DNA of 64,000 nt. Origin: Oceanispirochaeta sp. GTDB lineage: Bacteria > Spirochaetota > Spirochaetia > DSM-2461. The stretch covers positions 1 through 64,000 of the forward strand of contig CAXXXD010000003.1 of assembly GCA_963663385.2 (NCBI GenBank), read 5' to 3'. Both the position numbers and the translations under genes were made by a program. How positions within the stretch are numbered: position 1 is the stretch's first letter; the number at the start of each line of letters is the position of its first letter. Below are positions 1 through 64,000 of this stretch, piece by piece. The notes under the pieces were generated by a model, which searched no databases, had not been told where the DNA came from, and was given only the letters and a program-made list of their open reading frames with translations.

Positions 1-1279
1 ATATTCCGGATAAAGATAAGATCTGTGCCTGCGGAACAGAAAAGACCTGTATCGGTGAAGATGTTTCCGAGAGAGCAAAAATTATTCCGTCAAAAGTCGT
101 TGTTATTCAGGAACGTAGAAAAAAGTACTCCTGCAAGAATTGTGAAGGGACGACTCTTGATGAAGCTGCTGTACAGACCGCAGAAGGAGCAAAGCATCTG
201 GTCGCGGGCAGTATTGCCGATGAAAGCCTGCTCGCTTGGAGTATAAGCGAAAAGTTTGAGTTCGCTCTTCCTTTCTACAGGCAATCAAAACGGTTAAACC
301 AGATAGGCATACCGATCCCCCGGGCGACATTGAGCAATCTTACGATAAAATCGGCAACGGCATGTAAGCCTCTATATGATTTGCTGAAAGAAAACATTAA
401 ATCCGGTTCCATTATTAATGCCGATGAGACGAGAGTTCAGGTTCTAAAGGAACCGAAACGAAAAGCTTCAGATAAATCATGGATGTGGGTCTTTCTCAGA
501 GGAGATCCCGATAAAAAATGTGTCATATTTCAGTATGAGCAAGGCCGATCCCATGCAATTCCGTTGGATTTCTTGGAAAATTACTCTGGCTGGGTTCAAA
601 CTGATGATTTTGAGGCCTACCATACTGCCCGAAAAAAAGTTGATGGAGATATAAAGCATGTCTTATGCTGGGCCCATGCCAGAAGAAAGTTCTTCCAATA
701 TTGGGAATCAACCAAGAAAAAAGATGCAGAAGCAAAGCAAATTCTCGACCTGATAAAGGATCTGTTTGAACTGGAATCATTACGGGATAATTATTCGCTA
801 AAAGGGTTTCATAAACAGCGACAAAATAGAGCAGAACCGATACTAGATAAGTTACAGAAAAAACTGACGAAGCTTTATCCTCAAGTACCTCCTTCTTTAG
901 AGTTCGGTAAGGCGATGAAGTATACATTGAGCAACTGGGAGCAGTTGGTTCTATATCTGAAAAATCCTGTTTTGACTCCTTCGAACAATAGCGCTGAAAA
1001 TGCAATCAGACCCTTCGTAATCGGGAGAAAAAACTGGCTTTTTGCCGGAAGCCCGAAAGGTGCTGAATCATCGGCAATTCTGTACAGTCTCGTTGAATCT
1101 GCGAAGATGAACAATCTTCCAGTTTATGCTTACTTGTACTTTATCTTCCGGGAATTGCCCTGCTGTGAAAAACAGAGTGATTATGAAAAATTACTTCCCT
1201 ATAATTTAACTGCTGAAGATATTGCAATCTGATCCATCAGTCCTAAAATGCTGTCAATGTGGGAAGAATTACCGCTTAC
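1..1279 (+). mobile_element. IS66 family insertion sequence, right part (left end outside window)
   Basis: TnpC ORF followed by ...GAATTACCGCTTAC ending at 1279; its reverse complement begins GTAAGCGG, the typical IS66 terminus. Confidence 0.85.
3..1232 (+). CDS. tnpC: IS66 family transposase TnpC (5'-partial)
   Basis: Frame is open from position 3 (ICACG...YSCKNC zinc finger, LPFYRQ, PRATLSN) into ORF 330..1232 with ADET, CWAHARRKF, NNSAENAIRP and GRKNWLF motifs. Confidence 0.93.
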   Translation: MPDKDKICACGTEKTCIGEDVSERAKIIPSKVVVIQERRKKYSCKNCEGTTLDEAAVQTAEGAKHLVAGSIADESLLAWSISEKFEFALPFYRQSKRLNQIGIPIPRATLSNLTIKSATACKPLYDLLKENIKSGSIINADETRVQVLKEPKRKASDKSWMWVFLRGDPDKKCVIFQYEQGRSHAIPLDFLENYSGWVQTDDFEAYHTARKKVDGDIKHVLCWAHARRKFFQYWESTKKKDAEAKQILDLIKDLFELESLRDNYSLKGFHKQRQNRAEPILDKLQKKLTKLYPQVPPSLEFGKAMKYTLSNWEQLVLYLKNPVLTPSNNSAENAIRPFVIGRKNWLFAGSPKGAESSAILYSLVESAKMNNLPVYAYLYFIFRELPCCEKQSDYEKLLPYNLTAEDIAI

Positions 1280-1280
1280 G

Positions 1281-1482
1281 ATGTTTTAATCCAGATATCC
1301 CAGTACGGGAAACTCTCCGGTAGACTTACCCATACATTCCGGACTGTTATCCTTACAGCAGCAGAAACTTTCAGATATTTCAGCTTTATAGTAGAGGGCA
1401 TACGTTTTATATCATCCCCTGTTACTCTGCTGATTCTCAGTTGCAGATATACGAAGAAAATATAGGCAATAGCCGAGAACCA
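1281..1482 (-). pseudogene. IS1380 family transposase C-terminal remnant
   Basis: Manual translation WFSAIAYIFF...PSTIKLKYLKVSAAVRITVRNVWVSLPESFPYWDIW resembles the IS1380 C-terminus; in-frame stop shortly upstream; runs into the IS66 end. Confidence 0.7.
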
Positions 1483-1538
1483 TTTTCCGGTCTTTCCGTG
1501 TTAAGTAGTTCTGATACCTCTTCATTAAATAAATAAGG

Positions 1539-2150
1539 TCATCTATTAAACGAAAAATGCTTTCCAATTCCTATAGTGAAAGTCCCGCTATATATCGATA
1601 TGGACTTATTTTTTATTGATCCACTTGAGAAGTTTACTGCATTAAAAACTGATTGATATTTGGGTTGAATGAATAACCCTTTTTTCAGATCAATCAAATA
1701 ACCTATTCCTAAATTGACCCCCAATCCCCAATCTGACATATATTCCGGATCGATATTATCACCTTCAAAAACACTGGATCTACCCAATCCTGTAGTAATA
1801 TCAACAGTCCAATTATTTATAGTCCATCCTAGAACAATCCCTGTAACAGTAGCACTTATATTTGTATCTTCTATTTCATAGATCTCATCTATCGGATGAC
1901 CAACAAATGTAATTCCAAGCCCAAAATGGAAAGATTCATATTTTTGAGATTCTTTTGTGGCAAGGATAGTTAAATGAAAATTATCCCATAATTCTGCAGT
2001 CTTGTGGCTAGGACCCTCAAGACTGCCTCCATATGCTGAAAATCCTGTCGGAGGTATTCCAAAATCAATTGATAATGAAGAGTCATATGAGAATACATTA
2101 CAAACAAGCGTTGAGAGATATATGATCCCTAAAAATAATATCTTTTTCAA
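1539..2150 (-). CDS. Secreted hypothetical protein, possible outer-membrane beta-barrel
   Basis: Signal-peptide-like N-terminus; alternating G/aromatic beta-strand patterns (WGLGVNLGIGY, FTIGIGKHF); visibly AT-rich. Confidence 0.6.
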   Translation of the reverse strand: MKKILFLGIIYLSTLVCNVFSYDSSLSIDFGIPPTGFSAYGGSLEGPSHKTAELWDNFHLTILATKESQKYESFHFGLGITFVGHPIDEIYEIEDTNISATVTGIVLGWTINNWTVDITTGLGRSSVFEGDNIDPEYMSDWGLGVNLGIGYLIDLKKGLFIQPKYQSVFNAVNFSSGSIKNKSISIYSGTFTIGIGKHFSFNR

Positions 2151-2527
2151 TATAGCCCTTATTTAAATTTAGAATATAAAAAGTATAGCAGAGCACTGAA
2201 TGCGGAATTTGTCAACATAGATGAACCTTGTACTCTGAAGTTTCTAAGGGAATGGGACTGGGCTAGGTATGGGCGGTTGAAGACCTATTAAAACGAGATA
2301 GATAAACTGGCAGATCCTTTGATTGCCGCTGAAGTGATCTATAAATGCGGCAGTAAGCAAAAAATCTCGCTTGAGATATGTCGTGTTGCCGGTAAGGATG
2401 CAAAGAGGGGAGCGGGATTAATCAGGATACTGCTTTTGGGTGTATTCTCCCGTATCCTGAGAAGACGTGTAACGAAATGAAACAATCTATTCCTTAAAAA
2501 GGATAGACCGTTAATCTATTATATTAC

Positions 2528-2556
2528 TTGACGGTCTTTCTTTCTTTAACTATATT
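2528..2556 (+). promoter_or_regulatory. Putative sigma70 promoter overlapping an imperfect inverted repeat
   Basis: TTGACG (2528-2533), 17-nt spacer, TATATT (2551-2556); AGACCGTTAA...TTGACGGTCT at 2505-2537. Confidence 0.4.
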
Positions 2557-2579
2557 AGAGATCAGGTGATTTCTAAAAC

Positions 2580-2939
2580 GTGAAACGGAGGCTGTTGCTA
2601 AAGGGCTTTTCAGCCTATACGAAAAAAAACAGAAATCGATTCCTGATTTTTTTCCTCCGTATGAATGGTTCTAACTTGGATGGTAAAAGAATTATGCTGA
2701 TTGATAAGCTGACAATTCACATAGCCCGTTTGATAAAGGATGAGGAGCTGAATCGGATTCTGGCAAGAAATTTCTTTGCGGTAATAGCGGAATTGGTATT
2801 GCAGAATGAAGATCCTCAAAAGTTTTTCAAAGCCGTAACTGAATTTGTCAATTATCATATCAAGGGTTGTTGTTCCTTATTTTTTTTGCTCTATAAGAGA
2901 TCGTACGATCTCTTTGATCTCAGGAGGAGGTATTATTGA
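2580..2939 (+). pseudogene. Probable TetR-family regulator C-terminal remnant (no HTH)
   Basis: FFLRMNGSNL...LIDKLTIHI...ILARNFF...EFVNYHIKG resembles TetR ligand-binding domains; no N-terminal HTH. Confidence 0.4.
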
Positions 2940-3023
2940 TAAATGATTAAGCACTAATAGCTGTTCTCGTCTGGCTGTATGTCGGGTGTGTCACCAAAAA
3001 AAATGAGAAAAGAGGTATGAATT

Positions 3024-3539
3024 ATGACAAAAGATAAGCTGAAATCAAGGATCGTAATTTCTGAAAAAGAGAAAATGGTTGTTTCGGGAATTGAATTGAA
3101 AACATCATTTGCAGAAGGCAGACAGGCAAGGGAAATTCCGCCTTTCTTTCATGGCAATTACGGGAATAAAGTTCTGAGTAATATTCCCGGCAGAATCAAC
3201 GAAAACACACTGTGTGTTTTTTTCAGAAAGCCGGAATCACCGGATTTTACCTATTTTATGGGTGTGGAAACTGATTCTGAATCCATAAAGGCTGACGGGT
3301 TAATCTCTCATGTGATCGAAGCGAAGACCTATGCTTCACTGGAAATAATCAAACGGGGTAATGAGGATGTCGGCCGGGCTTTTGCGCTGATTGTTGAAGA
3401 TTGGCTGCCCGAATCTGGCTGGCAGCTGGCAGATGGCCCGGCCTTTATCTATTACGATCAAAGGTTTAAATCCATATACGAAGCCGAGGGATATAGCGGT
3501 AATCCTCCGGCTACGGTTTATGTTCCCATAAAAAAATAA
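3024..3539 (+). CDS. GyrI-like small-molecule-binding domain protein
   Basis: VVSGIELKTS, FTYFMGVE, IVEDWLPESGW, GPAFIYYDQRF, VYVPIK; SD GAGG upstream. Confidence 0.85.
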   Translation: MTKDKLKSRIVISEKEKMVVSGIELKTSFAEGRQAREIPPFFHGNYGNKVLSNIPGRINENTLCVFFRKPESPDFTYFMGVETDSESIKADGLISHVIEAKTYASLEIIKRGNEDVGRAFALIVEDWLPESGWQLADGPAFIYYDQRFKSIYEAEGYSGNPPATVYVPIKK

Positions 3540-3546
3540 TAAAACC

Positions 3547-3584
3547 GGAGCTGTTGCAAGAGTTTCAACTTTTGCAACAGCTCC
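3547..3584. terminator. Near-perfect inverted repeat (terminator or REP-like)
   Basis: GGAGCTGTTGCAAGAGTT-TC-AACTTTTGCAACAGCTCC immediately after the GyrI-like stop. Confidence 0.65.
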
Positions 3585-3603
3585 ATCATATCGGGAGAAT
3601 AAA

Positions 3604-3999
3604 ATGAATATTTCGATTATTAATGGAATTAATATAAGTTCGCAGTCCGGAATACTTGCCGTACCGGTCAACAGTATATATACCGCGAGTAAATATGCAG
3701 TTGAAGGTCTTTCTGAATCCTTGATGTACGAATTGAATACACTCAATATTAAAACGAAATTGATATTGCTGGGAGCCGTCGAATCAAATTTCCTGAAATC
3801 ACAGCTTCTTTTTCCGGGAGAAAGAATCAACGGTTATGATTATATCAATAAAGTAGTTATACCGGAGATGAAAAGAGTTCTCTCTTCAGGGGAAAATGCG
3901 AACGAAATTGCAAAAGAAATATTTAAAGCAGCATCAGATGTCAAAAATAAATTGCACCATTTGGCTGGAAAACGAATCAAGATTACGTATCGAATGTAA
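3604..3999 (+). pseudogene. SDR oxidoreductase, C-terminal fragment
   Basis: NISS and YTASK (YxxxK) present; N-terminal TGxxxGxG Rossmann motif absent. Confidence 0.8.
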
Positions 4000-4048
4000 A
4001 ATCGGGTCTGTCGCAAGAGTCATTACTGATATAAGAGTAATGAATATA

Positions 4049-5458
4049 TTAATGACTTGTATAGCGGGCAACAGCAGAGGCCAGCCGTTTTATTCCCTCT
4101 CGGATTTCATTGTCCGAAAGGGCTCCGAAACTGAGTACCAGGGTATCTCTGTGTGTTTCGGGATTCCCCGAATGCTGCGAAGCCCTTTCGCAATAGACTC
4201 CCTCTTTTTTCAGGATGGTATCGAAATCGGAATGAAAATCCAGACAGGGAAAGCGGACAGCCTGGTACTGTCCGCACATGATTCCCGGTAAATCGTACGG
4301 TTCTCTGATATACTGGTTGAGGGCCTGCCTTAAAATGTCGTGTTTCTTCCTGTATATTTTTTTTAACTGAAGGACATGACGTTCATAATAACCGCGCTCA
4401 AGGAACAGGGCCATGGCGGCCTGTTTGATCATGGATGTATAGTAGCCGGATTCGGTCATTCGGGTTTTAAAATCATCGACCAATGTTTCAGGAACCACCA
4501 GATAACCCAGTCTTATGGCGGGATACATGGTTCCGGAGAATGTTCCGATATGGACAACAATATCCGGAGCCAGCAACTGGAGGCTGCTGAGGGGACTGTG
4601 AGAGAAGAAAAACTCCGAATCATAGTCGTTTTCCAGAATGATCGCATCTCTATTCCTGACAGATTCCACCAGATGAATCCGTCTCTGTACGGGCATACAG
4701 TATCCCAGGGGATGATGATGGGACGGTGTGACATGAACGGCATCATAATTCTGCCCTAGCAGGAGATCTGTCCGTAATCCCTGCTCATCGACGGGAATGG
4801 GAACAAGATTGGTGCATCGGCTCTTTAGGGTTCCCGTGACATGATCCAGCAGGGGATCTTCAACAACAATGGTCCCTGTTTGCAGACATAGTACTTGTGA
4901 ACAGATGATGAGTGCCTGGCTGGTTCCATCAACTATGAATATCTGATCCGGTCTGCATTGGATGCCTTTGGCGCGATGAAGGTAGGTTTTCAGTTCATTC
5001 CTTAAGGAGGCTAAACCCTCTCTTTGGCCGTATTCCCAGTCCTCGTCAGGAGAATACAAAGCCGCATCGCGGAGAGTTTCCGCCCATTTTGATCTGGGAA
5101 AATGATTTACGGGAACTGCAGTCCGGAAAAATATCGTATCGGTTCTGTTTTTTTCCGAGCTCTTTCTCTGCAAGGATCTGGAGCCGGATTTATCGCGGTT
5201 AAAGTGATTCAGAACCGATCCGGAAGCCACAAACGTTCCCGAGCCCCTTCGGGGAACAAGATACCCTTCCGCTTCCAGCTGCTCATAAACATTCGTAACG
5301 AGATTTCTGGAAACACCCAGTTCAAGAGCCAGTTTCCGGCTGGAAGGAAGCTTGAAGTCGGGAGGAAGGGCTCCGGTTAGAATTAATTGCCGGAGACCTT
5401 CTGTTACTTGACGAAACAATGGTAGAGAAGATTCTTTATCAATGGGGATGTGAAGCAT
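4049..5458 (-). CDS. MocR/GabR-family regulator (GntR HTH + PLP aminotransferase domain)
   Basis: KLPSSRKLALELGVSRN HTH; VTPSHHHPLG, ILENDYDSEF, IGTFS, RLGY. Confidence 0.93.
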   Translation of the reverse strand: MLHIPIDKESSLPLFRQVTEGLRQLILTGALPPDFKLPSSRKLALELGVSRNLVTNVYEQLEAEGYLVPRRGSGTFVASGSVLNHFNRDKSGSRSLQRKSSEKNRTDTIFFRTAVPVNHFPRSKWAETLRDAALYSPDEDWEYGQREGLASLRNELKTYLHRAKGIQCRPDQIFIVDGTSQALIICSQVLCLQTGTIVVEDPLLDHVTGTLKSRCTNLVPIPVDEQGLRTDLLLGQNYDAVHVTPSHHHPLGYCMPVQRRIHLVESVRNRDAIILENDYDSEFFFSHSPLSSLQLLAPDIVVHIGTFSGTMYPAIRLGYLVVPETLVDDFKTRMTESGYYTSMIKQAAMALFLERGYYERHVLQLKKIYRKKHDILRQALNQYIREPYDLPGIMCGQYQAVRFPCLDFHSDFDTILKKEGVYCERASQHSGNPETHRDTLVLSFGALSDNEIREGIKRLASAVARYTSH

Positions 5459-5499
5459 ATCCTCATGATATCTTTATTTCTCTTTCTTTCTCAAGTCTG

Positions 5500-6465
5500 T
5501 CACATAGGAGTATTCAATTGATTCATATGCTCTTCTGACAGGTTGATGTCGACTGCATCAAGATTTTCAGTTAATTGTATCTCCTTACTGACTGCTGTAA
5601 TGGGAAGAATGGATTGTTTTGAGTTGAGCATCCAGGCCAGAACTATCTGATTGGCCGTATGCCCTGTTTCCGCGGCTATCTCCTGAAGGATTCGATTCCT
5701 CTTATGATTCGCTTCCGTTTGATATTCCGGAGGCAACTCTTTATCTTCACGACTGTAGATACCTCCCAACAGGGGAGTATAGGCAAGCATCTGGAAATTC
5801 CGAAGCTCGGAATCGCAGTCTATCATTTCTTCGGATATTACCTTGTTCAGTCCGTCCAGAAAAATCGTGCCTTTTTTCGGTTGAAAAAAAGTGTACTTGT
5901 TTTGCAGGGCACTATAGGTTTTTATCCCCTTCGCGGAGGCAATGCTGTCTGCCTGCGCCATCTCCCAGGAATTTCTGTTACTGGCTCCCATGCTTCTGAT
6001 TTTTCCCTGACGGATAAGGTCGTTCATAGTATCCAGAATCTCCTCCTGGGAAACGCTTCTGTCGGGAATATGAGTGTAATATAAATCGATACAATCGATC
6101 TGAAGGCGTTTGAGAGAGGCATCGACCGCTTTTTTGATTGATAGGGCAGAAAGCCCTTCAATGTTATCCAAACCATCTCCCGGTCTCTTCGGTTTGGCTC
6201 CAACCTTGGTTGCCACAACCATTTTTGACCGGTTACTCCTCGTTTTCAGCCATCTTCCCAGAAGTTCTTCGCTTTCATTGCCGGAACATCCGTCCATCCA
6301 GAAAGCATAGTTGTTGGCCGTATCAAGAAAATTTCCCCCCGCATCGGCAAACTGATCCAGAAGCCGGAAGGACTGTTTTTCATCGACGGCCGAACCGAAA
6401 AGCATTAATCCCAGACATATGGGACTGACCTGTATGCCCGATTGACCTAATTCAATGGTTTTCAT
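5500..6465 (-). CDS. Aldo/keto reductase
   Basis: GGNFLDTANNY, VVATKVG, SLKRLQIDCIDLYYTH, GASN, YTPLLGG. Confidence 0.93.
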   Translation of the reverse strand: MKTIELGQSGIQVSPICLGLMLFGSAVDEKQSFRLLDQFADAGGNFLDTANNYAFWMDGCSGNESEELLGRWLKTRSNRSKMVVATKVGAKPKRPGDGLDNIEGLSALSIKKAVDASLKRLQIDCIDLYYTHIPDRSVSQEEILDTMNDLIRQGKIRSMGASNRNSWEMAQADSIASAKGIKTYSALQNKYTFFQPKKGTIFLDGLNKVISEEMIDCDSELRNFQMLAYTPLLGGIYSREDKELPPEYQTEANHKRNRILQEIAAETGHTANQIVLAWMLNSKQSILPITAVSKEIQLTENLDAVDINLSEEHMNQLNTPM

Positions 6466-6521
6466 AGATTATACCTCCTTAATCATGAACTTATTATGGT
6501 CGCTTCAAGAGGAGGACCGGA

Positions 6522-6554
6522 GGGCCAATCAGGTACTTTTTTCGGGGGCCAATC
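6522..6554 (-). promoter_or_regulatory. Putative MocR-type direct-repeat operator
   Basis: GGGCCAATC at 6522-6530 and 6546-6554 (24-nt period, T-tract between), upstream of the AKR and MocR genes. Confidence 0.5.
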
Positions 6555-6655
6555 TTCTGTTATTCAGAAGGGATGCCCACGGGACTGATCCAATGGTTAG
6601 TACTGTGTCGGGATAATCTCTGGCGACGGGGGGAACCTGAATCCCCTTGAAAACA

Positions 6656-6928
6656 TCAGAATCGGAAAGCCAGGTATGTCTGAGCTATCGTTTCACTTTG
6701 GCGCTTTACAACGGGGAAAAGGGCCAAAGCAATGCCGACGATGCCGATTGCCATTCCAAATACAGCCATAGCTCCGGGGACGAGTAGATCGCCAATGGCT
6801 GTAATCTCCTGCAGAGTCTCTTCGATATGTGGCTGAACCGACGAAGCATCAAACATGCCAAGCATCATCGTTATGATAAACAGCGCCCCGGCGATTATAC
6901 CATTTGTGCGATATATCTTCATGATCAA
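6656..6928 (-). pseudogene. DUF4386-like membrane protein, N-terminal fragment
   Basis: IIAGALFII...GIALALFPVVKRQSETIAQTYLAFR resembles the DUF4386 N-terminus; stops at 90 aa. Confidence 0.6.
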
Positions 6929-6931
6929 TCC

Positions 6932-7134
6932 TCACCCGGCCCTGAAGCGTGTCGAAGTCATCCCGACCTTCCTTTTGAAAAGAGAGCTTAAATTCTGCGC
7001 ATGCCCGAATCCGATCTCTCCTTTCAACTGGCGAAGTCGATTACTGCGACAGAAGGGTTGGAGGGGGGCTCCAGTCCCATGGCTGCATACAGCTGATCAA
7101 TTGTCTTTATTCGGAATATCAATTTTTTATTCAT
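6932..7134 (-). pseudogene. AraC-family regulator remnant with frameshift and large internal deletion
   Basis: MNKKLIFRIKTIDQLYAAMGLEPP / NPSVAVIDF directly followed by the C-terminal HTH GEIGFGHAQNLSSLFKRKVGMTSTRFR. Confidence 0.7.
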
Positions 7135-7235
7135 CGGAATCATTGTAATCGAAAACATGACAGCCGTACCATATGCAAACAACGGATTGTTCTCTGCGAA
7201 CCGCCGGAATGAAAGATGGAAGAAGGAGAAACAGA

Positions 7236-7269
7236 GGGCCGGTTTGACTATTTTTTAAGGAGCCGGTTT
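7236..7269 (-). promoter_or_regulatory. Second putative MocR-type direct-repeat site
   Basis: GGGCCGGTTT (7236-7245) and GAGCCGGTTT (7260-7269), 24-nt period with T-tract. Confidence 0.4.
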
Positions 7270-7291
7270 AGCTTTGCTCATCTATGAATAG

Positions 7292-7518
7292 AGACCCTAT
7301 TATAAAAACTATAATAAACGATTGGTAAAGAACTTAAAAAGTATTTCACTGATACATTTGTCATATCTGAGTTTATTAAAGGGTGTTATAATACTGGTAA
7401 GAAATCCGATATGTATTTCCGGCGGGATAACCATAAAAAAGAAATTGATTTGATTGTTGACTATGGAATAGATAAATTAGGCATTGGAATCAAATTAAGC
7501 AGGCATAGCCATTCTTAA
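7292..7518 (+). pseudogene. AAA ATPase (DUF4143) C-terminal remnant
   Basis: RPYYKNYNKRLVK / KYFTDT-FVISEFIK...MYFRRDNHKKEIDLIVD...IGIK; frameshifted and internally deleted. Confidence 0.7.
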
Positions 7519-7548
7519 AGTTATCCAGAATAAAGGAACAGAGAAAAA

Positions 7549-8394
7549 ATGAAATATTTACACGCTGATGTCTTCTCAAATAAATCCTTACAGGGAAACG
7601 GACTGACTATCATATTCACCGACAGCAACGATACAAATCAATTACAGGAAATAGCGAAAGAATTCAAACAATTCGAAACGGTCTTTATTTACGGAAAAGA
7701 AGCCGGCTATTATCCCATCAGAATATTTACAGTGGATGAAGAACTGGATTTTGCCGGTCACCCCATACTGGGGGCAGCAGCTGCCGTACTAAAAGAGACT
7801 GGGAGTCTCGACAGCAGAATCAAATTCAAAACAGGAAACAGAATCGTTGAAAACAGGGCAAGATGCCATAAAGGCTACTACTCGGTCATCATGAACCAGG
7901 GACAGCCTGACTATAAGGAAGTTGTCAGTCAGAAAAGCATCGATACAATAGTCCGGTCATTGAATCTTGTAAAATCCGAGCTGTCGGAGACCCTGCCCAT
8001 GGAAGTTGTCTCAACCGGACTGGATTACCTGATTATACCCGTAAAGGATGAGGAGTCACTGGCGAAATCAAGGATCCTGACAGATGACTTTGAAGAACAG
8101 TTAAGGGCGGTTTCGGCAAAATTCGTCTATCTGGTTAATCCTCAGACAATGGAGTGCCGGACCTGGGACAATCAGGGCCTTGTGGAAGATGTGGCCACCG
8201 GCAGCGCCGCGGGCCCTCTGTGCGCCTATTTAATCCGGCAGGGAAAACTGGGAATCGGTGAGAAAGTCCGAATCAGACAGGGAAAATACGCGGGAAGACC
8301 AAGTGAAATAACAGCCTGGATGGATACTGAGACATCGGATATCCATATTGAAGGGGATGTTAAGATACTGGTAGAAGGGGAGTTGAACCTGTAA
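7549..8394 (+). CDS. PhzF family isomerase/epimerase
   Basis: DVFS...GN, ETVF, RIFTVDEELDFAGHP, VSTG, EDVATGSAAG. Confidence 0.92.
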   Translation: MKYLHADVFSNKSLQGNGLTIIFTDSNDTNQLQEIAKEFKQFETVFIYGKEAGYYPIRIFTVDEELDFAGHPILGAAAAVLKETGSLDSRIKFKTGNRIVENRARCHKGYYSVIMNQGQPDYKEVVSQKSIDTIVRSLNLVKSELSETLPMEVVSTGLDYLIIPVKDEESLAKSRILTDDFEEQLRAVSAKFVYLVNPQTMECRTWDNQGLVEDVATGSAAGPLCAYLIRQGKLGIGEKVRIRQGKYAGRPSEITAWMDTETSDIHIEGDVKILVEGELNL

Positions 8395-8489
8395 ATCAAA
8401 AAGCTTGAAAAGTAATGCTTCCGGGGCTTGAAACACCTTGCCCCGATGTTCTGATAACGGTACGATTGGGTTTCTATTAGGAGCTTATT

Positions 8490-9779
8490 TTGGACTGGAT
8501 TCAAAACGTACCCGTTTTTGTACGGATGCTATCGTCTCTTCTGCTTATACTCATAATCAATCAGAAGACTAAAGTGCTGACCCTGGCTGTTCTGTGCGGC
8601 ACTGTACTTATGGGATTCTGGACGGGAAACAGCCTTCCTGTTCTTTTCAGCACCGCTGTTCATGCCGTTTTAAACTGGGATGCCCTGTTTCTGGCTCTAT
8701 CCATCGGTCTGATTATAACACTCAGTCACCTTATGGCTGCCAGAGGCGTCATGAATGACATGGTGGAATGGGTGACTTCCCGTATGCATACCCGCATATC
8801 CATGGCTGTCCTGCCGGCCATTATCGGTCTGCTGCCTATGCCCGGGGGCGCCCTGTTTTCCGCTCCCCTGGTCGATGACTGTGACACGGACCGGATCGTG
8901 GAAGCCGAGCGGAAGGCTGCTATCAATTTCTGGTACCGCCATATATGGGAGTTTTTCTGGCCCATCTATCCGGGGATTCTCCTGGCAATCGACATTACCG
9001 GTCTTCCCGTACTGACCTATATCCGAATCACATGGCCCCTGTCGCTTTTTGCCATAGGGGGAGGGTACCTTTTTCTTCTGCACAAAGTGAAAGGTTCCGT
9101 GAAAGGTCCGGACCGGAGTGAGCCTGCCGATAAAAAGGTCTCCCTGTTTCTACTGCTGCTCCCAGTTATCACCGTGCTGGTGATCTATACGCTGATTAAA
9201 ATCTTTCTTCCCGGCATAACCGATATCAGTAAATATCTGGCCATGTTTATCGGTCTGATCGGTTCCCTTGCGGTCCTGCAGATTCAGAAACCCGGACCAC
9301 TTAAGGAAATGTTTTCTGTAATGATTCAGCCAAAGACCCTTATTATGGTATTTCTCATCATTTCCATTAAACTCTATGGCGCTTATGTTGAATCCGCCGG
9401 GCCGGACGGCCGGTTTCTTATGGCAGTCATGGGAGATGAGCTGCAGTCCCTGGGGATTCCCATCTGGCTGACCCTGGCGTTTCTGCCTTTTATAACCGGT
9501 CTTACCATGGGAATCACCGTTGGACTGGTAGGAGCCAGTTTTCCTATTGTCGTGCAGCTGCTGGGACAGATGGATCCCTCCTTTTACAGCGCGGGTCTTC
9601 TTATTGCAGTGGCATCCGGCTGGCTGGGCATGATGCTGTCTCCGGTCCATGTCTGTTTTATTGTGACGAATCAGCATTTCAAAACAGGCCTGCTCAAGAG
9701 TTTCAGCCGGCTTATGGGTCCCTCTCTGGTTCTGACTCTGGGGGCGGTTTTTATGGCTATTCTGTATATTCTGCTGTAA
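8490..9779 (+). CDS. DUF401 family membrane protein
   Basis: IGLLPMPGGALFSAPLV, NFWYRHIWE, SPVHVC; many TM helices. Confidence 0.85.
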   Translation: MDWIQNVPVFVRMLSSLLLILIINQKTKVLTLAVLCGTVLMGFWTGNSLPVLFSTAVHAVLNWDALFLALSIGLIITLSHLMAARGVMNDMVEWVTSRMHTRISMAVLPAIIGLLPMPGGALFSAPLVDDCDTDRIVEAERKAAINFWYRHIWEFFWPIYPGILLAIDITGLPVLTYIRITWPLSLFAIGGGYLFLLHKVKGSVKGPDRSEPADKKVSLFLLLLPVITVLVIYTLIKIFLPGITDISKYLAMFIGLIGSLAVLQIQKPGPLKEMFSVMIQPKTLIMVFLIISIKLYGAYVESAGPDGRFLMAVMGDELQSLGIPIWLTLAFLPFITGLTMGITVGLVGASFPIVVQLLGQMDPSFYSAGLLIAVASGWLGMMLSPVHVCFIVTNQHFKTGLLKSFSRLMGPSLVLTLGAVFMAILYILL

Positions 9780-10860
9780 TAAGGGCGGGGGATTCGGAGC
9801 AGACTCTGTTTCTCCCGGTTTCTTTGGCCCTGTAAAGGGCATCATCGGCCAGGCCGATAAGCCGGGAAACTTCATTTTCCGGATAAAACTGATTGATCCC
9901 GAAACTGGCTGTCTGCCCAGGCACCCCGGGGAAACTGTAATCTTCTATTTTTACTCTCAGTTTCTCCGCCAGGTTCCGGGCCGATTCCAGATCCGTTTCA
10001 GGACAGATTACAAGGAATTCCTCGCCTCCCCACCGGCCGGCAATATCGGTTGATCTGATATTGTTCCGAATCAAATCGGCAAACCGGATTAATGTCTCAT
10101 CTCCGATCTGATGACCGAAGGTATCATTGACTCTTTTAAAATGATCTATATCCATCAGGATAACAGAAAATACAGAGCAGTATCTCCGGGCCCGCTCCGC
10201 TTCATCCATAAGAACCCTGTCCAGCCTCATCCGGTTATTGAGTCCCGTTAATTTGTCGGTTATGGATAACTGATATAAGGTCGTATTTTTTTCATTAACA
10301 TTTATCAGAGCCGTTTTCAGAAGGAGAGAGATTTTATACCCGAAAAATCCCATTGATCCCATAATAAGGCACATAAAGAAGAACAGCTGTATCAGTTCGG
10401 CCGGTGTATAATCGGAGCCCCAAATGTTCAGGGCGTACCGAAGGTAAAGGCCCAGGGTCCCGGTGATGAAATTGAGGAGAATCATATATTTCGCTTCTTT
10501 TCTCCGGAATGTAAATACGGAAAATAGAGAGATTATGGTATGGACGAAGAAACCCGTAAATACAAACAGATCCCCCGACATCCAGATGACAATCATTCCG
10601 AAACAGGACCCGAACAGTACATAGGTTTTGGCCGCTCTGATAATATTTCCCCTTTTCAGTGAACGGTAATTGAAAATGCTGAAAGTAAGGGCGGTGAGTA
10701 TGACGACTTCCTGGATAAGGGTTTTGGTAAAATCATCGAAAAAAAACCATGCCGCATTTATTGTCAGGGCAGATGAAATGGCTACGATCATGCTTTTTGT
10801 CGTCACAGAGAGTACGCTTCTGATATAGGCTTCCAGATTGGTATCGAGTTCCACCTTCAT
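9757..10860 (-). CDS. Membrane-bound diguanylate cyclase
   Basis: About 6 TM segments, then TDKLTGLNNR, DIDHFKRVNDTFGH, RSTD (I-site), RWGGEEF. Confidence 0.93.
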   Translation of the reverse strand: MKVELDTNLEAYIRSVLSVTTKSMIVAISSALTINAAWFFFDDFTKTLIQEVVILTALTFSIFNYRSLKRGNIIRAAKTYVLFGSCFGMIVIWMSGDLFVFTGFFVHTIISLFSVFTFRRKEAKYMILLNFITGTLGLYLRYALNIWGSDYTPAELIQLFFFMCLIMGSMGFFGYKISLLLKTALINVNEKNTTLYQLSITDKLTGLNNRMRLDRVLMDEAERARRYCSVFSVILMDIDHFKRVNDTFGHQIGDETLIRFADLIRNNIRSTDIAGRWGGEEFLVICPETDLESARNLAEKLRVKIEDYSFPGVPGQTASFGINQFYPENEVSRLIGLADDALYRAKETGRNRVCSESPALITAEYTE

Positions 10861-11039
10861 ATTAAGTAGCTATTATAAAGGAAAATAGAAAAATCACAAG
10901 TTCATTGAAGATCAAATGGGAAGTATAATCTGTTAATTTTACCTGAATATGACGGATGTCAGTTCAACTCCGGGAAGGGGCAGCCTTTTTATACCATAAG
11001 ACTGCCTTTTGCTGCAGAGCACTCTTCGGCGGGAGAGGT

Positions 11040-11777
11040 TTAATCTTTTTCGCTGCCCATAAATTCAGGGTAATGCTTTTCTCCGCATTCAGGGCAGACC
11101 CCGTGGCTGAAATCAATATCGGCTTCTCTGTTCAGATAGCTCTCCAGTGAATGCCACTTACCGTTTTTATCCCGGATCCTTTTGCAGAATGAGCAGATGG
11201 GGAGCATTTCGTTGAGGCGTCGTATCTCCCTTTGGTATACCTTCCTGCTTCGTTCATAACTGTACAGTATGTAAAAGGAAAATCCGTATACGATAAGAAA
11301 GGCAAAGCTTTCGAATACATTGTAGGCTACCGTAATAATGGATAACCGGGACAGAATAAACAGTATTATCAGGGATGAAATCTGAACAGCTACCCATTTC
11401 GCTCCCCTGCTTACACCCCGTGTAGAGATAAAAAGACCCGGAAACGCAATACACCAGTATATTCCCGTATTATATAATCCTCCATCCCAGTAGAGGTATA
11501 TGGACAGGAATATGACTAAAACATTTATTGTCAAAGCCGGAGCTGTATACTTTTTTTTGACGATAAGTATATAGATATTGGATATCAACGCAGTAAAACC
11601 AAGGATAATTTCCGGAAACCCTGCGTAATACTTTCCCGTTAACAGATTGACAATCCCGAAAGCGATAAGAAGCGAGCCGGTAATGATTGTGACGATTAAG
11701 GTTATTCTGTACCTCATACAGTCCTTCTCCGGTCCCTGATACCCGGGTTTATCATCTTTACGATTCTGTTTTTTCAT
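11040..11777 (-). CDS. Membrane sensor-like protein with C-terminal Cys-rich (CxxC...HGxCPxC) domain
   Basis: 5-6 TM helices, then LPICSFCKRIRD...W..LESY...FSHGVCPEC. Confidence 0.8.
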   Translation of the reverse strand: MKKQNRKDDKPGYQGPEKDCMRYRITLIVTIITGSLLIAFGIVNLLTGKYYAGFPEIILGFTALISNIYILIVKKKYTAPALTINVLVIFLSIYLYWDGGLYNTGIYWCIAFPGLFISTRGVSRGAKWVAVQISSLIILFILSRLSIITVAYNVFESFAFLIVYGFSFYILYSYERSRKVYQREIRRLNEMLPICSFCKRIRDKNGKWHSLESYLNREADIDFSHGVCPECGEKHYPEFMGSEKD

Positions 11778-11838
11778 CTACCTATAGTAAATGTCAAACT
11801 CCTGTACCGCAATGAGAACCTTGGTACTTTTTTCAGAT

Positions 11839-12831
11839 TCAGTATTGCACCAGTATGGCCGATGAGTAATCCCCGGCATGGGAAAATCCGGCTATACAAA
11901 CCAGATTCCCCTTTTGAATAATATCTTTCTCCAGGGCTTCCGACAGATTAATCGGCATGGCGGCACTGAAGAGATTCCCGTATTTTTCAAATGTATGGTA
12001 CAGCTTTTCTTCAGGGAGCCCGACAAATTCCCTCCAGTTTCTTAAAAATACAGGATTCGGCTGGTTTGTGATCAGTACATCAATGTCCTGAAGTTTTTTT
12101 CCGTTTTTCTCACAGACCTCTTTTATCCGCTCGGGTACAGAGCGGTTCCCCCGGGAGATGATTTTCATAATTCTGGTCTGATTAAACTCAATGATTCCCA
12201 TCCTGTCGGAAGGTTCCCACCAGTAACAGCCGTCGGGTCTCTCTATATTCATATCCGATGCAAATTCTCCATGAGACCGGGTCGCTGATTTCAGAAGGCG
12301 GCCTCCGGTTTCCTGTTCCGATGCCATAAGCAGAGTAACGCCGCAGCCGTCTCCGGGTACAACAGACTGCTGTTTCTTTCTGTTCTGAGGGTGTCCGAAA
12401 ATCTTCCCCGCAGAGGTTTGGGTATTCCCAATCAGGGCGTATCGGATGTTCCGGGACCGCATCAGGATATCCGCCAGTTCCAGCATGTTCACAAAGGACG
12501 TGCAGCCGCTGTTATGGATATCGTAAATATAACGGGGATGCGATTCAACCGCATAGGCCCATCCTGCTCCCGGACCTGTAAAGGGGATATCGAGCATGGC
12601 TGAATTACTCAGGAAAAGGTCAACTTCAGAGGCATTCACCTTATGCTTTTCAAGCAGCTTCCGTGTTGCCTCTGTCAGGTATTTAAGGGCTGTCTCATCC
12701 TTTTCGCAGTGCCGTCTCTCCCTTGTCCCCCTGAACATGGGATTGGTATCAACCTGTTCACTGCCGAAATAACTGTTGGGGATCACTTTTTCCGGCAGAC
12801 AGGTTTCAACTCCCCTGATTATAATGTTCAC
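11839..12831 (-). CDS. 3-oxoacyl-ACP synthase III-like (FabH-fold) protein
   Basis: GTRERR, NSGCTSF (catalytic Cys), PGDGCG, TNQPN (in place of HQAN), YGN; GTG start overlaps upstream stop (GTGA). Confidence 0.88.
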   Translation of the reverse strand: MNIIIRGVETCLPEKVIPNSYFGSEQVDTNPMFRGTRERRHCEKDETALKYLTEATRKLLEKHKVNASEVDLFLSNSAMLDIPFTGPGAGWAYAVESHPRYIYDIHNSGCTSFVNMLELADILMRSRNIRYALIGNTQTSAGKIFGHPQNRKKQQSVVPGDGCGVTLLMASEQETGGRLLKSATRSHGEFASDMNIERPDGCYWWEPSDRMGIIEFNQTRIMKIISRGNRSVPERIKEVCEKNGKKLQDIDVLITNQPNPVFLRNWREFVGLPEEKLYHTFEKYGNLFSAAMPINLSEALEKDIIQKGNLVCIAGFSHAGDYSSAILVQY

Positions 12832-13478
12832 GGATTTCTTCCTTCTTCCCCGGTATAGGGGCCAAGGGGCAGGTCTCTGCTGCAGCGGTACTCCAGGATT
12901 CTTTTGAGATTTTCCAGTTCTGCCTTATGCCCGGCATAAAAGAAGTCCCATAATTCGCCCACCCATATCCGTCCCTTTTCCGACAGTTCCGGATAAGGAT
13001 TCTTATGGTAATGCGGATGCCTGCAGTTTTGCCAGAAGACAACGGAACCCGGTTTGCCCAGAACAGGACCGGCAGGGACAATCCTGTTCAGGTAGACCAT
13101 CCACAGATCCTCACCCTGATCCCAGGCACAGTGATAATCCACGGTCATGGCTTCTCTGTTGGACTTTACGGAGCAGTATATGTCTGTGTTTTCCACAACC
13201 AGGTCTGTACCCTTATAAAGGTTGTCTCCGACAGCATGGTAGTCTCTGGTGCTGTATGTCCATTCGGATAAACTATGGATATTTGACATATAATCGAATA
13301 CTTCAAGAGGCGGGCAGTCAATGTATGTCTGAACGGTACAGTAGGATCCGAATATTTCATCATGGGGATATACGGTATGGGTGGATTCCATCATATCGGC
13401 CTGGAACTGACCCGCCGGATAGGATTCCTGCCTTTTTACACCGGGAATCCGTTCTATGTCCCTGCTTTCGGTTTTCAT
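12828..13478 (-). CDS. SRPBCC (START/polyketide cyclase-fold) protein
   Basis: IDCPPLEVFDYMSNIHSLSEW N-terminal signature; C-terminal helix ELENLKRILE; ATGA overlap with upstream gene. Confidence 0.82.
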   Translation of the reverse strand: MKTESRDIERIPGVKRQESYPAGQFQADMMESTHTVYPHDEIFGSYCTVQTYIDCPPLEVFDYMSNIHSLSEWTYSTRDYHAVGDNLYKGTDLVVENTDIYCSVKSNREAMTVDYHCAWDQGEDLWMVYLNRIVPAGPVLGKPGSVVFWQNCRHPHYHKNPYPELSEKGRIWVGELWDFFYAGHKAELENLKRILEYRCSRDLPLGPYTGEEGRNP

Positions 13479-15130
13479 GTTTTTGCATCTCCTTTGTAAA
13501 GTGGCAGATAGGGGGGCAGATCATTATCACCAATCCTGTCATCAATATTAATGGATATCAGCACAGGGCCGTCCGAAAGGCGTGTCTCATTAAAGACCTT
13601 TTCTAGTTCCTCTGCACAATTTACATCACAGGATGGTAAACCGGGAAACATTCTATTAAATCCGTCTCCCAGGTTTGCCGAAGTAAAATCATTGGAACCG
13701 CTTAGTGTATGGAAGAAGCCGGATTCCCGGTAACTGCACATTTTATGTCCGTTGTTATTGAATATAATGTATGTAATCGGCAGTTTCATTTCAAGAGCGG
13801 TGTGGATCTCAAAACCGTTCATATAGAAAGAACCGTCACCGGCAATGAGAATCCCCTTATGCCCGTTGGCTTTTGCCGCACCAATGACAGAACCGAAACT
13901 GTATCCCATCCCGGCCATTCCCAATGCAATTCTGAAGGTGTTAGAGCTTCTCACTCTTAGATTATGGAGGGCATATGCTCCTGTCACACCCGCATCAACA
14001 GCTATATTCATATCAGGCTCTATCTCTCTTTCAATTACCTTCAGCATCCGGACGTATGGATTGGCTGCCTCATTGGAGAAGGAGAGGCCCGTCCGCTTCT
14101 CCGTTTTTACGGTTTGAAGGTGGCGTTTTAAAAACTGGCAACCCGATTCAACAGATTCGCTGACATGATAATACGTCCCTTTAAAAAGGGGGGGCTTTCC
14201 CAGAATGAGGATATTCTTCTCTGCGTCCTCTATCCCGTAAAGATCGTTTTCATTAAGTTTTGCGCCTGCCACGATCAGGGTTCCGGCTTCTTTTACGGCT
14301 TTAAAAGCGGAAGGATTACCCATGATTCCGATGGATCCGGCATATAAAGGACTGAAATTGTCAAAAGCCGATTTCCCGTCGGGAGTCGTCACCACAGGAC
14401 AGTCCAGTTTTTCAGCAAGAGCCTGAAGCCCGGCCGCTGCTTTCTGACCGGACACACCGCTGCCTGCCACTATGGTGAAAGGCCCGGCGGGCAGACAGGT
14501 CTTATCCATCATTACCCCGGTTTCTGCAGAAGCAGGCGAGGGGATTACCGGCAGAGGCGCCTCAACAGGCCGGGCAAACAGGTTTTGGGGGATCATAAGA
14601 ACAGCGGGACCTTCCCTGTTTATCACCAGTTTCTGATAAATTTCATTCAGGATCCGGGGTAGCTCTTCGGGGGTCTTCAGAATTTTACAGTACCGTGAAA
14701 CACAGCCTAGAATAGCAGCCAGATCGGGAGTCCCGTTTTGGCCGCTGGTCTCCTGAAAGGCTCCATGGAGTTCCCTGTTATTCTCGGGTTGCCCTGCCAG
14801 AACGAGGACAGGGCTCTTTTCGGTATAAGCTTCTCCGAGAGCCGGAACGATATTTAGGGCTGCTCCCCCGGAGGTGGTTGCCATCACTCCCAGTACTTTT
14901 CCGCATTTTGCATAGGAATCGGCCATGGCGGCGGCCGCGAATTCATGCTTTGCCGTAACAAGCGAGACAGGACCGGCTGATGCGTGAATGGAATGGAAGA
15001 AATGTTCAATCCTGCCGCCGGATACCCCGAATACTGTATCAACTTCAAGAGCGTTTATAAATCCGATCAGATATTCGGAGACATTCATTGTTCTTTCTTT
15101 TAAAAACTGTAAATCGTTCATTCCATTCAT
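13475..15130 (-). CDS. Thiamine diphosphate-dependent enzyme (acetolactate synthase-like); likely start 15088
   Basis: VFGVSGG, KHEFAA (catalytic Glu), TTSGG, GMAGMG, GDGSF...FNN ThDP motif. Confidence 0.92.
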   Translation of the reverse strand: MNGMNDLQFLKERTMNVSEYLIGFINALEVDTVFGVSGGRIEHFFHSIHASAGPVSLVTAKHEFAAAAMADSYAKCGKVLGVMATTSGGAALNIVPALGEAYTEKSPVLVLAGQPENNRELHGAFQETSGQNGTPDLAAILGCVSRYCKILKTPEELPRILNEIYQKLVINREGPAVLMIPQNLFARPVEAPLPVIPSPASAETGVMMDKTCLPAGPFTIVAGSGVSGQKAAAGLQALAEKLDCPVVTTPDGKSAFDNFSPLYAGSIGIMGNPSAFKAVKEAGTLIVAGAKLNENDLYGIEDAEKNILILGKPPLFKGTYYHVSESVESGCQFLKRHLQTVKTEKRTGLSFSNEAANPYVRMLKVIEREIEPDMNIAVDAGVTGAYALHNLRVRSSNTFRIALGMAGMGYSFGSVIGAAKANGHKGILIAGDGSFYMNGFEIHTALEMKLPITYIIFNNNGHKMCSYRESGFFHTLSGSNDFTSANLGDGFNRMFPGLPSCDVNCAEELEKVFNETRLSDGPVLISINIDDRIGDNDLPPYLPLYKGDAKT

Positions 15131-15437
15131 ACCGATTATATCCGATTGATATCACAATATAAACAATCACTCCTTTATGCATGATCTTTCAGGACATCCG
15201 CAGTAAGCTGTTGTGCCAGGATTGGTAAAAAGTTAAACAAATATACTATCGGAATTTGTTTCTTTTCATTTTTTCAATACAATAAACTTATATTAGAAAA
15301 TCCGGTATAAGCAATATTACCTATTTTTCAAAATTTATTTGGAAATGACCAATTGGAATTAAGGGTTAAACAGAATGTCCTGTCCTGCTTTAATAATGTT
15401 TTCCGGCAGGTTTCCTTTTCTTATATATAATTAATAT

Positions 15438-16028
15438 ATGGCCGGTAAGCATAATCGTATGGAGGAGGAAAGCCTGGAGGGGTATCTCTCTGAAACCCGG
15501 GCTCTGCTTTTGCAAACCGAACAGTATGTTATCCGGAACACAAAGATCTACGATCAGTATGATGAGGCTTTTCTGCAGCTGCGGGAGATTCTGGAGGCCG
15601 GGGAGGATCAGAGGGAAGAGATTGAAAAAGTCCGGGTCTATATTTCAAAAATCCGGAAGTCCCTCAGGCTGAAGGGGTATAATTTCAAGATCCGTCCCAT
15701 GGATCTGAAGGTGGACGGTTTCCGAAATGAAGAGTCCGCCGCTCAGGGATTCAAACGCTGCGTGGTTGTTCTGACAGAGGAGGGGGATGTCCTTTTTATG
15801 GCCGGAACCGAAAACCATAAGCAGATGCAGAAAGCCCTGGAGGGCAAAGTTGCTGCCAGCGGGAGGGACGCAGTCAGAGAGGTCCACCATCTCTGGTTCA
15901 ACTGGGTGGACCGTGTGCTGATCCTGTCCGGGGCCGCATCGGAGTCACCGGAGAATTTCGATCGGTTTGAAGAGTACGCCGCTTCCCATAAAGAGTACCT
16001 GCTGAAGAAGCTGATGAAGATCAGTTAA
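15438..16028 (+). CDS. Hypothetical protein
   Basis: 196-aa ORF with natural composition filling the gap; no motif recognised. Confidence 0.75.
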   Translation: MAGKHNRMEEESLEGYLSETRALLLQTEQYVIRNTKIYDQYDEAFLQLREILEAGEDQREEIEKVRVYISKIRKSLRLKGYNFKIRPMDLKVDGFRNEESAAQGFKRCVVVLTEEGDVLFMAGTENHKQMQKALEGKVAASGRDAVREVHHLWFNWVDRVLILSGAASESPENFDRFEEYAASHKEYLLKKLMKIS

Positions 16029-16106
16029 TTTTCTCCGGATTCAGTCTGTTTAAATATGTTAAATATAGTTTTCCTGTCGTTCATCGGATATTTATGTTTT
16101 ACCTTT

Positions 16107-17216
16107 TCAACAGTCTGTAGATTTCCTTATAACAGGGTATCCCTGGAGGGTTACAGTCCGGGGCCCCAGGTTATTATCCTTGATCCGGGAAACTAAAAGG
16201 CGCACAACTTCATCCGCAATCTGATTACAGGGCTGATGGTAGGTTGTAAGAGGTGTTTTAAGAATTTCTCCGTATTTGATATCGTCAAATCCGCATAACC
16301 TTATATCTTCCGGTATACTGTATCCCAGTTCTGTTATTGTCTGAAGCAGATCGGCTGCGGTTTCGTCATTGCCGCAAATCAGGTTTGCAGCCATTCTCTC
16401 CTTAATCATTTTTTGTACGCTTGCTTTATCATTCGGATGGATCTCATGAATCCAGGACTGCTGGGGGGGGATCCCATACTCAACGAGTGCCGACCGATAC
16501 CCCTCAAGCCTGAGCTTCATGGATGCCGCAGAAAAGGGTTTGTGTATAAAATCTACTCTTGTGCAGCCCTGTTTCAGATAGATTTCTGTCATTTGATATG
16601 CTCCGAGGTAGTGGTCCATGCTTACAAGGTCATAGCTGCTTCTATCGGGAAAGGTGGTATAGTCGGAATCCAGAAGAATGACAGGAATACCGGCTTTGTC
16701 CAGAATATTGAGTATCACCCTGTTTATTTCGAGCTTGTTTACCCGGTGTTCCAAAGGAGTAAAGATGACAGCCGAGACTTTATGATCCTTATATTTACGG
16801 GCTATCTGAATTAAATCATCGGGGGAGCTTATCCTGCTTGAACTTTGCAGTCCTCCGCTCCATAGCAGGGAAAAATGGTTTGAGCCTGACAGCTCGGCAA
16901 TCCTTGCGCAAATGGGTTCGAATATGGCCCCCTGACCCAGGTCCGGGATAATAAGGCCTACCATTCTGTTCAATGCCAGACCCAAATTCTCATTTTTAGG
17001 GGAAACATAGCTGCCCGAACCGGTTATCCGATAGATCAACCCTTCATCTTTCAAAGTGTTCAGGGCACGGGTAACAGTCGGTCTGGAGACTCCGTACTGA
17101 TTTGCCAGTTCTGTTTCGGTGGGAAGTTTGTCTCCCGGATCGAGGCTGCCGTTCTGCAGCATTTTATGTAATTCCCGGTAAATTGTCAGGTATTTTAAAT
17201 TCTGGAACTGGCTCAT
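16107..17216 (-). CDS. GntR-HTH / LacI-type sugar-binding regulator (AraR-like)
   Basis: KLPTETELANQYGVSRPTV; ICGND, PEDIRLCGFDD, LTT..QP. Confidence 0.92.
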   Translation of the reverse strand: MSQFQNLKYLTIYRELHKMLQNGSLDPGDKLPTETELANQYGVSRPTVTRALNTLKDEGLIYRITGSGSYVSPKNENLGLALNRMVGLIIPDLGQGAIFEPICARIAELSGSNHFSLLWSGGLQSSSRISSPDDLIQIARKYKDHKVSAVIFTPLEHRVNKLEINRVILNILDKAGIPVILLDSDYTTFPDRSSYDLVSMDHYLGAYQMTEIYLKQGCTRVDFIHKPFSAASMKLRLEGYRSALVEYGIPPQQSWIHEIHPNDKASVQKMIKERMAANLICGNDETAADLLQTITELGYSIPEDIRLCGFDDIKYGEILKTPLTTYHQPCNQIADEVVRLLVSRIKDNNLGPRTVTLQGYPVIRKSTDC

Positions 17217-17458
17217 TTTTTAATCGTAGGATCCTCTTTAAATAGTTAATTGTTGCACAGTATAAACAAATACTCACCCGCTTGGGGGAATTTTTTTTTA
17301 ATTCTAATTCAGTTTTAATATTTTTAACAAGTATATAACAGATCGTTTTCTTATGCTTTACAGATTGTTTACAAATAATTTGCACATTTAAAAAAGCTGT
17401 GATACTATGAAATCACAAAAAACAGACAGAATGTTTTGTCAAATTACGGAGGAGTTTT

Positions 17459-18565
17459 ATGAAAAGAATTTTATTGCTGAGTCTGATACTCTGCACAGTG
17501 GCGTTTTCTGTAGCTGCAGAAGGGCAAAAGGAGGCTGAGAAGAATGAAACGGTTCAAATCGGGGCTCTTATAAGGAATCTGGATGATCAGTTTTTAAATG
17601 ATTATACCAAGTATCTCGAAGCCAATGCTGCCGAAAAAAATGTAAAGCTGAAAGTGATGGATGCTCATAGCGATCTGGCCACCCAGCTGGATCAGATGAA
17701 CACTCTTTTAACCCAGGGAATCAAGTATTTTGTAGTTGTTCCTGCTATAAGTGAAGGATCGGAACAGATTGCGGAAGCTATTGCTGCCAGGAATGGTGGC
17801 GCTGCTTTCTCCAATACCCAGCCTACACTGAAAGCTCTTCAGACAGGTAAGGAGTTTTACCTTGCCTCATCTCCCGAGTCGGTTGCCGGGGAAATCCAGG
17901 CTCAGATAATTGATGATTACTTTAAGAAGAATCCCGGAAAGCTGGGAGAGGGGAAGAGTATTAATGCTCTCATGCTGCTTGGACAGCTCGGTCACCCTGC
18001 TCAGGTATACAGAACAGAAGCTGTTCTGGCTACTTTAAAAGACATGGGATATACCGTTAATATTATTGCCAAGGACACTGCCAACTGGCAGCCGGATGAA
18101 GCTCAGGCGAAGATGGATGCCTGGTTGACAGCTTACAAAGGGAAATTCAACGTAGTTATTACAAATAATGACGCTATGGCCCTTGGTGCAGTCGAGTCCA
18201 TGATGACAGCAAAATATGTGGATGATCCTTCTGATGTCACCAAAGATACTGATAACGACGGAACCGTATTGAAAGTGCCTGTTCTGGGAGTAGACGCCAC
18301 ACAGGTAGCTCTGAAATCCATGTCGGAAAACAAATTGTATGCCACTGTACTTCAGGATGCGGAGGGGCAGGCTTCGACCGCTTTCGAATTGGCTTATAAT
18401 ATTGCTGTTAACGGATCAGCCCAGGGAGTAACCGCATGGGGAATCGAAGCGTTAAGCGCCCCCATCGCCGAGGCTCCGGCGAATGATCCTTCGGTTGTAA
18501 GTCAGTGCTACCTTGTCCCGTTTAAAGCTGTAACTAAAGAGAATTACCAGTCTTTTATGAAGTAA
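17459..18565 (+). CDS. Sugar ABC transporter substrate-binding protein (MglB-like)
   Basis: Signal peptide; GQLGHP, ANW, NNDAMALGA, GVDA, ATVLQDA. Confidence 0.88.
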   Translation: MKRILLLSLILCTVAFSVAAEGQKEAEKNETVQIGALIRNLDDQFLNDYTKYLEANAAEKNVKLKVMDAHSDLATQLDQMNTLLTQGIKYFVVVPAISEGSEQIAEAIAARNGGAAFSNTQPTLKALQTGKEFYLASSPESVAGEIQAQIIDDYFKKNPGKLGEGKSINALMLLGQLGHPAQVYRTEAVLATLKDMGYTVNIIAKDTANWQPDEAQAKMDAWLTAYKGKFNVVITNNDAMALGAVESMMTAKYVDDPSDVTKDTDNDGTVLKVPVLGVDATQVALKSMSENKLYATVLQDAEGQASTAFELAYNIAVNGSAQGVTAWGIEALSAPIAEAPANDPSVVSQCYLVPFKAVTKENYQSFMK

Positions 18566-18576
18566 CTGTAACCATT

Positions 18577-18607
18577 TCCGGGGGGCATTGAAATCCCCCG
18601 GATTTTT
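18577..18607 (+). terminator. Intra-operon stem-loop after SBP gene
   Basis: TCCGGGGG...CCCCCGGA followed by TTTTT. Confidence 0.6.
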
Positions 18608-18630
18608 AATACAAAAAATATGAGGTATTC

Positions 18631-20163
18631 ATGGACGGACCCTATGTTCTTGAAATCAAAAATATAACAAAGTGTTTTCCGGGTGTAAAAGCCCTGGATA
18701 ATGTTTCCTTAAATGTAAAATCCGGCACTGTTCATGCACTGATGGGGGAGAACGGTGCCGGAAAATCTACCCTGATGAACTGCCTTTTCGGTATCTACAA
18801 AATAGATGAAGGGGAGTTTTTTCTGAACGGGGAAAAAGCGGCTTTTCATTCAACCCAGAATGCTCTGGAAGCCGGGGTATCCATGATTCATCAGGAATTG
18901 ATGAATGTTCCCGACAGGTGTGTCAAACAAAATCTCTGGCTGGGACGGGAACCGGTCAGAAAAGCGGGCCCCCTGAAATTCATTGATCATAGAAGGATGC
19001 ACAAGGATACCCTTGATCTGATGGCAAAGCTGGAAATGGACATTGATCCGGATCAGCCAATGCGGTCCCTTTCCATCTCATTGCAGCAGGCATGCGAGAT
19101 TGCCCGGGCTGTTTCCTATAACGCCTCTGTGGTTGTCATGGATGAGCCCACTTCTTCCCTTTCTGAAAAGGAGGTTAATCATCTTTTCAGGATAATTGAC
19201 GATTTGAAGTCTCAGGGAGTCGCTATTATCTATATTTCCCATAAAATGGATGAGATCTTTCAGATTTCTGATGAAATATCGGTTATGAGAGACGGGAAAA
19301 TGATAGGCACATTCCCGACGGAATCGCTTGATGAAGATCTGTTGATCAAGCATATGGTCGGGCGGGAAAATGCCAAGATTTTTCCCTATCTAAATAAACC
19401 GGGGGACGAAACCGTTCTATCGGTCGAGAACCTGACATCTTCCGATTCAACATCTTTCAGGGATATCTCCTTTGAATTGAAACGAGGGGAAATTCTGGGC
19501 ATCGGAGGTCTGGTTGGAGCCCAGAGAACAGAACTTGTCGAAGCTGTTTACGGTTTAAGAAAAACCTTGTCCGGTACAATCCGGATTAAGGATAAAATAA
19601 TATTAAAAGCCAACCCTCATGAGTCAATATCCCGGGGGATGGCCTTTATTACTGAAGACAGGAGAGGTTCCGGGATCTTTCCTCTACTGGATATTACGAT
19701 GAATACGGCCATGGCTTCATTGGGAAAATTTCTCAGCACGTATGGTTTTCTTAAACATAGGGATATCAGAAAAGATACCCTGAGACTTAATGAATCGCTC
19801 AAAACAAAAACACCCGGGATGAGTGCTTTTATCCAGAATCTATCGGGAGGAAATCAGCAGAAGGTTCTAATCGGACGCTGGCTGCTGACTGAGCCGGATA
19901 TTCTCATTATGGATGAGCCGACCCGGGGAATCGATGTGGGAGCCAAATTTGAAATTTATACAATTATCGCCGAGCTGGTGAAGCAGGGAAAATCCATCAT
20001 CATGGTATCTTCAGAAATGATGGAGCTTTTGGGAATGTCCCATCGTATCATGGTTTTATGCAATGGACGACATACCGGTACACTGGATCGTTCAGAAGCT
20101 GATCAGGAGAAAATCATGAAACTCGCTTCACGCTTTACAGAAGGAGAAGAACATGGCTTTTAA
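18631..20163 (+). CDS. mglA: Sugar ABC transporter ATP-binding protein (MglA-like)
   Basis: FPGVKALD, GENGAGKST, MDEPT, LSGGNQQK, DEPTRGIDVGAK. Confidence 0.9.
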   Translation: MDGPYVLEIKNITKCFPGVKALDNVSLNVKSGTVHALMGENGAGKSTLMNCLFGIYKIDEGEFFLNGEKAAFHSTQNALEAGVSMIHQELMNVPDRCVKQNLWLGREPVRKAGPLKFIDHRRMHKDTLDLMAKLEMDIDPDQPMRSLSISLQQACEIARAVSYNASVVVMDEPTSSLSEKEVNHLFRIIDDLKSQGVAIIYISHKMDEIFQISDEISVMRDGKMIGTFPTESLDEDLLIKHMVGRENAKIFPYLNKPGDETVLSVENLTSSDSTSFRDISFELKRGEILGIGGLVGAQRTELVEAVYGLRKTLSGTIRIKDKIILKANPHESISRGMAFITEDRRGSGIFPLLDITMNTAMASLGKFLSTYGFLKHRDIRKDTLRLNESLKTKTPGMSAFIQNLSGGNQQKVLIGRWLLTEPDILIMDEPTRGIDVGAKFEIYTIIAELVKQGKSIIMVSSEMMELLGMSHRIMVLCNGRHTGTLDRSEADQEKIMKLASRFTEGEEHGF

Positions 20164-21145
20164 ATTATCCTTTAAAAGGACAAGGCATTATGCCAGTAAA
20201 TATACGAATCTATTAACATTTATTCTGCTGGGGTTGATTCTTGCCTTTTTGACAGGGGGCAGATCATTGGGCTGGGATTCTGTTCAGAATCTGGTAATTG
20301 CCGAGTCCATAAGGGCCTTTGCCTCACTGGGGGTCGGGATTATCATAATCAGTCGCGGAATAGACCTTTCCATCGGTTATGTCGTGTGTCTTTCCGCCAG
20401 CGTAGCCGCATCCTTTGCACAAACCCTGGACTATTCGGCGGCATTGTATGCAGGAGTTCCTTTTCCCTTTGTGTTACCCATTCTTGCGGGGATTGCTACG
20501 GGAGCTGCTTTCGGTCTGCTTAATGGAGTGCTTGTCTCTTATGGTAAACTGCCTCCCTTTATTGCCACTTTAGGGACCATGTCCATTGCCAAAGGGCTGC
20601 AGCTGATTTATACCAAGGCAAATGTTATAGGCAGTTTGAAGCCAGAATTCAAGACCATTGCCCAGGGCAGTATCGGTCCGGTACCCAATCTGGCTATATA
20701 TGTATTTATTGCCTGTATTATTGTATGGGCTTTTTTGAATCATACAAAGCAGGGGGCACATCTGTATGCCATTGGTGGCAATCCCCAAGCGGCAAGGATT
20801 ACAGGAATCCGTGTAGAAAGGGAGTGGGTTAAAGTCTATTTCTATGCGGGAATTCTCTATGGAATTGCCGGGGTTCTGCAGGCTTCCCGTTTGGGTTTGG
20901 CAAACGCCATGACGGCTAACGGAATGGAACTGGATGCCATTGCGGCTGTAACTGTCGGAGGTGTCTCCCAGACCGGAGGTGTTGGCACAATGGGCGGGAT
21001 GCTGATTGGTGTGCTTACTCTGGGAATTATCAATTACGGTATGACCTACCTTGGAGTGGATTCCTACTTCCAGTTACTGGTGAAGGGGAGCATTATTCTC
21101 ATTGCCGTTTTTGCAGATATGAGAAAATACAGTAAATCGAATTGA
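20153..21145 (+). CDS. Sugar ABC transporter permease (MglC/RbsC-like)
   Basis: GIDLSIG, PPFIATLG, YAIGGN, ELDAIAA..VGG. Confidence 0.92.
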   Translation: MAFKLSFKRTRHYASKYTNLLTFILLGLILAFLTGGRSLGWDSVQNLVIAESIRAFASLGVGIIIISRGIDLSIGYVVCLSASVAASFAQTLDYSAALYAGVPFPFVLPILAGIATGAAFGLLNGVLVSYGKLPPFIATLGTMSIAKGLQLIYTKANVIGSLKPEFKTIAQGSIGPVPNLAIYVFIACIIVWAFLNHTKQGAHLYAIGGNPQAARITGIRVEREWVKVYFYAGILYGIAGVLQASRLGLANAMTANGMELDAIAAVTVGGVSQTGGVGTMGGMLIGVLTLGIINYGMTYLGVDSYFQLLVKGSIILIAVFADMRKYSKSN

Positions 21146-21161
21146 TAGAATCAGTTTTTCA

Positions 21162-21950
21162 CTACTGGAACGGGATGTCATTCTGTTCCGGTAGAGTCCT
21201 GTAAAATCCTGAACTGGAATTTATTATGCTCAATCTTTTAAAAACCGCTTCTCCCAAACAGTTACTCGGCCGCTGGAAGGATGGCTTTTTCTCTTTCTTC
21301 TTTCTGATCCTGGTTTCAGGTCTTCTGCCAGCTCTTTCCGCATAGGCTCCTCCGCCGGATGTCTTTTTCAGGTTATCCGCAGCGATCACTCCCCAGTCCG
21401 TGGCTATACCTCCCGGTTCAATTATGACGGCATCAATCCCGAAAGGGGCTACTTCCAGGCGGAGACAGTCGGTCAACCCCTCCAGAGCATGTTTGGTGGC
21501 ATGATACCAGCCGCCGAAGGGGGTATAGATTTTACCGCCTATGGACGAGATATTTATAATCTTCCCGTATCTGTTCTCCCGCATTCCGGGAAGAACCATC
21601 TGAATCAGTGATGCCGGACCAAATATGTTTACTTCCCATTGACGGCGGCCTTCATCAATGGGAACATCCTCATTCGCACCATAGGAACCGTAACCGGCGT
21701 TGTTTATAAGTATATCAATTGATCCTTCTCTATTCAGAATCCGATCTATGATTTCTTTCATGGAGTCTTTATCTGTTATATCCATTTTGACAGTCAGGGC
21801 ACCATTTTCCTCCAGGTCTTTCATTTTTTCCAATCGTCTGGCCGCGGCATAGACCCTAACTCCTGCATTCAGAAGCATTTCTACTGTAGATTTCCCTATC
21901 CCTGATGAGGCTCCGGTCACCAGCGCTGTCTTGTCAGTCAAATCAGCCAT
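21162..21950 (-). CDS. SDR oxidoreductase, C-terminus probably disrupted
   Basis: TGASSGIG, NNAG, YHATK intact; tail after GGAYAERA looks deleted and non-homologous. Confidence 0.8.
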   Translation of the reverse strand: MADLTDKTALVTGASSGIGKSTVEMLLNAGVRVYAAARRLEKMKDLEENGALTVKMDITDKDSMKEIIDRILNREGSIDILINNAGYGSYGANEDVPIDEGRRQWEVNIFGPASLIQMVLPGMRENRYGKIINISSIGGKIYTPFGGWYHATKHALEGLTDCLRLEVAPFGIDAVIIEPGGIATDWGVIAADNLKKTSGGGAYAERAGRRPETRIRKKKEKKPSFQRPSNCLGEAVFKRLSIINSSSGFYRTLPEQNDIPFQ

Positions 21951-21978
21951 CCTGTTCTCCCTTTTTCAAATCGCATTA

Positions 21979-22659
21979 TCAATCCGGATGCCTGTATCCG
22001 GCCGTCGGCACCGTAACAATCAGACGGGGATGAACCGGATCTTCTTCCAGTTTTTTTCTGAGCTGGGAGATAAACTGATCCAGGGCGCGGGAGCTGGGGA
22101 GGTAGTCCATACCCCATCCGTGGTCGTACAGCTGATCCCTGCTGAGTACCTTCCCCCTATTATTATGAAAAAACAGTAAAAGTTTCATCTCACGGGGGGA
22201 TAGTACTATCTCCCTGCAGCCGTCCGAACCCTGCAGTGTCCCCGTATTGATCAGGAAGGGGCCGAACCGGAAGCTTTCCTCTTTTTCCGCCGCCCCAGGG
22301 GAACTCCTTCTCAGTACGGCCCTAACCCTGGCAATCACTTCCCTTACGCCGAAGGGTTTGGTAATATAGTCATCCGCACCCAGTTCCAGCCCTACAACCT
22401 TATCTATTTCTTCCGTTTTGGCGCTGATAAACAGGACAGGGACCTGCCTGTTCTGCTTTCTGATTTTTTTGCACAGGTCATACCCGTTCATCACCGGCAT
22501 CATTATATCCAGGCAGAGAAGATCGGGTTTTTCCTCCAGATACAGGCTGTAAGCCTCTTCGCCGTTTGCGGCACAGACTGTTTCATACCCCTCGCCTTCG
22601 AATATCTCACTGAGTCCCATCCTGGTATACTGATCATCTTCCGCTATAAGTATTTTCAT
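21979..22659 (-). CDS. OmpR-family response regulator
   Basis: AEDD, LDIMMP, GADDYITKPF, winged-helix C-terminus. Confidence 0.95.
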   Translation of the reverse strand: MKILIAEDDQYTRMGLSEIFEGEGYETVCAANGEEAYSLYLEEKPDLLCLDIMMPVMNGYDLCKKIRKQNRQVPVLFISAKTEEIDKVVGLELGADDYITKPFGVREVIARVRAVLRRSSPGAAEKEESFRFGPFLINTGTLQGSDGCREIVLSPREMKLLLFFHNNRGKVLSRDQLYDHGWGMDYLPSSRALDQFISQLRKKLEEDPVHPRLIVTVPTAGYRHPD

Positions 22660-24203
22660 GGTGTATCATCCTTTTCCGGGGTAACGGGTATTGTCAGGGA
22701 AAAACAGGCTCCCCGGTCTGATTTCTCCAGTTTCAGGGAGGCGCCGGTCTCCTCAGCCAGTGTTTTTGCAATGGAGAGACCGATCCCGGTTCCCGAACTG
22801 CTCTGGGAAAGGCTGTTATCGATGCGGTAGAAGGGTTTGAATATGTTCTTCTTTTCCCTTTCGGCAATGCCGGGGCCCTTATCCCGGATAAACACTATGC
22901 ATTCCCTCTCCCTGTTTTCTGTCTCTATCCCCAGGTATTTGCCCGAGCTGCCGTATTTCACCGCATTGCCGATGATATTGACCAGTATCTGTTCCATCAT
23001 ATCCCGGTCGGACTCTATTTCGGGCAGCCGCCCCGCCTGAAAGGAGTGTTCCATAGCGTGCTCCTCCAGAAGGGGGGTAAACTTGCCAAGGACATCGCGG
23101 ATCAGTTCATTCAGGCTGAATTTGACAATCCTCTTTTTCAGTTCTCCCCGTTCGCCCCGGCTGAAGGTCAGCACATTATTGATCATCCGCCCCAGACGGC
23201 TTCCCTCCTGAATGATGATGTCCAGGTACTTCCTGTCCTTCGGATCGCTGATCCTGTTCTGGAGCAGCTCCGAGTAGAGGCGGATGTTGGTTAAAGGGGT
23301 TTTGAACTCATGGGAAACCTGATTGACGAATGTAACCTGATTCCGGGCGGTCCGCATCTGTCTCGTGTTTTCCCTGTAGAAATAAACGGCCAGCAGCAGG
23401 ATCAGCAGAGTGAACAGGGCCAGAGCCGGTATAAGGGAAAAGGCGCTCTGATTTTCTGTGCTGTTCAGACCGGCCGCGTCGTTCCGGTAGTAGAAGAGCC
23501 TCCAGGAACCCAGGGGGGCTTTCAGGGAATACTCCCTCAGAGGAGAGGGGCGGTCATCCCAGGAGTATTTCCCCCACTGGTAGAGAACGTCGCCCCGGGC
23601 ATCGGTCAACTGCACCCTGAAACTGTTATCTGTCCGGGATGAATCGGGCAGTACGTTTATCAGGCGGGATATAAGGGCATACCTCTCAATCAGGAATCCT
23701 CTGATATAACCGTTTTCTATGGTATAGAAAATAAAATTGATACCGTCTCCCCTGAACCAGGTGTACCAGTGAGATTCGGTAATGCCGTCTTCGGATACTG
23801 AATAACCCGCTCTCAGATTTGCCGCAAGGTCGATGGATTCGGCTTCCTCTATAAAATTCTTTTCCCTTCCGCTTGTTTCTCCCTCTGCTTCCGGAAAGAG
23901 AAACTGCCCGTCCGGGGATATGAGAAAGGCCTGTTTTACAAGCCTCTTACTGTTCATAAGGGCTCTCAGTTCCTCCGCCGGGGTATTCTCATCCACAAGA
24001 GACGTATCCATTTCCTCTTCTATCCGGTTTATTTGGTCCTGCAGCAGCCGGGCGTTCTCCACCAGAAAACGGTAGGCTTCCTGCTTCCGTTCTTCCATTT
24101 CAAGCCGGCTGCTCTCCCTGTAGGACGAGAAAGCCATCACCGTCATAACGGTGATGGGCATCAGGATAATGAACAGGAATACAAGAAGCATCCTCTTCTT
24201 CAC
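22656..24203 (-). CDS. Sensor histidine kinase
   Basis: Two TM helices; VSHEFKTPL, NAVKY, DKGPGI, GTGIGL; ATGA overlap with RR. Confidence 0.95.
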   Translation of the reverse strand: MKKRMLLVFLFIILMPITVMTVMAFSSYRESSRLEMEERKQEAYRFLVENARLLQDQINRIEEEMDTSLVDENTPAEELRALMNSKRLVKQAFLISPDGQFLFPEAEGETSGREKNFIEEAESIDLAANLRAGYSVSEDGITESHWYTWFRGDGINFIFYTIENGYIRGFLIERYALISRLINVLPDSSRTDNSFRVQLTDARGDVLYQWGKYSWDDRPSPLREYSLKAPLGSWRLFYYRNDAAGLNSTENQSAFSLIPALALFTLLILLLAVYFYRENTRQMRTARNQVTFVNQVSHEFKTPLTNIRLYSELLQNRISDPKDRKYLDIIIQEGSRLGRMINNVLTFSRGERGELKKRIVKFSLNELIRDVLGKFTPLLEEHAMEHSFQAGRLPEIESDRDMMEQILVNIIGNAVKYGSSGKYLGIETENRERECIVFIRDKGPGIAEREKKNIFKPFYRIDNSLSQSSSGTGIGLSIAKTLAEETGASLKLEKSDRGACFSLTIPVTPEKDDTP

Positions 24204-24212
24204 ATCATCCCC

Positions 24213-25538
24213 TTAATAACTCTGCTGATTCTGTACCTCAAACTGGTCATCCTTCATCTTTTTTCTGGTGGCATTCCACATCTCGTCATCCGTAATGGCC
24301 CGGGCATCCTCTTCGTACTCTGCGCCGTATCCGGCCAGTTCCGGAGCTTCCAGTGCTTCCGCCTGTTCCATCAGGTATTCCGAGCTGGCATTGAGCACTG
24401 CCCGGGCTTCCTCGATATTCCCCTCATCCCGCAGCTGGAGGGCCTCTTCGCTTTTTTCCGCGGCGATCTGCGTCACAACGGATACCATGGTTTCCTTGTC
24501 GACATTTTTTTCCACAAGTTCACTATCCCTGGTAAAAGTAACGAATCCCGATCCGGAAAGGCTCTCTTTTTTCCGGGTGACCATATTGCTGTAGCTCATC
24601 CGGACATCCGCTATCTCAACGGATTCTCCCTCTTCGAAACCTTCCACATCCACTTCCAGCAGGAGGTATTTTTCCTGATTGCTGTACAGCTGGTTCAGGG
24701 ACGTGTAAACCCTGCTGCCGATGACATCGGCATCTCTTCCCAGAATCCGTACGGGACGGATGCCTTCCCGGCAATTGATCTCAATCGTTACATCCTGGGC
24801 GACCACAGACAGAATATCCCGAAACTCATACTCGAAGATCCTGGCCAGGTCCCGGGAATTTTCCACAAAGGCATGGTTTCCGTCGCTCTTCTGGGCCAGC
24901 CGAACCATCAGGTCTTCATTATACCCCAGGCCCAGGCCTATGGTGGTAACGGATATGCCGATCCTTTTAAGGGAAGCTCCCAGTTCTCCCAGGGCTGAAG
25001 GGCTTTCCGGGCCCACATTGGCCAGCCCGTCGGAAAGGAGGATAACCCTGTTTACCCTGTTCCTGTCCAGGAATTTCTCCACCTCGTCCGCCCCTTTGCT
25101 GACGCCCGCAAACAGGGCGGTGCTCCCGCCGGAGTATATGGAGGCGATCTTTCTTTTAATAGCCGGTTTATCCGTTACCCTGGTGGCCGGCAGCAGCACT
25201 TCCACCGAATCGGAATAGGTGATGATGGATAAAATATCATCCTCATTCAGAATATCCACAGCCAGCATGGCCGCTTCAATGGCTTTTTCGATCTTGTCGC
25301 CGTCCATGGAACCGGACCGGTCCAGAACAATGGCGATATTGGACGGGGTTCTTTCCTCACTGTTATTCAGTTCAAAGCCGGTTAACCCCACCTTCAGATA
25401 GGTTTTCTGGTTTGTATCGGCAATAAGCCAGGAATTGGTCACGGAAACATCAAGTTCAATGGTTTGAGCCTGTATAAATGTTGTAAAGAAAACGGCAGTC
25501 AGAAGTATAAGCCCTGCAAATTTAACGGAAGATTTCAT
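24213..25538 (-). CDS. Secreted von Willebrand factor A domain protein
   Basis: Signal peptide; MIDAS DRSGSM, GGSTAL, LLSDGLAN; start set at ATG 25538 after a GA-rich SD. Confidence 0.9.
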   Translation of the reverse strand: MKSSVKFAGLILLTAVFFTTFIQAQTIELDVSVTNSWLIADTNQKTYLKVGLTGFELNNSEERTPSNIAIVLDRSGSMDGDKIEKAIEAAMLAVDILNEDDILSIITYSDSVEVLLPATRVTDKPAIKRKIASIYSGGSTALFAGVSKGADEVEKFLDRNRVNRVILLSDGLANVGPESPSALGELGASLKRIGISVTTIGLGLGYNEDLMVRLAQKSDGNHAFVENSRDLARIFEYEFRDILSVVAQDVTIEINCREGIRPVRILGRDADVIGSRVYTSLNQLYSNQEKYLLLEVDVEGFEEGESVEIADVRMSYSNMVTRKKESLSGSGFVTFTRDSELVEKNVDKETMVSVVTQIAAEKSEEALQLRDEGNIEEARAVLNASSEYLMEQAEALEAPELAGYGAEYEEDARAITDDEMWNATRKKMKDDQFEVQNQQSY

Positions 25539-25609
25539 AATCCTTCCCTCCCTCATATGGAATATACTTCCGATTTTATCCTTCTATAGGATACTATGGT
25601 TCAGCCGGG

Positions 25610-25636
25610 TGTAAAAGCTTTGTAAGAAAAATGTAA
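25610..25636 (-). promoter_or_regulatory. Triple 11-bp-periodic direct repeat (OmpR-type operator)
   Basis: TGTAA at 25610, 25621 and 25632, upstream of the VWA-HK-RR operon. Confidence 0.65.
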
Positions 25637-25674
25637 GGTTTTAAATCGGGGGATAATAACGGCCAGGCGGGTTT

Positions 25675-26517
25675 TCAGTTATCGAGCTGCATCAGGTAGG
25701 AGCGCAGGTTTACCCCTTTATTCTTCAACCCCAGCTTATCCCGGACTTTATTGCGGTGGTTTTCAACTGTTTTCTGAGCAATATCCAGAGCGTCGGCGAT
25801 ATCCTTGGAAGTTTTGCCCATACGGATAAATTCGGCAACCTGAATTTCCGATGGCGTTAAAACATCGTAGAGTCGGGAAAGGGACCCGGCCGGGGTTACA
25901 AATTCTTCCAGATTTTTCTGGATAATCTCCAGGCAGAGGGACACAATGGGATCATGAATCGTATTCTGCAGCCGGGTCAGTCCAACCAGATAATGGTCCT
26001 GAATTTCACTGCTTAATTTATCTTTTTTTTCGCTGGAGTCGATATTCCGTATTTCATCCAGAAGTTCCAGGGCCGTATGAATATCCTCCAGGCCGGTTTC
26101 CGCCTGGGCCAGTTCCGTTTCTTCACTGAGGTGCTGGGATATTTTCTGCTGATTGAAGAGTGTTATCTGGAGAAAAAACAGGTTGTCGAAATTTTCCTGG
26201 GTATAAAAAGTAAAATCAAGGATATTGCTTTTCAGTGTAATCTCGAAAGCTTCCCTGCCGGACAGGGACATAAAATTTCTGATTTTGTTCAGATTTTCCA
26301 TTTTCAGGATATATTCGCAGTCTCCCAGGGATTTGAGGCCGGGTCTGTCTGGTATGTTGTGGTATATGATTTTCTCTTCAGGCGTGAAAACAATAAAGTA
26401 GATGCTGTTTCTGATCAGTACGCTTTCCAGAAGGGCGAGATTTGTCCGGGACTGTTCCTTTTCTTCTACCAGACCATGAAGCATCGAGAGTAATTGTTTG
26501 TCAGTATCATTCTCCAT
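25675..26517 (-). CDS. LuxR-family (C-terminal HTH) regulator
   Basis: LTPSEIQVAEFIRMGKTSKDIADALDIAQKTVENHRNKVRDKLG. Confidence 0.9.
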   Translation of the reverse strand: MENDTDKQLLSMLHGLVEEKEQSRTNLALLESVLIRNSIYFIVFTPEEKIIYHNIPDRPGLKSLGDCEYILKMENLNKIRNFMSLSGREAFEITLKSNILDFTFYTQENFDNLFFLQITLFNQQKISQHLSEETELAQAETGLEDIHTALELLDEIRNIDSSEKKDKLSSEIQDHYLVGLTRLQNTIHDPIVSLCLEIIQKNLEEFVTPAGSLSRLYDVLTPSEIQVAEFIRMGKTSKDIADALDIAQKTVENHRNKVRDKLGLKNKGVNLRSYLMQLDN

Positions 26518-26548
26518 AGGGTTCCCATTCTATCATAAAGAGAGATCT

Positions 26549-26579
26549 AAAAACAGGCTTTGCGGGAAAGCCTGTTTTT
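26549..26579 (-). terminator. Intrinsic terminator (bidirectional shape) after the GH3 gene
   Basis: AAAAACAGGCTTT-GCGGG-AAAGCCTGTTTTT. Confidence 0.8.
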
Positions 26580-26592
26580 GTATTAATGCTGC

Positions 26593-28260
26593 CTACCCGA
26601 CACGGGGCGTGACCGGGGGGGCTGCATCGAATGTTTCCTGCCGGGAGTGGAGTATCCGCGCCGCTGCCCTGGCAGAGCAGCTCCGGCTGGAGCTGGAGCA
26701 GAGGTAGCTGATATCCTCGGGGTAGCCGCTTAGTTCGTAGGAGCTCCTGAGGCCCAGGATTATGGTTTTATCACCGTATCGGGTGGATAAATCCCTGACC
26801 AGTTTCTGCTGAGCCGCTTTCTCGAAATCCTCTCCCGGGAGCGGATAATCCTCTGTCACGACAACTATGGCATCCGCTTCTTTCAATTGCTGATTCCCCG
26901 AGTCGGATGCTTCTTCATGAGTCAGAAATACCGGCTTACCCTCCAGTTCCCCGAACTCCTCCCTAAAACTGTCAAAGGCGGGTTTTTCCTGGTTGGGGCC
27001 GATCCCTCTGCTGTTCATCAGGTTCCTGTAGGAGGACCGCGGGGTTGCGTTAACGCAGGTGATCCGGCCTTTTGCCGGAAGAGGCCATAACCCCTTCTGG
27101 AGAAGAAGGAAACTTTCTCCGGCCGCGGATTCTTCGATGGATACTGCCATATTCTGCTGTTCCGTATCCATGACAGGACCGTCGAGTTTCATGCGGTTCA
27201 GTTTCAGATCGAGTATGCGGAAAAGTTTTTCATCTATTTCGGATTCGCTCAACCGCCCTTCTTCTACAGCCTTTTTGACCGCTTCAAGGGATGCTATCTG
27301 CTTGGGAAGGTAATCGCTGCTATGGTCATAGTGCTCTTCCGAAAGCATAACAACATCGACACCCGCTTTCAGTGCGAGAATCGTTGATTCCGCAGGATCG
27401 TAAAAGCGGCGAATGGCCCCCATGTTCATACTGTCGGAAAGTATCAATCCCCGGAATCCCAGCTCCCCGCGCAGCAGATCTTTCAAAAGGACCTGTGAAA
27501 GGGTTGCCGGATTATCCGGATCAATCTGGGGGTAGCGGATATGGGATGTCATTATAATGTCTGCCCCCGCCTTTATTCCCTCACGGAAGGGAAGCAGGTC
27601 CGTCTCCATCAGTTCCTTCAGGGATTTATCCACCACCGGGATCTCTCTGTGAGTATCCCCGCTGGTCCCTCCGTGGCCGGGGAAGTGTTTAAGAGTCGTC
27701 AGTATCCCTGATTCAGCGCCTCCCCGAACGGCTTCCTGTACACAAGCTGCGACCCTGTCCGGAAATTCCCCGAAAGATCTTGTTCCGATTATAGGAGAAA
27801 GGGGGTCGATATTCACATCCGCACAGGGGCCCAGAAGGGCGTTATAACCGACCGAGAGCATCTCCCTGCCCATTAGACTGTACATCTGCCGGATCCTGTC
27901 CGGATTCTTCAGGGCACCAAGGGCCAGATTGCCCGGTCCCGTATGGGATTCGGGAACCAGAACCCCCCAGGCACCCTCCTGATCCACCCCCAGCAGCAGG
28001 GGGATTTTCCATGGTGTTTCAGAGCCCATCTTCTGCAGCAGGGCTGAGGATTTTTCAGCTTCCTCAAATGTATCGGCATTATCCTGGCTGATGTAGCAGC
28101 CGCAGATTCCGTATTTTTCAATCAGAGGCCGGATTGTTTCAGGATCCTTTCCCGGGTAGGCCAGCAGGAAAAGCTGACCTGCTTTATAGTCCAGAGACAT
28201 CCCTTTGATAATGTCCCGGATCTGACTGTCAGAGTATTTTTTCATTTTCTTATCCTTCAC
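26593..28260 (-). CDS. GH3 beta-N-acetylhexosaminidase (NagZ-like)
   Basis: DQEG, RSFG, KHFPGHG....DTH, SDSMNMGA; no signal peptide seen. Confidence 0.9.
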   Translation of the reverse strand: MKDKKMKKYSDSQIRDIIKGMSLDYKAGQLFLLAYPGKDPETIRPLIEKYGICGCYISQDNADTFEEAEKSSALLQKMGSETPWKIPLLLGVDQEGAWGVLVPESHTGPGNLALGALKNPDRIRQMYSLMGREMLSVGYNALLGPCADVNIDPLSPIIGTRSFGEFPDRVAACVQEAVRGGAESGILTTLKHFPGHGGTSGDTHREIPVVDKSLKELMETDLLPFREGIKAGADIIMTSHIRYPQIDPDNPATLSQVLLKDLLRGELGFRGLILSDSMNMGAIRRFYDPAESTILALKAGVDVVMLSEEHYDHSSDYLPKQIASLEAVKKAVEEGRLSESEIDEKLFRILDLKLNRMKLDGPVMDTEQQNMAVSIEESAAGESFLLLQKGLWPLPAKGRITCVNATPRSSYRNLMNSRGIGPNQEKPAFDSFREEFGELEGKPVFLTHEEASDSGNQQLKEADAIVVVTEDYPLPGEDFEKAAQQKLVRDLSTRYGDKTIILGLRSSYELSGYPEDISYLCSSSSRSCSARAAARILHSRQETFDAAPPVTPRVG

Positions 28261-28276
28261 GTGGTGACAGGCCGGA

Positions 28277-29224
28277 TCAGGCCCGTTTTTCCCTCATTGT
28301 CAGGGATACCGAAATAATGATAATCAACCCGCGGAAAATCATCTGCTGATCTACCGAGAGGCCCATGAGTATCAACCCGTTGTTCAGGATACCCATAATA
28401 AGGGCACCGATTACCGAACCGATAACAGATCCTTTTCCTCCGAACATACTGGTTCCGCCGATGATGACTGCAGCTATAACAATCATGACTTCACTCTCTC
28501 CGAGGGTGTAGCGGGCGCCGTGGAGTCTTCCCGCATACAGTATCCCCGCGAATGCGGCCAGTACGGAGTTGATAACCATAACCGAAAGTTTCATCCGGGA
28601 AACCTTTACTCCCGAATAGAGGGCTGAAATCTTATTGCCTCCGGTTGCCAGCACTTTTCTGCCGAAGGGGGTTTTCTTCAATATAATATGCCCTGCCGCC
28701 GCAGCAAGGATCATCCAGACAAACAAAACGGGAACAGGGCCGATATCTCCGGATCCGAAGATGAAGGTGAATGCCTCGTTATTGATGGGAATGGATTGAA
28801 GATGACTGATCCAGCGGGCCAGTCCCAGGATGATACCGCTCATACCCAGAGTTACCAGGAAGGAGGGGATTCCCACTTTTGCAACAAAGAGCCCGTTTAT
28901 CGTGCCGATAAGGGCCCCTGTCAGCAGGCCGCATAAAATACTGAGCAGAATACTGTCTGTCCATCGGAGAACCAGAGCTGTCATAATCGCAGCCAGGGCC
29001 ACAACGGAACCGAAGGAGAGGTCTATCTCTTCGGCAGCCAGAACAAATGTCATACCCACAGCCATTATGGAGATCATGGCCGTCTGCCTGGCAATATTCA
29101 TCATATTGGAGCCTGTCAGAAATCCCCTGTCAAAGAGCAGAATGGAAAATAACAGGATAATTCCGGTAAAGATAAAGTAGATTACGTGGTTGCGCCACTG
29201 AACCCCTTTTAATTTCTGATTCAT
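28277..29224 (-). CDS. CUT2 sugar ABC permease
   Basis: IDLSFG, PSFLVTLG, ATGGN, IAAVIIGG; start set at ATG 29224 after AGGAG. Confidence 0.92.
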   Translation of the reverse strand: MNQKLKGVQWRNHVIYFIFTGIILLFSILLFDRGFLTGSNMMNIARQTAMISIMAVGMTFVLAAEEIDLSFGSVVALAAIMTALVLRWTDSILLSILCGLLTGALIGTINGLFVAKVGIPSFLVTLGMSGIILGLARWISHLQSIPINNEAFTFIFGSGDIGPVPVLFVWMILAAAAGHIILKKTPFGRKVLATGGNKISALYSGVKVSRMKLSVMVINSVLAAFAGILYAGRLHGARYTLGESEVMIVIAAVIIGGTSMFGGKGSVIGSVIGALIMGILNNGLILMGLSVDQQMIFRGLIIIISVSLTMREKRA

Positions 29225-29245
29225 AAATATTTCTCCTTGCACCGT

Positions 29246-30733
29246 TTACTGAACCTTGTACAAAAGGTCATCTTCACTGACTTTATCCGACAGGAACTCG
29301 GTGATACTCCCTTTTTTCATTATATAGATGGAATCGCAGAAATTCGCGATTTCATTGAATTCCGAAGAGACGAACAGAACCCCGTTCCCCTGGGATGCGT
29401 AATCGTTAATGATTCGCATTATTTCATGTTTGGCATGGACGTCCACGCCGAATGTGGGATCGTCGAGCAGCAGAATCCTGGAATCGCTGGCAAGGCATTT
29501 AGCTACCACTATTTTCTGCTGGTTCCCGCCGGACAGATACCTGACAATCTGTTCCGGTCCCTGAGTTTTAACATTGAGGGATTTAATATAGTGATTCACA
29601 ATCTCAGTTGTTTTTTCCCTGTCCACGACAAAGTGTTTTTTTATCCTGTTGATAATGGATAGAACAACATTGTCTTCCACCGGGAAGTCCAGAACCAGTC
29701 CCTGTTCCCGTCTGTTCTCCGGGACCAGTGTGATTCCGCTGTTGATCGCATCTGAGGAAGACGAGATATCAGACATCTCTCCTTCTATCAGTATCTCACC
29801 CTTTTGAATCCTGTCTATGCCGAACAGGGCCTGTAGGAGTTCGGATCTTCCGCTACCCAGCAGGCCGGCGATACCAACGATTTCACCGGGGTATATTTTC
29901 AGGGATATCTCTTTTATACGGGAAGTGGAAAGGTTTTTGACTTCCAGCAGGGGAGTGCCCTCTCTCCGGGTCTTGTTCCGGTTCCAGGAGATATTCTCTG
30001 TTTCGGAACCTGCCATGGCATCAACAAGAAACTGAAGATCAATGCTTTCCGTGTCTTTCCGGAACACTACCTGTCCGTCTCTCAGCAGGGTCAGGCTGTC
30101 GCAGATTTTGAATATATCCTGCAGATAGTGAGTGATATATATAATTGAGATCCCTTTGCTTTTAAGGGTTTCTATAACGCTGAAAAGACTCTCGATTTCC
30201 GCACTTGAAAGAGAGGCTGTTGGTTCGTCCAGTATCAGGATACGGGGATTGTGGGAAAGGGCCTTGGCAATCTCAATGATCTGCTGTTTTCCCACGCTTA
30301 AGTCTTCTACTCTGTCTCCCGGGCGGATTTCCGTATCCACTCCGATAAGGGCGAGGAGTTCCGCCGCTTTTCTGTATCCTTTTTTATCATCAATCAGCAG
30401 TCCCTTCCTGAAAGGATGGGTCTGAAGAAAAATATTCTCTGCTACTGTCAGACTCGGTATCAGGCTCAAGTCCTGGAATACCATGGCGATTCCGGCCTGT
30501 CTGGCTTCTTCGGGGGTGCTGTAATCATTATTTTCGCCGAACAGGGAGATCTGTCCGGTATCTTTTTTATAGACGCCGTTTATGATTTTCATCAGGGTGG
30601 ATTTCCCGGCGCCGTTGGTTCCGACCAGGGCATGAACTTCTCCCGGTTTGACCCTGAAGTCTACGTTCTTGAGAATTTTCACGTTGTCGAAACTGATACT
30701 TATTCCTGAAGCGTCTATTGAATATTCGCTCAT
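29246..30733 (-). CDS. CUT2 sugar ABC ATP-binding protein
   Basis: GTNGAGKST, LDEPT, LSGGNQQK, DDPTFGVDV; start set at ATG 30733. Confidence 0.93.
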   Translation of the reverse strand: MSEYSIDASGISISFDNVKILKNVDFRVKPGEVHALVGTNGAGKSTLMKIINGVYKKDTGQISLFGENNDYSTPEEARQAGIAMVFQDLSLIPSLTVAENIFLQTHPFRKGLLIDDKKGYRKAAELLALIGVDTEIRPGDRVEDLSVGKQQIIEIAKALSHNPRILILDEPTASLSSAEIESLFSVIETLKSKGISIIYITHYLQDIFKICDSLTLLRDGQVVFRKDTESIDLQFLVDAMAGSETENISWNRNKTRREGTPLLEVKNLSTSRIKEISLKIYPGEIVGIAGLLGSGRSELLQALFGIDRIQKGEILIEGEMSDISSSSDAINSGITLVPENRREQGLVLDFPVEDNVVLSIINRIKKHFVVDREKTTEIVNHYIKSLNVKTQGPEQIVRYLSGGNQQKIVVAKCLASDSRILLLDDPTFGVDVHAKHEIMRIINDYASQGNGVLFVSSEFNEIANFCDSIYIMKKGSITEFLSDKVSEDDLLYKVQ

Positions 30734-30752
30734 TCTAATTCCTTTTCTGAAA

Positions 30753-30794
30753 GGATCAACCGGCCGTCCCTTTCTGGAATCCGCCGGCTGATCC
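30753..30794 (-). terminator. Intra-operon stem-loop after SBP gene
   Basis: GGATCAACCGGC...GCCGGCTGATCC. Confidence 0.5.
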
Positions 30795-30810
30795 GAACTC
30801 ATAGTAATAG

Positions 30811-31914
30811 TTATTTCATTGCTTTTCGAACATCATCGGGAAGGGGTCTGTTCAACGACAGTTCCCAGTGGGATTCGATGTTTTCCCGATCTACTTTAAT
30901 GGCGGGTACGGTTACGAAGGCGGGTGTTTCGTTATCCAGAACGCTAAGGGCACCCATTTTGGCAAGGGTTTCTCCCAGTACATAAGGCAGATCCGCTACC
31001 ATACCCTTCATGTTGCCGTTTTTAACCAGATCCATGGCATTATTGGCTCCCAGATCCATTGTAAAAACTCCGACATCTTTGCGTCCGGCAGCCCGAACAC
31101 CCGCAACAACTCCTTCTGCAATTGTATCCCATGGGGCATAGATGGCATCCACATCGGGAAACTGTGTCAGAATGGCAGAAGCAATCACGTCACCATCGCT
31201 GGGATTTACAATTCCCTTCTTGGTCACGATATTGATATCCGGGTAATCTCTTTTCAGAACAGCTTCCACAGCCCTGTCTCTCTGATTGGTCACATAGTAG
31301 TTGGCATCGTGGAACATCAGAGCGACATCCCCCTTGCCGTTCAGGGATTCACCGATCATTTCGGCAGTGGACTTGCCCATCTGGAACAGATCGTCCGTTA
31401 CGATTCCCGCATAGTCCCGGTTATGGACGAAATCGCTGGGAAGGTTACTGATCAGAACGACCTTGACGCCTTTATCGATGGCCTGTTTCAATGCAACGGA
31501 ACCGCTCACGGGATCTATAACAAGTGTGACAATAATGTCCGGTTTCAGGGCCAGTGTCGTTTCCACATCCGTTCTCTGCTTGTTGGGATCCATTTCCGCA
31601 TCTGTTACAGCCACGACTTCGATCCCAAGGTTTGAAAATGTCTCTTCAGCCCCTGCAATTACCGCATTGGTCCAGTCCGAAGAGGTATGCATCAGAATGG
31701 CTGCTTTGAAATTGCCCTGTTCAAGAGTTTTTTTATCAGCCGGGGAGAGTTTTACTTCATCATAACTGGTTGGAGCTTCTCCCATGGGACCGACAGTCTC
31801 ATAAACAAAATTTTCTTCACTCTCATCCTGGACTCCTGATGCGGATAAGGGGAAAAGTGCCATTACAAATAGGCATAAAATAGGTATAACGTAGATAGTT
31901 TTACAGGTTTTCAT
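30811..31914 (-). CDS. Sugar ABC substrate-binding protein (periplasmic binding protein type 1)
   Basis: Signal peptide; ribose-binding-like pattern; heads the ABC-GH3 operon. Confidence 0.88.
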   Translation of the reverse strand: MKTCKTIYVIPILCLFVMALFPLSASGVQDESEENFVYETVGPMGEAPTSYDEVKLSPADKKTLEQGNFKAAILMHTSSDWTNAVIAGAEETFSNLGIEVVAVTDAEMDPNKQRTDVETTLALKPDIIVTLVIDPVSGSVALKQAIDKGVKVVLISNLPSDFVHNRDYAGIVTDDLFQMGKSTAEMIGESLNGKGDVALMFHDANYYVTNQRDRAVEAVLKRDYPDINIVTKKGIVNPSDGDVIASAILTQFPDVDAIYAPWDTIAEGVVAGVRAAGRKDVGVFTMDLGANNAMDLVKNGNMKGMVADLPYVLGETLAKMGALSVLDNETPAFVTVPAIKVDRENIESHWELSLNRPLPDDVRKAMK

Positions 31915-31952
31915 TTAAAAACTCCTTTCTATAAATGTTTAAATTTATAATA

Positions 31953-32049
31953 TACCTACATTTTATTATAAGTCAAATAAAAAATAGGTATAATGTAGGT
32001 GTTTTTATGGGTAGATACCTACGTAATGCCTTTTGAATGGGCTACCCAT
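31953..32049. promoter_or_regulatory. Cluster of TACCYA half-sites (putative LuxR/NarL-type operators)
   Basis: TACCTAC 31953, TAGGTA 31985, GTAGGT 31995, ATGGGTA-GA-TACCTAC 32007-32022, ATGGG-CTA-CCCAT 32037-32049. Confidence 0.5.
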
Positions 32050-32071
32050 AGAATACTATGGTTTTACCGGT

Positions 32072-32749
32072 TTACTTCAACAGGGGACGGGCATAAAGGT
32101 CCCTTTTCCTCAAACCGTTCTTCCGGGCCCGGTAAACCCATCCGACAGATCCCATCAGGGTATAAAGGAACCGGGGGAAACGGACTGCTGTATAAAGATT
32201 TTCCGTCTCCGGGGCCTCCTCATTTTTCAGATCATCCTTCAGGGACTGATAGGCATGGAGTATATCCTTTTTCATATAGGAGTTGAGAGGCATATCCTTC
32301 ATCTGTTTATAGGGCTCTCCCATCCCCATGCCGATCCCAAAACGCCATGTCAGGGCATTTTTCCGGCAGAAAAGCTGCAGGATATGGAGGGCGTCAGCAT
32401 TTTGCCTCGCTTCGGGAAACCCGCTGTTAACAATACCATATACCCGGATGGCCTTCTTCTCTTTACGGGATTCTCTTTTTAATTCAAATTGCTTCAGCCA
32501 CCAGGTCAGGTGCCCCGGCAGGGTATCCACGTAGAGGGGGAGGGCTATGATCCATATATCGGAATCCTCCATCTGGGAGAGGACCTCTTCAGTGTTTCCG
32601 TCAAGTTTAACGGGGAGTGTCAGAATGTCCGTATGCTGTATTTTCCCATCCTCCTCGGAAAGGAAACCTCTAATATCCTTCAATATTTGAGCGGATGTGC
32701 TGTTGTTCTCTCCCCGGGGGCTGCCGTTTATATAAAGAATCTTATTCAT
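32072..32749 (-). CDS. Flavodoxin-fold / NADPH-dependent FMN reductase-like protein
   Basis: INGSPR, PLYVDTLP, NSGFPE. Confidence 0.82.
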   Translation of the reverse strand: MNKILYINGSPRGENNSTSAQILKDIRGFLSEEDGKIQHTDILTLPVKLDGNTEEVLSQMEDSDIWIIALPLYVDTLPGHLTWWLKQFELKRESRKEKKAIRVYGIVNSGFPEARQNADALHILQLFCRKNALTWRFGIGMGMGEPYKQMKDMPLNSYMKKDILHAYQSLKDDLKNEEAPETENLYTAVRFPRFLYTLMGSVGWVYRARKNGLRKRDLYARPLLK

Positions 32750-33297
32750 GCCTCTTCTCCTTCCAGAAATCTGTCCAGTGCGGAAAAATCACTTTTTTCT
32801 CTGATAACCACAGTGTTCATTGCATCCCTGTGGATGTTGTCGTTCAGATTCTCTCCACAGCGTCTGAACAGTTCCTCTTCTTCCTGATCAATTCCTTTCC
32901 CGTAACCGGTCAGGTAGGGGACGGGGTTGGAGTCATACCGCCCGGGGTGATGGGTTTCTCCCTTGTAGCGTACAAAAAACGGGAGCACCTTTCCGATGGA
33001 ACGATCCAGGAGGATTTTAAGAGCCGGGCTGTAACCTCCCCATGTGACCGGACAGATATACATGACTCTGTCGCTGTTTATCTCCTCTTTCATAACAGCC
33101 TGAGCATCGTCGTTGAAAATACATTTTCCGGGAGTTTTCACCCAGCAGTTGAAACATCCCCTGCAGGGATGCCGGGACACTTTTCCAAGATCAAGAAACT
33201 TTACCTCCCTGCCGGATTCCGAGGCTTTGTCTTTCAGATACCCCAGGATTTCCAGACCCTGAGGATCAGAGGTATCATGAATAATCAGGTGCTTCAT
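32746..33297 (-). CDS. Flavodoxin family iron-sulfur flavoprotein-like protein
   Basis: CRGCFNCWVKTPGKC, PVTWGGYS..LK..LDR. Confidence 0.85.
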   Translation of the reverse strand: MKHLIIHDTSDPQGLEILGYLKDKASESGREVKFLDLGKVSRHPCRGCFNCWVKTPGKCIFNDDAQAVMKEEINSDRVMYICPVTWGGYSPALKILLDRSIGKVLPFFVRYKGETHHPGRYDSNPVPYLTGYGKGIDQEEEELFRRCGENLNDNIHRDAMNTVVIREKSDFSALDRFLEGEEA

Positions 33298-33327
33298 AAT
33301 TAATCTCCTATCGATTACATTGTATTG

Positions 33328-33384
33328 ATGTTTACGCTGTTAACATTTCTGAAGTTTAGAATTTTATGTTTACACTGTCAACAT
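33328..33384. promoter_or_regulatory. Two 19-bp palindromic TetR operators
   Basis: ATGTTTACGCTGTTAACAT (33328-33346) and ATGTTTACACTGTCAACAT (33366-33384) between divergent genes. Confidence 0.75.
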
Positions 33385-33407
33385 AAAAGGTCTATAATCG
33401 GGCTGAT

Positions 33408-34016
33408 ATGAATAATTATCATCATGGGAACCTGAAACAGCTGCTGCTCGAGGAAGGAATCAAGCTTCTGGCGGAGGAGGGGTATAACAACTTCTCTCTC
33501 CGTAAGCTGGCGAGACGATGCAGGGTTTCGCATACCTCGCCCTACAGGCACTTTTCTGACAGGAATGAGCTTATACTGGCTATTGCGAGAGACGTACAGG
33601 ATAAATTCAATACGGCTCTCAGGGATGCTCTGAATTCAACAGAGGGAACGCAAACCGAAAAAATCCTGGCTATGGGAAGGGGGTATGTTCATTTTTTTCT
33701 GGAAAATCCGGATTTTCTGGAGCTGCTTTTCCTGACACCCGAGCTGTGGGATCTATCCTGCGGCAAACACGATCACTCAGACGGTTCATCTCTGGAAACC
33801 TACCTTGCGGCTGTTTTTCAGCTTCTTGCCGAAAGAGATTCTGATTTTGAGGGGTTTTCCATGGATCCTTCCCATCTGGACGGCCGTATTCCGGGGGAAG
33901 CCCTCCGGCCCTGGTGCCTGGTGCACGGTTTAACGGTTCTTCTGGTAAAAAAGGCTCTTCCCGTCTCAGATCCAAAGGCTGTTGATCAGCTTATTTCTCA
34001 GGTTCTTTCTGTTTAA
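33408..34016 (+). CDS. TetR/AcrR family regulator (WHG-type C-terminus)
   Basis: YHHGNL, FSLRKLARRCRVSHTSPYRHF, WCLVHG. Confidence 0.93.
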   Translation: MNNYHHGNLKQLLLEEGIKLLAEEGYNNFSLRKLARRCRVSHTSPYRHFSDRNELILAIARDVQDKFNTALRDALNSTEGTQTEKILAMGRGYVHFFLENPDFLELLFLTPELWDLSCGKHDHSDGSSLETYLAAVFQLLAERDSDFEGFSMDPSHLDGRIPGEALRPWCLVHGLTVLLVKKALPVSDPKAVDQLISQVLSV

Positions 34017-34023
34017 AAACTTC

Positions 34024-34090
34024 TTGACAACATTATATATTCAAAGTATAACAACTGTTATATAACATGTGTTATACAACAGCTGTTATA
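34024..34090 (+). promoter_or_regulatory. sigma70 promoter overlapped by three tandem palindromic operators
   Basis: TTGACA (34024), 17 nt, TATAAC (34047); TATAACAACTGTTATA, TATAACATGTGTTATA and TACAACAGCTGTTATA at 34047, 34061 and 34075. Confidence 0.8.
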
Positions 34091-34116
34091 TAAAAATCAA
34101 AAGAAACAGGATCAAT

Positions 34117-35457
34117 ATGAAACCGGATAAGCCTTACTTTTCTAAATTTATATCGGCTGTTTTTCCAGCTGTTCTAGCTGTCTTTATGGCCGCTCTCTAC
34201 AACATTGCCGATACCTTTTTTGTGGCAAAAGGGACGGGTATCCCTGGAGTTGCTTCGGTAGGTATGGTCCTGCCTCTGATGATGATAGTTATTGCTGTCA
34301 GTCAAACAATCGGTACAGGATGTTCAATCCTTATTTCCTTTGACCGCGGTTCAGAAAAGTCTTCCTTTCAACATATAGCTGCTACATCCGGTATAAAACT
34401 GGCCGTATTATTCGGTGTGATAGTTATTACAGCATTAAGCCTTTCACGAAAGACTATTTTCAACAGTATGGGGGCCGGACAAATTGAAAGTGAACTAGCC
34501 GAAAAATATATGCTTTTTCTGTTGCCGGGGATTATACCATTTGCTGTAACAATGGTTATGGAAAATCTGAGTCGTTCTACTGGACAATATAATCTGGCTT
34601 TAAAATCCATGATAATAGGCGGTTCCTTTAATATAATGCTTGATTATCTGCTTATTATAGTTCTCCCGTTCGGCGTTACAGGAGCCGCCATAGCCACATC
34701 TCTCTCTCAAACATGCTGCATGATATTTAATATGGCAGTCCTATTCGGAAGAAATGGCTATTTCTCCTGGTATTCCGGTAAAACCGTTATAAAAAAGATA
34801 CTCTTGTTTGGTATTCCGGTGCTTATTCATCAACTCTCTCAAGCCTTGGGACTTTTAATGCTCTACTTTTTTACAAGGAACAATACAAACGACATTCATC
34901 TGGCAGCCATTGGGCTTTTTTACAAAATCAGTTTTCTTTTTATGCTTTTGCATATAGGAATCCTTCAGGGGATGCAACCTCTGCTTGGATACTATAAAGG
35001 GCAGAATAATTTTGTATATTTCAGGAAAACCCTGGCTTATTCATTTTTTTCATCACTGTTTATCAGCTTCGCCGGTTTTATGATCCTTCAGTTGTTCCCG
35101 GATAAAACAATTGGTATTTTTCTTCCCTCTCTGGGGGCTATACCTTCTATAGTCAGAAATCTTCGGATTATGGCATTTTCCATGCTTTTCTGGCCCGCTG
35201 GTATAATAATCGGAGGATACTTTCTTTCAGACAGGAACCCGTTTCTTTCATCTTTAATAAATGCATCACGCAATCTTATATTTCTTTATCCTTCGCTTCT
35301 TACTGTTAATTATTTTATGAATCCCTTTGAGAGCATATGGACTGGCTCTGTCGTTGCAGATGCCCTGACTGCTCTGTTGGGAATAATCCTGTTTTGTCTA
35401 TCCGTATCAAAAGGAAGCTTAACTAGCGTCTTCATATGGAAAAGAAGTGTTCAGTAA
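34117..35457 (+). CDS. MATE family efflux transporter
   Basis: LYNIADTFFV, NIMLDYL, GVTGAAIATSLSQ, QGMQPLLGY; start set at ATG 34117. Confidence 0.9.
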   Translation: MKPDKPYFSKFISAVFPAVLAVFMAALYNIADTFFVAKGTGIPGVASVGMVLPLMMIVIAVSQTIGTGCSILISFDRGSEKSSFQHIAATSGIKLAVLFGVIVITALSLSRKTIFNSMGAGQIESELAEKYMLFLLPGIIPFAVTMVMENLSRSTGQYNLALKSMIIGGSFNIMLDYLLIIVLPFGVTGAAIATSLSQTCCMIFNMAVLFGRNGYFSWYSGKTVIKKILLFGIPVLIHQLSQALGLLMLYFFTRNNTNDIHLAAIGLFYKISFLFMLLHIGILQGMQPLLGYYKGQNNFVYFRKTLAYSFFSSLFISFAGFMILQLFPDKTIGIFLPSLGAIPSIVRNLRIMAFSMLFWPAGIIIGGYFLSDRNPFLSSLINASRNLIFLYPSLLTVNYFMNPFESIWTGSVVADALTALLGIILFCLSVSKGSLTSVFIWKRSVQ

Positions 35458-35521
35458 ATTGCAATTACTAAGAAGAACTCACCATGTTTATAAAAGTAAA
35501 GGAATCCGGGTATAAAAAGAC

Positions 35522-36079
35522 ATGCCTCCAAAAAAAGAAATTACAAAAGATATGATATTGATAAGTGCGTTCAATCTTGTAAGAGAACAAGGTTACCTGC
35601 AGCTCACAGCAAGGAACCTGGCAGGATATATGAAGTGCTCGACAATGCCTATTTATTCTGAAATTGAGAATATGGAAGCTCTGGAAAGGGACGTGGCAGG
35701 TAAATCTCTGGATCTTCTCATTAAATACCAGATTACCAGATACGCAGACGATCCTGTTTTATCCATCTCGCTGGGAACTCTCCGGTTTTCTCTCAATGAG
35801 AAAGAGTTATTTAAAGTTATGATGCTCAATGACGATCCTGGACAAAAAGAAACAAGAGCTTTAATGCAGAATAAGGCCAGAGAGGAAATCACGGAGTTTC
35901 TCAGAAAAATCGGTTCCTGTACTGAAAGGGAAATAACTGACATGCAGGAAATATTAAAAAAGATGATGATCTTCACAATAGGTCTATGTGTTTCCTTTCA
36001 TTTCAATGCTGTAAGTGTGACGAAGGAAGAGCTGGAAGAACGCATCAGAGATTATTATCGTTTGCTGGAAAATCATTAA
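35522..36079 (+). CDS. TetR family regulator
   Basis: MPPK..ITKDMIL, LTARNLAGYMKCSTMPIYS HTH. Confidence 0.88.
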   Translation: MPPKKEITKDMILISAFNLVREQGYLQLTARNLAGYMKCSTMPIYSEIENMEALERDVAGKSLDLLIKYQITRYADDPVLSISLGTLRFSLNEKELFKVMMLNDDPGQKETRALMQNKAREEITEFLRKIGSCTEREITDMQEILKKMMIFTIGLCVSFHFNAVSVTKEELEERIRDYYRLLENH

Positions 36080-36109
36080 GCACAATTGGAAACCGCAGGG
36101 AGGAGATTG

Positions 36110-37021
36110 ATGAACTATAATCCATCTGAATTTGATGCTTTTGGACCCTGGATATATCAGGTTAATGCAATATACCCTCTTCCTCCTTTATATAAGGGGT
36201 ATTCGAACAGGCTCGATTCTGCTCTGATTGTGCTGAAGATTCCCCGGGATATAGAGAGGGCCAATGCCAGCCCCGATATGCATCTGTACGATGCTGTACT
36301 TGGACTTTATAAGTCGGAACTGCTTCTTCTTGAACGCAGGGAAGATCAGGTCTGTGAAACGCTCCTTCCTTATGATCAGATTAAAGAAATAAAAAACTAT
36401 ACCTGTCTACTCAGCGGCAGGCTTACCCTTTATACAGAAAACAGAAGTGTGAAAATCCCATACAATACTGTGTCGGAAAATATAATACGGCATGCAGTAA
36501 AAATCATTAGAGATAATCAAGCTCATATCAATAGATTTACAGGCATCAGCCCCATGGATTTCAACCTTGAAACAATGGCGTTTGGTTTCGTTAATGAGGT
36601 TCAGACTATTATTGATGAGAATCCCGGTTGTTACCTTGCTGCCTATCAGCCAGAGATCAGTCATAAAATCCCAAAAGAGACATCTAATTCCGTTTTAGCT
36701 AGGCTGATGCCAATGGAAAGAGTTAAATCCAGCTTTGCAGTTCTGACCAATATGCATGAATTAACGATTATCTCGCGAACGTTCTATCTAAAAAAATGTT
36801 CTACCGATGTCTATTCCTATCATTATAATTACATCAGTGCTTCAAACATAACATCTATTGAAACGGAAGAACTAAGCAGCGAACATGACCGGCTCAGGAT
36901 AGGTACGGGAAATCATGTCAGCACATTCCGGTTTGAGAAGAAGAATAAACGGATGTATGCACTGTTAAATAACCGGTGGAAAACAGATAAACACTATCCT
37001 CTGTATTCCTCCATATCATGA
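36110..37021 (+). CDS. Hypothetical protein
   Basis: SD GGAGGAG before ATG 36110; about 303 aa; no family recognised. Confidence 0.75.
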   Translation: MNYNPSEFDAFGPWIYQVNAIYPLPPLYKGYSNRLDSALIVLKIPRDIERANASPDMHLYDAVLGLYKSELLLLERREDQVCETLLPYDQIKEIKNYTCLLSGRLTLYTENRSVKIPYNTVSENIIRHAVKIIRDNQAHINRFTGISPMDFNLETMAFGFVNEVQTIIDENPGCYLAAYQPEISHKIPKETSNSVLARLMPMERVKSSFAVLTNMHELTIISRTFYLKKCSTDVYSYHYNYISASNITSIETEELSSEHDRLRIGTGNHVSTFRFEKKNKRMYALLNNRWKTDKHYPLYSSIS

Positions 37022-37459
37022 GCCTGCAAAAAAACGGAAATCAAAATCAAATTCCTTCAGATCTATTACTTTAATGCTTTCAAACCGGGGGTGAAGGGGA
37101 TTGATCAGGATATTGTATTCTTCCCGTACCACTTTTGACGGGACGATTATGGCCAGTGAACTCATACTCTCCAGCCAGAGATCACCCTTTTCGTAGGCAT
37201 AGGGATCGGATGAATAATCATGGTCCCTGAACTCTTCTGAAATCAGATCATCCCGGATTTCCAGTTTGATATGCATCATGTTTCCGGGCGGTGTATTTGT
37301 TGAGAAGTGAACAAGATTTTCACAAACGCAGAGGGATACGGATTCAGAGGTATAGATCATTCTCTTTCCGGCAGAATTCCATCGTCCTCCAAATAATCTT
37401 GCCCCCTCCCCGGAGAGGTCCCGGATATGTTTTCTGCTGGCAATCCGGTGTATTACCAT
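37016..37459 (-). CDS. RES domain toxin (ParT/MbcT-like)
   Basis: LSGEGA..GGRWN, YTSES..L...E, VPS, NILINP.HP; TGATG coupling to the antitoxin. Confidence 0.92.
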   Translation of the reverse strand: MVIHRIASRKHIRDLSGEGARLFGGRWNSAGKRMIYTSESVSLCVCENLVHFSTNTPPGNMMHIKLEIRDDLISEEFRDHDYSSDPYAYEKGDLWLESMSSLAIIVPSKVVREEYNILINPLHPRFESIKVIDLKEFDFDFRFFAGS

Positions 37460-37887
37460 CAGGAATAGATTCCCCACTCGATTCTTTCCAGTATATCAAG
37501 AACAAGTTGCGAGCCGTAACGGGAGTCCATAATCTCCAGTGGAACAGCCCCGTCCATTGAACTGTTCGGTTCATTCAGCCACAAATTGAACTTATGGGCA
37601 TCATCAAAAACCTCCATTCCCTTTGCTACAATCTGTGCCAGCTGCAGGGTTGATTCAGTTACGGGAGAGGGTAGGGGATCCGTTTCTTTAAAACGGGAGA
37701 GGTTTCTCTGACTGGTCCCTACAAGTTTGGCCAGTTGGGGTATGGAAATGTTGATCCTTTTCTGAAGAGTCAGCAGGGATGTTTTGGGAAGGCCTTCCTT
37801 TACAACTTCAATATAATCCAGAGTTGTATTGAGGGGATGATGCAGAACCTGATCTCCTCCCAGTATATCCAGAACAGTGCTTTTCAT
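37459..37887 (-). CDS. Xre/MbcA/ParS antitoxin
   Basis: HTH-like N-terminal half; WLNEPN..MDG..PL...G.QLV..IL.RIEWGIYS. Confidence 0.92.
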   Translation of the reverse strand: MKSTVLDILGGDQVLHHPLNTTLDYIEVVKEGLPKTSLLTLQKRINISIPQLAKLVGTSQRNLSRFKETDPLPSPVTESTLQLAQIVAKGMEVFDDAHKFNLWLNEPNSSMDGAVPLEIMDSRYGSQLVLDILERIEWGIYS

Positions 37888-37992
37888 TGGATCTCCTTGT
37901 TGGCCTTATGGCTGTAATTGTAAAGTCGGCTGGCGTGTAGGTCAAGGGATATTACCTCTTAATCCAAATCTGCAGCGGAAAAAGAAGGGGAT

Positions 37993-38025
37993 TGTCACAA
38001 TTCTGCTACAATTCTGCGCTATAAT
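37993..38025 (+). promoter_or_regulatory. 11-bp direct repeat plus -10 box (RR autoregulatory promoter)
   Basis: TGTCACAATTC-TGCTACAATTC, then TATAAT at 38020-38025, 10 nt before ATG 38036. Confidence 0.65.
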
Positions 38026-38035
38026 CACCAGTGTT

Positions 38036-38731
38036 ATGATCAGAAAGCAGCATATCGCCGTTGTTGATGATGAAAAAAGCATACAGAGAACTCTCAGCGT
38101 TGCCCTGGAGGATCAGGGGTATACTATCAGTCTGTACAGCTCCGGTGAAGACGCCCTGGAAAAGGTAAAAACGAATCTGCCCGATCTGATTATTCTGGAT
38201 ATAATGATGCCCGGTATCGACGGGATTACCTTCTGCTCGCTTCTGAGAGAGACCCATCAGAATATTCCCATTATTTTTCTGTCTTCACGTGTGGATGAAC
38301 TGACAAAGCTGGAAGCCCTGAAAAGAGGCGGTGATGATTATATGAGCAAGCCCTTCTCTCTCAACGAGCTGCTGGTAAGAATTTCCGTCTGTCTGCGGAG
38401 GGTGGAGCAGCTTTCGCAGATACCTGCCTGCTCCGTTGGAGAGCAGAAAGGATTCCATATCGACGACGGGGCTTACCAGATCTATTATGACGGGTATCTG
38501 ATCAATCTTTCGGTGACGGAGTTCCGAATTTTCCGGGCGCTTTTCAGTCATCCGGGGATAGTGTTTTCAAGAGACAAGCTGATGGCAGCGGCTTACCCGG
38601 AAGACGGTTATATTTCGGACAGGAATGTGGACAGCCATATAACAAGAATCAGAAAGAAAATAAAACAGCACTGCTGTGAATTTAAAGGAATCGAATCAGT
38701 TTATGGTCTTGGTTACCGGTACCGGAAATAA
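38036..38731 (+). CDS. OmpR-family response regulator (ChvI-like)
   Basis: VVDDE, LDIMMP, KPFS, RNVDSHITRIRKK, IESVYGLGYR. Confidence 0.93.
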   Translation: MIRKQHIAVVDDEKSIQRTLSVALEDQGYTISLYSSGEDALEKVKTNLPDLIILDIMMPGIDGITFCSLLRETHQNIPIIFLSSRVDELTKLEALKRGGDDYMSKPFSLNELLVRISVCLRRVEQLSQIPACSVGEQKGFHIDDGAYQIYYDGYLINLSVTEFRIFRALFSHPGIVFSRDKLMAAAYPEDGYISDRNVDSHITRIRKKIKQHCCEFKGIESVYGLGYRYRK

Positions 38732-40172
38732 AATAAAAAGAATCCTCTACAGTAAAGTCCTCTGGATCTTTATACTGAATTCGCTTCTTATCCTGATTCC
38801 GGTAAGCGGCATGATTCTGATCCGTTCCAGAGACTACCAGGCCTTGAATATACGAAGCATGACAGTCAGGGAGTTGAGCAGAAGTATCATAAGCTTCCTG
38901 GAGCAGGGAGCAGCGCCGGATCTGTTGAGCAGCAGTCCCGTGATTGCTCCCTGGCAGAGAATCCTCCTTGCCGATCCGGATAATCTCCGTATCCTGTCTG
39001 ATTCGGGGTGGCGGAAAAATGATACGATTGCCTCTTTCGAGTACGAACTGCCTGTTTCAAACCATATCAGCCGATTTCTGGGAGACGTTCCTGATCCCGA
39101 GCTGGAGGGAGGGGCGATTCTGGAGCGGATGACCCGCTACATCCAGTCGGGAGAAGATAAATTCAGCATTATCGATTACCGTTTCCTGTATTCTCTCAGG
39201 AATTTTCAAACCCGGGAAGGGCGGATACAGACTCTTATCCTTCTGGTGGATAAATCGGATCTGATGAAGAGTACGAAAATCTATAAAATCCTACTTCTGA
39301 TGACTACTCTGATTTCCCTTCTGACAGCTTTTATTCTGAGCACAGTATACTTCAGACTGCTCATAAAACCTCTAACCCTTTTAACGGAGGAAGCTCTGCG
39401 TATAAAGGAAACAGGAGAACCTCCGAAGGTTCCCTTCTCCATGGAAAAGAGGGTTGATGAGATCGGACTCCTGTCAAGGGCATTCTCAATCACGACCCGG
39501 GAACTGGTTAAGAGTCGGGAATCACTGGAAGACTTTACAGCGGATATTCTGCATGAATTGAAAAATCCGCTTACGGGGATTCGAAACGGGATCGAGATTC
39601 TGAACAGAAAGGAGAGGGCGGGTTCCGAGAGCAGGGAGATGCTTTCAATTCTCTCCCGGGAAACCGGGCGTATTGAAAAACTGCTTTATGATATTCGGGA
39701 ATACAGTCTCTCCGGCAAGGAAGAGGTTCTTTCCGCCTGGTCTGATCCGACGAGTCTTATAGAGGGCGTCCTGTCTCTCTATGCGCAGTGGGATATCAGC
39801 TGCTCCCTTAAGGGTTCCCGTCCGGTAAAACTCCCTGAGGATCAGTTCATCTCCCTTTTAACAAACCTTCTGGATAATGCTGTCGGGTTTTCCCCTGTTC
39901 CCGGCTCTGTTTCTATCGAATATACAGATAAGGGCACACAGTCGTTTCTGACAATACGGGACGAGGGGCCGGGGATCCCCCTGTCGAACAGGGAGAAAAT
40001 CTACAAGCGGTTCTATTCCTGCCGGAAAGAGCCTGAAGATGAGAGCAATCTTCATTCCGGTCTGGGTCTATCTATCGTCTGGAAAATCCTGACTAACAAC
40101 GGGCATGCCGTCCGCTATGAGGAAAACTCTCCCCGGGGAGCCGTATTCATCCTTACCTTCAACAATGCCTGA
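38703..40172 (+). CDS. Sensor histidine kinase with HAMP (ChvG-like); start uncertain (38676 or 38703)
   Basis: DEIGLLSRAF HAMP, ADILHELKNPL, NAVGFS, DEGPGI, HSGLGL. Confidence 0.92.
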   Translation: MVLVTGTGNKIKRILYSKVLWIFILNSLLILIPVSGMILIRSRDYQALNIRSMTVRELSRSIISFLEQGAAPDLLSSSPVIAPWQRILLADPDNLRILSDSGWRKNDTIASFEYELPVSNHISRFLGDVPDPELEGGAILERMTRYIQSGEDKFSIIDYRFLYSLRNFQTREGRIQTLILLVDKSDLMKSTKIYKILLLMTTLISLLTAFILSTVYFRLLIKPLTLLTEEALRIKETGEPPKVPFSMEKRVDEIGLLSRAFSITTRELVKSRESLEDFTADILHELKNPLTGIRNGIEILNRKERAGSESREMLSILSRETGRIEKLLYDIREYSLSGKEEVLSAWSDPTSLIEGVLSLYAQWDISCSLKGSRPVKLPEDQFISLLTNLLDNAVGFSPVPGSVSIEYTDKGTQSFLTIRDEGPGIPLSNREKIYKRFYSCRKEPEDESNLHSGLGLSIVWKILTNNGHAVRYEENSPRGAVFILTFNNA

Positions 40173-40194
40173 TGTCACATTATTGTGACATTCT
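40173..40194 (+). promoter_or_regulatory. Second 11-bp direct repeat resembling the 37993 site
   Basis: TGTCACATTAT-TGTGACATTCT upstream of 40260. Confidence 0.55.
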
Positions 40195-40259
40195 TTTCAT
40201 CTTTCCGCTGAGATCTCCTTATCCCAAACAGGAGATACTGGGGGCAGGGAGCTAATCAA

Positions 40260-41339
40260 ATGAAAAATACTAATGGATACAGAACTGTTTTTCTGCTGCT
40301 GCTGATTTTTCTCAGCTGTTTTCAGGTCTTTGCCGAGTGGGAGAACCCGTCCGACAGGTACATCAATGCCTATAAAGCATATGAAGGCGCTCCGGTTCCC
40401 ATCGAAGAGGACGGAATTAAACATTTTGTCTACTTTGCCAGGGATCGGGACCGGATCCGCAACCACCCTTTTCTGAAGAATTCCCGTTTTGCAGGGGCTC
40501 AGATCATGTACTCCTGGGCGCAGCTGGAAACAGCCCCCGGTGAGTATGACTTCTCCCTGATCCGTGAGGATCTGGCCTGCCTTCAGTCCGGAGGGAAAAA
40601 ACTGTTTATTCAGCTTCAGGATGCCACCTTCTCCACGCGGTATAAGGGTGTTCCGGCTTATCTGCTGACGAAGGAATTTGAAGGAGGAGTTATTGAGCAG
40701 CGGGATGATGATGGAAACCACGAGGGATGGACGGCCAAGCGCTGGAATCCTGTCGTCCGGGAGCGTTTTGCTCTGCTGATGAAAGCTCTGGGAGATGAAT
40801 TCGACGGTGTCATTGAAGGGATTAACCTGCAGGAATCGGCTGTAGGTGTATCCCGGGCTTATGATCCATCCTTTTCTCCGGCTCTTTATGCAGAATCCCT
40901 GAAAGCCAATATGCTGGCTATGAAAAAAGCTTTTCCCCGGTCGGTAACCATGCAGTATGCCAATTTTATGCCCGGAGAGTGGCTGCCCTGGGAGGATGAA
41001 GGGTATCTGAAATCTCTCTATGAATACGGAGAAGAGATAGGTGTCGGTCTGGGAGCGCCGGACCTGATGGTTCACCGTAAAGGGCAGCTGAATCATCCCC
41101 TGGCCATGATGCATGAATCGGATTACAGCGTTCCCCTCGGGATTGCCGTACAGGACGGGAACTATATTGGAGAAACCGGCAACTATACGGTCCAGGATGA
41201 GGCAGAGGAGAAGAGGACGAATCTCGTCCCCATGCTTCAGGCTTTCGCCCGGGATTTTCTGAACGTTCAGTATATGTTCTGGGTGGATCAGGAGCCGTAT
41301 TTTGAAGAAGATGTTCTTCCCTGTTTTATTTCACGGTGA
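40260..41339 (+). CDS. Secreted protein, probable glycoside hydrolase-like TIM barrel
   Basis: Signal peptide; YSWAQLETAPGEYDFS resembles GH35/42/14 N-terminal motif; P.YL, NLQE. Confidence 0.6.
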   Translation: MKNTNGYRTVFLLLLIFLSCFQVFAEWENPSDRYINAYKAYEGAPVPIEEDGIKHFVYFARDRDRIRNHPFLKNSRFAGAQIMYSWAQLETAPGEYDFSLIREDLACLQSGGKKLFIQLQDATFSTRYKGVPAYLLTKEFEGGVIEQRDDDGNHEGWTAKRWNPVVRERFALLMKALGDEFDGVIEGINLQESAVGVSRAYDPSFSPALYAESLKANMLAMKKAFPRSVTMQYANFMPGEWLPWEDEGYLKSLYEYGEEIGVGLGAPDLMVHRKGQLNHPLAMMHESDYSVPLGIAVQDGNYIGETGNYTVQDEAEEKRTNLVPMLQAFARDFLNVQYMFWVDQEPYFEEDVLPCFISR

Positions 41340-41417
41340 CTGGGATAGGGGCTTCTTCAGCCCTTCTGCGGGAAGGATCTGCCTCGGGTTCTGCAGGATG
41401 AATATCCGTAGGCTAGT

Positions 41418-44219
41418 TCAGATAACCCATTGGATATCATTGATCTGTTCTCTGTTCAATTCCCTGTCCGCGTAGCGGTATATTAAACCGGTCCGGTACA
41501 TTAAATGCAGTATCTCTTTGTCGATATGCTCCTCTTCTGCCATCTTCTGCAGGATTTCAAATGCTTTGGAAAGCTTCAGGGGCTCCCGGTAGGGTCTGTC
41601 CTTGGCGGTCAGTGCCTCAAAAATATCGGCAACCGCAATGATTCTGGCCTGCAGGGGGATCTGTTCGTACTTCAGTCCCTCCGGATACCCGGTGCCGTTC
41701 AGTTTCTCATGGTGCATGGAGGCGTACCGGGCGACCTTGCCCAGGTGTCTGGGAAAGGTCAGTTCGTTGAGGATGCGCTTTGTCATCTCCGCATGGTGCT
41801 CGATGATTTTCCTCTCCTGACTGTTCAGATTGCCTCTTCTGATGGATAGAAGATCGAATTCCTCTTCAGTCAGCAGCGGCTGTGTCAGCTCTCCCATGGT
41901 GAAACTCCTGCTCCGGATTCGCTTCAGTTTTTCCAGATCCTCATCTGTCAGGTATCCTCCGCTGATGTTGCAGCTTTTAATGAACTCAAGCTCTTCCATC
42001 AACTCCTCCGGAGAGTCGTCGACTTTCGGAAATATTGTCTCTTTTCTGTTTAATTCCAGCAGCATTCTATAACGCATAACAATCCTGTCAATGCCATCCT
42101 GGAATTTCTGCATCTTGGTCTGTTTATCAATCAGGCTCTCCGGTGTGGTAATCTTTCCGATATCATGCATCCACGCGGCCATATAGAGTTCTTCCATCTC
42201 CTCGGATGAAAAGGATACTTCCGAATAGGAACCTGTTTCATCTTTATTAATCTCCCGGGCAATCATCTCGGTAAGGGTAACAACCCGCCGGATATGACCT
42301 CCGGTAAAGGCGGATTTCTCATCAATGGCCATAGCGATGCTTTTAATAAAAGCATGGAACAGGGATTCAAGGTCCTTCTGGAGCTGGACATTCGTTAACG
42401 CCACAGCCGCCTGGGAGGCCAGTGAAATAATAAGACTCTCGGTTATGGTTGAAAAGGGGATCACTTCTCCTGATCTTACGCGGGCGTTTATAAGCTGAAT
42501 AACCCCGATAAGCTCCCCCTCGTTGTTTTTCATGGGGATCACAAGCATGGACCGGGAGCGGTAGCCGTTGCGGGAATCATAATTCCGGGTTCCCTGAAAA
42601 TCGAATTTATCCGTGCTGTATACATCCGGGATATTGATAACCTCTCCCGTAAGAGCCGCATGGGAGGAGACATTGAAATGGTTGGGATTTCCCGATTCAT
42701 CGTATAGGGGAACCGGTGGAAAGGTAACAGGGGTTCCGCTGGTCCCGCCCATATGGAAATTCATGGTTTCCGTATGAAGGATGACAAAATCCAGATGTTT
42801 TTTCTCCGTATTGTACAGGTACAGGGTTCCTCCGTCGGCATTTGTCAGTTTCCGGGCTTCATTCAGTATGATCTCCAGCAGATGAATAACATTTTTCTCA
42901 GTAGAAAGGGCCAGGCCTATATCGGCAAAGGCCTTGTACCCGGCTTCGCTTTCATGAAGGATATCCAGTTTCTCCAAAAGCTCTCTGTTGGCGGAACTGA
43001 GTTTCCTTCGAAGATCATTGTAGGCTTCCGCCAGAAGGTAGAATTCATCTCCCGTATCCAGGGTAATCTCTTCAAACTCCTCCTCATCCATTTTTTTCAT
43101 GGATTGGATAAGGGTTTCCAGGGGATCAAGAATGTTTTTGCTGAACTGATGCCTGAAAAGGAAAAAGAGAAGAAACACTGTTGTTATAATAAAAACAATA
43201 ACAGAAAGAATAACCATATTCCGCGCGTAGATCAGATTCCTTCTTTTGTGAACCAGGAGAATAGAGTAATTCTGGCCTGTATTGCCTTCTGTTGCCAGAG
43301 GTATCGGGGCGTAATAGATATGGCAGAGTTCCTGTTCCAGTCTGATATTCCTGATGCTCCCGGATTCTCCCTTTACTGCTGCCGATACGGCAAGGCCGAC
43401 TTCCGGGGGCCATTCCAGAACGGTTTTTTCCTGATTCAGAAAACCGTCCCCATTCAGTTTCCCCCTGTCCTCCAGCAGGGTCGAGCGTGTCATCTCAATC
43501 AGGTTGTATATATGCGCAATTTTTTCCGCATCCGGATGAGCGATAATCACCCCGTTCATATCAGTTACAATCGCATACATATCGCTGGATTTTACATAGC
43601 TCTCAACCAGGTTCTGTATATGCTGAAAGTTGATGTCCATCCCCAGAATCCCGATGAGCGAATCCCCCTCCAGGATGGGATGAAATACAGAAGCTGCCGG
43701 CTTATTCCCTGTAAGGGAGTAGTAGGAGAAGGAGATAAACGGCCTGTAATCCCTGCCCTCTGTAATCTGCTTGAACCACCAGCGTTCGGAGCGCTGTCCC
43801 AGCATCCCGTAACTGCGAGCCGTCTGGTTGCCTTCCGCATCCTGGAGAAAGAAGAGGTCCACAAATCTGTACCTCTGCTGCATAGCTGCGAAGAGGGGGA
43901 AGCCGGAACTGTTGCCCAGGCTCCCTGAGGTATCATAATCCTCTGCATAAGCAGTTTTGCGCCTCTCCCAGCTCTCCGCTTCAATCAGGGAATTTCTCAC
44001 TTCCGGATTGATGGATAACTGATAGTTCAGGGTTACCGCATGTTCCAGAAAACGTTCCATGCTTTCAGCCAGGCCGTCGATATAGATCCGGTCTTTTATC
44101 CTGTTATCCTGTTCGGATTTCACCAGCAGATAAGCCGTAATAAACCAGGAGGAAACAGTGACGGATATCCCGACCGAAAGGATCAATAAAATGTACAGTT
44201 TTCTGGATATTTTACTCAC
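41418..44219 (-). CDS. HD-GYP cyclic dinucleotide phosphodiesterase with Cache-like, HAMP and GAF domains
   Basis: TM-sensor-TM, HAMP (DEFYLLAEAYN), GAF (ADGGTLYL, SMLVIPM), WMHDIGK, HHEKLNGTGYP, VADIFEAL. Confidence 0.92.
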   Translation of the reverse strand: MSKISRKLYILLILSVGISVTVSSWFITAYLLVKSEQDNRIKDRIYIDGLAESMERFLEHAVTLNYQLSINPEVRNSLIEAESWERRKTAYAEDYDTSGSLGNSSGFPLFAAMQQRYRFVDLFFLQDAEGNQTARSYGMLGQRSERWWFKQITEGRDYRPFISFSYYSLTGNKPAASVFHPILEGDSLIGILGMDINFQHIQNLVESYVKSSDMYAIVTDMNGVIIAHPDAEKIAHIYNLIEMTRSTLLEDRGKLNGDGFLNQEKTVLEWPPEVGLAVSAAVKGESGSIRNIRLEQELCHIYYAPIPLATEGNTGQNYSILLVHKRRNLIYARNMVILSVIVFIITTVFLLFFLFRHQFSKNILDPLETLIQSMKKMDEEEFEEITLDTGDEFYLLAEAYNDLRRKLSSANRELLEKLDILHESEAGYKAFADIGLALSTEKNVIHLLEIILNEARKLTNADGGTLYLYNTEKKHLDFVILHTETMNFHMGGTSGTPVTFPPVPLYDESGNPNHFNVSSHAALTGEVINIPDVYSTDKFDFQGTRNYDSRNGYRSRSMLVIPMKNNEGELIGVIQLINARVRSGEVIPFSTITESLIISLASQAAVALTNVQLQKDLESLFHAFIKSIAMAIDEKSAFTGGHIRRVVTLTEMIAREINKDETGSYSEVSFSSEEMEELYMAAWMHDIGKITTPESLIDKQTKMQKFQDGIDRIVMRYRMLLELNRKETIFPKVDDSPEELMEELEFIKSCNISGGYLTDEDLEKLKRIRSRSFTMGELTQPLLTEEEFDLLSIRRGNLNSQERKIIEHHAEMTKRILNELTFPRHLGKVARYASMHHEKLNGTGYPEGLKYEQIPLQARIIAVADIFEALTAKDRPYREPLKLSKAFEILQKMAEEEHIDKEILHLMYRTGLIYRYADRELNREQINDIQWVI

Positions 44220-44394
44220 TCTTCAACCTCGGGAACCAAGTTATATTCATTAGAAAAATAATCATCAATTTAAATATTGTTTCTTCCGAAGCAATATTCA
44301 AGAATAATTATTGTATTTTCTGATTCTTTCGGACAGGATCGCTGCCTCTTCTCCTTCGATCTGTTGCAGATCGGGGAAAGAGGCAGTCATGTTT

Positions 44395-45222
44395 TCAGCC
44401 CTTGATACCGGTGGAGGCGATCCCTTTGACAAACTGTTTCTGGAAAAGGATGAAAAGGATCAGCATGGGCCAGATGGCAATGGTTGCTCCTGCCATTAAC
44501 TGGGGATAGTCCGTAAAGAACTGTCCCTGTAAAGTCGCCAGTCCGGAAGAGAGGGTGAACTTCTCAACAGAGGTGTTGACAATAAGAGGCCACATAAGCT
44601 CTTTCCAGGCAAAAAGGGATGTAAAAATCCCCAGAGAGACCAGGGCGTTCCCGCAGAGGGGAAGCATTATCCGCCAGTAGATGCTGAAAGGGTTGCAGCC
44701 GTCTATTACCGCTGCCTCCTCCAGATCTTTCGGGATGCTCATAAAAAACTGCCGGAGAAGAAAGGTTCCGAAGGCGCTGACAAAACCGGGCAGAACAAGG
44801 CCGGCAATGGTATCCAGCCAGCCGAGCTTTACGGCTATCAGGTATTGGGGAATCAGGAATATCTGGGGAGGAACCATCATCTGTATTAAAACCAGATAAA
44901 ACAGAAGATCCCTTCCGGGGAATTTGAGCCGGGCAAAACCGTAGGCCGCCATGGAACTGAACAGGAGAACCGGAATCATCCGTCCGCCGATCATTCCCAT
45001 GGTGTTGATAAACAGCCTGGAGAAGGGCAGGAGTCCCGATACTTCCCGGTAGTTCTCCCAGCGAGGTGATTCCGGCAGATATCTGATGGGTATCTGTGTC
45101 GATTCGGCCAGGGTTTTAATGGAAGTAAGAAACATCCAGAGAAAAGGGGCTGCCATTGTCAGAGCTCCCAGAAGGAGCAGTATATATACTATTGAGTGCT
45201 GGTTTCGTTTTTTTCGTATCAT
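44395..45222 (-). CDS. Carbohydrate ABC permease (MalG-like)
   Basis: AAYGFARL.FPG, LEEAAVIDG, FQKQFVKG. Confidence 0.93.
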   Translation of the reverse strand: MIRKKRNQHSIVYILLLLGALTMAAPFLWMFLTSIKTLAESTQIPIRYLPESPRWENYREVSGLLPFSRLFINTMGMIGGRMIPVLLFSSMAAYGFARLKFPGRDLLFYLVLIQMMVPPQIFLIPQYLIAVKLGWLDTIAGLVLPGFVSAFGTFLLRQFFMSIPKDLEEAAVIDGCNPFSIYWRIMLPLCGNALVSLGIFTSLFAWKELMWPLIVNTSVEKFTLSSGLATLQGQFFTDYPQLMAGATIAIWPMLILFILFQKQFVKGIASTGIKG

Positions 45223-45227
45223 TTTAA

Positions 45228-46130
45228 TTAATCTCCATAATGGACCCATTTCTTCTGCATTCTGAACTGTATGACCGTCACAAGGAGAATCAGGATAAGC
45301 AGTCCCATAATCAGGGATGAGGCATAGGCTTTGTTCATGGATTCAAATCCCTGCTGATAGTAGTAGCGAACTACGGTCCTGGCAAAGGGATAGGCCGGAT
45401 TCGAATTGGTGGGGGGATACATCATATAGATAAGATCAAACTGTTTCAGTCCGTTGATAATACTTGTAATGACTACAAAAAAGATTGAGGGCGTCAACAG
45501 GGGCAGGGTGATGTACAGGTATCGCCTGACAGGAGAAGCCCCGTCAATCAGGGATGCTTCATGATACATTTTGGGAATCCCCTGCAAACCGGCCAGGAGT
45601 ATAATCATGTTGTATCCGACAGATTGCCAGATTGCGATAACGGCTACCGACGGAAGCCCCCATACGGGATCTGTATTCCATGCCGCTACGGGCAGGTGGA
45701 ATACAGCCAGCAGCTGATTCAGGATCCCGTAATCGGCATTGTAAATCCAGCGCCAGATCATGGCCACTGCGGCAGGAGCTGATACGACGGGCAGAAAAAA
45801 GATTGCGCGGAAAAGTCCTTTCCCTTTGATTCCCAGATTGAGGAACTGAGCTGCAATAAGTGAGAATACCGTACCCAGCGGCACGGTCAGCAGCGTAAAC
45901 AGGAAGGTATTATAAACAGAACGCCAGAAATCCCTGTCCTTTATAAGAACCCTGTAGTTATTCAGTCCTTCCCAGTCGAAGCGGCCGAAATCTCCCGAGC
46001 TGCAGAGACTCAGATAAAATGTTTGTATCATGGGCCAGATATTCAGAAGAATAAGGCCCAGAATAGTGGGGAGGATCATGAAGTATCCCCAGCCGATGGC
46101 AGCCCAGCGGCGTGTAGTTATATTGCTCAT
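45228..46130 (-). CDS. Carbohydrate ABC permease (MalF-like)
   Basis: GLNNY, LAGLQGIP...EASLIDGAS, ITLPLL. Confidence 0.93.
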   Translation of the reverse strand: MSNITTRRWAAIGWGYFMILPTILGLILLNIWPMIQTFYLSLCSSGDFGRFDWEGLNNYRVLIKDRDFWRSVYNTFLFTLLTVPLGTVFSLIAAQFLNLGIKGKGLFRAIFFLPVVSAPAAVAMIWRWIYNADYGILNQLLAVFHLPVAAWNTDPVWGLPSVAVIAIWQSVGYNMIILLAGLQGIPKMYHEASLIDGASPVRRYLYITLPLLTPSIFFVVITSIINGLKQFDLIYMMYPPTNSNPAYPFARTVVRYYYQQGFESMNKAYASSLIMGLLILILLVTVIQFRMQKKWVHYGD

Positions 46131-46162
46131 AATATTTATTGTTATCCTAGATAGGTTGGGAG

Positions 46163-46196
46163 GAACCGGTCTCTCCCCGCCGGGAGAGACCGGTTC
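46163..46196 (-). terminator. Perfect 15-bp stem-loop after SBP gene
   Basis: GAACCGGTCTCTCCC-CGCC-GGGAGAGACCGGTTC. Confidence 0.75.
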
Positions 46197-46215
46197 TCTT
46201 GTATAATACTGTTTA

Positions 46216-47475
46216 TCAGTTGCTGCCCATTACTTCGTTTACCCGGGCGGCGATGCTGTGGCACCCGTCTTCCACGCTGATTTCATTATTCATGATTTTT
46301 ACCATGGTTTCTTTTTCGAACTGCATGTATTTGGGTGCTTCCTTGGTGTAGGGGTAGGGGAATCCGTCTCCCAGCTGTTCAACATAGGCATTCAGATTGA
46401 ATTTCTTATTATAGGCAATCCAGGGAGCCTGGGTATTTTTGTAGGCCGGGATGGCAGCCCCTTCTTCGGCACTGATCAGCTGAGCCTCATAGGTCCCCAG
46501 AAACTTGACAAATTCCCAGGCTGCTTCGGGGTTGGATGTATCGGCTGCCACAGAGTTGGCCAGACCATTGTAAACAGTTGCCCGGCGCTTACCCATGGGA
46601 AGTACCGCAAGGTCGGCAATCTCGGATGTCACTTCGTTTTTGGAGAGCCAGGAAACATTCCAGGCCCCGGTGTAGTACATAGCCAGTTTTCCGGATGAGA
46701 ACATGATGTTGGGTTTTGTATCCGCCATCTGCTGTACCGTGGGAGATACCTTGTATTTATGGATCAGATCGTGAAGAAACTGAATGGCGCCGATCGCTTC
46801 CGGACTGTCAAAACCGGAACGGCTGGTCTCGCTGTTGATTACCTGGGCATTGTTCTGGAACATGATGTTATAGTACATCTCCTGTCTGTCCACAGCTGCG
46901 GCAAATCCGTATACTCCCTCATCCTCATTTGTCAGAAGGGCCGCCGTTTCGACCAGTTTGTTCCAGTCCCAACTGTCATCGGGATAGGCCAGGCCGGCCG
47001 TATCGAACATCTTTTTATTGTAAACAAGGGCGATTGTATCGAAATCCTTGGGGATCCCGTAACTCTCGTCTCCGATTTTATACAGGTTGGTTACTCCCGA
47101 GGGGTAGTTGCTCATATCCAGCTCGGGATCCTCATCTATTCTGTCCGAGAGGGGCATAAGTTTACCCGCATCGGCGTATTTATGAAAACGGGTAACATGC
47201 ATCCAGAATACGTCCGGCATATTGCCGCCCAGGGTAGCCGCTTCCAGTTTGGTCCAGTAATCGCCCCAGTTTGAAACCTGAAGTTCAACAGTAATATCGG
47301 GATTCTGTGCCATAAAAGCTTCAGCCATGGCCCTCATCCCGGGTTCCTGGTTTTTATCCCAGAAGGCATAGGTAATGGTCGAGGGACCTTCGGTTTTGCT
47401 CTCCTGATCTCCGGATGCCCAGAGGGCTGTGCCGATCAGAGTCAGTGTCAGAATCATCAAGAAAAACTTTTTCAT
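46216..47475 (-). CDS. CUT1 sugar ABC substrate-binding protein
   Basis: Signal peptide; YWTKL, PDVFW, YGIPKD, YNKKMF, AAWEFVKFL. Confidence 0.93.
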   Translation of the reverse strand: MKKFFLMILTLTLIGTALWASGDQESKTEGPSTITYAFWDKNQEPGMRAMAEAFMAQNPDITVELQVSNWGDYWTKLEAATLGGNMPDVFWMHVTRFHKYADAGKLMPLSDRIDEDPELDMSNYPSGVTNLYKIGDESYGIPKDFDTIALVYNKKMFDTAGLAYPDDSWDWNKLVETAALLTNEDEGVYGFAAAVDRQEMYYNIMFQNNAQVINSETSRSGFDSPEAIGAIQFLHDLIHKYKVSPTVQQMADTKPNIMFSSGKLAMYYTGAWNVSWLSKNEVTSEIADLAVLPMGKRRATVYNGLANSVAADTSNPEAAWEFVKFLGTYEAQLISAEEGAAIPAYKNTQAPWIAYNKKFNLNAYVEQLGDGFPYPYTKEAPKYMQFEKETMVKIMNNEISVEDGCHSIAARVNEVMGSN

Positions 47476-47599
47476 TTTTTCAGCTCCTTATATTTTTTCA
47501 TAAGTATAGGAGCGCTGTTAAACGCTGCGTAGTGAGCAATCTTAATGAAAAGGAGGATTATCTTTTGATTACTCTCAACCTCAGTTCTGTAAAGGTGCA

Positions 47600-49147
47600 C
47601 TAATTTCCGATTTGGTGCATTTCCTTCCTATACTCTCTGGGGGTTAACCCCGTATGGGTTTTGAACAGGCGGCTGAAATACTTTTCGTTGGGAATGCCGC
47701 ACTGAGCCGCAATTTCGTAAATCCTCAGCTCCGGACGGGATTCCAGAAGTTTCCGGGCCAGTTCCATTCGTTTCCTGATCAGGTAGTCACTGAAATTCTC
47801 CCCTGTTTTTTCCTTAAACCAGCTGCTGAAATAACTCCCGCTCAAGCCGCTTTGCCCGGCTGTTTCCTGCAGGGAGAGAGGGCGGGACATATTCGCTTCA
47901 ATAAAGGCAAGACAGCGGCTTATCAGATTAACAGGTTGGCATTTTGCCTGATCTTCTATTCCCTTCAGGGCATCCTGAAACAGTTTCTCCAGTTCATCAA
48001 GCGAGGATATATGCCATAGGGAACAGAGCGGCAGCTGCCGGGGCGACCGGGCTGATCCTTCCATGGCCAGACCGGCCTTCTGCCGGTTCAGGTAGGCAAT
48101 AAACTGAAGAGACAGGTTTTTAAGGGTTTTTGCATCCTTCAGTCTGCGGAGGTGAAGAAAAACCCCGGTCAGGATTTGCTCCTTTTCCTCCGGCGTGGTC
48201 GAATGACTGATCAGGAGTCTGAAATCGTCCATCCATTCCGGGGATTCCTCAGGGATGCTCGCCTTCATATTTTCGGAGAATCCCAGGGGACTGTCAGAAT
48301 GAAAGAAGGAGTCCCACATTACCATCTCCGTTTCAAGGTAGGCATCATTCAGATAACACAGATTGTCTGTCAGGGGGCCGATCCCCCAAAAAACAGGCAG
48401 AGATAAATAGGTAGCCAGGGCATTGCGAAGGCGTTTCTCCATAGCCCGGATTTTCTGTTCTGTCAGCTCTTCCTTTTTTCCGTATAACAGAAGGATCCAG
48501 TAGTTTTTTTCCGGCCCCGGATCATAGAAAAAGATCCCGCTTCCTCTTGCCACGCCTTCGGTTATCTGAAGCAGGGTCATCTTCTCTTCGTTTCCCGCCA
48601 TGGGTTGGCGGATCTGCAGTATCCCCGGCCTGTAGGATAACTCCTTCCAGGAGTGTTCCAGATTTTCCAGGCTTTTCTGCCGTATTCCGGATGAGGAATT
48701 CAGCAGGATCTCTTTCAGGATATGGCTGCCGTGACGGGGAACCCTGTCCGGCCGCATACCATTATCCCCCGGGGGAATCCTCTGTTTGAGGGTACGGATA
48801 AAGGCCAGGAAATTCTCCCTGTTCAGATCGGTTTTCAGTATATAATCGGCAGCTCCGCAGCGGATGGCTTCCTGGGCATACTGGAAGTCTCCATGATTGC
48901 TTAATACCGCCACTATCCCCGGGAAGCTCCGTTTTTTCAATTCCTTCATCAGTTCCAGACCGTTCATCAGGGGCATCTGAATATCCGTCAGAATCACGTG
49001 GGGCTTGAGTTTTTCCGCCATTTCCAGAGCTTCCATCCCGTTTTCCGCTTCTCCGCAAATACGGCAGCCCTCACTGTTCCAGTCCAGAAGCATTTTAATT
49101 CCGGTTCTTACCAGTAGTTCGTCATCAGCCAGCAGTATATCTAGCAT
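47600..49147 (-). CDS. YesN-like response regulator (REC + AraC)
   Basis: ADDE, TDIQMP, C-terminal YFSSWFK...YFSRLFK..TGLTPREYR. Confidence 0.93.
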   Translation of the reverse strand: MLDILLADDELLVRTGIKMLLDWNSEGCRICGEAENGMEALEMAEKLKPHVILTDIQMPLMNGLELMKELKKRSFPGIVAVLSNHGDFQYAQEAIRCGAADYILKTDLNRENFLAFIRTLKQRIPPGDNGMRPDRVPRHGSHILKEILLNSSSGIRQKSLENLEHSWKELSYRPGILQIRQPMAGNEEKMTLLQITEGVARGSGIFFYDPGPEKNYWILLLYGKKEELTEQKIRAMEKRLRNALATYLSLPVFWGIGPLTDNLCYLNDAYLETEMVMWDSFFHSDSPLGFSENMKASIPEESPEWMDDFRLLISHSTTPEEKEQILTGVFLHLRRLKDAKTLKNLSLQFIAYLNRQKAGLAMEGSARSPRQLPLCSLWHISSLDELEKLFQDALKGIEDQAKCQPVNLISRCLAFIEANMSRPLSLQETAGQSGLSGSYFSSWFKEKTGENFSDYLIRKRMELARKLLESRPELRIYEIAAQCGIPNEKYFSRLFKTHTGLTPREYRKEMHQIGN

Positions 49148-50898
49148 ATATGGGGTCCTCCCTGAAACAGCAGTGTACAGAGCGCCCCGCCTTCAGGAAG
49201 ATTGGCCAGTTTCAGCTCGCTCTTCTCTCCGTAGTACAGTTTCAGTCTGTCTCTCACATTTTTCAATGATATTCCGTTTCCCGTAATCATATAGGAACCG
49301 TTCCCTGTCCAGTTCTCCAGCAGATCTGCCGGAAAACCCGATCCGTTGTCCCGTATGCGGCAGATCATTCCGTCCCTGCTTATTTCACTCTCTATCCCGA
49401 TGAGGCCTCCCGCCTCTCCGAAAGCATGGAACAAAGAATTTTCCACCAGGGGCTGGAGCAGCAGTTTCGGTATAGGGAAATTGTCGCACTCCCCTGTCCC
49501 TGCTATTTTCAGTGTGAACCTGTTCTCGTAACGGATATTATGGATGGATACGAAATGACGGATATTTTCCAACTCCTGCTGATAGGGGATCAGCTCTTCA
49601 TCCCGGTTGATGCTGTTTCGCAAAAGGCTTGTCAGGGATGTAATGACTTCCACAATAGAATCACTCCCCTGTATCATGGCCATCCATTTAACCGAATCAA
49701 GGGTGTTGTACAGGAAATGAGGCCTGATCTGGGCCTGCAGGGCAGAAAGTTCGGCCTGCCGTTTTTCCTCCTGGTTTCTCAGCAGTTGACTCTGATACTC
49801 CCGCATCCTCAGGGTCATGCGGTTGAATGAGCGTTCCAGGGAGCCGACCTCATCGGTTCTTCCGGTCAGAACCGAGAGTTCAAACTGTTTATCCTCAAAC
49901 TGATGCATCTCCTTTTCCAGTCCCTTCAGGGGAGACGTGATACGGGATGACAGGATAGAACTGACCAGCAGTGCGGCCAGTACGGAGGCAAACAGGGTTG
50001 CCAGAAAGAGTTTACGGATAGTACTGACAGGAGCCATCAACTCCTGTTTCCGGATCTCCTCAAGGAGGATAATACCATCGGAAGAAGTGGAGTAGGAGTA
50101 CCAGAATCTTTCATCCTCAAGGTTCTGCTCCATGTTGCCGCTGCCCTGTTCCTTCAGGATTCTGTCCAGTATTTCCTGCGGGAACCCGGCCAGAGCCGGA
50201 AAGAGAATGCTTCCCTTCTGGTTAAACAGGAGGATCCTCCTTCCCTTCCGGGCGGGCAGATTGCGGATAATCTCTTCAAAAACCGTAAAATAATCCAGAG
50301 AAATGACCAGGGTTCCCTTGAGTTGTCCCTGCCGGTCATTCAGGGGGTGTACAAGACTGATATACTGGGTTTTCCCCTCCCTCGGCATGGCTTCGGTACG
50401 GGAAAAATTCTTGACGTCCATATAGAACAGCTGGGTATGTCCCGTTTCTTCCGCTTTCCGGAACCAGCTGCTGCTGCGTATGTTTTCCTCCTGGATATCG
50501 AAGGTATAGGTCGTAGACAGAATCCCTTTTTCTCCCGGATAAAGGGTAATGGATAACAGTCTGGTTCTCCGGCTGATATAACGGAGCAGGATGGCCGTCA
50601 GTTCCTTCCGGTTTTTTTCCGGATCGTCCAGCAGGCGCATAAAAAGCGGATCCTGTTCGAGATCATTGGGGACATAGGTCATCTCATCGATAAAAAACTC
50701 CAGATTCTGTCTGACAAGCCGCAGGGTTGTGGTGGCGCTGTTCAGGATCAGCTGCTCCATAGTTGACGATGAAGAGCGGATCAGAGGCAGGCTCTGAAGA
50801 AGGAGAAGAGAAACCGTCAGGAGAGAAATGGTGGCAAACAGCCTGTTTTTTAAACTGCTTTCAAACCATCTCAGCAGGGGGACTCTGATCTTTCTCAC
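49141..50898 (-). CDS. YesM-like sensor histidine kinase
   Basis: HAMP, LQAQIRPHFLYNTL, LQPLVEN, DNGSG. Confidence 0.93.
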   Translation of the reverse strand: MRKIRVPLLRWFESSLKNRLFATISLLTVSLLLLQSLPLIRSSSSTMEQLILNSATTTLRLVRQNLEFFIDEMTYVPNDLEQDPLFMRLLDDPEKNRKELTAILLRYISRRTRLLSITLYPGEKGILSTTYTFDIQEENIRSSSWFRKAEETGHTQLFYMDVKNFSRTEAMPREGKTQYISLVHPLNDRQGQLKGTLVISLDYFTVFEEIIRNLPARKGRRILLFNQKGSILFPALAGFPQEILDRILKEQGSGNMEQNLEDERFWYSYSTSSDGIILLEEIRKQELMAPVSTIRKLFLATLFASVLAALLVSSILSSRITSPLKGLEKEMHQFEDKQFELSVLTGRTDEVGSLERSFNRMTLRMREYQSQLLRNQEEKRQAELSALQAQIRPHFLYNTLDSVKWMAMIQGSDSIVEVITSLTSLLRNSINRDEELIPYQQELENIRHFVSIHNIRYENRFTLKIAGTGECDNFPIPKLLLQPLVENSLFHAFGEAGGLIGIESEISRDGMICRIRDNGSGFPADLLENWTGNGSYMITGNGISLKNVRDRLKLYYGEKSELKLANLPEGGALCTLLFQGGPHIC

Positions 50899-51803
50899 GA
50901 TTTCTCCTCTTTTGTCAAAAAAACAGGTTCTCCCAGAATCGGAGCCCTTTTTCTTTTTCGGAACTCACGGGGGGGGCAGCCGTACTGTTTTCTGAAACTC
51001 CGGGAAAAAAGACCGGGATCTTCGAATCCGCACAGTTCCGCAATAGCCGCAATATTCCGGGCAGAGTGTATCAGATATTCCGCCGCTGATTCCAGCTGAA
51101 CTTCCCGGATCAGCTTCCCCGGGGTAATCCCCGTGTTCTGCCGCAGCCAGGTTATGAAGTAGTGAGGTTCATATCCCCACAGGGCGGCCAGTTTGTCAAC
51201 TGAAGCGGATGTCAGGCTTTTCTTAATCATCTCTTCAGTCTGCTTTCTTACGGAAGGGTCCATTTTCGCTCTGGCAATGGAGGCGTCTATCAGAAGAAGG
51301 AGTTCATAGGCTGTCCGGGAATTGCTCCGGAAATCTTTCACATCCCTGCCGTTCAGATCTTCCTGCAGTTCCTTTGTTCTTTTTATTATTTTCCCCGGAT
51401 CCGCCAGAGGGATAAGGGAACCGTTTTCTTCTCTCCATTTCCTGAATAAGGAGACCGCTGCAGGGCCCGTAAAGGTCAGATAGATAAACTCCCATGGATC
51501 GTTTCCTCTGTGCCTGTAGCAGAACGGCACTTCCGGAGATGCCAGAAAAGCACAACCCGCAGGAACCGGATGCATGCGTTCCCTGCAGCTCTCAGAGTAC
51601 CATCCTGTTCCTTTGAGGGTCAGCTGAAAAACCTCGCCTTTGTGATAGCGGCTCAATCGTTCATTATCAAAGATATAGTCTGCGGAATTGACTGTCTCAT
51701 GCCCTGTACCAAAAAGGTTCACAGGCAGTCCGGGATTGCCCCGCTGTTCCGGAGAGATAAAAACATAATTGCCGTTTTTCCATAAAATCATATTTATATC
51801 CAT
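50895..51803 (-). CDS. AraC family regulator
   Basis: Cupin-like N-terminus; IAELCGFEDPGLFSRSFRKQYGCPPREFR. Confidence 0.9.
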   Translation of the reverse strand: MDINMILWKNGNYVFISPEQRGNPGLPVNLFGTGHETVNSADYIFDNERLSRYHKGEVFQLTLKGTGWYSESCRERMHPVPAGCAFLASPEVPFCYRHRGNDPWEFIYLTFTGPAAVSLFRKWREENGSLIPLADPGKIIKRTKELQEDLNGRDVKDFRSNSRTAYELLLLIDASIARAKMDPSVRKQTEEMIKKSLTSASVDKLAALWGYEPHYFITWLRQNTGITPGKLIREVQLESAAEYLIHSARNIAAIAELCGFEDPGLFSRSFRKQYGCPPREFRKRKRAPILGEPVFLTKEEKS

Positions 51804-51888
51804 GTTTTACGAGTAATAAACATATATTATTATAACCTGTCTTATTAAAATACAAGTTAAATAATATTTTTGGAAGGTTTTTTTTATT

Positions 51889-53424
51889 ATGCTGGAACTG
51901 AAGCAGGAGCAAAATGAGTACTGGTGGGGAGGCCGGGTGACTGACGGAACAGTCTACCCTGTTCTGAACGGACCCTATTCGCTGGACTTTGCTGCCGTGA
52001 GGGGCGCCAATCAGATGCAGCCTCTCTTTCTTTCCTCTGCAGGACGCTGGATATGGAGTGAGGAACCTTTTCGCTTCAACCTTGAGAACGGACTTATATC
52101 GGCTGAAGGCCGGGGAGAAATTGTGACTGGCCGGGCAGGCAGTTCCCTGAAGGAGGCCGCTTTGCACTGCAGCAGTACCTTTTTCCCTCCATCGGGAAAA
52201 ACGCCCGATCCGGATCTGTTCCGGAAACCCCAGTACAATACCTGGATTGAACTTATGTATAATCAGAATGAACAGGACATTCTGGAGTATGCGGAAAAAC
52301 TTCTGAAGGAAGGGTATCCGCCGGGTATCCTGATGATAGACGATACATGGCAGGAAGACTACGGCGTCTGGAATTTTCACCCCTCCCGCTTTTCCGATCC
52401 TGCCGGTATGGTCAAAACCCTCCATGAATGGGGATTTAAAGTCATGCTCTGGGTCTGTCCTTTTGTTTCGGCTGATTCCATTGAGTACCGCTGCCTGGCA
52501 GAGGATGGGTATCTTCTTATGCAGGAGGGAGAAAGCGATGTCCTGTGGTCGAATACAAGCAATGTACCAGCCATTATACGCTGGTGGAACGGGGCCAGCG
52601 GTGTTCTGGATCTGACCAACCCGGGGGCGGAGAGCTGGTTCCGGGATAAGCTGGACCGGCTTCAGAATGAGTATAGTGTGGATGGTTTTAAATTTGATGC
52701 GGGGGATCCTGTTTTCTACAGGGGAGATTATAAAACATATAAACCGGTCAGCGCTGAGGAGCAGTGTTCCCTGTATGCCCGTATCGGTCTCAGTTATGAT
52801 CTGAACGAGTACCGGGCCTGCTGGAAAATGGGAGGGCAGGCTCTGGCTCAGCGTCTACATGATAAGAAGCATACCTGGGAGGATCTGGCAGCCCTGGTCC
52901 CGCAAACCCTTATACAGGGCCTGGCGGGATATCCATTTTCCTGTCCCGATATGATCGGGGGAGGAGAATACCTCTCGTTTCTGAATCTGGATTCCATTGA
53001 TCAGGAGCTGGTTGTCCGTTCCGCCCAGTGTTCCTCCTTAATGCCCATGATGCAGTTTTCCGCCGCACCCTGGCGGATACTGGATGAGAAGCACCGTAAA
53101 CTCTGCCAGGAAGCGGCCCGGTTACATACTGAACGGGGCAACCTCTTTCTCCGGCTGGCCGATGAAGCGGCCCGAACGGGGGAACCGATTGTCCGCTCAC
53201 TGGAATATTCCTTCCCGGGAGAAGGCTTTGAAGAGGTTGCCGACCAGTTTCTTGTCGGAGAGAGCCTGATGGTCGCCCCGGTAGTAAGGAAAGGGCAGAG
53301 GTCCCGTCCCGTTCTATTTCCCTCCGGATTGTGGAAGGATTCTGAAGGGACAATATGGGAAGGACCGGGCGAACAGGAGGTTGATGCTCCGCTGGAAAAA
53401 CTCCTCTGGTTTGAAAGGGTCTGA
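51889..53424 (+). CDS. GH31 glycoside hydrolase (alpha-galactosidase/glucosidase-like)
   Basis: PQYNTW, IDDTW, LDLTNP, DGFKFDAGD nucleophile motif, PDMIGG, DQFLVG..LMVAPV. Confidence 0.9.
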   Translation: MLELKQEQNEYWWGGRVTDGTVYPVLNGPYSLDFAAVRGANQMQPLFLSSAGRWIWSEEPFRFNLENGLISAEGRGEIVTGRAGSSLKEAALHCSSTFFPPSGKTPDPDLFRKPQYNTWIELMYNQNEQDILEYAEKLLKEGYPPGILMIDDTWQEDYGVWNFHPSRFSDPAGMVKTLHEWGFKVMLWVCPFVSADSIEYRCLAEDGYLLMQEGESDVLWSNTSNVPAIIRWWNGASGVLDLTNPGAESWFRDKLDRLQNEYSVDGFKFDAGDPVFYRGDYKTYKPVSAEEQCSLYARIGLSYDLNEYRACWKMGGQALAQRLHDKKHTWEDLAALVPQTLIQGLAGYPFSCPDMIGGGEYLSFLNLDSIDQELVVRSAQCSSLMPMMQFSAAPWRILDEKHRKLCQEAARLHTERGNLFLRLADEAARTGEPIVRSLEYSFPGEGFEEVADQFLVGESLMVAPVVRKGQRSRPVLFPSGLWKDSEGTIWEGPGEQEVDAPLEKLLWFERV

Positions 53425-53433
53425 TCCCGTTCA

Positions 53434-53589
53434 CTACCTGTTCAAGCACACCAGATTCATACATCTTCCGCCTTTCTCCAGAGTCAGGAGGTTTTCATAG
53501 GTCGTATCCCGGATATTATCTACCGCCTCTCTGGTGAAAAAGGCCTGGTGAGCTGTAATCAGTACGTTGGGGAAGGTCTGCAGCCGGGA
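53434..53589 (-). pseudogene. D-lactate dehydrogenase (LdhA-like) C-terminal remnant
   Basis: Manual translation SRLQTFPNVLITAHQAFFTREAVDNIRDTTYENL...*; the rest of the gene is absent. Confidence 0.8.
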
Positions 53590-53641
53590 ACTCCTTTTTA
53601 AAGGAATAATATGTATATACCTCGGGAATGATCATTAGAAG

Positions 53642-54418
53642 ATGGATATTCCTGAGATAAATAGGTATATTTCACGTATGTTAGTTCAGCAGCCCTATGG
53701 GGCGCCTCATATAGAATACGTCGACCGGGTCATTATTAACCGCTATTGGGAATCGGAGGAACATATCCGTCCTGTCTGGAAACTCTACTGGAACAAGCGG
53801 GAGGGTGCGGTTTTAACCTTTCAGGGAAAAAAAGTAGAGCTGCTGCCGGACCGTTTCTATCTGATTTCTCCCATGACGCGCTATGTCCCTTACTGCCGTG
53901 AGAATGTGGAACATTTCTATATTCATTTCAAACTGCCCCGGGAGTACGGTTCTCCGCCCCAGGGCATATGGGAAATCCCGACTGGCAGATTCCGTTATAA
54001 ACAGGTATCCCGGACGGATTCCGGTTTTCTGCTGCTTGAAATAATCTGCTACTCTCTGGGGCATCTGCCTACCGGTCTATTTGATCAGGATCACCCCGAT
54101 CCATTGGGAGATCTTTTTCTCTGGCTGGAGGAGCACCTGCATGAAAACTGCCGGAACTCCGTGCTGGCCGGGATTTCCGGTTACACCGAGGATACCCTCA
54201 ACAGGATTTTTATCCGGGAGACCGGGTTAAGTCCCCAGAAATATGTGCAGGGTCTGCGGGTTACCCGTGCTGCCAATCTGTTGAAGCGGACATCCCTTAC
54301 AATCGAAGAGATCGCCGAGCAGTGCGGTTTTTTCGACAGGTCCCACTTCCACCGGGTATTTCAGAAAAAAATCGGCTTGAGTCCTGTCCGGTTCCGGAAG
54401 GTGATGGGGGAGTTATGA
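53642..54418 (+). CDS. AraC family regulator
   Basis: IEEIAEQCGFFDRSHFHRVFQKKIGLSPVRFR. Confidence 0.9.
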   Translation: MDIPEINRYISRMLVQQPYGAPHIEYVDRVIINRYWESEEHIRPVWKLYWNKREGAVLTFQGKKVELLPDRFYLISPMTRYVPYCRENVEHFYIHFKLPREYGSPPQGIWEIPTGRFRYKQVSRTDSGFLLLEIICYSLGHLPTGLFDQDHPDPLGDLFLWLEEHLHENCRNSVLAGISGYTEDTLNRIFIRETGLSPQKYVQGLRVTRAANLLKRTSLTIEEIAEQCGFFDRSHFHRVFQKKIGLSPVRFRKVMGEL

Positions 54419-54439
54419 TTGCGTTACAATATATGGTAA

Positions 54440-56545
54440 TCATAAAAGATCTTCAGTTGTAGCAACCCTGTTCCTGCCGTTCTGTTTGGCAAAATAGAGG
54501 GCATTATCCAGCTTTTTCAACAGATCTTCACTTTTCCCGCTCTCTTCGGAAGAGGCTACCCCGAAGCTGCATGTAACCGGCCCGACCGTTTTGAAATTAT
54601 GGGATTCCAGAACCTTTCTCAGGGTCTCGGCCAGAAAGGCCGCGCCCTTTAAATTGGTACCCGGACAGATAATCAGGAATTCCTCTCCGCCCCATCTGCC
54701 GAAAATGTCAGTTCTTCTCAGCTTTTCTCCCACCAGTCTGGCAAGGGTTATAAGTACCTCATCTCCCTCCAGATGGCCGAAACTGTCATTAATCAGTTTA
54801 AAATGATCTATGTCAAACATTATCAGGGCATAGTTTATATTTACCCGTTTTCGAAGATTGTGCTGTGTTTCCAGCGTCCTGTCCAGTTTCCTCCGGTTGT
54901 AAATTCTGGTTAAGGCATCTGTTTCGGATAGGGAGGACAGTTCCTTTTCTGCGCTGATATCATGCCCCACAGTTATATAGCCGGTTTTCTCTCCGAAGAT
55001 ATTATAGAGGGGAAGGGTATAAGCTTTTGACCAGTAGTAAGACCCGTCCTTTTTTAAGTTTTTGATCTCTCCTTCCCAGAGCTCCTCCCTGGATATACTC
55101 TCACGGTACTCTTCCAGAAATGATGCAGGAATATCCGGGTGCAGAGTGGTTTCGTAGTTTCTGGATAGCAGGTCGGTTTCATCAAAACCGGATATACTGC
55201 AATAGGCTTTGCTTGCCTGTGTTATAGTTCCTCTGCAGTCTGTCCGGATGATGGGCACATTATTGTTTATAATATCCACATAGGCATTAAGCTGCTGTTC
55301 CGCTGCCTTTTGTTCTGTAATGTCCCTGGCCACACCGCGGTACCCTTTCAGTGTTTCCGATTCCCTGACGATTATCCCGTTCATAAGCAGACAGAGCTTT
55401 TTCTTTTCCTTTCCCTCCATCCACAATTCCAACCCGCGGATCCATGGTTCATCTTCATTGATATTCACCTGATACAGCCGGGCGGTCATTTTCTCTTTAG
55501 ACTCTTCGCTCATTAAATCCAGAAGATTTTTTCTTATTAAATCTTCAGGACTATAACCGAACAGATTCATAACCGAGCCGGATGAGTAGGTCAGGTTCAT
55601 CTTACTGTCACACTCCCATACCCAATCGGAGGAAACCATGGCAAAATCTTCAAACCGTTCCTGATTTACCCGGAGTTCTTCGGATTTTTCATAGAGTTTA
55701 TAGATGAGGTATTCAAGGAAAAACAGAATAGAAAGGTATATGAGAACGAGAGTTACCACCTCCATGGGTTGCAAGTTATTTTCTTTATAAGGAGCAATTG
55801 TTATTGTCCACTCCCTGTCGGGAAGAACAACCTGAGTCGATAGGGCGCGATCATTCCCATATATTTCGGATGATCCGAACAGGGGGATCTGAGTGTCCGA
55901 TTCACTTCTGTTATCCATAATAGCCAGGTAAACACTGTTTTCCCGGGCCAGATCGCTAATGGGAGCGATTAGACTGTCAAAATCCAATATAGATGACACA
56001 ATCCCCCAGAAACGGTCAGGGTCATGATCCTGAAAAACGGGTACCCTGCCGATAAGACCGACACCTCCCTGAATCAGTTCCAGGGGGCCTGCCAGTATCA
56101 TCCGGTTTTCATCCCGCGCCTTCCTAACCTGTTCCCACTGATCCGGCAGGGATCGGTAATCAACTCCCAGCACCGCTTCGTTCCCTTCCAGGGGATACAC
56201 GTCCTTGATTATGAGATCCGGTGCGATCACAACATTCTTGAGATTATTATACTGCCTGAATAGCTGCTCCGCCAGGGCGTAAAATTCCTCATGGGCTGCT
56301 TCCGGATGAAGCGACACATACGCGGCTATATTATATATGATCAGAAAATTGCTGTTGATGGAATATTCCAGCCGGTTTCTTAATGACGACAGGATGGAAA
56401 GGTTTCTTTCTCTGCTCTTGTTCTGCTTTTGAATGAAGGCTACAGTTCCAATAAAAACGAAAAACAGTGTTACCAGTATAAAAAGCCCGGCACTATTACG
56501 AATATACTTTTTTCTCATGATCAATATAGTACGTCCTGGAAACAT
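54440..56545 (-). CDS. Diguanylate cyclase with CHASE-like and two PAS domains
   Basis: YPLEGNEAVLG, AGPLELIQGG (CHASE-like); DWVWE PAS; WEGEIKN..KDG.YW PAS; RRTD...RWGGEEF. Confidence 0.92.
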   Translation of the reverse strand: MFPGRTILIMRKKYIRNSAGLFILVTLFFVFIGTVAFIQKQNKSRERNLSILSSLRNRLEYSINSNFLIIYNIAAYVSLHPEAAHEEFYALAEQLFRQYNNLKNVVIAPDLIIKDVYPLEGNEAVLGVDYRSLPDQWEQVRKARDENRMILAGPLELIQGGVGLIGRVPVFQDHDPDRFWGIVSSILDFDSLIAPISDLARENSVYLAIMDNRSESDTQIPLFGSSEIYGNDRALSTQVVLPDREWTITIAPYKENNLQPMEVVTLVLIYLSILFFLEYLIYKLYEKSEELRVNQERFEDFAMVSSDWVWECDSKMNLTYSSGSVMNLFGYSPEDLIRKNLLDLMSEESKEKMTARLYQVNINEDEPWIRGLELWMEGKEKKKLCLLMNGIIVRESETLKGYRGVARDITEQKAAEQQLNAYVDIINNNVPIIRTDCRGTITQASKAYCSISGFDETDLLSRNYETTLHPDIPASFLEEYRESISREELWEGEIKNLKKDGSYYWSKAYTLPLYNIFGEKTGYITVGHDISAEKELSSLSETDALTRIYNRRKLDRTLETQHNLRKRVNINYALIMFDIDHFKLINDSFGHLEGDEVLITLARLVGEKLRRTDIFGRWGGEEFLIICPGTNLKGAAFLAETLRKVLESHNFKTVGPVTCSFGVASSEESGKSEDLLKKLDNALYFAKQNGRNRVATTEDLL

Positions 56546-56578
56546 CTCTTGTCAAAGGTATGTTTCCAGGACTGCCGG

Positions 56579-58399
56579 CTAATTCAGCAGAGCCCTGGTT
56601 TGCTGATCTTTTAACTGAAAAAAGGATACCGTTCTTTCCAGCATATTAGCCTGTTCCGCAAGGTCTTCCGAGGTAGCGGATATCTCCTCCGAAAAACTGG
56701 CGTTCTGCTGTACAACCCTGTCCAGTTGCAGAATCGCGCTGTTTACCTGTTCGACACCCGAACTCTGTTCATTGCTGGCTGCGCTTATCTCTCTTACCAG
56801 TTCGGATGTCTGCTTAATATTCACTATCAGTCTGGAGATCATTTCAGCTGCGGATTCCGCACTTTTACTCGTTTCCTGAGAGAGTTCGGTTATCTCCCCT
56901 GCGGCTTCCTGACTGTTCTCCGCCAGTTTCCTGACCTCAGATGCCACGACGGCAAAACCCTTGCCGTGTTCTCCCGCTCTGGCTGCCTCAATGGCGGCAT
57001 TCAGAGCCAGCAGGTTTGTATTTCTGGCAATTTCCTGAATAATGGAAATCTTCTCTATAATTGATTTCATGGCTTCCACAGCTTCTTTTACAGCGGCTCC
57101 GCTCTCTTCTGCATCCCTGGCAGCCTGTTCCGCCATTTTCTCGGTTTGCATGGCATTGTGGGCATTCTGGGAAATATTCGAGCCCATTTCCTCCATAGAG
57201 GCGGATACCTCTTCCGCTGCTGTCGCCTGGGAGGAAGCTCCTTCCGACATCTGTGCTGTGTTGGAGCTGAGCTGAACACTGCCCGATGCAACAGAACCGG
57301 ATGCTTCCATAACCTTCCCGACAACATCGGCTATCTTGACAGACATTTCCCGCAGGGCATTGGCAAGGTCTCCCACCTCATCATTCGTATAAACATCCAG
57401 AGTGGCATTCAAGTTTCCCCCCGCAAGTGTATTGGCAAACTGTACGCCCTTCTGCAGAGATCTGGTAATTCTGTTTAATATAGTTATGAAAACAAACAGG
57501 GAAATAAAGACTATGACAACCAGCAGGATAATGACATTCCTGACAAAGGCTGTCAGAGTAGAGGTAAATTCCGCAAGCGGGTAGGCAACGATCCATGTGG
57601 CTTCTTCATATTTCATGGCACCGTAAAAGGTATCGTTCAGCACCTTAAAACCCTCTCCCCTTACAGATTGTAAAAAGAACTTAAGCTCTTCGTCATTAAG
57701 GGATTTTCCAACCTTGTTCAATTCGGTATGTCCCATAATTGTAAAATTATTATCTATAAGAAAGGCTGTTCCATTGTGCGAGATCTGGAGACCTTCGAAA
57801 GTACTGGCAACGGAACTGGATTCGATTACACTCTGCAGCTCCTTTGGCGTAATTCCAATCTGTACAATCCCCGGAGCATCTTTTCTGGCCACTCCTATAT
57901 ACTGGAACAGTACTTTATCCACACCTCTGGGCGCCGGATCCTGAGCCAGGGTCAGGTCAGGATCCTTCAGAATCCGGAGGAAGGGTTTTGTCTGCTCCGA
58001 GGTTGCAAAATCAAACCCGAAAAATCCGGGAATATTCCCCCACCGGAGTACACCCTCGCCGTCGGTTACATGAATCTCGTCTATTCCGATCGCCTCGGCC
58101 AGGGCAGCCATGTTCTCCGTTTCGATTAAAGCGGGATCTGTCTGGATTGTTTCTGCAACAGATTTGGCAATACGGATGAAATTTTTATTAAGGGATTCTT
58201 TCAGAATATTAATCTGTTCCTGGGAATCCTTCAATGCCGTGGTAATCTCAGAAAGCTGCTCTTCAGCTGTAAGAAGCATCAAGTCATCGATGGAATTTCT
58301 CTGAAGTACATAGGAATAGGTTGAAACCAGAACGAGCGACACAATAAGGATCGCTGATATGGGAAGCAATATTTTAGTTTTAACACTGAGTTTTATCAT
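56579..58399 (-). CDS. Methyl-accepting chemotaxis protein
   Basis: TM-sensor-[40 protein letters not shown]. Confidence 0.96.
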
Positions 58400-58460
58400 T
58401 ATACAAACTCCTATAAAAAGTCAATCATAAGCCTATTAACAAGCTTACAATTGAACCGGA

Positions 58461-59573
58461 TTACCCAGTTTTTACGGCATTGAATGCAGCCGCCTGCATC
58501 TTCAAGTACTTATCATCCGGAACCATCTTCAACGGATCAAAGGGTTCACGGGTTTTCAATATGGAGTACACTACCGTACTCATCTTTCTTGCAGAGGCGA
58601 TAATACTCGTGCCGCTGCCCTTGTTCTTCTTCATCGCTCTGTACTTCGTCATGATACGGTAATTGCCAGTCGTTTTCCGAGTTCTAACCATTCCCATAAC
58701 ACACTGAACAAATGCCGTTCTCAGTTCTACAGCCCCTCTCTTTGTTATATGCCCATGATGAATCGTCTCATTGGAGTTCTGCACCCATGGTACAAGACCG
58801 GCATAAGCCGAATACTTCTTGGCACTGGCGTACCGCTTGATATCATCCGTATAGGCCCTAATAGTCGATGCCGTTATCAATCCGACTCCCGGGATCGTCT
58901 GCAATAACTGTACATCCTCATCTTCCTTTACAAGTTCCAGCAGGACTTTCTCTAACTGCTTGACCTGGTTCGAAACCTGATCTATCGTAGAAAGCAGCGG
59001 TTCTATCGCTTTGGCAGCGCTTCCGAAACTCCTATGGTCCACGAGACCGATGAGGATGCGCTGCCTTTCTTTTTTACTCTGCAGCGCAGCTCTTTTTGTT
59101 TCAATTCCATACCCTAGAAGCAGTCCGTGAACCTGATTCTTCAAAGATACGACTGATTTAACAAGGATAGTTCTGGATTTAAGAACTCTACGGATATCCT
59201 CACTCTCCTGAGAACAAAGCTGTGATTCGGGAAGCATATCTTTTTCCAAGAACTCTGCTAGAGTTCTGGCATCATGCTTATCCGTCTTTTTCACTGATTC
59301 ATTTACAACTTTGAATTTCAGTGTATTCACAACCACCACCTCAATCCCTGCTAGCAATAGCTTGTTACGGAAGAACCGGGCATTTCCTGTTGATTCCACT
59401 GCAGCCCTAACATCAAGGCCCTCTTCTGTATAGGACACTGCTTTCTCAAGAAATGCTCTGTAACCGTCCTCAGAGGTCGGATACATTCCTGATTCACAAA
59501 TGCTTCTATCATCACTCAGGAAACAGACTGTTAACTGGGATTTGTGCAGATCCACTCCGATACTCATCTTCAT
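58461..59573 (-). CDS. IS110 family transposase/recombinase (DEDD + Ser)
   Basis: IGVDLHK, AVEST, KTDKHDA, TIPGVG, YAGLVP..QNS, ITKRG; start set at ATG 59573 after AGGAG. Confidence 0.95.
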   Translation of the reverse strand: MKMSIGVDLHKSQLTVCFLSDDRSICESGMYPTSEDGYRAFLEKAVSYTEEGLDVRAAVESTGNARFFRNKLLLAGIEVVVVNTLKFKVVNESVKKTDKHDARTLAEFLEKDMLPESQLCSQESEDIRRVLKSRTILVKSVVSLKNQVHGLLLGYGIETKRAALQSKKERQRILIGLVDHRSFGSAAKAIEPLLSTIDQVSNQVKQLEKVLLELVKEDEDVQLLQTIPGVGLITASTIRAYTDDIKRYASAKKYSAYAGLVPWVQNSNETIHHGHITKRGAVELRTAFVQCVMGMVRTRKTTGNYRIMTKYRAMKKNKGSGTSIIASARKMSTVVYSILKTREPFDPLKMVPDDKYLKMQAAAFNAVKTG

Positions 59574-59584
59574 ACCTTCGCTCC

Positions 59585-59742
59585 TATTGCCTAAAACAGC
59601 GCCTGTACGGTGAATTGATTCCATTCTCCTATCCGGTCTCGAAGACCATTGAATGTTTCGGTCACGGCTCTTCATTCTCCTGTACGGTCTCGGAGACCAG
59701 TAAAAATGGCGAACAGTAACCTGGCTGTTCTAAACGATGTTT
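59585..59742 (-). ncRNA. Putative IS110 bridge-RNA-like noncoding RNA (approximate limits)
   Basis: About 190-nt left-end noncoding region downstream of TACAAT; GAACAG/CTGTTC stem and two similar structured modules CATT..GGTCTYCGAGACC..AGGAGAATG. Confidence 0.6.
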
Positions 59743-60116
59743 AGAACATTGTATCAATCCACAAGCCTATGAAGACTTTTTATCATTCCTCCTGTAATAG
59801 AATTTAAAAATCTGTTCACTTTAAATAACGTATAAATGAACTATCTAAACCAATCCTAAAAAAACGTGGTATAGAGTGCTTGGTATCTCTATGAAGTATT
59901 GTGATTATTGAGTAGGGATAGTAATGCCCGTTTGTTAATTCTGTGAAGGCCGAACGGCCCGTCTCATGACAGCGGCCATCCTGCCCGGTAAAAACACCAG
60001 CTCAATTCAGCTCCGTTAAAAATACGTTTCCCGGGAGTCAAAGGCATATCAAATAAGTGGTATTAAAGATCATATATTTTGAAGAGATATCGGGGATCAG
60101 GGCTTATAGTAGGGAT

Positions 60117-61322
60117 ATGAAAAAGAAAACCCCTGTGATTTCCGGCCTTTTATCGCTCTCTTTTATTGCCTTTATCTCCCTGGGACTGCCCGACGGCTTA
60201 CTGGGAGTCGCCTGGCCGGGGATCCGTCAGGATTTTTTCCTGCCCCTTGATGCATTGGGATCCCTCCTGGTTTTTTCCACGACCGGTTATATCCTGTCCA
60301 GTTTTTTCAGCGGAACCTTTGTCCGGCTGCTCGGATTGGGAGGCCTTCTCAGCATCAGCTGTTTCATTACGGCATCGGCTCTTCTGATCTACTCATTTAC
60401 ACCCTTCTGGATTCTTTTTGTTCTCTCCTCCATGCTGGGAGGAGTCGGGGCCGGAGCCATTGATGCGGGTATTAATACATATGTTGCCGGGAACCATAGT
60501 GAAAGGATGATGCAGTGGCTTCATGCCAGCTTTGGAATCGGAGTAACCCTCGGCCCACTTATCATGACATTCAGCATTGTTCATACCGGATTCTGGCAGC
60601 GCGGGTACCAGACTGTTGCCGCAGCGCAGCTGGTTCTGGCCGTCGTCTTCTTTACGACCCGATCATGGTGGAAGGGTCGGAAATACGAAGATGCTGTTCA
60701 GGAAACAGATCCTGTCAGTTTAACGGATACCCTCAAAGTCCCGGCCGCCTGGCTTGGTATGCTGATATTCCTGTTATACACAGGTGTGGAACTGGGGACC
60801 GGACTCTGGTCCTATACACTGCTTACCGAGTCCCGGGGAATCTCGCCGGGGACAGCCGGATTTGTAACAGGCAGCTACTGGGGAATGTTCACGCTGGGAA
60901 GAGTCCTGGCCGGATGGTATGCGCGGAAACTGTCTGTGGGGAATCTGATTTATATCAGTATCTTTCTGGCTCTTGCGGGAGTCCTTTTAATTTTATGCAA
61001 CATACATAACGTCCTGACCGTGGCAGGTTTTGTTTTAACAGGATTGGCAATCGCCCCTGTTTTTCCGGGGCTTGTTTCCGATACGGGAAACCGGGTCGGT
61101 TCGGAATTCGAGAAGCATACAATCGGGATGCAGATAGCGGCCGCCGGTGTGGGGGCCGCCATTATTCCGTCACTGGCGGGTGTTTTCGCCAGAATATTCG
61201 GGCTGGAAGTCATACCGTTTTTTATCCTGACAGCCCTGATCCTTTTGCTATTCTTTTTCCGTTTATCCCATGGTATGAAAAAGAACCGTCAGCCCGTAAG
61301 AGAGTCGTCCCTTACGGACTGA
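60117..61322 (+). CDS. MFS transporter
   Basis: FISLGLPDGLLGVAWP, GAGAIDAGIN, WLHASFGIG..LGP; about 12 TM. Confidence 0.9.
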   Translation: MKKKTPVISGLLSLSFIAFISLGLPDGLLGVAWPGIRQDFFLPLDALGSLLVFSTTGYILSSFFSGTFVRLLGLGGLLSISCFITASALLIYSFTPFWILFVLSSMLGGVGAGAIDAGINTYVAGNHSERMMQWLHASFGIGVTLGPLIMTFSIVHTGFWQRGYQTVAAAQLVLAVVFFTTRSWWKGRKYEDAVQETDPVSLTDTLKVPAAWLGMLIFLLYTGVELGTGLWSYTLLTESRGISPGTAGFVTGSYWGMFTLGRVLAGWYARKLSVGNLIYISIFLALAGVLLILCNIHNVLTVAGFVLTGLAIAPVFPGLVSDTGNRVGSEFEKHTIGMQIAAAGVGAAIIPSLAGVFARIFGLEVIPFFILTALILLLFFFRLSHGMKKNRQPVRESSLTD

Positions 61323-61329
61323 CGCAATC

Positions 61330-63222
61330 TTATCCCTGAATCATCTCTTCCCACTCCGTATACATCTTCTCCAGGCGGGAGGTCAGCTTATCCAGCTTGC
61401 CGGCGGTCTGCCGGCCTTTCAGTTTGTCCTTATCCCGGAAGGCTTCCTTTAATAACTCCTCCAGTCTGGATTTTTCATTCTCTCCTTCCTGAATCCGTCT
61501 TTCCAGAGCCCGGCTCCTGTCATCTGCGGCAGGTTCCGTTTTCTTCCTTTCAGCTCCCCGTCTTGAAATCTTTCCGCTGAGCCGCGGCAGAACGGGATAC
61601 TTCGTTCTGAAATACCCGGAGAAATTCCCCTCATAGGATTTGAATCGCCCCTTATCAATTTCTATAACCCGGTCTACCAGTCTGTCCAGAAAGTAGCGGT
61701 CGTGCGAGACCACCAGAACGGTTCCCCTGAACTTTTCGATAGCCTGTTCAATCATCTCCCGGCTGGGGATATCCATATGATTGGTCGGCTCGTCCAGTAT
61801 GAGAAAGTTGGTTTTTCTGTACATCAGACGGGCCAGCTGGAGACGGTTGACTTCTCCCCCGGAGAGAACGGAAAGAGGTTTTTCCATATCCCCGCAGGAA
61901 AAGGAAAAGTTTCTGGCCAGGGAAAAAGCGCCGTCCTTTGACAGAGCTCCCCAGCTTCGAATTTCATCCTCTACTGTAAGGGCTCCTTCCTGAAATTCCG
62001 GTGTTTGAGAAAGGTAGCCCACTATCTGACTGGGGCCCAGGCGCAGGTGAGTACTGTCCCATCTCCCCTGATCCAGCAGAACTTTCAGAAAGGTGGATTT
62101 CCCGCAGCCGTTCGGTCCCACAAGAGCCACCTTCTCCCGGCAACGGATTTCCAGATCAGCCCCGGCAAAGAGGGTTCTTTCTCCAAAACTCCAATTAAAA
62201 TCTTTTACCTGCAGGGCGATGTGTGAGCGGGAATCCTCGTCTCCGAAATCCAGGTTGAGGGCTTCTTCCTCCAGGCGGGGTTTCTCAAGGGTTTTATTTC
62301 TTTCTTCTGCCAGTTTCTGTTTCGCCGTACCCAGGCGCGCCATGACACTGGCCGGCGGATTATACTGGTTCATGGCTATGGTCTGGAGCTGTTTTATCTC
62401 CTTTTCCAGTTTCGCCTGAACCCTGCGGCTTGCTTCATAGGCGCTTTGCTCCGCAATGGCATTTCTGTATTTTTCTGTTCTAAAGGACGTATAGCTCCCT
62501 TTAAATTCAGTCAGTTTGCCCTCAAACAGGTCCAGCAGAACGGGACAGGTCTTTTCCAGAAGATACCGGTTGTGAGAAACAATCAGAACAGCGCCCGGAT
62601 AGGACGCCAGAAAGGATTCCAGCCAGGCCAACCCCAGATAATCCAGGTGATTCCCCGGTTCATCCAGAATGAGCAGTTCCGGTTCAGTCAGAAGGGCTCT
62701 GGCAAAAAAGATCATGCTCCGTTCTCCGCCGGAGAGGGAGCCCATCGGCTGGGTCAGAGGATTATCCAGCCCCAGTTTCGCTAAAAGGGCTTTTCCTCTA
62801 TCCAGAGCGGTGTATCCTCCTTTACTTTCAAAAAGGTCGCATACCTTCTGATACCCGGCCAGCAGCTTTCCCATTTTTTCCGGATCGGTTGCCAGCGAGG
62901 GATCAGCCATTCGCAGCTCCATCTTCTTCATCTCTCTGCTGAGGCCGGAGAGCTCTTCCACCAGGAACTCTTCAATCGTCCGGGACGGCTCGAAGCGGGG
63001 CTGCTGGGGAACGTAGCCGCATCTCAGCCCCGGTTTTTTCATGATGCGTCCCTTATCGGGTTCGTCCTCTCCCGTAATTAAGCGGATAAGAGTTGTCTTT
63101 CCTGCTCCATTGGGACCTATCAGACCATATTTTCCGCCTTCCAGCAACCTGAAGCCGGCGTTGATGAGTATCTCTCTGGAACCGTTATGCAGGTTCACAT
63201 TGTTTGCGTTGATTAAATCCAT
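61330..63222 (-). CDS. ABC-F family ATP-binding protein
   Basis: Two ABC cassettes (GPNGAGKT/LSGGE/LDEPGNH; GPNGCGKS/LSGGE/LDEPTNH), no TM, C-terminal coiled coil. Confidence 0.93.
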   Translation of the reverse strand: MDLINANNVNLHNGSREILINAGFRLLEGGKYGLIGPNGAGKTTLIRLITGEDEPDKGRIMKKPGLRCGYVPQQPRFEPSRTIEEFLVEELSGLSREMKKMELRMADPSLATDPEKMGKLLAGYQKVCDLFESKGGYTALDRGKALLAKLGLDNPLTQPMGSLSGGERSMIFFARALLTEPELLILDEPGNHLDYLGLAWLESFLASYPGAVLIVSHNRYLLEKTCPVLLDLFEGKLTEFKGSYTSFRTEKYRNAIAEQSAYEASRRVQAKLEKEIKQLQTIAMNQYNPPASVMARLGTAKQKLAEERNKTLEKPRLEEEALNLDFGDEDSRSHIALQVKDFNWSFGERTLFAGADLEIRCREKVALVGPNGCGKSTFLKVLLDQGRWDSTHLRLGPSQIVGYLSQTPEFQEGALTVEDEIRSWGALSKDGAFSLARNFSFSCGDMEKPLSVLSGGEVNRLQLARLMYRKTNFLILDEPTNHMDIPSREMIEQAIEKFRGTVLVVSHDRYFLDRLVDRVIEIDKGRFKSYEGNFSGYFRTKYPVLPRLSGKISRRGAERKKTEPAADDRSRALERRIQEGENEKSRLEELLKEAFRDKDKLKGRQTAGKLDKLTSRLEKMYTEWEEMIQG

Positions 63223-63226
63223 AAAA

Positions 63227-63400
63227 CTTCCTCCATTGTAAGAAAACAGCGTTTGCCACGCTTCCGGAGGAAAAGGGATATGAGATGTGTCTATCTGTAA
63301 TTTATCTTAATTTTCTCATACCTTTTTTATGTCCGGAAGCTCCCGAGCTGTCTTCCTCCAACGGACTTGTATAAAAGCCATGTCATAGTAAATGCCTCCT
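63227..63400 (-). promoter_or_regulatory. Putative translational attenuator of the ABC-F gene
   Basis: uORF, anti-SD and mutually exclusive hairpins (see findings). Confidence 0.65.
63327..63386 (-). CDS. Putative 19-aa leader peptide MTWLLYKSVGGRQLGSFRT
   Basis: AGGAGG SD at 63400-63395, 8 nt before ATG 63386; TAA at 63329-63327. Confidence 0.65.
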   Translation of the reverse strand: MTWLLYKSVGGRQLGSFRT

Positions 63401-63543
63401 GAATTAAAAAATCTTTTAACACTATAGTACCGATTCAGAGAATCTTGAAGGGAAATACGGTTTTTTTGTTTAATATCTTCGATTAGGTGATAGAATAAAA
63501 TGTACGTTGGTAATTTTATTCTATTTTAAGGAGGGGATTTTCC

Positions 63544-63903
63544 GTGCTGATAGAGTGTAAACATGTCAGTCAGGAACAGGTTGGTTTCCGGCGATATTTT
63601 ATGGATACATTTTTTGATCTCTTTGTCTGGTATGACAGGGCGGATGGAGAGATAACCGGTTTTGAACTCTGCTACGACAAACAGAACAATGAGCGGTCCA
63701 TCATATGGGACAGAGCTGCAGGATACACTCACAGCGGAGTCGACAGCGGCGAAGAGGACCCCGGACGTTATAAGCAGAGTCCCGTACTGGTGGCAGATGG
63801 TGTACTGGACAGCCTCTCCCTTGCCAGGAGATTCAAGGAAAACGAACTTCAGATGGATAGAACTGTTTTTGAGACGGTCTACCGGAAAATCGTTCAGTAT
63901 TGA
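63544..63903 (+). CDS. Hypothetical protein
   Basis: AAGGAGG SD before GTG; natural-looking sequence RRYF...DLFVWY...GFELCYDK...VDSGE...PVLVADG. Confidence 0.75.
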   Translation: MLIECKHVSQEQVGFRRYFMDTFFDLFVWYDRADGEITGFELCYDKQNNERSIIWDRAAGYTHSGVDSGEEDPGRYKQSPVLVADGVLDSLSLARRFKENELQMDRTVFETVYRKIVQY

Positions 63904-64000
63904 ATCCCGATCCAGCCGGTTTAGGTTCAACTCCGGAACAGGTGCGGTCTCTGAAGGTTTCCTTCTGATTTATTGCTTCTGTAGGACTGGTCCTACAAAA

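Follow-up and report, generated by a model that had tools for sequence, protein, structure and literature searches.

Organisation of the Locus

The window, meaning the whole stretch of 64,000 nucleotides of Oceanispirochaeta sp. that was analysed, contains three consecutive genes on the minus strand with an AT-rich region upstream (Table 1). The initial annotation had described the genes as coupled by overlaps, and this was confirmed at both junctions: in the ATGA at 13475-13478, the stop of the ThDP gene overlaps the start of the SRPBCC gene, and in the GTGA at 12828-12831, the stop of the SRPBCC gene overlaps the GTG start of the KAS gene. The AT-rich character of the upstream region was confirmed too, with a GC content of 0.344 in the bin 15000-15499 versus 0.40-0.54 in the other bins. 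A minus-strand sigma-70-like −35/−10 pair at 15163-15135 (TTTATA-17-TATAAT, 10/12 matches) may be the promoter of the triad, which is only a suggestion because the promoter/terminator scan as a whole was not above chance (11 sites versus 7.7 ± 2.8 expected).

Table 1. Features of the three-gene locus and its upstream region.
Feature	Position	Strand	Remarks
ThDP-dependent carboligase (P0001)	13475-15130	-	551 aa, ATG; counterpart of CqsB3/NzsH; Pfam, tree
SRPBCC/Bet v1-fold cyclase (P0002)	12828-13478	-	216 aa, ATG; homologue of carbazole synthase CqsB2/NzsI; phmmer, AlphaFold2, Foldseek
KAS III-like condensing enzyme (P0003)	11839-12831	-	330 aa, GTG start; counterpart of CqsB1/NzsJ; Pfam, alignment, tree
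AT-rich intergenic region	15131-15437	.	between the triad and a divergent gene at 15438-16028

The view that this is not an ilv or fab context also held: neither ilvN/ilvC, ACP, plsX/fabD, CoA ligase nor ammonia lyase was found among the ORFs scanned (330-32749), and the scores of the ThDP and KAS proteins against the AHAS and FabH models, respectively, were under the cut-offs.

The Cyclase

No Pfam domain was matched by P0002, the product of the middle gene. Its identity was indicated by a phmmer search of the PDB, which gave CqsB2 (PDB 6IPV, 6ipv_A) with an E value of 2.9e-48 and 167.6 bits over query residues 29-199. The same chain was the best Foldseek match (E 9.4e-18, TMq 0.70) of the AlphaFold2 model of P0002 (pLDDT 85, pTM 0.85), which points to a Bet v1/SRPBCC fold like that of the solved CqsB2.

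The catalytic residues proposed for CqsB2 are Glu105, Tyr144, Tyr172, His206, and Glu209 (PMC7466098, section 2.1). The last four are identical in P0002 (Tyr129, Tyr157, His184, and Glu187), and Glu105 is replaced by Asp92. In an alignment of 81 family members that includes the window protein, the two tyrosines, the histidine, and the glutamate are kept in 81/81, and Asp occupies the Glu105 position in 80/81; among representatives of the superfamily, Asp as well as Glu is found there. In the tree of the cyclases, three Cqs-type rows, one of which is identical to CqsB2 at 177 of 180 positions, split from 87 window-type rows with a support of 100. P0002 lies outside the clade of the characterised cyclases, with 41-45% identity to the Cqs-type proteins. 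The alignments argue that P0002 is a clear CqsB2 homologue; a cofactor-free cyclisation to a carbazole is, for this protein, only predicted.

The Condensing Enzyme

P0003 has the ACP_syn_III (PF08545) and ACP_syn_III_C (PF08541) domains of Pfam, and its scores are under the NCBIfam cut-offs for FabH (108.6 versus 249 bits and 92 versus 292 bits). In the tree, it is the sister of the Cqs-type KAS enzymes and stands apart from FabH, which was represented by only three outgroups. In the KAS tree and in the ThDP tree alike, the cassette-linked enzymes of the two clades form one group, separated from FabH and AHAS, respectively, with a support of 100.

The catalytic triad of P0003 is Cys110-Asn256-Asn286. 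When 79 clade members, the window protein counted, were aligned with E. coli FabH as the reference, the position of C112 was Cys in 79/79, that of H244 was Asn in 77/79, and that of N274 was Asn in 77/79. All three Cqs-type KAS enzymes (loci L115-L117) keep the catalytic His of FabH (THQPN versus TNQPN in P0003). Since Asn replaces the catalytic His, the condensation step may differ. According to a paper on paulomycin, the loss of the first conserved His in CerJ-like enzymes goes with acyl transfer rather than with decarboxylative condensation, and XclB/XclC are listed there as ester-forming (PMC4425429).

The ThDP Enzyme

The word minimal in the heading of the initial annotation does not fit the ThDP enzyme P0001, which is of normal length and has all three standard Pfam domains (TPP_enzyme_N, M, and C). 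Its ThDP motif, GDG...NN, lies at residues 431-460, and the catalytic Glu is Glu63 in KHEF. The alignments with all homologues begin at residue 13-16, and translation therefore probably starts at Met15 (ATG at 15088). P0001 is far under every NCBIfam cut-off for acetolactate synthase (e.g., TIGR00118, 174.5 versus 538 bits) and for ScyA (147.4 versus 1000 bits for a ScyA-related model).

The trees separate P0001 from E. coli IlvB/IlvI and from two paralogues of its own genome, and P0003 from the three FabHs. P0001 falls in a cassette-linked ThDP clade (support 100) made up of two subclades (100 each), and it does not belong to the Cqs-type one, with the members of which it shares only 27-29% identity; a place there would have implied specificity for indolepyruvate plus pyruvate. 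The nearest solved ThDP structures are BbmA (153 bits) and CsmA (103 bits), on the functions of which the literature search found no relevant paper. BbmA was rejected as a member of the cassette family, since a Micromonospora family member reaches just 196 bits against it.

Related Loci

All three genes occur together in 73 of the 80 best related loci, spread over seven named phyla. This grouping is far more than chance, and the triad is conserved. The view of the initial annotation that the genes are a coupled unit for a specialised metabolite is supported. The order is ThDP-SRPBCC-KAS (T-S-K) in 59 loci and SRPBCC-KAS-ThDP (S-K-T) in 14. The ThDP enzymes of the T-S-K loci form their own subclade (support 100), apart from the Cqs-type and the S-K-T ones. 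The trees reveal that, in the S-K-T loci, an SRPBCC protein and a KAS enzyme of window type are paired with a Cqs-like ThDP enzyme; this combination suggests that the intermediates are interchangeable. Gene order was dropped as a marker of the clades, the cluster table of cbz having the ThDP, cyclase, and KAS genes consecutively, and the lettering may not follow transcription.

In 34/80 loci, a class I/II aminotransferase gene lies no more than 5 kb from the SRPBCC gene, a count made by tblastn, as greedy longest-ORF picks misjudge the genes of high-GC loci. These aminotransferases are HisC-like in three of the four loci scanned and of another type in the Bacteriovorax locus (L004). Their presence is consistent with a 2-oxo acid derived from an amino acid, as for CqsB7/NzsD.

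Relatives of the middle protein are encoded in at least 583 stretches of species-representative genomes. The window-type cassette is found in hundreds of species, including members of the Mycobacteriaceae, Nocardia, Streptomyces, Myxococcota, Bdellovibrionota, Planctomycetota, and a few spirochaetes, and its distribution is patchy. In a sample of 301 Streptomyces genomes, the characterised branch was present in 3 and the window-type cassette in 27. The characterised Streptomyces carbazole enzymes are then the smaller branch, and the window type is a large sister branch in which the catalytic triad of the condensing enzyme is changed family-wide. No paper on this branch was found in a search of an open library, and none of the papers that the search gave dealt with a spirochaete.

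The window-type clade showed no tie to a known carbazole producer. A review names the genus Sorangium as holding homologues (PMC7466098), and no named Sorangium was among the best 120 of 1080 matches to the Polyangiaceae protein of locus L044. The spirochaete copies consist of the three core genes alone; their compactness suits them to heterologous expression and to a direct study of the Asn-for-His change.

The Host Genome

The genome has its own fabH-fabD-fabG cluster on another contig, and acpP and AHAS-like paralogues elsewhere, and the triad is therefore an addition to the housekeeping set, with acyl-ACP available to it. A search of 40 relatives of the host genome found no copy of the middle gene. 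Base composition gave no sign of recent transfer (GC 0.487 for the triad and 0.457-0.471 for the contigs). At the DNA level, a comparison with 14 relatives gave only scattered matches, all of them to genes flanking the triad; divergence within the genus is too great for the insertion site of the triad to be defined. A search with IOR_alpha for an indolepyruvate pool was uninformative: its best score was 502 bits, under the cut-off of 650.9, and the control was positive in 13/14 genomes.

Comparison with Known Systems

The core sets for carbazoles, which build the ring system from indolepyruvate derived from tryptophan, are known from Streptomyces: CqsB3/CqsB1/CqsB2 for carquinostatin, which correspond to NzsH/NzsJ/NzsI for neocarazostatin, as well as CbzD/F/E and ChlCz2/3/5. 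In the characterised route, the ThDP enzyme makes an acyloin-type α-hydroxy-β-keto acid; the condensation of this acid with an acyl thioester of the host is the task of the KAS III-like enzyme, and the SRPBCC protein then cyclises the product (PMC7466098, sections 2.1-2.2). CqsB1 also takes 3-hydroxybutyryl-CoA, and FabD and the PPTase are borrowed from primary metabolism (PMC7466098). In outline, this is the logic that the initial annotation had put forward (an acyloin, then KAS condensation, then SRPBCC cyclisation).

The locus resembles the Cqs/Nzs systems in that its three adjacent genes encode the same protein families, the homology of the cyclase extends over the full core, the Cqs/Nzs enzymes are the nearest relatives of the window KAS and ThDP enzymes in the trees, and aminotransferases are frequent partners in related loci. 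It differs in that the window set belongs to a sister clade, with the ThDP enzyme in a separate subclade, the KAS has Cys-Asn-Asn rather than Cys-His-Asn, and the cyclase has Asp rather than Glu105. Moreover, the ORFs scanned (330-32749) include neither a dedicated ACP nor a second KAS III, an aminotransferase, a prenyltransferase, or a P450, and the host is not an actinomycete.

The scytonemin enzymes ScyA and ScyC are similar in that they, too, pair a ThDP acyloin synthase with a cyclase acting after it; we know of no KAS III step in that route. ScyC has around 312-320 aa and two SRPBCC-like halves, a length with which the 312 positions of its NCBIfam model (NF035924) agree. P0002 matches this model with an E value of 8.6e-7 and 28.6 versus 400 bits, over only the N-terminal 75 profile positions.

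To our knowledge, the products of the xenocyloin (XclA with XclB/XclC) and cyanobacterin/furanolide (CybE with CybF) systems are esters or lactones, for which an SRPBCC cyclase is not required. Like the triad, they combine a ThDP acyloin synthase with one or more KAS III-like enzymes, which acylate the acyloin. Set against descriptions of those systems, the window differs in having an SRPBCC cyclase. The initial annotation had taken CybE/CybF, DarB/DarA, and StlD/StlC as comparators; the CqsB set appears closer, and P0003 reaches only 15.8 versus 450 bits against the StlD/DarB model (NF005293).

The type II polyketide aromatase/cyclase TcmN has a Bet v1-like fold, and Foldseek matched P0002 to 2rez, 3tvq, and 2rer; the parallel with TcmN is also drawn by the review (PMC7466098). 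However, the identity of P0002 in these matches is only 11-12%, and the substrates of TcmN are ACP-bound poly-β-keto chains.

Proposed Function and Alternatives

The pathway type had been considered undescribed. Because P0002 matches CqsB2, the locus instead maps to an already characterised cluster, at the level of the cluster type only. We think it rather probable that these three genes form a complete, stand-alone version of the ring-building cassette that is known, from its characterised members, to make the carbazole nucleus. Since the triad matches the core set CqsB3/NzsH, CqsB2/NzsI, and CqsB1/NzsJ, its product would most likely be a fused aromatic catechol or o-quinone, with a carbazole the likeliest, and not the butenolide or furanone suggested earlier. 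What had been an unknown pathway now becomes a concrete prediction, that of an indole-derived carbazole-type catechol or quinone. That the triad works like the Cqs/Nzs systems is better supported than its membership in their orthologue groups, the cassette belonging to a sister clade that is uncharacterised.

The homology, the kept residues, the linkage of the genes, and their patchy occurrence are observations; the substrates, the order of the steps, and the product are proposed here by homology. P0001 would join an arylpyruvate to pyruvate; we assume that the former is indole-3-pyruvate, the likeliest candidate, which a housekeeping aminotransferase would supply. Cys110 of P0003 would be loaded with an acyl group from an acyl-ACP or acyl-CoA of primary metabolism, and P0003 would then condense this group with the decarboxylating keto acid. 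P0002 would take the unstable product and close and aromatise a new six-membered ring. The end product would be a 1-alkyl-2-methyl carbazole-3,4-diol or o-quinone, or a close analogue.

Two family-wide features, the Cys-Asn-Asn KAS and the separate ThDP subclade, give some reason to ask whether the window-type clade is a carbazole pathway at all. A different coupling or a non-indole 2-oxo acid would make it a route to a new scaffold from a 3.3-kb cassette; we regard this as possible, if on the unlikely side. If it were true, the new scaffold would come from a cassette that recurs in hundreds of species.

One form of divergence, which we consider rather unlikely, would keep the same three-step logic and use another 2-oxo acid (phenylpyruvate, 4-hydroxyphenylpyruvate, or an aliphatic one), and the ring would not be a carbazole but, for example, a naphthalene-type or monocyclic catechol or quinone. 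The separate subclade of the T-S-K ThDP enzymes would suit it, as would the linked aminotransferases from more than one subfamily and the identity among the ThDP enzymes of only 26-37% outside the near relative L002, compared to 48-68% among the cyclases. Against it, the nucleophile in the mechanism proposed for CqsB2 is the electron-rich C2=C3 bond of indole (PMC7466098, section 2.1), and the residues assigned to this mechanism are kept in the family; the S-K-T loci, moreover, mix window-type SRPBCC and KAS with Cqs-like ThDP enzymes.

Another possibility, which we judge improbable, and which follows the initial annotation, is that P0003 O-acylates the acyloin as XclB/XclC or CybF do, giving a butenolide- or furanone-type lactone with the assistance of the SRPBCC protein. 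The missing His of P0003 would agree with the CerJ-like precedent described above, and CqsB1's own product rearranges spontaneously to indole esters (PMC7466098). However, P0002 is homologous to CqsB2 and retains the residues for ring closure, P0003 clusters with the Cqs-type KAS enzymes in a tree with only three FabH outgroups, and a furanolide-type ammonia lyase or CoA ligase is not nearby among the ORFs at 330-32749.

It is very improbable that the triad consists of spare primary-metabolism copies (acetolactate synthase and FabH) or of an inactive remnant: Pfam does show just generic TPP and KAS III domains, but the scores are far under all NCBIfam AHAS and FabH cut-offs, housekeeping counterparts lie elsewhere in the genome, all reading frames are intact and retain the catalytic Cys, the ThDP motif, and the residues of the cyclase, and the genes are tightly linked across the related loci, with the middle one not found in the 40 relatives.

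Possible Association of the Condensing Enzyme and the Cyclase

A complex prediction for the KAS and SRPBCC proteins scored 0.40, versus 0.02 for the best of three controls, in a range (0.60 or under) in which the mark used was reached by only 18 of 157 solved complexes yet by both of the mismatched pairs that passed (overall, 116/157 and 2/215). Agreement between the runs covers at least 52% of the contacts, with a partner pLDDT of at least 84. These models lend weak support to the idea that the two proteins may form a complex. Natural fusions of a KAS III with an SRPBCC protein exist (P0133, P0176, P0218, P0264, and P0267).

The Triad as a Relative of the Carbazole Cassette

As judged by sequence comparison, the triad in the window stands alone and belongs to a large clade that is sister to the characterised carbazole cassette. 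Among solved structures, the sole strong phmmer match of its middle, SRPBCC-type protein (P0002) is CqsB2, the carbazole synthase of Streptomyces exfoliatus (6IPV/6IPW; E 2.9e-48, 167.6 bits, residues 29-199); the remaining structure matches listed are designed repeat proteins, each on one short segment. An AlphaFold2 model made from 27 sequences (pLDDT 85, pTM 0.85) has 6ipv_A as its top structural match (E 9.4e-18, TMq 0.70), followed by other Bet v1-fold proteins, the TcmN aromatase/cyclase among them.

In the Kobayashi and Kuzuyama review (PMC7466098), the aminotransferase CqsB7/NzsD produces indole-3-pyruvate, the KAS III-like CqsB1/NzsJ performs a decarboxylative condensation with 3-hydroxybutyryl-ACP that gives an unstable indole intermediate, and CqsB2/NzsI closes carbazole ring A without a cofactor. 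The same source mentions homologous three-gene clusters in S. cattleya, Sorangium cellulosum, and Scytonema, and since these and the carbazole system have been described, the triad belongs to a type of cluster that is already known. The initial annotation had proposed an undescribed pathway; the CqsB2 match instead places the triad with an already characterised cluster, at the level of cluster type. The mechanism it outlined is right in kind, as the Cqs/Nzs system follows the same ThDP/KAS III-like/SRPBCC logic, but the product is probably of another class than the butenolide or furanone that it envisaged. Sorangium makes carbazoles too, the sorazolons, which would be consistent with such a product in organisms other than Streptomyces.

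Among the open-access papers matched on carbazoles, CqsB2, and Nzs, no title is on a spirochaete, and the passages retrieved hold no report on the window-type sister clade or its Asn triad (subscription papers were outside the scope); besides the review, the matches are papers on Streptomyces clusters, on the chemoenzymatic use of NzsH, and on Streptomyces sp. MA37.

Organisation of the Triad and Its Surroundings

The three genes are coupled, as initially annotated: the stop of the ThDP gene overlaps the start of the middle gene in ATGA (13475-13478), that of the middle gene overlaps the KAS start in GTGA (12828-12831), and the region upstream is AT-rich (GC 0.344 in the bin 15000-15499). The ThDP enzyme, previously called minimal, carries all three domains usual for its family, together with a GDG...NN motif (residues 431-460) and a conserved Glu63. 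Its start is more likely to be Met15 (ATG at 15088), because homologues align only from residue 13-16 on. All the triad scores are far under the curated cut-offs of the NCBIfam acetolactate-synthase, FabH, ScyA, and ScyC models.

Features of the triad and of its surroundings in the window
Feature	Position	Strand	Properties
IS66-family transposase	330-1232	+	match begins at profile position 42
MocR-type GntR-aminotransferase regulator	4049-5458	-	near triad
PhzF-like protein	7549-8394	+	near triad
Membrane GGDEF diguanylate cyclase	9757-10860	-	triad flank; family match
Membrane protein	11040-11777	-	just downstream of triad; MASE6 match sub-threshold (26.2 vs 27.4 bits)
KAS III-like enzyme (P0003)	11839-12831	-	330 aa, GTG start; Pfam ACP_syn_III + ACP_syn_III_C
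Middle (SRPBCC) protein (P0002)	12828-13478	-	216 aa; no Pfam assignment
ThDP enzyme (P0001)	13475-15130	-	551 aa; Pfam TPP_enzyme_N/M/C
196-aa protein	15438-16028	+	divergent triad flank; no family match over threshold

Neither the GGDEF gene nor the divergent gene for the 196-aa protein recurs beside the triad in 80 related loci, and the PhzF-like and MocR-type genes show no linkage to the cassette in other genomes. The membrane protein just downstream has a Cys-rich C-terminal tail (CxxC ... CxxC) and a DNA paralogue (68% identity) at 746409-746844 of contig C4 of the same genome. The IS66 transposase gene is close to the beginning of contig C3 and around 10 kb from the triad.

Phylogeny of the Three Enzymes

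A relative of the middle protein is present in 30 of 301 genomes of the genus Streptomyces, in two groups: 27 genomes score 218-284 bits (48-58% identity to the middle protein), and three score around 167 bits, the same as P0002 against CqsB2 (43-47% identity). The group of three is assigned to the Cqs/Nzs type because the cyclase of one of them, L116, is identical to the CqsB2 chain at 177 of 180 positions. Cyclases of the larger group, from Streptomyces (L011, 169.7 bits) and Mycolicibacterium (L058, 166.7 bits), are as far from CqsB2 as P0002 is.

In a maximum-likelihood tree of 90 cyclases, the three Cqs-type sequences split from the 87 window-type ones with a support of 100. The KAS enzymes of both types form one clade (100), within which they are sisters (99 and 100), apart from a small outgroup of three FabHs (that of E. 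coli and two from the window's genome). All the cassette ThDP enzymes likewise group together (100), and a branch of length 1.28 sets them off from IlvB and IlvI of E. coli and from two paralogues in the window's genome; the separation from IlvB and FabH that the initial annotation wished to see checked is thus borne out for both enzymes. One ThDP subclade (100) contains the Cqs-type enzymes and those of three loci with the order SRPBCC-KAS-ThDP (L014, L022, and L027, those sampled), the cyclase and KAS of which are window-type; the other (100) contains the enzymes of ThDP-SRPBCC-KAS loci, including the window. This mixture shows that parts of the cassette were recombined between lineages. Hence, whereas the Cqs/Nzs set has its own clade, the window's set belongs to a sister clade, with its ThDP enzyme in the other subclade.

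The window's cyclase pairs with that of a Spirochaetia MAG, L002 (96), beside a mostly Bdellovibrionota group with a support of only 85, and the cyclase of a Treponema MAG, L037, lies elsewhere, on a long branch inside a Bdellovibrionota-rich group. This hints, with modest tree support, that the spirochaete copies may have been acquired separately.

Active Sites and the Probable Product

The likely catalytic residues of CqsB2 (Glu105, Tyr144, Tyr172, His206, and Glu209, according to PMC7466098) correspond in the HMMER alignment to Asp92, Tyr129, Tyr157, His184, and Glu187 of P0002. The last four positions are invariant in 81 window-type cyclases, and the first, which is Glu in all three Cqs-type proteins, is Asp in 80 of the 81 and Asn in one. 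Since both Asp and Glu occur there across superfamily representatives at 50% identity, the change is read as conservative.

The KAS departs more from the Cqs type than the cyclase does. Window-type KAS enzymes were aligned to positions 112, 244, and 274 of E. coli FabH, where Cys, His, and Asn form its catalytic triad. Cys is kept in all 79 enzymes and Asn274 in 77, but His244 is replaced by Asn in 77 (the others have one Asp and one gap). The window has Cys110, Asn256, and Asn286; all 27 window-type Streptomyces enzymes have TNQPN and the three Cqs-type loci THQPN. The sister clade is thus distinguished by a family-wide Cys-Asn-Asn condensing enzyme as well as by its own ThDP subclade.

This replacement is the ground for an alternative, in which the window-type KAS forms an ester or lactone by acyl transfer. 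It is retained because, in a study of paulomycin (PMC4425429), loss of the corresponding His in CerJ-like enzymes goes with acyl transfer rather than decarboxylative condensation. A product other than carbazole is somewhat unlikely for the window-type clade.

PMC7466098 makes the case that CqsB1 and CqsB2 have to work together, since the intermediate rearranges spontaneously. Natural KAS III-SRPBCC cyclase fusions (P0133, P0176, P0218, P0264, and P0267) agree with this. One of them adds an SDR domain, and P0133 carries His and Glu as in the Cqs type. In a further protein, P0178, the C-terminal domain of a ThDP enzyme is fused to a fragment of a cyclase. Complex prediction for the KAS and cyclase weakly supports a physical contact: contacts agree by at least 52% between runs, the partner pLDDT is at least 84, and the score is 0.40 (best of three controls, 0.02). 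Of 157 solved complexes, 116 reached this mark, as did 2 of the 215 mismatched pairs; at scores of 0.60 or less, it was reached by only 18 of the 157 and by both of these mismatches.

As to substrates, contig C1 of the window's genome carries a fabH-fabD-fabG cluster, C2 has another FabH-like gene as well as AHAS-like paralogues, and acpP is on C3, so that the ThDP and KAS genes of the triad are extra copies and acyl-ACPs are available. Known carbazole pathways borrow FabD and a PPTase from primary metabolism, and CqsB1 takes 3-hydroxybutyryl-CoA in place of the ACP form (both PMC7466098); with acetyl-ACP proposed for carbazomycin in the chlocarbazomycin cluster paper, the acyl donor differs among known pathways. 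The 64-kb window contains no aminotransferase gene of the cassette-linked kind; the 2-oxo acid would have to come from a housekeeping enzyme.

Distribution and Gene Order

Of 917 candidates, 837 are relatives of the middle protein at E <= 0.001 (53-89% identity in the best 120). In a scan of species-representative genomes, 583 stretches encode a relative. In the best 80 of these stretches, the order is that of the window in 59 loci and SRPBCC-KAS-ThDP in 14, so the conservation that the initial annotation had asked about holds in 73. Of the other seven, two are cut by contig ends, and four, from Nocardia, have the KAS on the opposite strand at a distance of 3-5 kb (one without a detected ThDP gene). 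The last is an orphan cyclase gene, at 8001-8603 of an Oligoflexia MAG locus (L012), where the 8 kb to each side lack any homologue of the ThDP enzyme or the KAS. By record title, the hosts of these 80 loci are Actinomycetota (Streptomyces, Micromonospora, Nocardia, and Mycobacteriaceae), Myxococcota, Bdellovibrionota, Planctomycetota, Pseudomonadota, Acidobacteriota, and two spirochaete MAGs. Only one additional gene is common: 34 of the 80 loci have a class I/II aminotransferase no more than 5 kb from the SRPBCC gene (HisC-like in three of four loci scanned). A cytochrome P450 occurs in about seven.

A search of 40 relatives of the window's genome (10 from its genus, 14 from its family, and 16 from its class) did not detect the middle gene, and region 7500-19000 has no DNA match across the triad in 14 relatives. 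In the window, L002, and L037, the triad stands alone with different neighbours in each. The unit is thus patchily distributed and acts as a module; the base composition of the triad gives no sign of recent arrival.

Several of the Mycobacteriaceae loci (L058-L081, e.g., L058 2107-10650) carry the cassette with a HisC-like aminotransferase. In several mycobacterial loci, an ECF sigma factor gene and a zf-HC2 anti-sigma gene directly precede the two, which points to regulation of the cassette by a sigma factor in these loci, and in at least five the cassette lies downstream of secY-adk.

Follow-up and report, generated by a model that had tools for sequence, protein, structure and literature searches.

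A probable bridge-RNA-guided IS110-family element at the Shine-Dalgarno sequence of an MCP gene in Oceanispirochaeta sp.

The IS110 group comprises bridge-RNA recombinases (Hiraizumi 2024, PMC11208158). For IS621, a bridge RNA is described together with a split promoter that is rebuilt in the circle (Durrant 2024, PMC11208160). Insertions of the IS900 group of mycobacteria are described as falling in the ribosome-binding-site/start-codon region of genes, always with the same orientation (Doran et al.). The element reported here is of a kind already known, namely a bridge-RNA IS110 element, and ribosome-binding-site targeting is in print for IS900; some of its details are unusual.

We analysed a window of 64,000 nucleotides, the whole stretch of DNA introduced above. 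An insertion separates an MCP gene, and the GGDEF gene behind it, from their upstream region, as the first-pass annotation had it for MCP and, as a possibility, for the GGDEF gene. The main features are:

58413..59793 (equally 58408-59788), minus strand: the whole element, 1381 bp, with the right-hand CTCCT (59789-59793) counted in
58408..58412, minus strand: left AGGAG (CTCCT on the plus strand), which is the MCP Shine-Dalgarno sequence and the 5-bp sequence common to both junctions
58461..59573, minus strand: IS110-family DEDD recombinase gene, 370 aa, start MKMSIGVD
56579..58399, minus strand: MCP gene, 606 aa, ATG at 58399, 8 nt after AGGAG
54440-56545, minus strand: CHASE-PAS-GGDEF gene, following the MCP gene

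Where does the element end? Its 10 copies in the genome are identical in sequence from CTCCT to CTCCT (58408-58412 and 59789-59793), and their flanks diverge only outside; CTCCT reads as the Shine-Dalgarno AGGAG on the opposite strand. The repeat unitig of a de Bruijn graph in runs X2 and X3 corresponds exactly to 58408-59793, and relatives with 71–75% identity align end to end over 58408-59794. The 1381-bp IS110-family insertion sequence at 58413-59793 belongs to a set of ten identical copies that were active recently, and the true ends of the element family, for annotation purposes, are at AGGAG. Taken together, the locus very probably represents an IS110 element guided by a bridge RNA to the MCP Shine-Dalgarno sequence, in which the apparent hairpin arms are the element's own ends splitting a promoter and a hairpin would terminate transcription before MCP.

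Membership in the IS110 family, already assigned in the first-pass annotation, was borne out by the recombinase, which carries PF01548 (N-terminal RuvC-like DEDD, E 1.1e-20) and PF02371 (C-terminal Transposase_20, E 5.2e-19), both above curated cut-offs. The IS621 and ISCro4 recombinases in the PDB match at E 1e-15, the IS621 protein (8wt6) with E 9e-16 over residues 202-349 and a weakly aligned N-terminal domain. Recombinases of the relatives match from residue 1, and the listed 404-aa ORF from 59675 over-extends into the RNA gene. The non-coding ends measure 220 nt upstream of the recombinase gene (59574-59793) and 48 nt downstream (58413-58460). Matches in a plasmid search were labelled only with the generic "IS110 family transposase".

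The element sits exactly at the MCP Shine-Dalgarno AGGAG, co-oriented with MCP and with AGGAG at both junctions. Thus, MCP keeps AGGAG-8 nt-ATG while being cut off from its upstream region. All 10 own copies and 49 in other genomes likewise lie at the AGGAG of a host gene, point the same way as that gene and leave AGGAG intact ahead of its ATG; flank-AGGAG, element and AGGAG-flank follow one another in 59/59 complete copies (92 loci examined), consistent with the site specificity proposed earlier. An ATG located 3–9 nt past AGGAG opens an ORF of at least 60 codons in 52/60 copies with a downstream flank, GTG or TTG in none. The genome contains 1462 occurrences of ACAGGAG, 127 of them in start context (8.7%). 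In a clade at 32–35% protein identity, ATG lies within 12 nt at 15/16 junctions of the recombinase-distal end (RE). Among metagenome contigs, 42/67 RE junctions have, within 12 nt, a start codon that opens an ORF of 60 codons or more; the other 25 have none and could represent true off-target copies, small genes or joins made in assembly. The spacing between AGGAG and ATG varies from 3 to 11. Spacing 6 is over-represented in the genome set (31/52) but not in the metagenome set (14/42; background 176/558), and because of this failure we do not claim spacing 6 as a ruler. Downstream ORFs are intact at 10/10 own copies, with Pfam domains in all 9 scanned and in MCP. The genes behind the copies include the MCP-diguanylate cyclase pair, an H+-pyrophosphatase, several oxidoreductases and the gene that opens an ACP-type operon.

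The following RNA features are predicted in the 220-nt end upstream of the recombinase gene:

59610..59762, minus strand: structured core of the candidate bridge RNA, with a long-range stem of 59758-59762 with 59610-59614
59626..59655, minus strand: candidate donor-binding loop, 5' strand CAUUC (59651-59655), 3' strand AUAGGAG (59626-59632)
59660..59721, minus strand: candidate target-binding loop, 3' strand UACAGGAG (59677-59684), 5' strand CAUUUUUAC (59700-59708)

The long-range stem encloses a 5' hairpin (59726-59748) and two loop-bearing stem-loops, the target loop having its distal hairpin at 59685-59699. Over 26 sequences and 26 pairs, 96.3% of cells are paired versus 89.7% in shuffles (0/500 as high); pairing drops to 20–45% when the fold is slid, and compensatory changes occur at 10 pairs. 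Pairs that are U-G in the majority of sequences place the RNA on the recombinase strand. A scan of 58000-60200 against Rfam 15 yielded no match at E up to 1. Comparison and covariation show that a predicted bridge-RNA-like molecule is encoded by this end.

In the candidate donor loop, CAUUC is complementary to the first bases of the element, GAATG (59784-59788), and AUAGGAG runs in the same sense as the RE end, which closes on TATAGGAG. The loop changes with the end in 5/7 complete variant lineages (L061, L067, L068, L069, L091) and in the partial L065, and complementarity is broken in 2/7 (L066, L087). By comparison and covariation, the putative donor loop is shown to match both of the element's ends beside AGGAG. 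In the candidate target loop, the 3' strand, UACAGGAG, has the same sense as flank plus AGGAG and spells NN+AGGAG. Guide bases at −1/−2 equal the flank in 91%/75% of 55 copies, versus 41%/44% when guides are exchanged at random between lineages (values this high arise in 0 and 1 of 5000 shuffles), so that comparison and covariation show the two variable bases of this predicted loop to track the host flank. A donor loop that matches the ends and a target loop that spells NN+AGGAG would explain why every copy sits on a ribosome-binding site in one orientation.

What, then, are the arms beside the MCP ribosome-binding site? The element's ends and the region upstream hold these features:

58413..58432, minus strand: subterminal inverted repeat, RE arm (the left "hairpin arm" of the first-pass annotation)
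59765-59783 (feature 59765..59785), minus strand: subterminal inverted repeat, LE arm (its right "hairpin arm")
58419..58424, minus strand: candidate −35 box TTGACT facing out of RE (consensus match only)
59777-59785, minus strand: candidate extended −10 box TGATAAAAA, overlapping the LE arm
58421..58454, minus strand: terminator-like hairpin with CUUUUUAU after it, its end 8 nt short of the MCP AGGAG
59918..59947, minus strand: promoter-like site upstream of the insertion, candidate native MCP promoter (9/12 consensus match only)

The two arms form an inverted repeat of ~19–20 bp that is kept while its sequence changes between lineages. TTGACT-17 nt-TAAAAA (TG-extended), a consensus match only, forms solely across the circle junction. 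In both ends, conservation is highest at the bases of the promoter halves, and LE positions G10-A16 are invariant in 26 lineages. We infer that the arms split a promoter whose halves would come together only in the excised circle, as has been described for IS621. An outward promoter in RE (TTGACT with an 18-nt spacer and AATGAT, or with a 15-nt spacer and TATAAT, by eye) was rejected as a driver of MCP because its start would fall at or after ATG.

The RE arm, which is the gene-proximal one, is also part of the terminator-like hairpin, a 15-pair stem with a T run. A hairpin of −8.5 kcal/mol or better lies just before the U run in 27/28 distinct RE sequences, with differing stems, and hairpin and U run also occur in the distant clade. 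Retention of both with a changing stem is the signature of an intrinsic terminator. The candidate native MCP promoter would now read into the element, and the chromosomal RNA and recombinase may be read from the host gene's own promoter. Transcription would then stop at the gene-proximal hairpin and U run, immediately short of the MCP ribosome-binding site, and lower expression of MCP-GGDEF would be expected from the occupied than from the empty allele; judged from sequence, this seems probable.

An empty MCP site was found in a near-identical strain (run X7), where a contig joins 58407 to 59789 and skips 1381 bases. A single CTCCT is left at the joint, 5 letters being ambiguous between the sides, and there is no hairpin (one contig, depth 2, one run). 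Run X1 (share 0.09) covered two 151-nt pieces, both inside the recombinase gene, and is uninformative on the MCP locus; in 40 related genomes, the MCP 5' region is only 65–71% identical at the DNA level and unusable for orthologous empty sites. Thus, the MCP site appears polymorphic between near-identical strains, which would make the element a live source of expression variation. Since the IS110 family excises scarlessly (Durrant 2024, PMC11208160) and the site differs between strains, the element could possibly act as a reversible switch.

Two alternatives concern the hairpin. In the first-pass annotation, a 1334-bp IS110 element flanked by a AAGCCTAT duplication was inserted in the loop of an existing host hairpin beside the MCP ribosome-binding site. 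Several of the underlying observations are correct: AAGCCTAT does occur at 58429-58436 and 59763-59770, the two element ends are similar at 16/17 nt, removal of 58437-59770 in silico gives a 10+5-bp inverted repeat abutting CTCCT, and some IS110 elements target palindromic repeats, according to two reports (Durrant 2024, PMC11208160; ISPpu10 preprint, bioRxiv 10.64898/2026.03.19.712850). However, the repeats are not the element ends but lie inside it, identity running past them to CTCCT on both sides in 10/10 copies. The arms likewise belong to the element: they occur in the genome only at the 10 copies and travel with relatives at 71–75% identity in other genomes. The 8-mer is exact in 9/10 copies, the remaining one reading TAGCCTAT; among the relatives of G009 and G013 its direct repetition is not retained. 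It reads as a direct repeat because a near-palindromic stretch sits inside the subterminal inverted repeat, and an 8-bp repeat within 1.4 kb is within chance expectation (estimate ~15 such pairs). The excised 53-mer, that is the empty hairpin built in silico, has 0 matches in the 5.3-Mb genome at up to 8 mismatches; the X7 allele lacks the arms, and the donor loop of the RNA matches the bases beside AGGAG, not those beside AAGCCTAT. Other copies and the empty allele thus have boundaries that differ from those first drawn, the target is the Shine-Dalgarno sequence itself, and a host hairpin as target is highly improbable; annotators should not read the inverted "hairpin" by the ribosome-binding site as a host regulatory structure. 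A more serious alternative is that the hairpin is a recombination or RNA element and the insertion nearly neutral, with MCP and GGDEF read through from the host promoter via the recombinase transcript and translated from the regenerated AGGAG. Every copy runs in the orientation of its gene, AGGAG and spacing are preserved, the stem is weak (3 G-C pairs, a U run of 5), and ten intact downstream ORFs, H+-pyrophosphatase and the first gene of the ACP-type operon among them, suggest tolerated insertions. Conservation of a hairpin directly before the U run in 27/28 ends with changing stems, and in the distant clade, argues against neutrality, which we consider a possible but not the favoured outcome.

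A further question is whether the RNA reads beyond AGGAG. The right-hand target guide would be the 5' strand of the target loop, whose invariant CAU and six mostly U bases may pair with the A-rich spacer and perhaps with ATG; such pairing would restrict insertion to real translation starts. Alternatively, the RNA reads NN+AGGAG only, CAU is half of an intramolecular CAU/AUG helix closing the loop, and position at starts is a survivor effect, copies at ribosome-binding sites surviving because the site is regenerated while intragenic copies are lost to selection. RNAalifold indeed pairs the C and A of CAU with UG of AAUG on the other loop strand in 25/26 sequences, the ATG spacing is variable, and 25/67 metagenome junctions have no nearby start. 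Lineage-shuffle matrices of the 5' strand against the downstream flank, anchored on the core or on ATG, have no diagonal and a diffuse z of ~2 everywhere, which reflects composition and not position-specific covariation. On the other side, own insertions are in start context in 10/10 cases versus 8.7% of ACAGGAG sites, and called starts are ATG in 92/94 (genome and metagenome sets) versus about 80% in a crude genome background. Occupied sites fit the complement of the 5' strand at a mean of 6.3 of 9 positions and at 7 or more in 5/10, an enrichment even against unoccupied start-context ACAGGAG sites (8/127; elsewhere 14/1327), the MCP site itself fitting poorly (5 of 9, spacing 8). The same strand of the paralogous donor loop is a DNA guide with compensatory changes. 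A mere survivor effect seems rather unlikely to us, and the enrichment may reflect pairing of the 5' strand with the A-rich spacer, and perhaps ATG. More tentatively, and with less than even confidence, we propose a deep bridge-RNA clade whose target loop is hard-wired to the start signal of translation that is universal in bacteria, NN+AGGAG being read by one strand and the A-rich spacer and start codon by the CAU strand. The clade was found in Spirochaetia, Desulfobacterales, candidate phyla, Dehalococcoidales, Bacteroidales and Leptospira and, at 33% identity, in Lentisphaeria and Clostridia. Were the proposal true, (i) a ready target, lying behind an active promoter, would await the element in almost any host, and that promoter would be borrowed for its RNA and recombinase; (ii) the terminator at its end would serve as a natural polar gene trap, reversible with precision; and (iii) its guide layout would be mirrored relative to IS621, combined with long inverted repeats like those of IS1111.

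In the IS110/Shine-Dalgarno and IS900/ribosome-binding-site literature, we found no bridge RNA that reads a Shine-Dalgarno sequence. Nor does that literature describe the element family, although the supplements to Durrant 2024 and to the 2026 preprint may list it. For the bridge-recombinase field, the element would offer a naturally occurring target loop directed at a 7-base site that many genes have in front of them, and a mirrored guide arrangement with a built-in predicted terminator; in this genome, ten genes sit behind a copy.

How does the element compare with known systems? As in the IS621 reports (PMC11208160, PMC11208158), it has a recombinase with DEDD and Tnp domains and the IS110-group layout, with a long non-coding end, bearing the RNA, upstream of the gene and a short end downstream of it. 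Its predicted RNA similarly begins with a 5' stem-loop, to which are added two stem-loops that contain internal loops, one donor-matching and one target-matching (here on the left side of the shared sequence), and both systems have a short sequence common to donor and target at the two junctions, split promoter halves and a scarless empty site. In contrast, protein similarity is distant (E 1e-15, C-terminal 150 residues), the shared sequence is a dinucleotide in IS621 and 5 bases (AGGAG) here, and the IS621 target is a REP element where ours is a ribosome-binding site. The same-sense guide of 8–9 nt lies on the 5' strand in IS621, whereas here it lies on the 3' strand of each loop, with an antisense 5' strand. 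Because guides sit on opposite loop strands, the IS621 pairing scheme is not simply transferable.

Subterminal inverted repeats of the IS110 group measure 2–3 bp, against ~20 bp here (Durrant 2024, PMC11208160). The same source gives long inverted repeats of 7–17 bp for the IS1111 group (IS4321/IS5075, attC-targeting), but there the long non-coding end and the RNA lie downstream of the recombinase gene, whereas here they lie upstream (220 vs 48 nt). ISPpu10 and other REP-targeting IS110 elements, as the preprint describes them, use a structured, repeated intergenic target; here the palindrome is the element's own and the host target has none (bioRxiv 10.64898/2026.03.19.712850). The likeness to IS900 lies in the insertion pattern: both are IS110-family elements of fixed orientation that target the translation-start region. 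In IS900, the insertion falls between ribosome-binding site and start codon, and a gene lying opposite the transposase, on the other strand, is said to benefit. Set apart from that description, the present element inserts at AGGAG itself, regenerates the site and carries its recombinase gene co-oriented with the host gene.

The element in front of the chemotaxis-receptor (MCP) gene is 1381 bp long, and its pre-insertion site, as seen in one contig at depth 2, is a single CTCCT (AGGAG on the gene strand) with no palindrome. The first-pass annotation had placed an IS110 element, bounded by two copies of AAGCCTAT, in the centre of a host hairpin. Both copies are present (58429–58436 and 59763–59770), deleting what lies between them does create a 10+5-bp inverted repeat, and CTCCT does sit 8 nt before the MCP ATG. 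The boundaries lie further out. The genome itself (4 contigs, 5.3 Mb) carries 10 element copies, of which 8 are identical and 2 have a single mismatch each. In 10/10, identity runs past AAGCCTAT and across the two "hairpin arms" as far as the CTCCT at either end, the flanks diverging only outside it. Each arm was found exactly 10 times in the genome, always at an element copy, and the excised 53-mer, built from window coordinates, had no genome match at 8 or fewer mismatches. Two relatives, G009 (75% DNA identity, 1 copy) and G013 (71%, 6 copies), align over the full 58408–59794 with the same terminal bases, and in neither is the internal 8-mer a direct repeat. In the public sequencing runs X2 and X3, a repeat unitig spans exactly 58408–59793 and there branches into the flanks of other copies. 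In X7, a near-identical strain from another study whose flanks differ from the window by one base, the 1720-nt contig with the empty allele joins 58407 to 59789 and so lacks 1381 bases; 5 letters at the joint can be assigned to either side. Thus, the identity limits of the copies and the X7 allele together define the element and its empty site, and other copies, relatives and empty allele alike set the boundaries at CTCCT rather than where they were first drawn; insertion into a host hairpin is refuted. The features discussed are:

54440–56545, minus strand, CHASE-PAS-GGDEF protein gene, downstream of the recombinase on the same strand
56579–58399, minus strand, MCP gene (606 aa), downstream of the recombinase on the same strand
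58413–58432, subterminal inverted repeat (about 19–20 bp), arm at RE, the recombinase-distal, gene-proximal end
58421–58454, hairpin followed by CUUUUUAU, the RE arm being its 3' half
58461–59573, minus strand, recombinase gene (370 aa; Pfam PF01548, E 1.1e-20, and PF02371, E 5.2e-19)
59765–59783, subterminal inverted repeat (about 19–20 bp), arm at LE, the end upstream of the recombinase gene
59918–59947, promoter-like match in the former upstream region of MCP, by consensus only

By both Pfam domains, the 370-aa protein classes as an IS110-family recombinase, and the solved IS621 and ISCro4 recombinases show distant similarity to it (E about 1e-15, residues 202–349). Judged by their sequence, the "hairpin arms" are the element's own subterminal inverted repeats, kept as repeats between lineages while inner parts vary. 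TTGACT within the RE arm and TGATAAAAA within the LE arm are among the most conserved bases of the element family. Joined in silico over one AGGAG, as in an excised circle, the arms yield TTGACT-17 nt-TAAAAA with a TG extension. This candidate circle-junction promoter, known here from sequence alone, resembles the split-promoter arrangement over the circle junction of IS621 described in Durrant 2024 (PMC11208160). A hairpin like that at RE, with differing stems, folds in 27 of 28 distinct RE sequences, and we read it as an intrinsic terminator that would end the recombinase transcript. In the excised circle, this candidate terminator would prevent run-around transcription; in the chromosome, transcripts reaching it would end 8 nt short of the host AGGAG. 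At L069 (2620–2678) and L124 (two RE motifs 34 nt apart), the last 29–34 nt of RE, AGGAG included, are tandemly duplicated directly before the host gene, as if a solo end had stayed behind next to a complete copy.

What does the element target? On the gene strand, every copy reads flank-AGGAG-element-AGGAG-spacer-ATG, and its recombinase points the same way as the host gene. The 92 loci examined comprise the 10 in the own genome, 6 in relatives and 76 recovered by a protein-seeded scan of species genomes. Complete copies with AGGAG termini make up 59 of them; another 14 are diverged or truncated at contig ends, and in 19 the motifs as written are missing. All ten downstream ORFs in the own genome are intact, and the nine scanned (MCP aside) all have Pfam domains (H+-pyrophosphatase, GDPD, GNAT, DUF6588, URO-D, alpha/beta hydrolase, Gfo/Idh/MocA, ACP of MdcD type, Zn-ADH). 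Downstream flank of 80 nt or more is available for 60 copies: an ATG 3–9 nt after AGGAG opens at least 60 codons in 52, GTG or TTG does so in 0/60, and 8 have no such ORF. Only 127 of the 1462 ACAGGAG in the own genome (8 of the 1462 being element junctions) are followed by an ATG-ORF within 3–10 nt, and 10/10 insertions lie in that context. In an independent metagenome sample, searched with the 17-nt RE end, 67 distinct junctions had 200 nt or more of downstream sequence: 40 with ATG, 1 with GTG, 1 with TTG and 25 in which no ORF of 60 or more codons begins within 12 nt; for start-codon context, this sample is less clean than the genome set. Among these metagenome loci (L118–L197), the 25 RE junctions without a recognisable gene start may be off-target insertions, small genes or repeat-assembly joins. 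In a distant clade (L097–L115, from Lentisphaeria, Victivallales and a Clostridia MAG; 18 loci examined), the ends are analogous, AGGAG preceding 13/16 LE junctions and ATG following within 12 nt of 15/16 RE junctions, and the end sequences differ (...TTATCAT/AGGAG and AGGAG/ATGGTATGATAAATA). Since the pre-ATG position is shared at 32–35% protein identity, translation-start targeting seems old in the IS110-family branch holding the element and this clade.

Aligned over 26 lineages, the 220-nt stretch from the upstream AGGAG to the recombinase start is predicted by RNAalifold to fold into four parts: one long-range stem, a basal stem that has an internal loop, its distal hairpin and a second distal hairpin. 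Paired cells reach 96.3%, versus 89.7% in column shuffles (0/500 as high) and 20–45% with partners slid, with compensatory changes in 10/26 pairs. Because two pairs are majority U-G (17 and 25 of 26 sequences), the folding strand is the recombinase strand. The predicted fold is that of a bridge RNA as described in Durrant 2024 (PMC11208160), in which a 5' stem-loop is combined with two further stem-loops that have internal loops. A mechanical ORF of 404 aa begins 34 codons before the conserved MKMSIGVD, and its extension (59574–59675, minus strand) crosses the donor-binding loop; gene callers may over-extend the recombinase gene into the RNA region.

The donor (second) loop matches the element ends: CAUUC, on its 5' strand, is the complement of GAATG, the five bases that open the element after AGGAG, and AUAGGAG, on its 3' strand, has the sequence of the other end, ...TATAGGAG. 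In lineages whose opening bases differ, the loop has changed to match (L061, L067, L068, L069, L091 and the partial copy L065), with no matching change in L066 and L087. The 3' strand of the target (first) loop is NN+AGGAG. Across 55 copies, the two NN bases match the host bases before AGGAG in 91% and 75%, versus 41% and 44% when guides are permuted between lineages (0 and 1 of 5000 permutations reaching the observed values); at the third base from AGGAG, these copies gave no guide-flank signal. In the own genome, the guide is UACAGGAG and AC ends 9/10 flanks. Because the guide bases track the host flank, the left target half is, on this comparative evidence, read by base pairing with NN+AGGAG, i.e., the Shine-Dalgarno sequence. 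Three single cases, two at the LE junction (L091 and L076) and one at the RE junction (L057), suggest strand exchange inside AGGAG; their differences could also be later mutations. One Spirochaetia MAG chromosome holds 15 copies (L041–L054 and L059) with AT before AGGAG in 11/15 host flanks, a better fit to the donor loop AUAGGAG than to the lineage's own target guide UUUAGGAG, and across 15 nt the flanks of L046 and L052 resemble the RE end, differing from it at no more than 2 positions. The "half-match" recombination treated in a 2026 preprint may bear on these AT flanks.

Does the 5' strand of the target loop, an invariant CAU then six mostly U bases, read the spacer and ATG? This is possible: occupied own sites match its complement at a mean of 6.3/9 (at least 7 in 5/10), a score of at least 7 being reached at 8/127 unoccupied ACAGGAG in start context and 14/1327 elsewhere, and called starts are ATG in 92/94 versus about 80% in a crude background. 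Against this reading, the 5' strand and downstream flank show no position-specific covariation, AGGAG-to-ATG spacing ranges from 3 to 11, RNAalifold pairs the CA of CAU with the other loop strand and the MCP site itself is a poor match. Moreover, the genome set is enriched for 6-nt spacing (31/52 versus 176/558 in background), but the metagenome set is not (14/42).

As first proposed, the insertion cuts MCP off from its upstream region, now 1381 bp away; the gene keeps its own AGGAG and 8-nt spacing. A host promoter would now drive bridge RNA and recombinase, and MCP-GGDEF expression would fall unless the terminator is leaky. Because strains differ in occupancy (X7 is empty) and the family excises scarlessly (Durrant 2024, PMC11208160), a reversible on/off effect on MCP is possible. 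A second copy (L009, G000:C3:65118–66451 in the own genome) lies about 1.1 kb past the window end before an ACP (MdcD-type) gene, 5.3 kb from the MCP copy and in opposite orientation, with MFS and ABC-F genes (60057–63222) between; two inverted copies could support inversion of this segment.

The element works like IS621. In IS621, each loop uses its 5' strand to pair with the bottom strand (8–9 nt) and its 3' strand to pair with the top strand (4–7 nt), according to Durrant 2024 (PMC11208160), whereas here the longer, same-sense guides lie on the 3' strands. Set against that text description, the layout appears mirrored, which we hold with moderate confidence. The element departs from the features printed for the IS110 group on two points, short inverted repeats and guide layout. 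Our literature searches turned up no bridge RNA described as spelling Shine-Dalgarno in its target loop; large supplementary catalogues may include the family. The targeting of translation-start signals by an IS110-family element is already in print for IS900, reportedly in work by Doran in 1997.

Follow-up and report, generated by a model that had tools for sequence, protein, structure and literature searches.

The left end of an IS110-family insertion sequence located in the window (the whole analysed stretch of DNA, 64,000 nucleotides) very probably encodes a bridge RNA with a target-binding loop and a donor-binding loop, in which the order of the guides is reversed relative to IS621. The RNA contains two near-duplicate modules, the first of which covaries with the host flank and the second with the left terminus of the element; a region with both properties would act as a bridge RNA, one module serving as the target loop and the other as the donor loop. 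The first-pass annotation had arrived at a bridge RNA as well, and the two covariation patterns now speak for it. Its further suggestion of a new programmable recombinase variant holds for the layout only: the kind of system is already known, and it is the layout that varies.

The element occupies positions 58408..59793 on the minus strand, being 1386 bp long with both terminal AGGAG motifs, or 1381 bp plus a single shared AGGAG. Its own genome contains 10 copies, 99.9-100% identical, and no further IS110-family gene was found there. All 10 copies read ...tTAC/AGGAG-GAATGATAAAAAGTC ... GACTTTTTAT-AGGAG/w-r-a-a-a-a-ATG, with AGGAG at both junctions (slashes), hence the exact crossover is ambiguous by 5 bp. 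The base preceding the left AGGAG is host-derived, as one copy has A instead of C at this position. In a contig from a related strain (run X6), position 58407 is joined to 59789 and the 1381 nt between them are absent, 5 letters being ambiguous; thus, the empty site ttacAGGAGtttgtataATG exists, and it retains the host-derived left flank TAC (59794..59796, minus strand). Overall, the ends were set by 10 + 15 + 12 copies and this one empty site.

From the copies and the empty site it follows that the element lies in a Shine-Dalgarno sequence, co-directionally with the host gene. In the window this is a methyl-accepting chemotaxis gene (56579-58399, minus strand), separated from the element by the right flank tttgtata, which together with the ATG start codon (58399-58397) spans 58397..58407. 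Among the insertions considered together with the one empty site, the orientation is always the same, the position is in the 5' untranslated region, and the duplication is limited to the shared AGGAG. The terminal AGGAG of the element (58412-58408) restores the ribosome-binding site of the host gene.

The left terminus (59784..59793, minus strand), established from copy ends and from the covariation described below, consists of AGGAG (59793-59789) and GAATG (59788-59784), the latter being the right donor arm. It is followed by a subterminal inverted repeat ATAAAAAGTC (59774..59783), which is the perfect 10-bp reverse complement of GACTTTTTAT (58422-58413) at the other end and is kept in relatives. 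In a circular junction, AGGAG and GAATG would constitute a 10-bp spacer between the two inverted repeats. The left repeat contains a -10-like TAAAAA (59782-59777), preceded by TG (59785-59784), and the right terminus (58408..58424, minus strand), defined by copy ends and relatives, carries a -35-like TTGACT (58424-58419) overlapping its repeat, and then AGGAG. In the right end, which extends for 53 nt past the recombinase stop codon, a consensus scan also points to a terminator-like hairpin followed by CTTTTTAT (58421..58454, minus strand). The left end is much longer, 220 nt (59793-59574).

The element encodes a recombinase with a DEDD RuvC-like domain and a Tnp domain with the serine (58461..59573, minus strand), assigned by Pfam, NCBIfam and structure-sequence alignment. 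It matches PF01548 (DEDD_Tnp_IS110, E 8.5e-21) and PF02371 (Transposase_20, E 4.5e-19) and scores 228 bits, at a cut-off of 140, against NF033542, "IS110 family RNA-guided transposase". Aligned with IS621 (8wt6) and ISCro4 (9t56), the protein keeps its catalytic Ser in register, as well as Glu and the Asp..Asp pair, in line with the intact DEDD/Ser enzyme claimed earlier. The likely start is ATGAAGATG (MKMSIGVDLHK), 7 nt past the gene's own AGGAG (59585-59581), and a MK/MR-MS start is kept among relatives. The closest named relative is ISLin1 (about 30% protein identity); other matches from plasmid annotations are labelled "IS110 family" only.

We analysed the left end in an alignment (A1) of 29 distinct sequences, that of the window and 28 relatives with 53-79% protein identity, drawn from 76 related loci in public genomes. 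Repeat copies of multi-copy families (L012-24, L029, L046-56), a group at 32-39% identity (L067-70, L072-79, L081-85) and truncated or rearranged left ends (L041, L043, L062, L065, L066, L071) were set aside. The shuffle controls on these 29 left ends ignore relatedness among the sequences.

A structure of 33 pairs is paired in 95.3% of the cells of this alignment and shows 74 compensatory cells versus 24.2 in shuffles (0/500 as high, kinship ignored), while in slid controls at most 45.7% of the cells are paired; thus, the structural covariation on which the first-pass annotation had staked its reading is present. Of the 26 pairs that RNAalifold predicts independently, 12 show compensatory changes. 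Four of the five tested helices contain compensatory changes, these being the outer helix, the long arm bearing module 1, and the hairpins of both modules. The minimum free energy of the left end is -68.8 kcal/mol, compared to the mean of -51.9 (sd 4.6) in 200 shuffles, none of which folds as well (z -3.7). An Rfam scan of 58000-60300 assigned no family, giving two chance-level matches with E 5.7 and 6.7.

The RNA is predicted to fold, from 5' to 3', into a 5' stem-loop, an outer helix, and two near-duplicate arms, each comprising a stem, an internal loop and a hairpin. The 5' strand of the outer helix P1 is GUGGAUUGAU (59753..59762, minus strand) and its partner, also in the minimum free energy fold, is AUCAAUUCAC (59619-59610); the five tested pairs (GUGGA.../...UUCAC) are paired in 95.8% of cells, four of them with compensatory changes. 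The segment ATCAATTCAC, formerly considered as being close to the donor sequence, is instead the 3' strand of this helix, in which it pairs with GUGGAUUGAU (59762-59753) so that both modules are enclosed; the compensatory changes in 4/5 tested pairs are those of the ATCAATTCAC/GUGGAUUGAU pairing. The long arm bearing module 1 has GGUUAC-UGUUC as its 5' strand (59711..59721, minus strand) and 59660-59670 as the partner, according to RNAalifold and pair counts; this helix is 94.9% paired, and three of its pairs show compensatory changes. A different stem had been proposed here, between GAACAG (59730-59725) and CTGTTC (59716-59711). It does not stand, since 67.8% of its cells are paired in the 29 relatives versus 68.7% in shuffles; we rejected GAACAG as the partner of CUGUUC, which pairs with GAGCC... 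beyond module 1 in the helix with compensatory changes.

The two near-duplicate modules themselves are found where they had been reported. Module 1, CATTTT-TACT-GGTCTCCGAGACC-GTACAGG-AGAATG (59673..59708, minus strand), consists of a 5' side CAU+UUUUAC (59708-59700), a hairpin (59699-59685), and a 3' side UAC-AGGAG (59684-59677) followed by AAUG. Module 2, CATTC-AAT-GGTCTTCGAGACC-GGATAGGA-GAATG (59622..59655, minus strand), has CAUUC on its 5' side (59655-59651), a hairpin (59648-59634), and AU-AGGAG on the 3' side (59632-59626), again followed by AAUG. The compactness and near-duplication of the loops, described as unlike IS621, are confirmed, and the wiring differs from that of IS621 as well.

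The hairpins could in principle act as DNA, forming cruciform or hairpin sites for the recombinase at the left end, and it is true that they are situated less than 200 bp from the terminus and that the element has subterminal inverted repeats. The base pairs argue otherwise. U-G is seen in 29/29 sequences at columns 186/201 and in 28/29 at columns 122/149, and the helices of the 29 left ends contain many single-side changes from G-C to G-U. On the opposite DNA strand, these conserved G-U pairs would turn into A-C mismatches; hence we read the RNA from the strand of the recombinase gene. As the published relatives also use RNA, DNA hairpin sites are an extremely improbable explanation.

We now turn to the second loop, which in the preferred reading, a bridge RNA, is the donor loop. 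CAUUC on the 5' side is complementary to GAATG of the left terminus (59788-59784) in 97.9% of 145 cells, versus at most 40.7% in slid controls. Alignment columns 179-183 and element positions 6-10 show 12 compensatory cells versus 3.2 in shuffles (0/500, kinship ignored), and across lineages GCACG occurs with CGUGC, GCATG with CAUGC, and GTATG with CAUAC. The competing stem within the RNA, between CAUUC and GAAUG, is paired in 89% of cells, with no compensatory pairs. On the 3' side, AUAGGAG equals the right terminus ATAGGAG, the two being identical in all lineages; the ATAGG match reported earlier for this module is therefore real. The AU of the donor guide and the AGGAG of both 3' guides are invariant in the family, and since they never vary they carry no covariation signal. 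Thus, the second loop matches both ends of the element, GAATG by covariation and the right terminus by invariant identity.

For the first loop, the relevant comparison is with the host. Its 3' side has the form G-NNN-AGGAG, and the last two variable bases, read in the same sense, are those found at positions -2 and -1 of the host flank. Column 152 matches flank -1 in 27.8 of 29 lineages with 18.1 expected, and column 151 matches flank -2 in 21.2 of 27 lineages with 9.6 expected (in each case 0/300 shuffles, kinship ignored; z 6.6 and 5.5 for the two positions). For column 150 and flank -3 the match is not significant (7.8 of 26 lineages versus 6.4 expected). In the family of the window, the guide is UAC, and the flanks of the 10 copies have T at -3 in 7/10, A at -2 in 9/10, and C at -1 in 9/10; in another family (L045), where the guide is UUA, the flanks are TA in 5/5. 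As the guide matches the flank in the same sense, each loop would read two bases and AGGAG by pairing with the bottom strand, while the donor loop additionally reads five right-arm bases on the top strand.

These data also bear on a simpler reading, in which the left end is a 5' leader controlling translation or stability of the recombinase mRNA, its loops being decoy ribosome-binding sites or protein-binding hairpins, and the target is chosen by the protein alone. Several features would fit a leader: AGGAGA, which resembles a Shine-Dalgarno sequence, is present in both loops, the recombinase start follows immediately downstream of the region, and one interaction looks regulatory. The latter involves the 5' stem-loop UGUUCUAAAC / GUUUAGAACA (59726..59748, minus strand), where a hairpin is predicted in 29/29 relatives with unrelated sequences, and segment a'' CUGUUUUAG (59591..59599, minus strand), directly upstream of the Shine-Dalgarno sequence of the gene. 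Judging by duplex energies, a'' is able to form a duplex with the stem-loop's 3' strand and so compete for it; the duplex is stronger with the partner from the own lineage than with those from other lineages (-13.8 versus -7.7 kcal/mol, Wilcoxon p 2.4e-6). However, a leader does not predict two loop bases that track the host flank by lineage, nor five loop bases that track the terminal DNA of the element better than their RNA partner. Moreover, RNA guidance has been demonstrated for the protein family and is part of its name, and ISLin1, described below, has guide matches of 7-8 nt on both sides of an unrelated target. We consider a leader acting without guides very unlikely.

The bridge-RNA reading leaves the order of the guides to be decided. 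The RNA could be an ordinary one of the IS621 type, with the reversed order being an artefact of mis-set ends or of a stem misread as a guide. This would agree with the left-end location of the RNA, which IS621 shares, with the ability of CAUUC to pair with GAAUG within the RNA, and with AGGAG at both ends, which allows the crossover to shift within 5 bp. On the other hand, the ends are fixed by the copies and the empty site listed above, and in every lineage the 3' side matches the left flank in sense orientation and the 5' side matches the left terminus in antisense orientation. A match in the IS621 order is not observed, the 5' sides resembling neither left flank nor right terminus except for a run of T; reversing the DNA does not bring back the arrangement of IS621 as long as the RNA is on the recombinase strand; and ISLin1 has the same order with long, unambiguous guides. 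The artefact is thus an unlikely explanation, and we retain the reversed order.

The 5' side of module 1, CAU followed by six variable U-rich bases, behaves differently from the 3' side. It shows no junction-anchored covariation with the right flank, shifted registers included. Thus, the covariation between RNA and target across insertion sites, proposed earlier as a check, was found for two bases of the left arm, but not as a junction-anchored signal for the right arm. In a register-free test against the right flank, a weak signal was seen with Watson-Crick pairs (3.17 versus 2.76, p 0.025) and none with G-U allowed. When the comparison is anchored at the start codon, with CAU opposite ATG, the six-base complementarity is 50.8 versus 40.4 (sd 3.6; 0/1000 shuffles), this being the best of 18 registers tried (z 2.84). 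The 5' guides do not pair consistently with the presumed AG core, column 121 being C in only 6/29 sequences. Separately, we considered from the sequences whether AAUG, which follows AGGAG in both loops, could be a handshake guide, and dropped this candidate because AAUG is constant in lineages with the left terminus GCACG.

The target is, as far as the flanks of the copies tell, a Shine-Dalgarno site in front of host genes. ATG follows AGGAG after 3-9 nt in 47/50 copies and in 19/22 lineages, and the spacer between them is exactly 6 nt in 28/47 copies, the background share of 6-nt spacers being 25%. Among free sites in the own genome, only 193/1444 ACAGGAG and 36/339 TACAGGAG sites have an ATG 4-9 nt downstream. 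The same AGGAG end pattern is seen in every related family with readable ends among the 76 loci. The bias towards sites preceding ATG could partly result from selection against insertions within genes. The ATG-anchored signal, the excess of 6-nt spacers, and the fact that CAU of the homologous donor loop pairs with ATG within GAATG make it plausible that the target loop reads the spacer and the start codon. Then the 3' guide of module 1 may read the Shine-Dalgarno sequence on one strand, and the 5' CAU+N6 may read the spacer and ATG on the other.

By analogy with IS621 and IS1111-type elements, the mechanism would be as follows. The excised circle would join the right and left ends, and this junction would create a promoter, TTGACT, 17 nt, TG-n-TAAAAA, driving both the RNA and the recombinase gene; the count of 17 nt between TTGACT and TAAAAA in the joined ends is taken from the sequence, and both boxes are kept in relatives. 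No circle junction was found in the contigs of four sequencing runs, where rare forms are dropped, and of the 14 listed runs that contain the element none is registered as RNA. The first arm of the RNA would act as the target loop and the second as the donor loop, the 3' AU-AGGAG of the latter copying the right terminus, and the DEDD/Ser recombinase held by the RNA would exchange strands inside the AGGAG common to donor and target.

ISLin1 from Leptospira interrogans resembles this element in having an upstream non-coding region of about 250 nt, the same loop layout with the reversed guide order, the core AG on the RNA-sense strand, and AUAGGAG on the 3' side of the donor loop. Unlike our element, it targets not Shine-Dalgarno sites but a repeated palindromic element TTCATAG/AGAGCG, and has clear guides of 7-8 nt on both arms. 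The 5' side of its target loop, CGCUCUCU, is the reverse complement of AG+AGAGCG (the right flank); its 3' side reads UUCAUAG, identical to the left flank extended by AG. In one ISLin1 variant, the RNA and the flank changed together. An unoccupied ISLin1 target repeat is present nearby. Another family, from Lentisphaeria (33% identity), likewise uses AGGAG sites for insertion, and its spacer is also 10 bp long; both it and ISLin1 share with our element the left-end RNA and the layout with the reversed order. In the source-data order of PMC11187229, as far as that source was available, ISLin1 stands beside ISMac14, ISMba, ISH18 and ISHvo9/10. ISH18, ISHvo9 and ISHvo10 are archaeal.

We tentatively propose that the family of this element belongs, with ISLin1 and the Lentisphaeria family, to a third, deep-branching architecture of bridge RNAs, and that the target loop of the element's own family reads the Shine-Dalgarno sequence together with ATG; taken jointly, these two statements are something we would sooner doubt than assert. 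Such an architecture would unite the left-end RNA known from IS110 with subterminal repeats and an order of guides like those of IS1111, and it is possible that it is an intermediate in the relocation of the RNA. In the literature covered, which included supplements only in part, we found neither a bridge RNA located in the left end and having its guides in the IS1111 order nor one aimed at Shine-Dalgarno sites described, and no paper since 2024 in which ISLin1 is mentioned along with bridge RNA, seekRNA or IS110.

To our knowledge, bridge RNAs are the only guides that specify both recombination partners. The two best-studied layouts, that of IS621/ISEc21 and that of IS1111, differ both in the order of the guides and in the position of the RNA. 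A natural clade mixing the two would mean that the order of the guides need not be tied to where the RNA lies, and it provides a concrete set of sequences for testing the relationship between the IS110 and IS1111 groups. A short guide, two variable bases and AGGAG, combined with restoration of the site, would open thousands of tolerated, promoter-fed landing sites, and Shine-Dalgarno targeting would explain the 10 to 15 copies per genome. If the target loop indeed reads the Shine-Dalgarno sequence and ATG, the element seeks gene starts genome-wide and rides host promoters, and the host gene receives a replacement ribosome-binding site. For tool building, the element is another compact, differently wired ortholog and offers no new principle.

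Insertion next to gene starts is also a feature of the IS900 group of mycobacteria, IS110-family elements reported to insert in one orientation between the ribosome-binding site and the start codon. The recombinase gene of IS900 is antisense to the host gene, whereas that of our element is co-directional with it. A target consensus for IS900 was not found in the literature searched. The IS900 hed ORF, as described in the part of PMC8141618 available to us, is located on the complementary strand and has neither its own ribosome-binding site nor a start codon.

Bridge RNAs as such are widespread: the accessible part of PMC11208160 gives predictions for 85.7% of IS110 elements, and a 2026 preprint, also available in part, models 32,190 bridge RNAs with 86 covariance models. 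Our element shares with IS621 an RNA encoded in a long left end, upstream of the DEDD/Ser recombinase, a target loop that varies across lineages while the donor loop is kept, a CT/AG-like core, and a candidate promoter split, to judge from the motifs, over the right-left junction. In IS621, the bottom-strand guide is on the 5' side of the loop (PMC11208160, PMC11208158, both in the parts available), and ISEc21 has the same order, while in the IS1111 seekRNAs the order is opposite, with the top-strand complement first (PMC11187229, same limitation). Our element departs from IS621 and ISEc21 in that each of its loops has the guides the other way round, the top-strand guide being on the 5' side. 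It also differs from IS621 in the 7-nt same-sense guide on the 3' side, in sharing 5 bp (AGGAG) between donor and target instead of 2, and in subterminal inverted repeats of 10 bp instead of 2-3 bp; the recombinase aligns only weakly with that of IS621 outside the C-terminal domain. Compared to the narrow IS110 group, where the repeats are absent or 2-3 bp long, the long left and short right ends agree, but the repeat length does not.

With IS1111-type elements, the similarities are of another kind. The guide order, top-strand first, is that of the seekRNAs of ISEc11, ISKpn4 and ISPa11, the 10-bp subterminal inverted repeats fall within the IS1111 range of 7-17 bp, and insertion is orientation-specific, with no duplication beyond the shared bases. 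The IS1111-family seekRNAs, in elements with subterminal inverted repeats, are described as lying downstream of the gene, and the available part of the same source mentions, without analysis, a few IS1111-type exceptions with an upstream non-coding region, such as ISMtsp17, and describes a deep-branching group with exceptions (PMC11187229). The candidate junction promoter resembles those described for both the IS110 and the IS1111 groups. Thus, our element is similar to IS1111 in guide order, repeats and mode of insertion, but, unlike IS1111, its RNA is located upstream and not downstream of the recombinase gene.

In a related strain, the element was found to be absent at window 58407/59789 and present elsewhere (sequencing run X6); therefore the insertion at this locus is polymorphic, and probably recent.

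A second complement to the 3' strand of the predicted bridge RNA's 5' stem-loop lies just 3' of the outer helix, where it directly precedes the Shine-Dalgarno sequence of the recombinase gene itself (minus strand, window 59591-59599 with 59726-59736; columns 226-262 in the alignment of 29 distinct left ends). In every lineage of this alignment, the 59591-59599 segment is approximately a copy of the 5' strand of the same stem-loop. The duplex energy of the segment with the stem-loop 3' strand is -13.8 kcal/mol for the own lineage, as opposed to -7.7 kcal/mol for other lineages (Wilcoxon p = 2.4e-6). This near-copy and the lineage-specific duplex energy suggest, at the sequence level, that this 5' stem-loop and pairing with 59591-59599 are two mutually exclusive folds. 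Possibly, these folds form a switch through which RNA folding is coupled to the translation of the recombinase or to the formation of the 3' end.

At the left junction formed by the insertion (window 59788-59756, minus strand), the sequence is AGGAG-GA-ATG ATA AAA AGT CTT CAT AGG CTT GTG GAT TGA. It contains a mini-ORF of 10 codons, which starts 2 nt past the host Shine-Dalgarno sequence, a spacing probably too short for efficient initiation. The right end of the element carries a terminator-like hairpin followed by CTTTTTAT (window 58421-58454, minus strand), which comprises 15 pairs, G-T included, and overlaps the right inverted repeat as well as the -35-like TTGACT. Should this hairpin terminate transcription, the downstream host gene would need its own or a hybrid promoter.

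In Leptospira interrogans plasmids (L087-L089, about 915-2295), copies of ISLin1, the closest named IS, lie within a palindromic repeat element (…AACGCGATTCATAG|AGAGCGTTG…). The L089 copy has the target loop UCCGUAG and the left flank TCCGTAG; in the remaining copies these are UUCAUAG and TTCATAG, respectively. Judging by loop and flank, the L089 copy is a natural retargeting.

L064:1256-1500 has a 13-nt tandem duplication (GAGACCGTGAAGG) within the target loop. The left ends are truncated, interrupted or decayed at several other loci (L041, L043, L062, L065, L066, L071), one of which has an insertion in the donor hairpin; these are probably dead copies.

The Lentisphaeria family (L072-L085, chromosome CP091727; 33% protein identity) has about a dozen copies. 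Its donor loop carries AUAGGAG-G-AUGGU on the 3' side, a copy of the donor junction spanning both arms, plus one extra base. As with the window element, insertion is at AGGAG sites before an ATG, here (a/g)aAGGAG with the ATG 4-9 nt further on.
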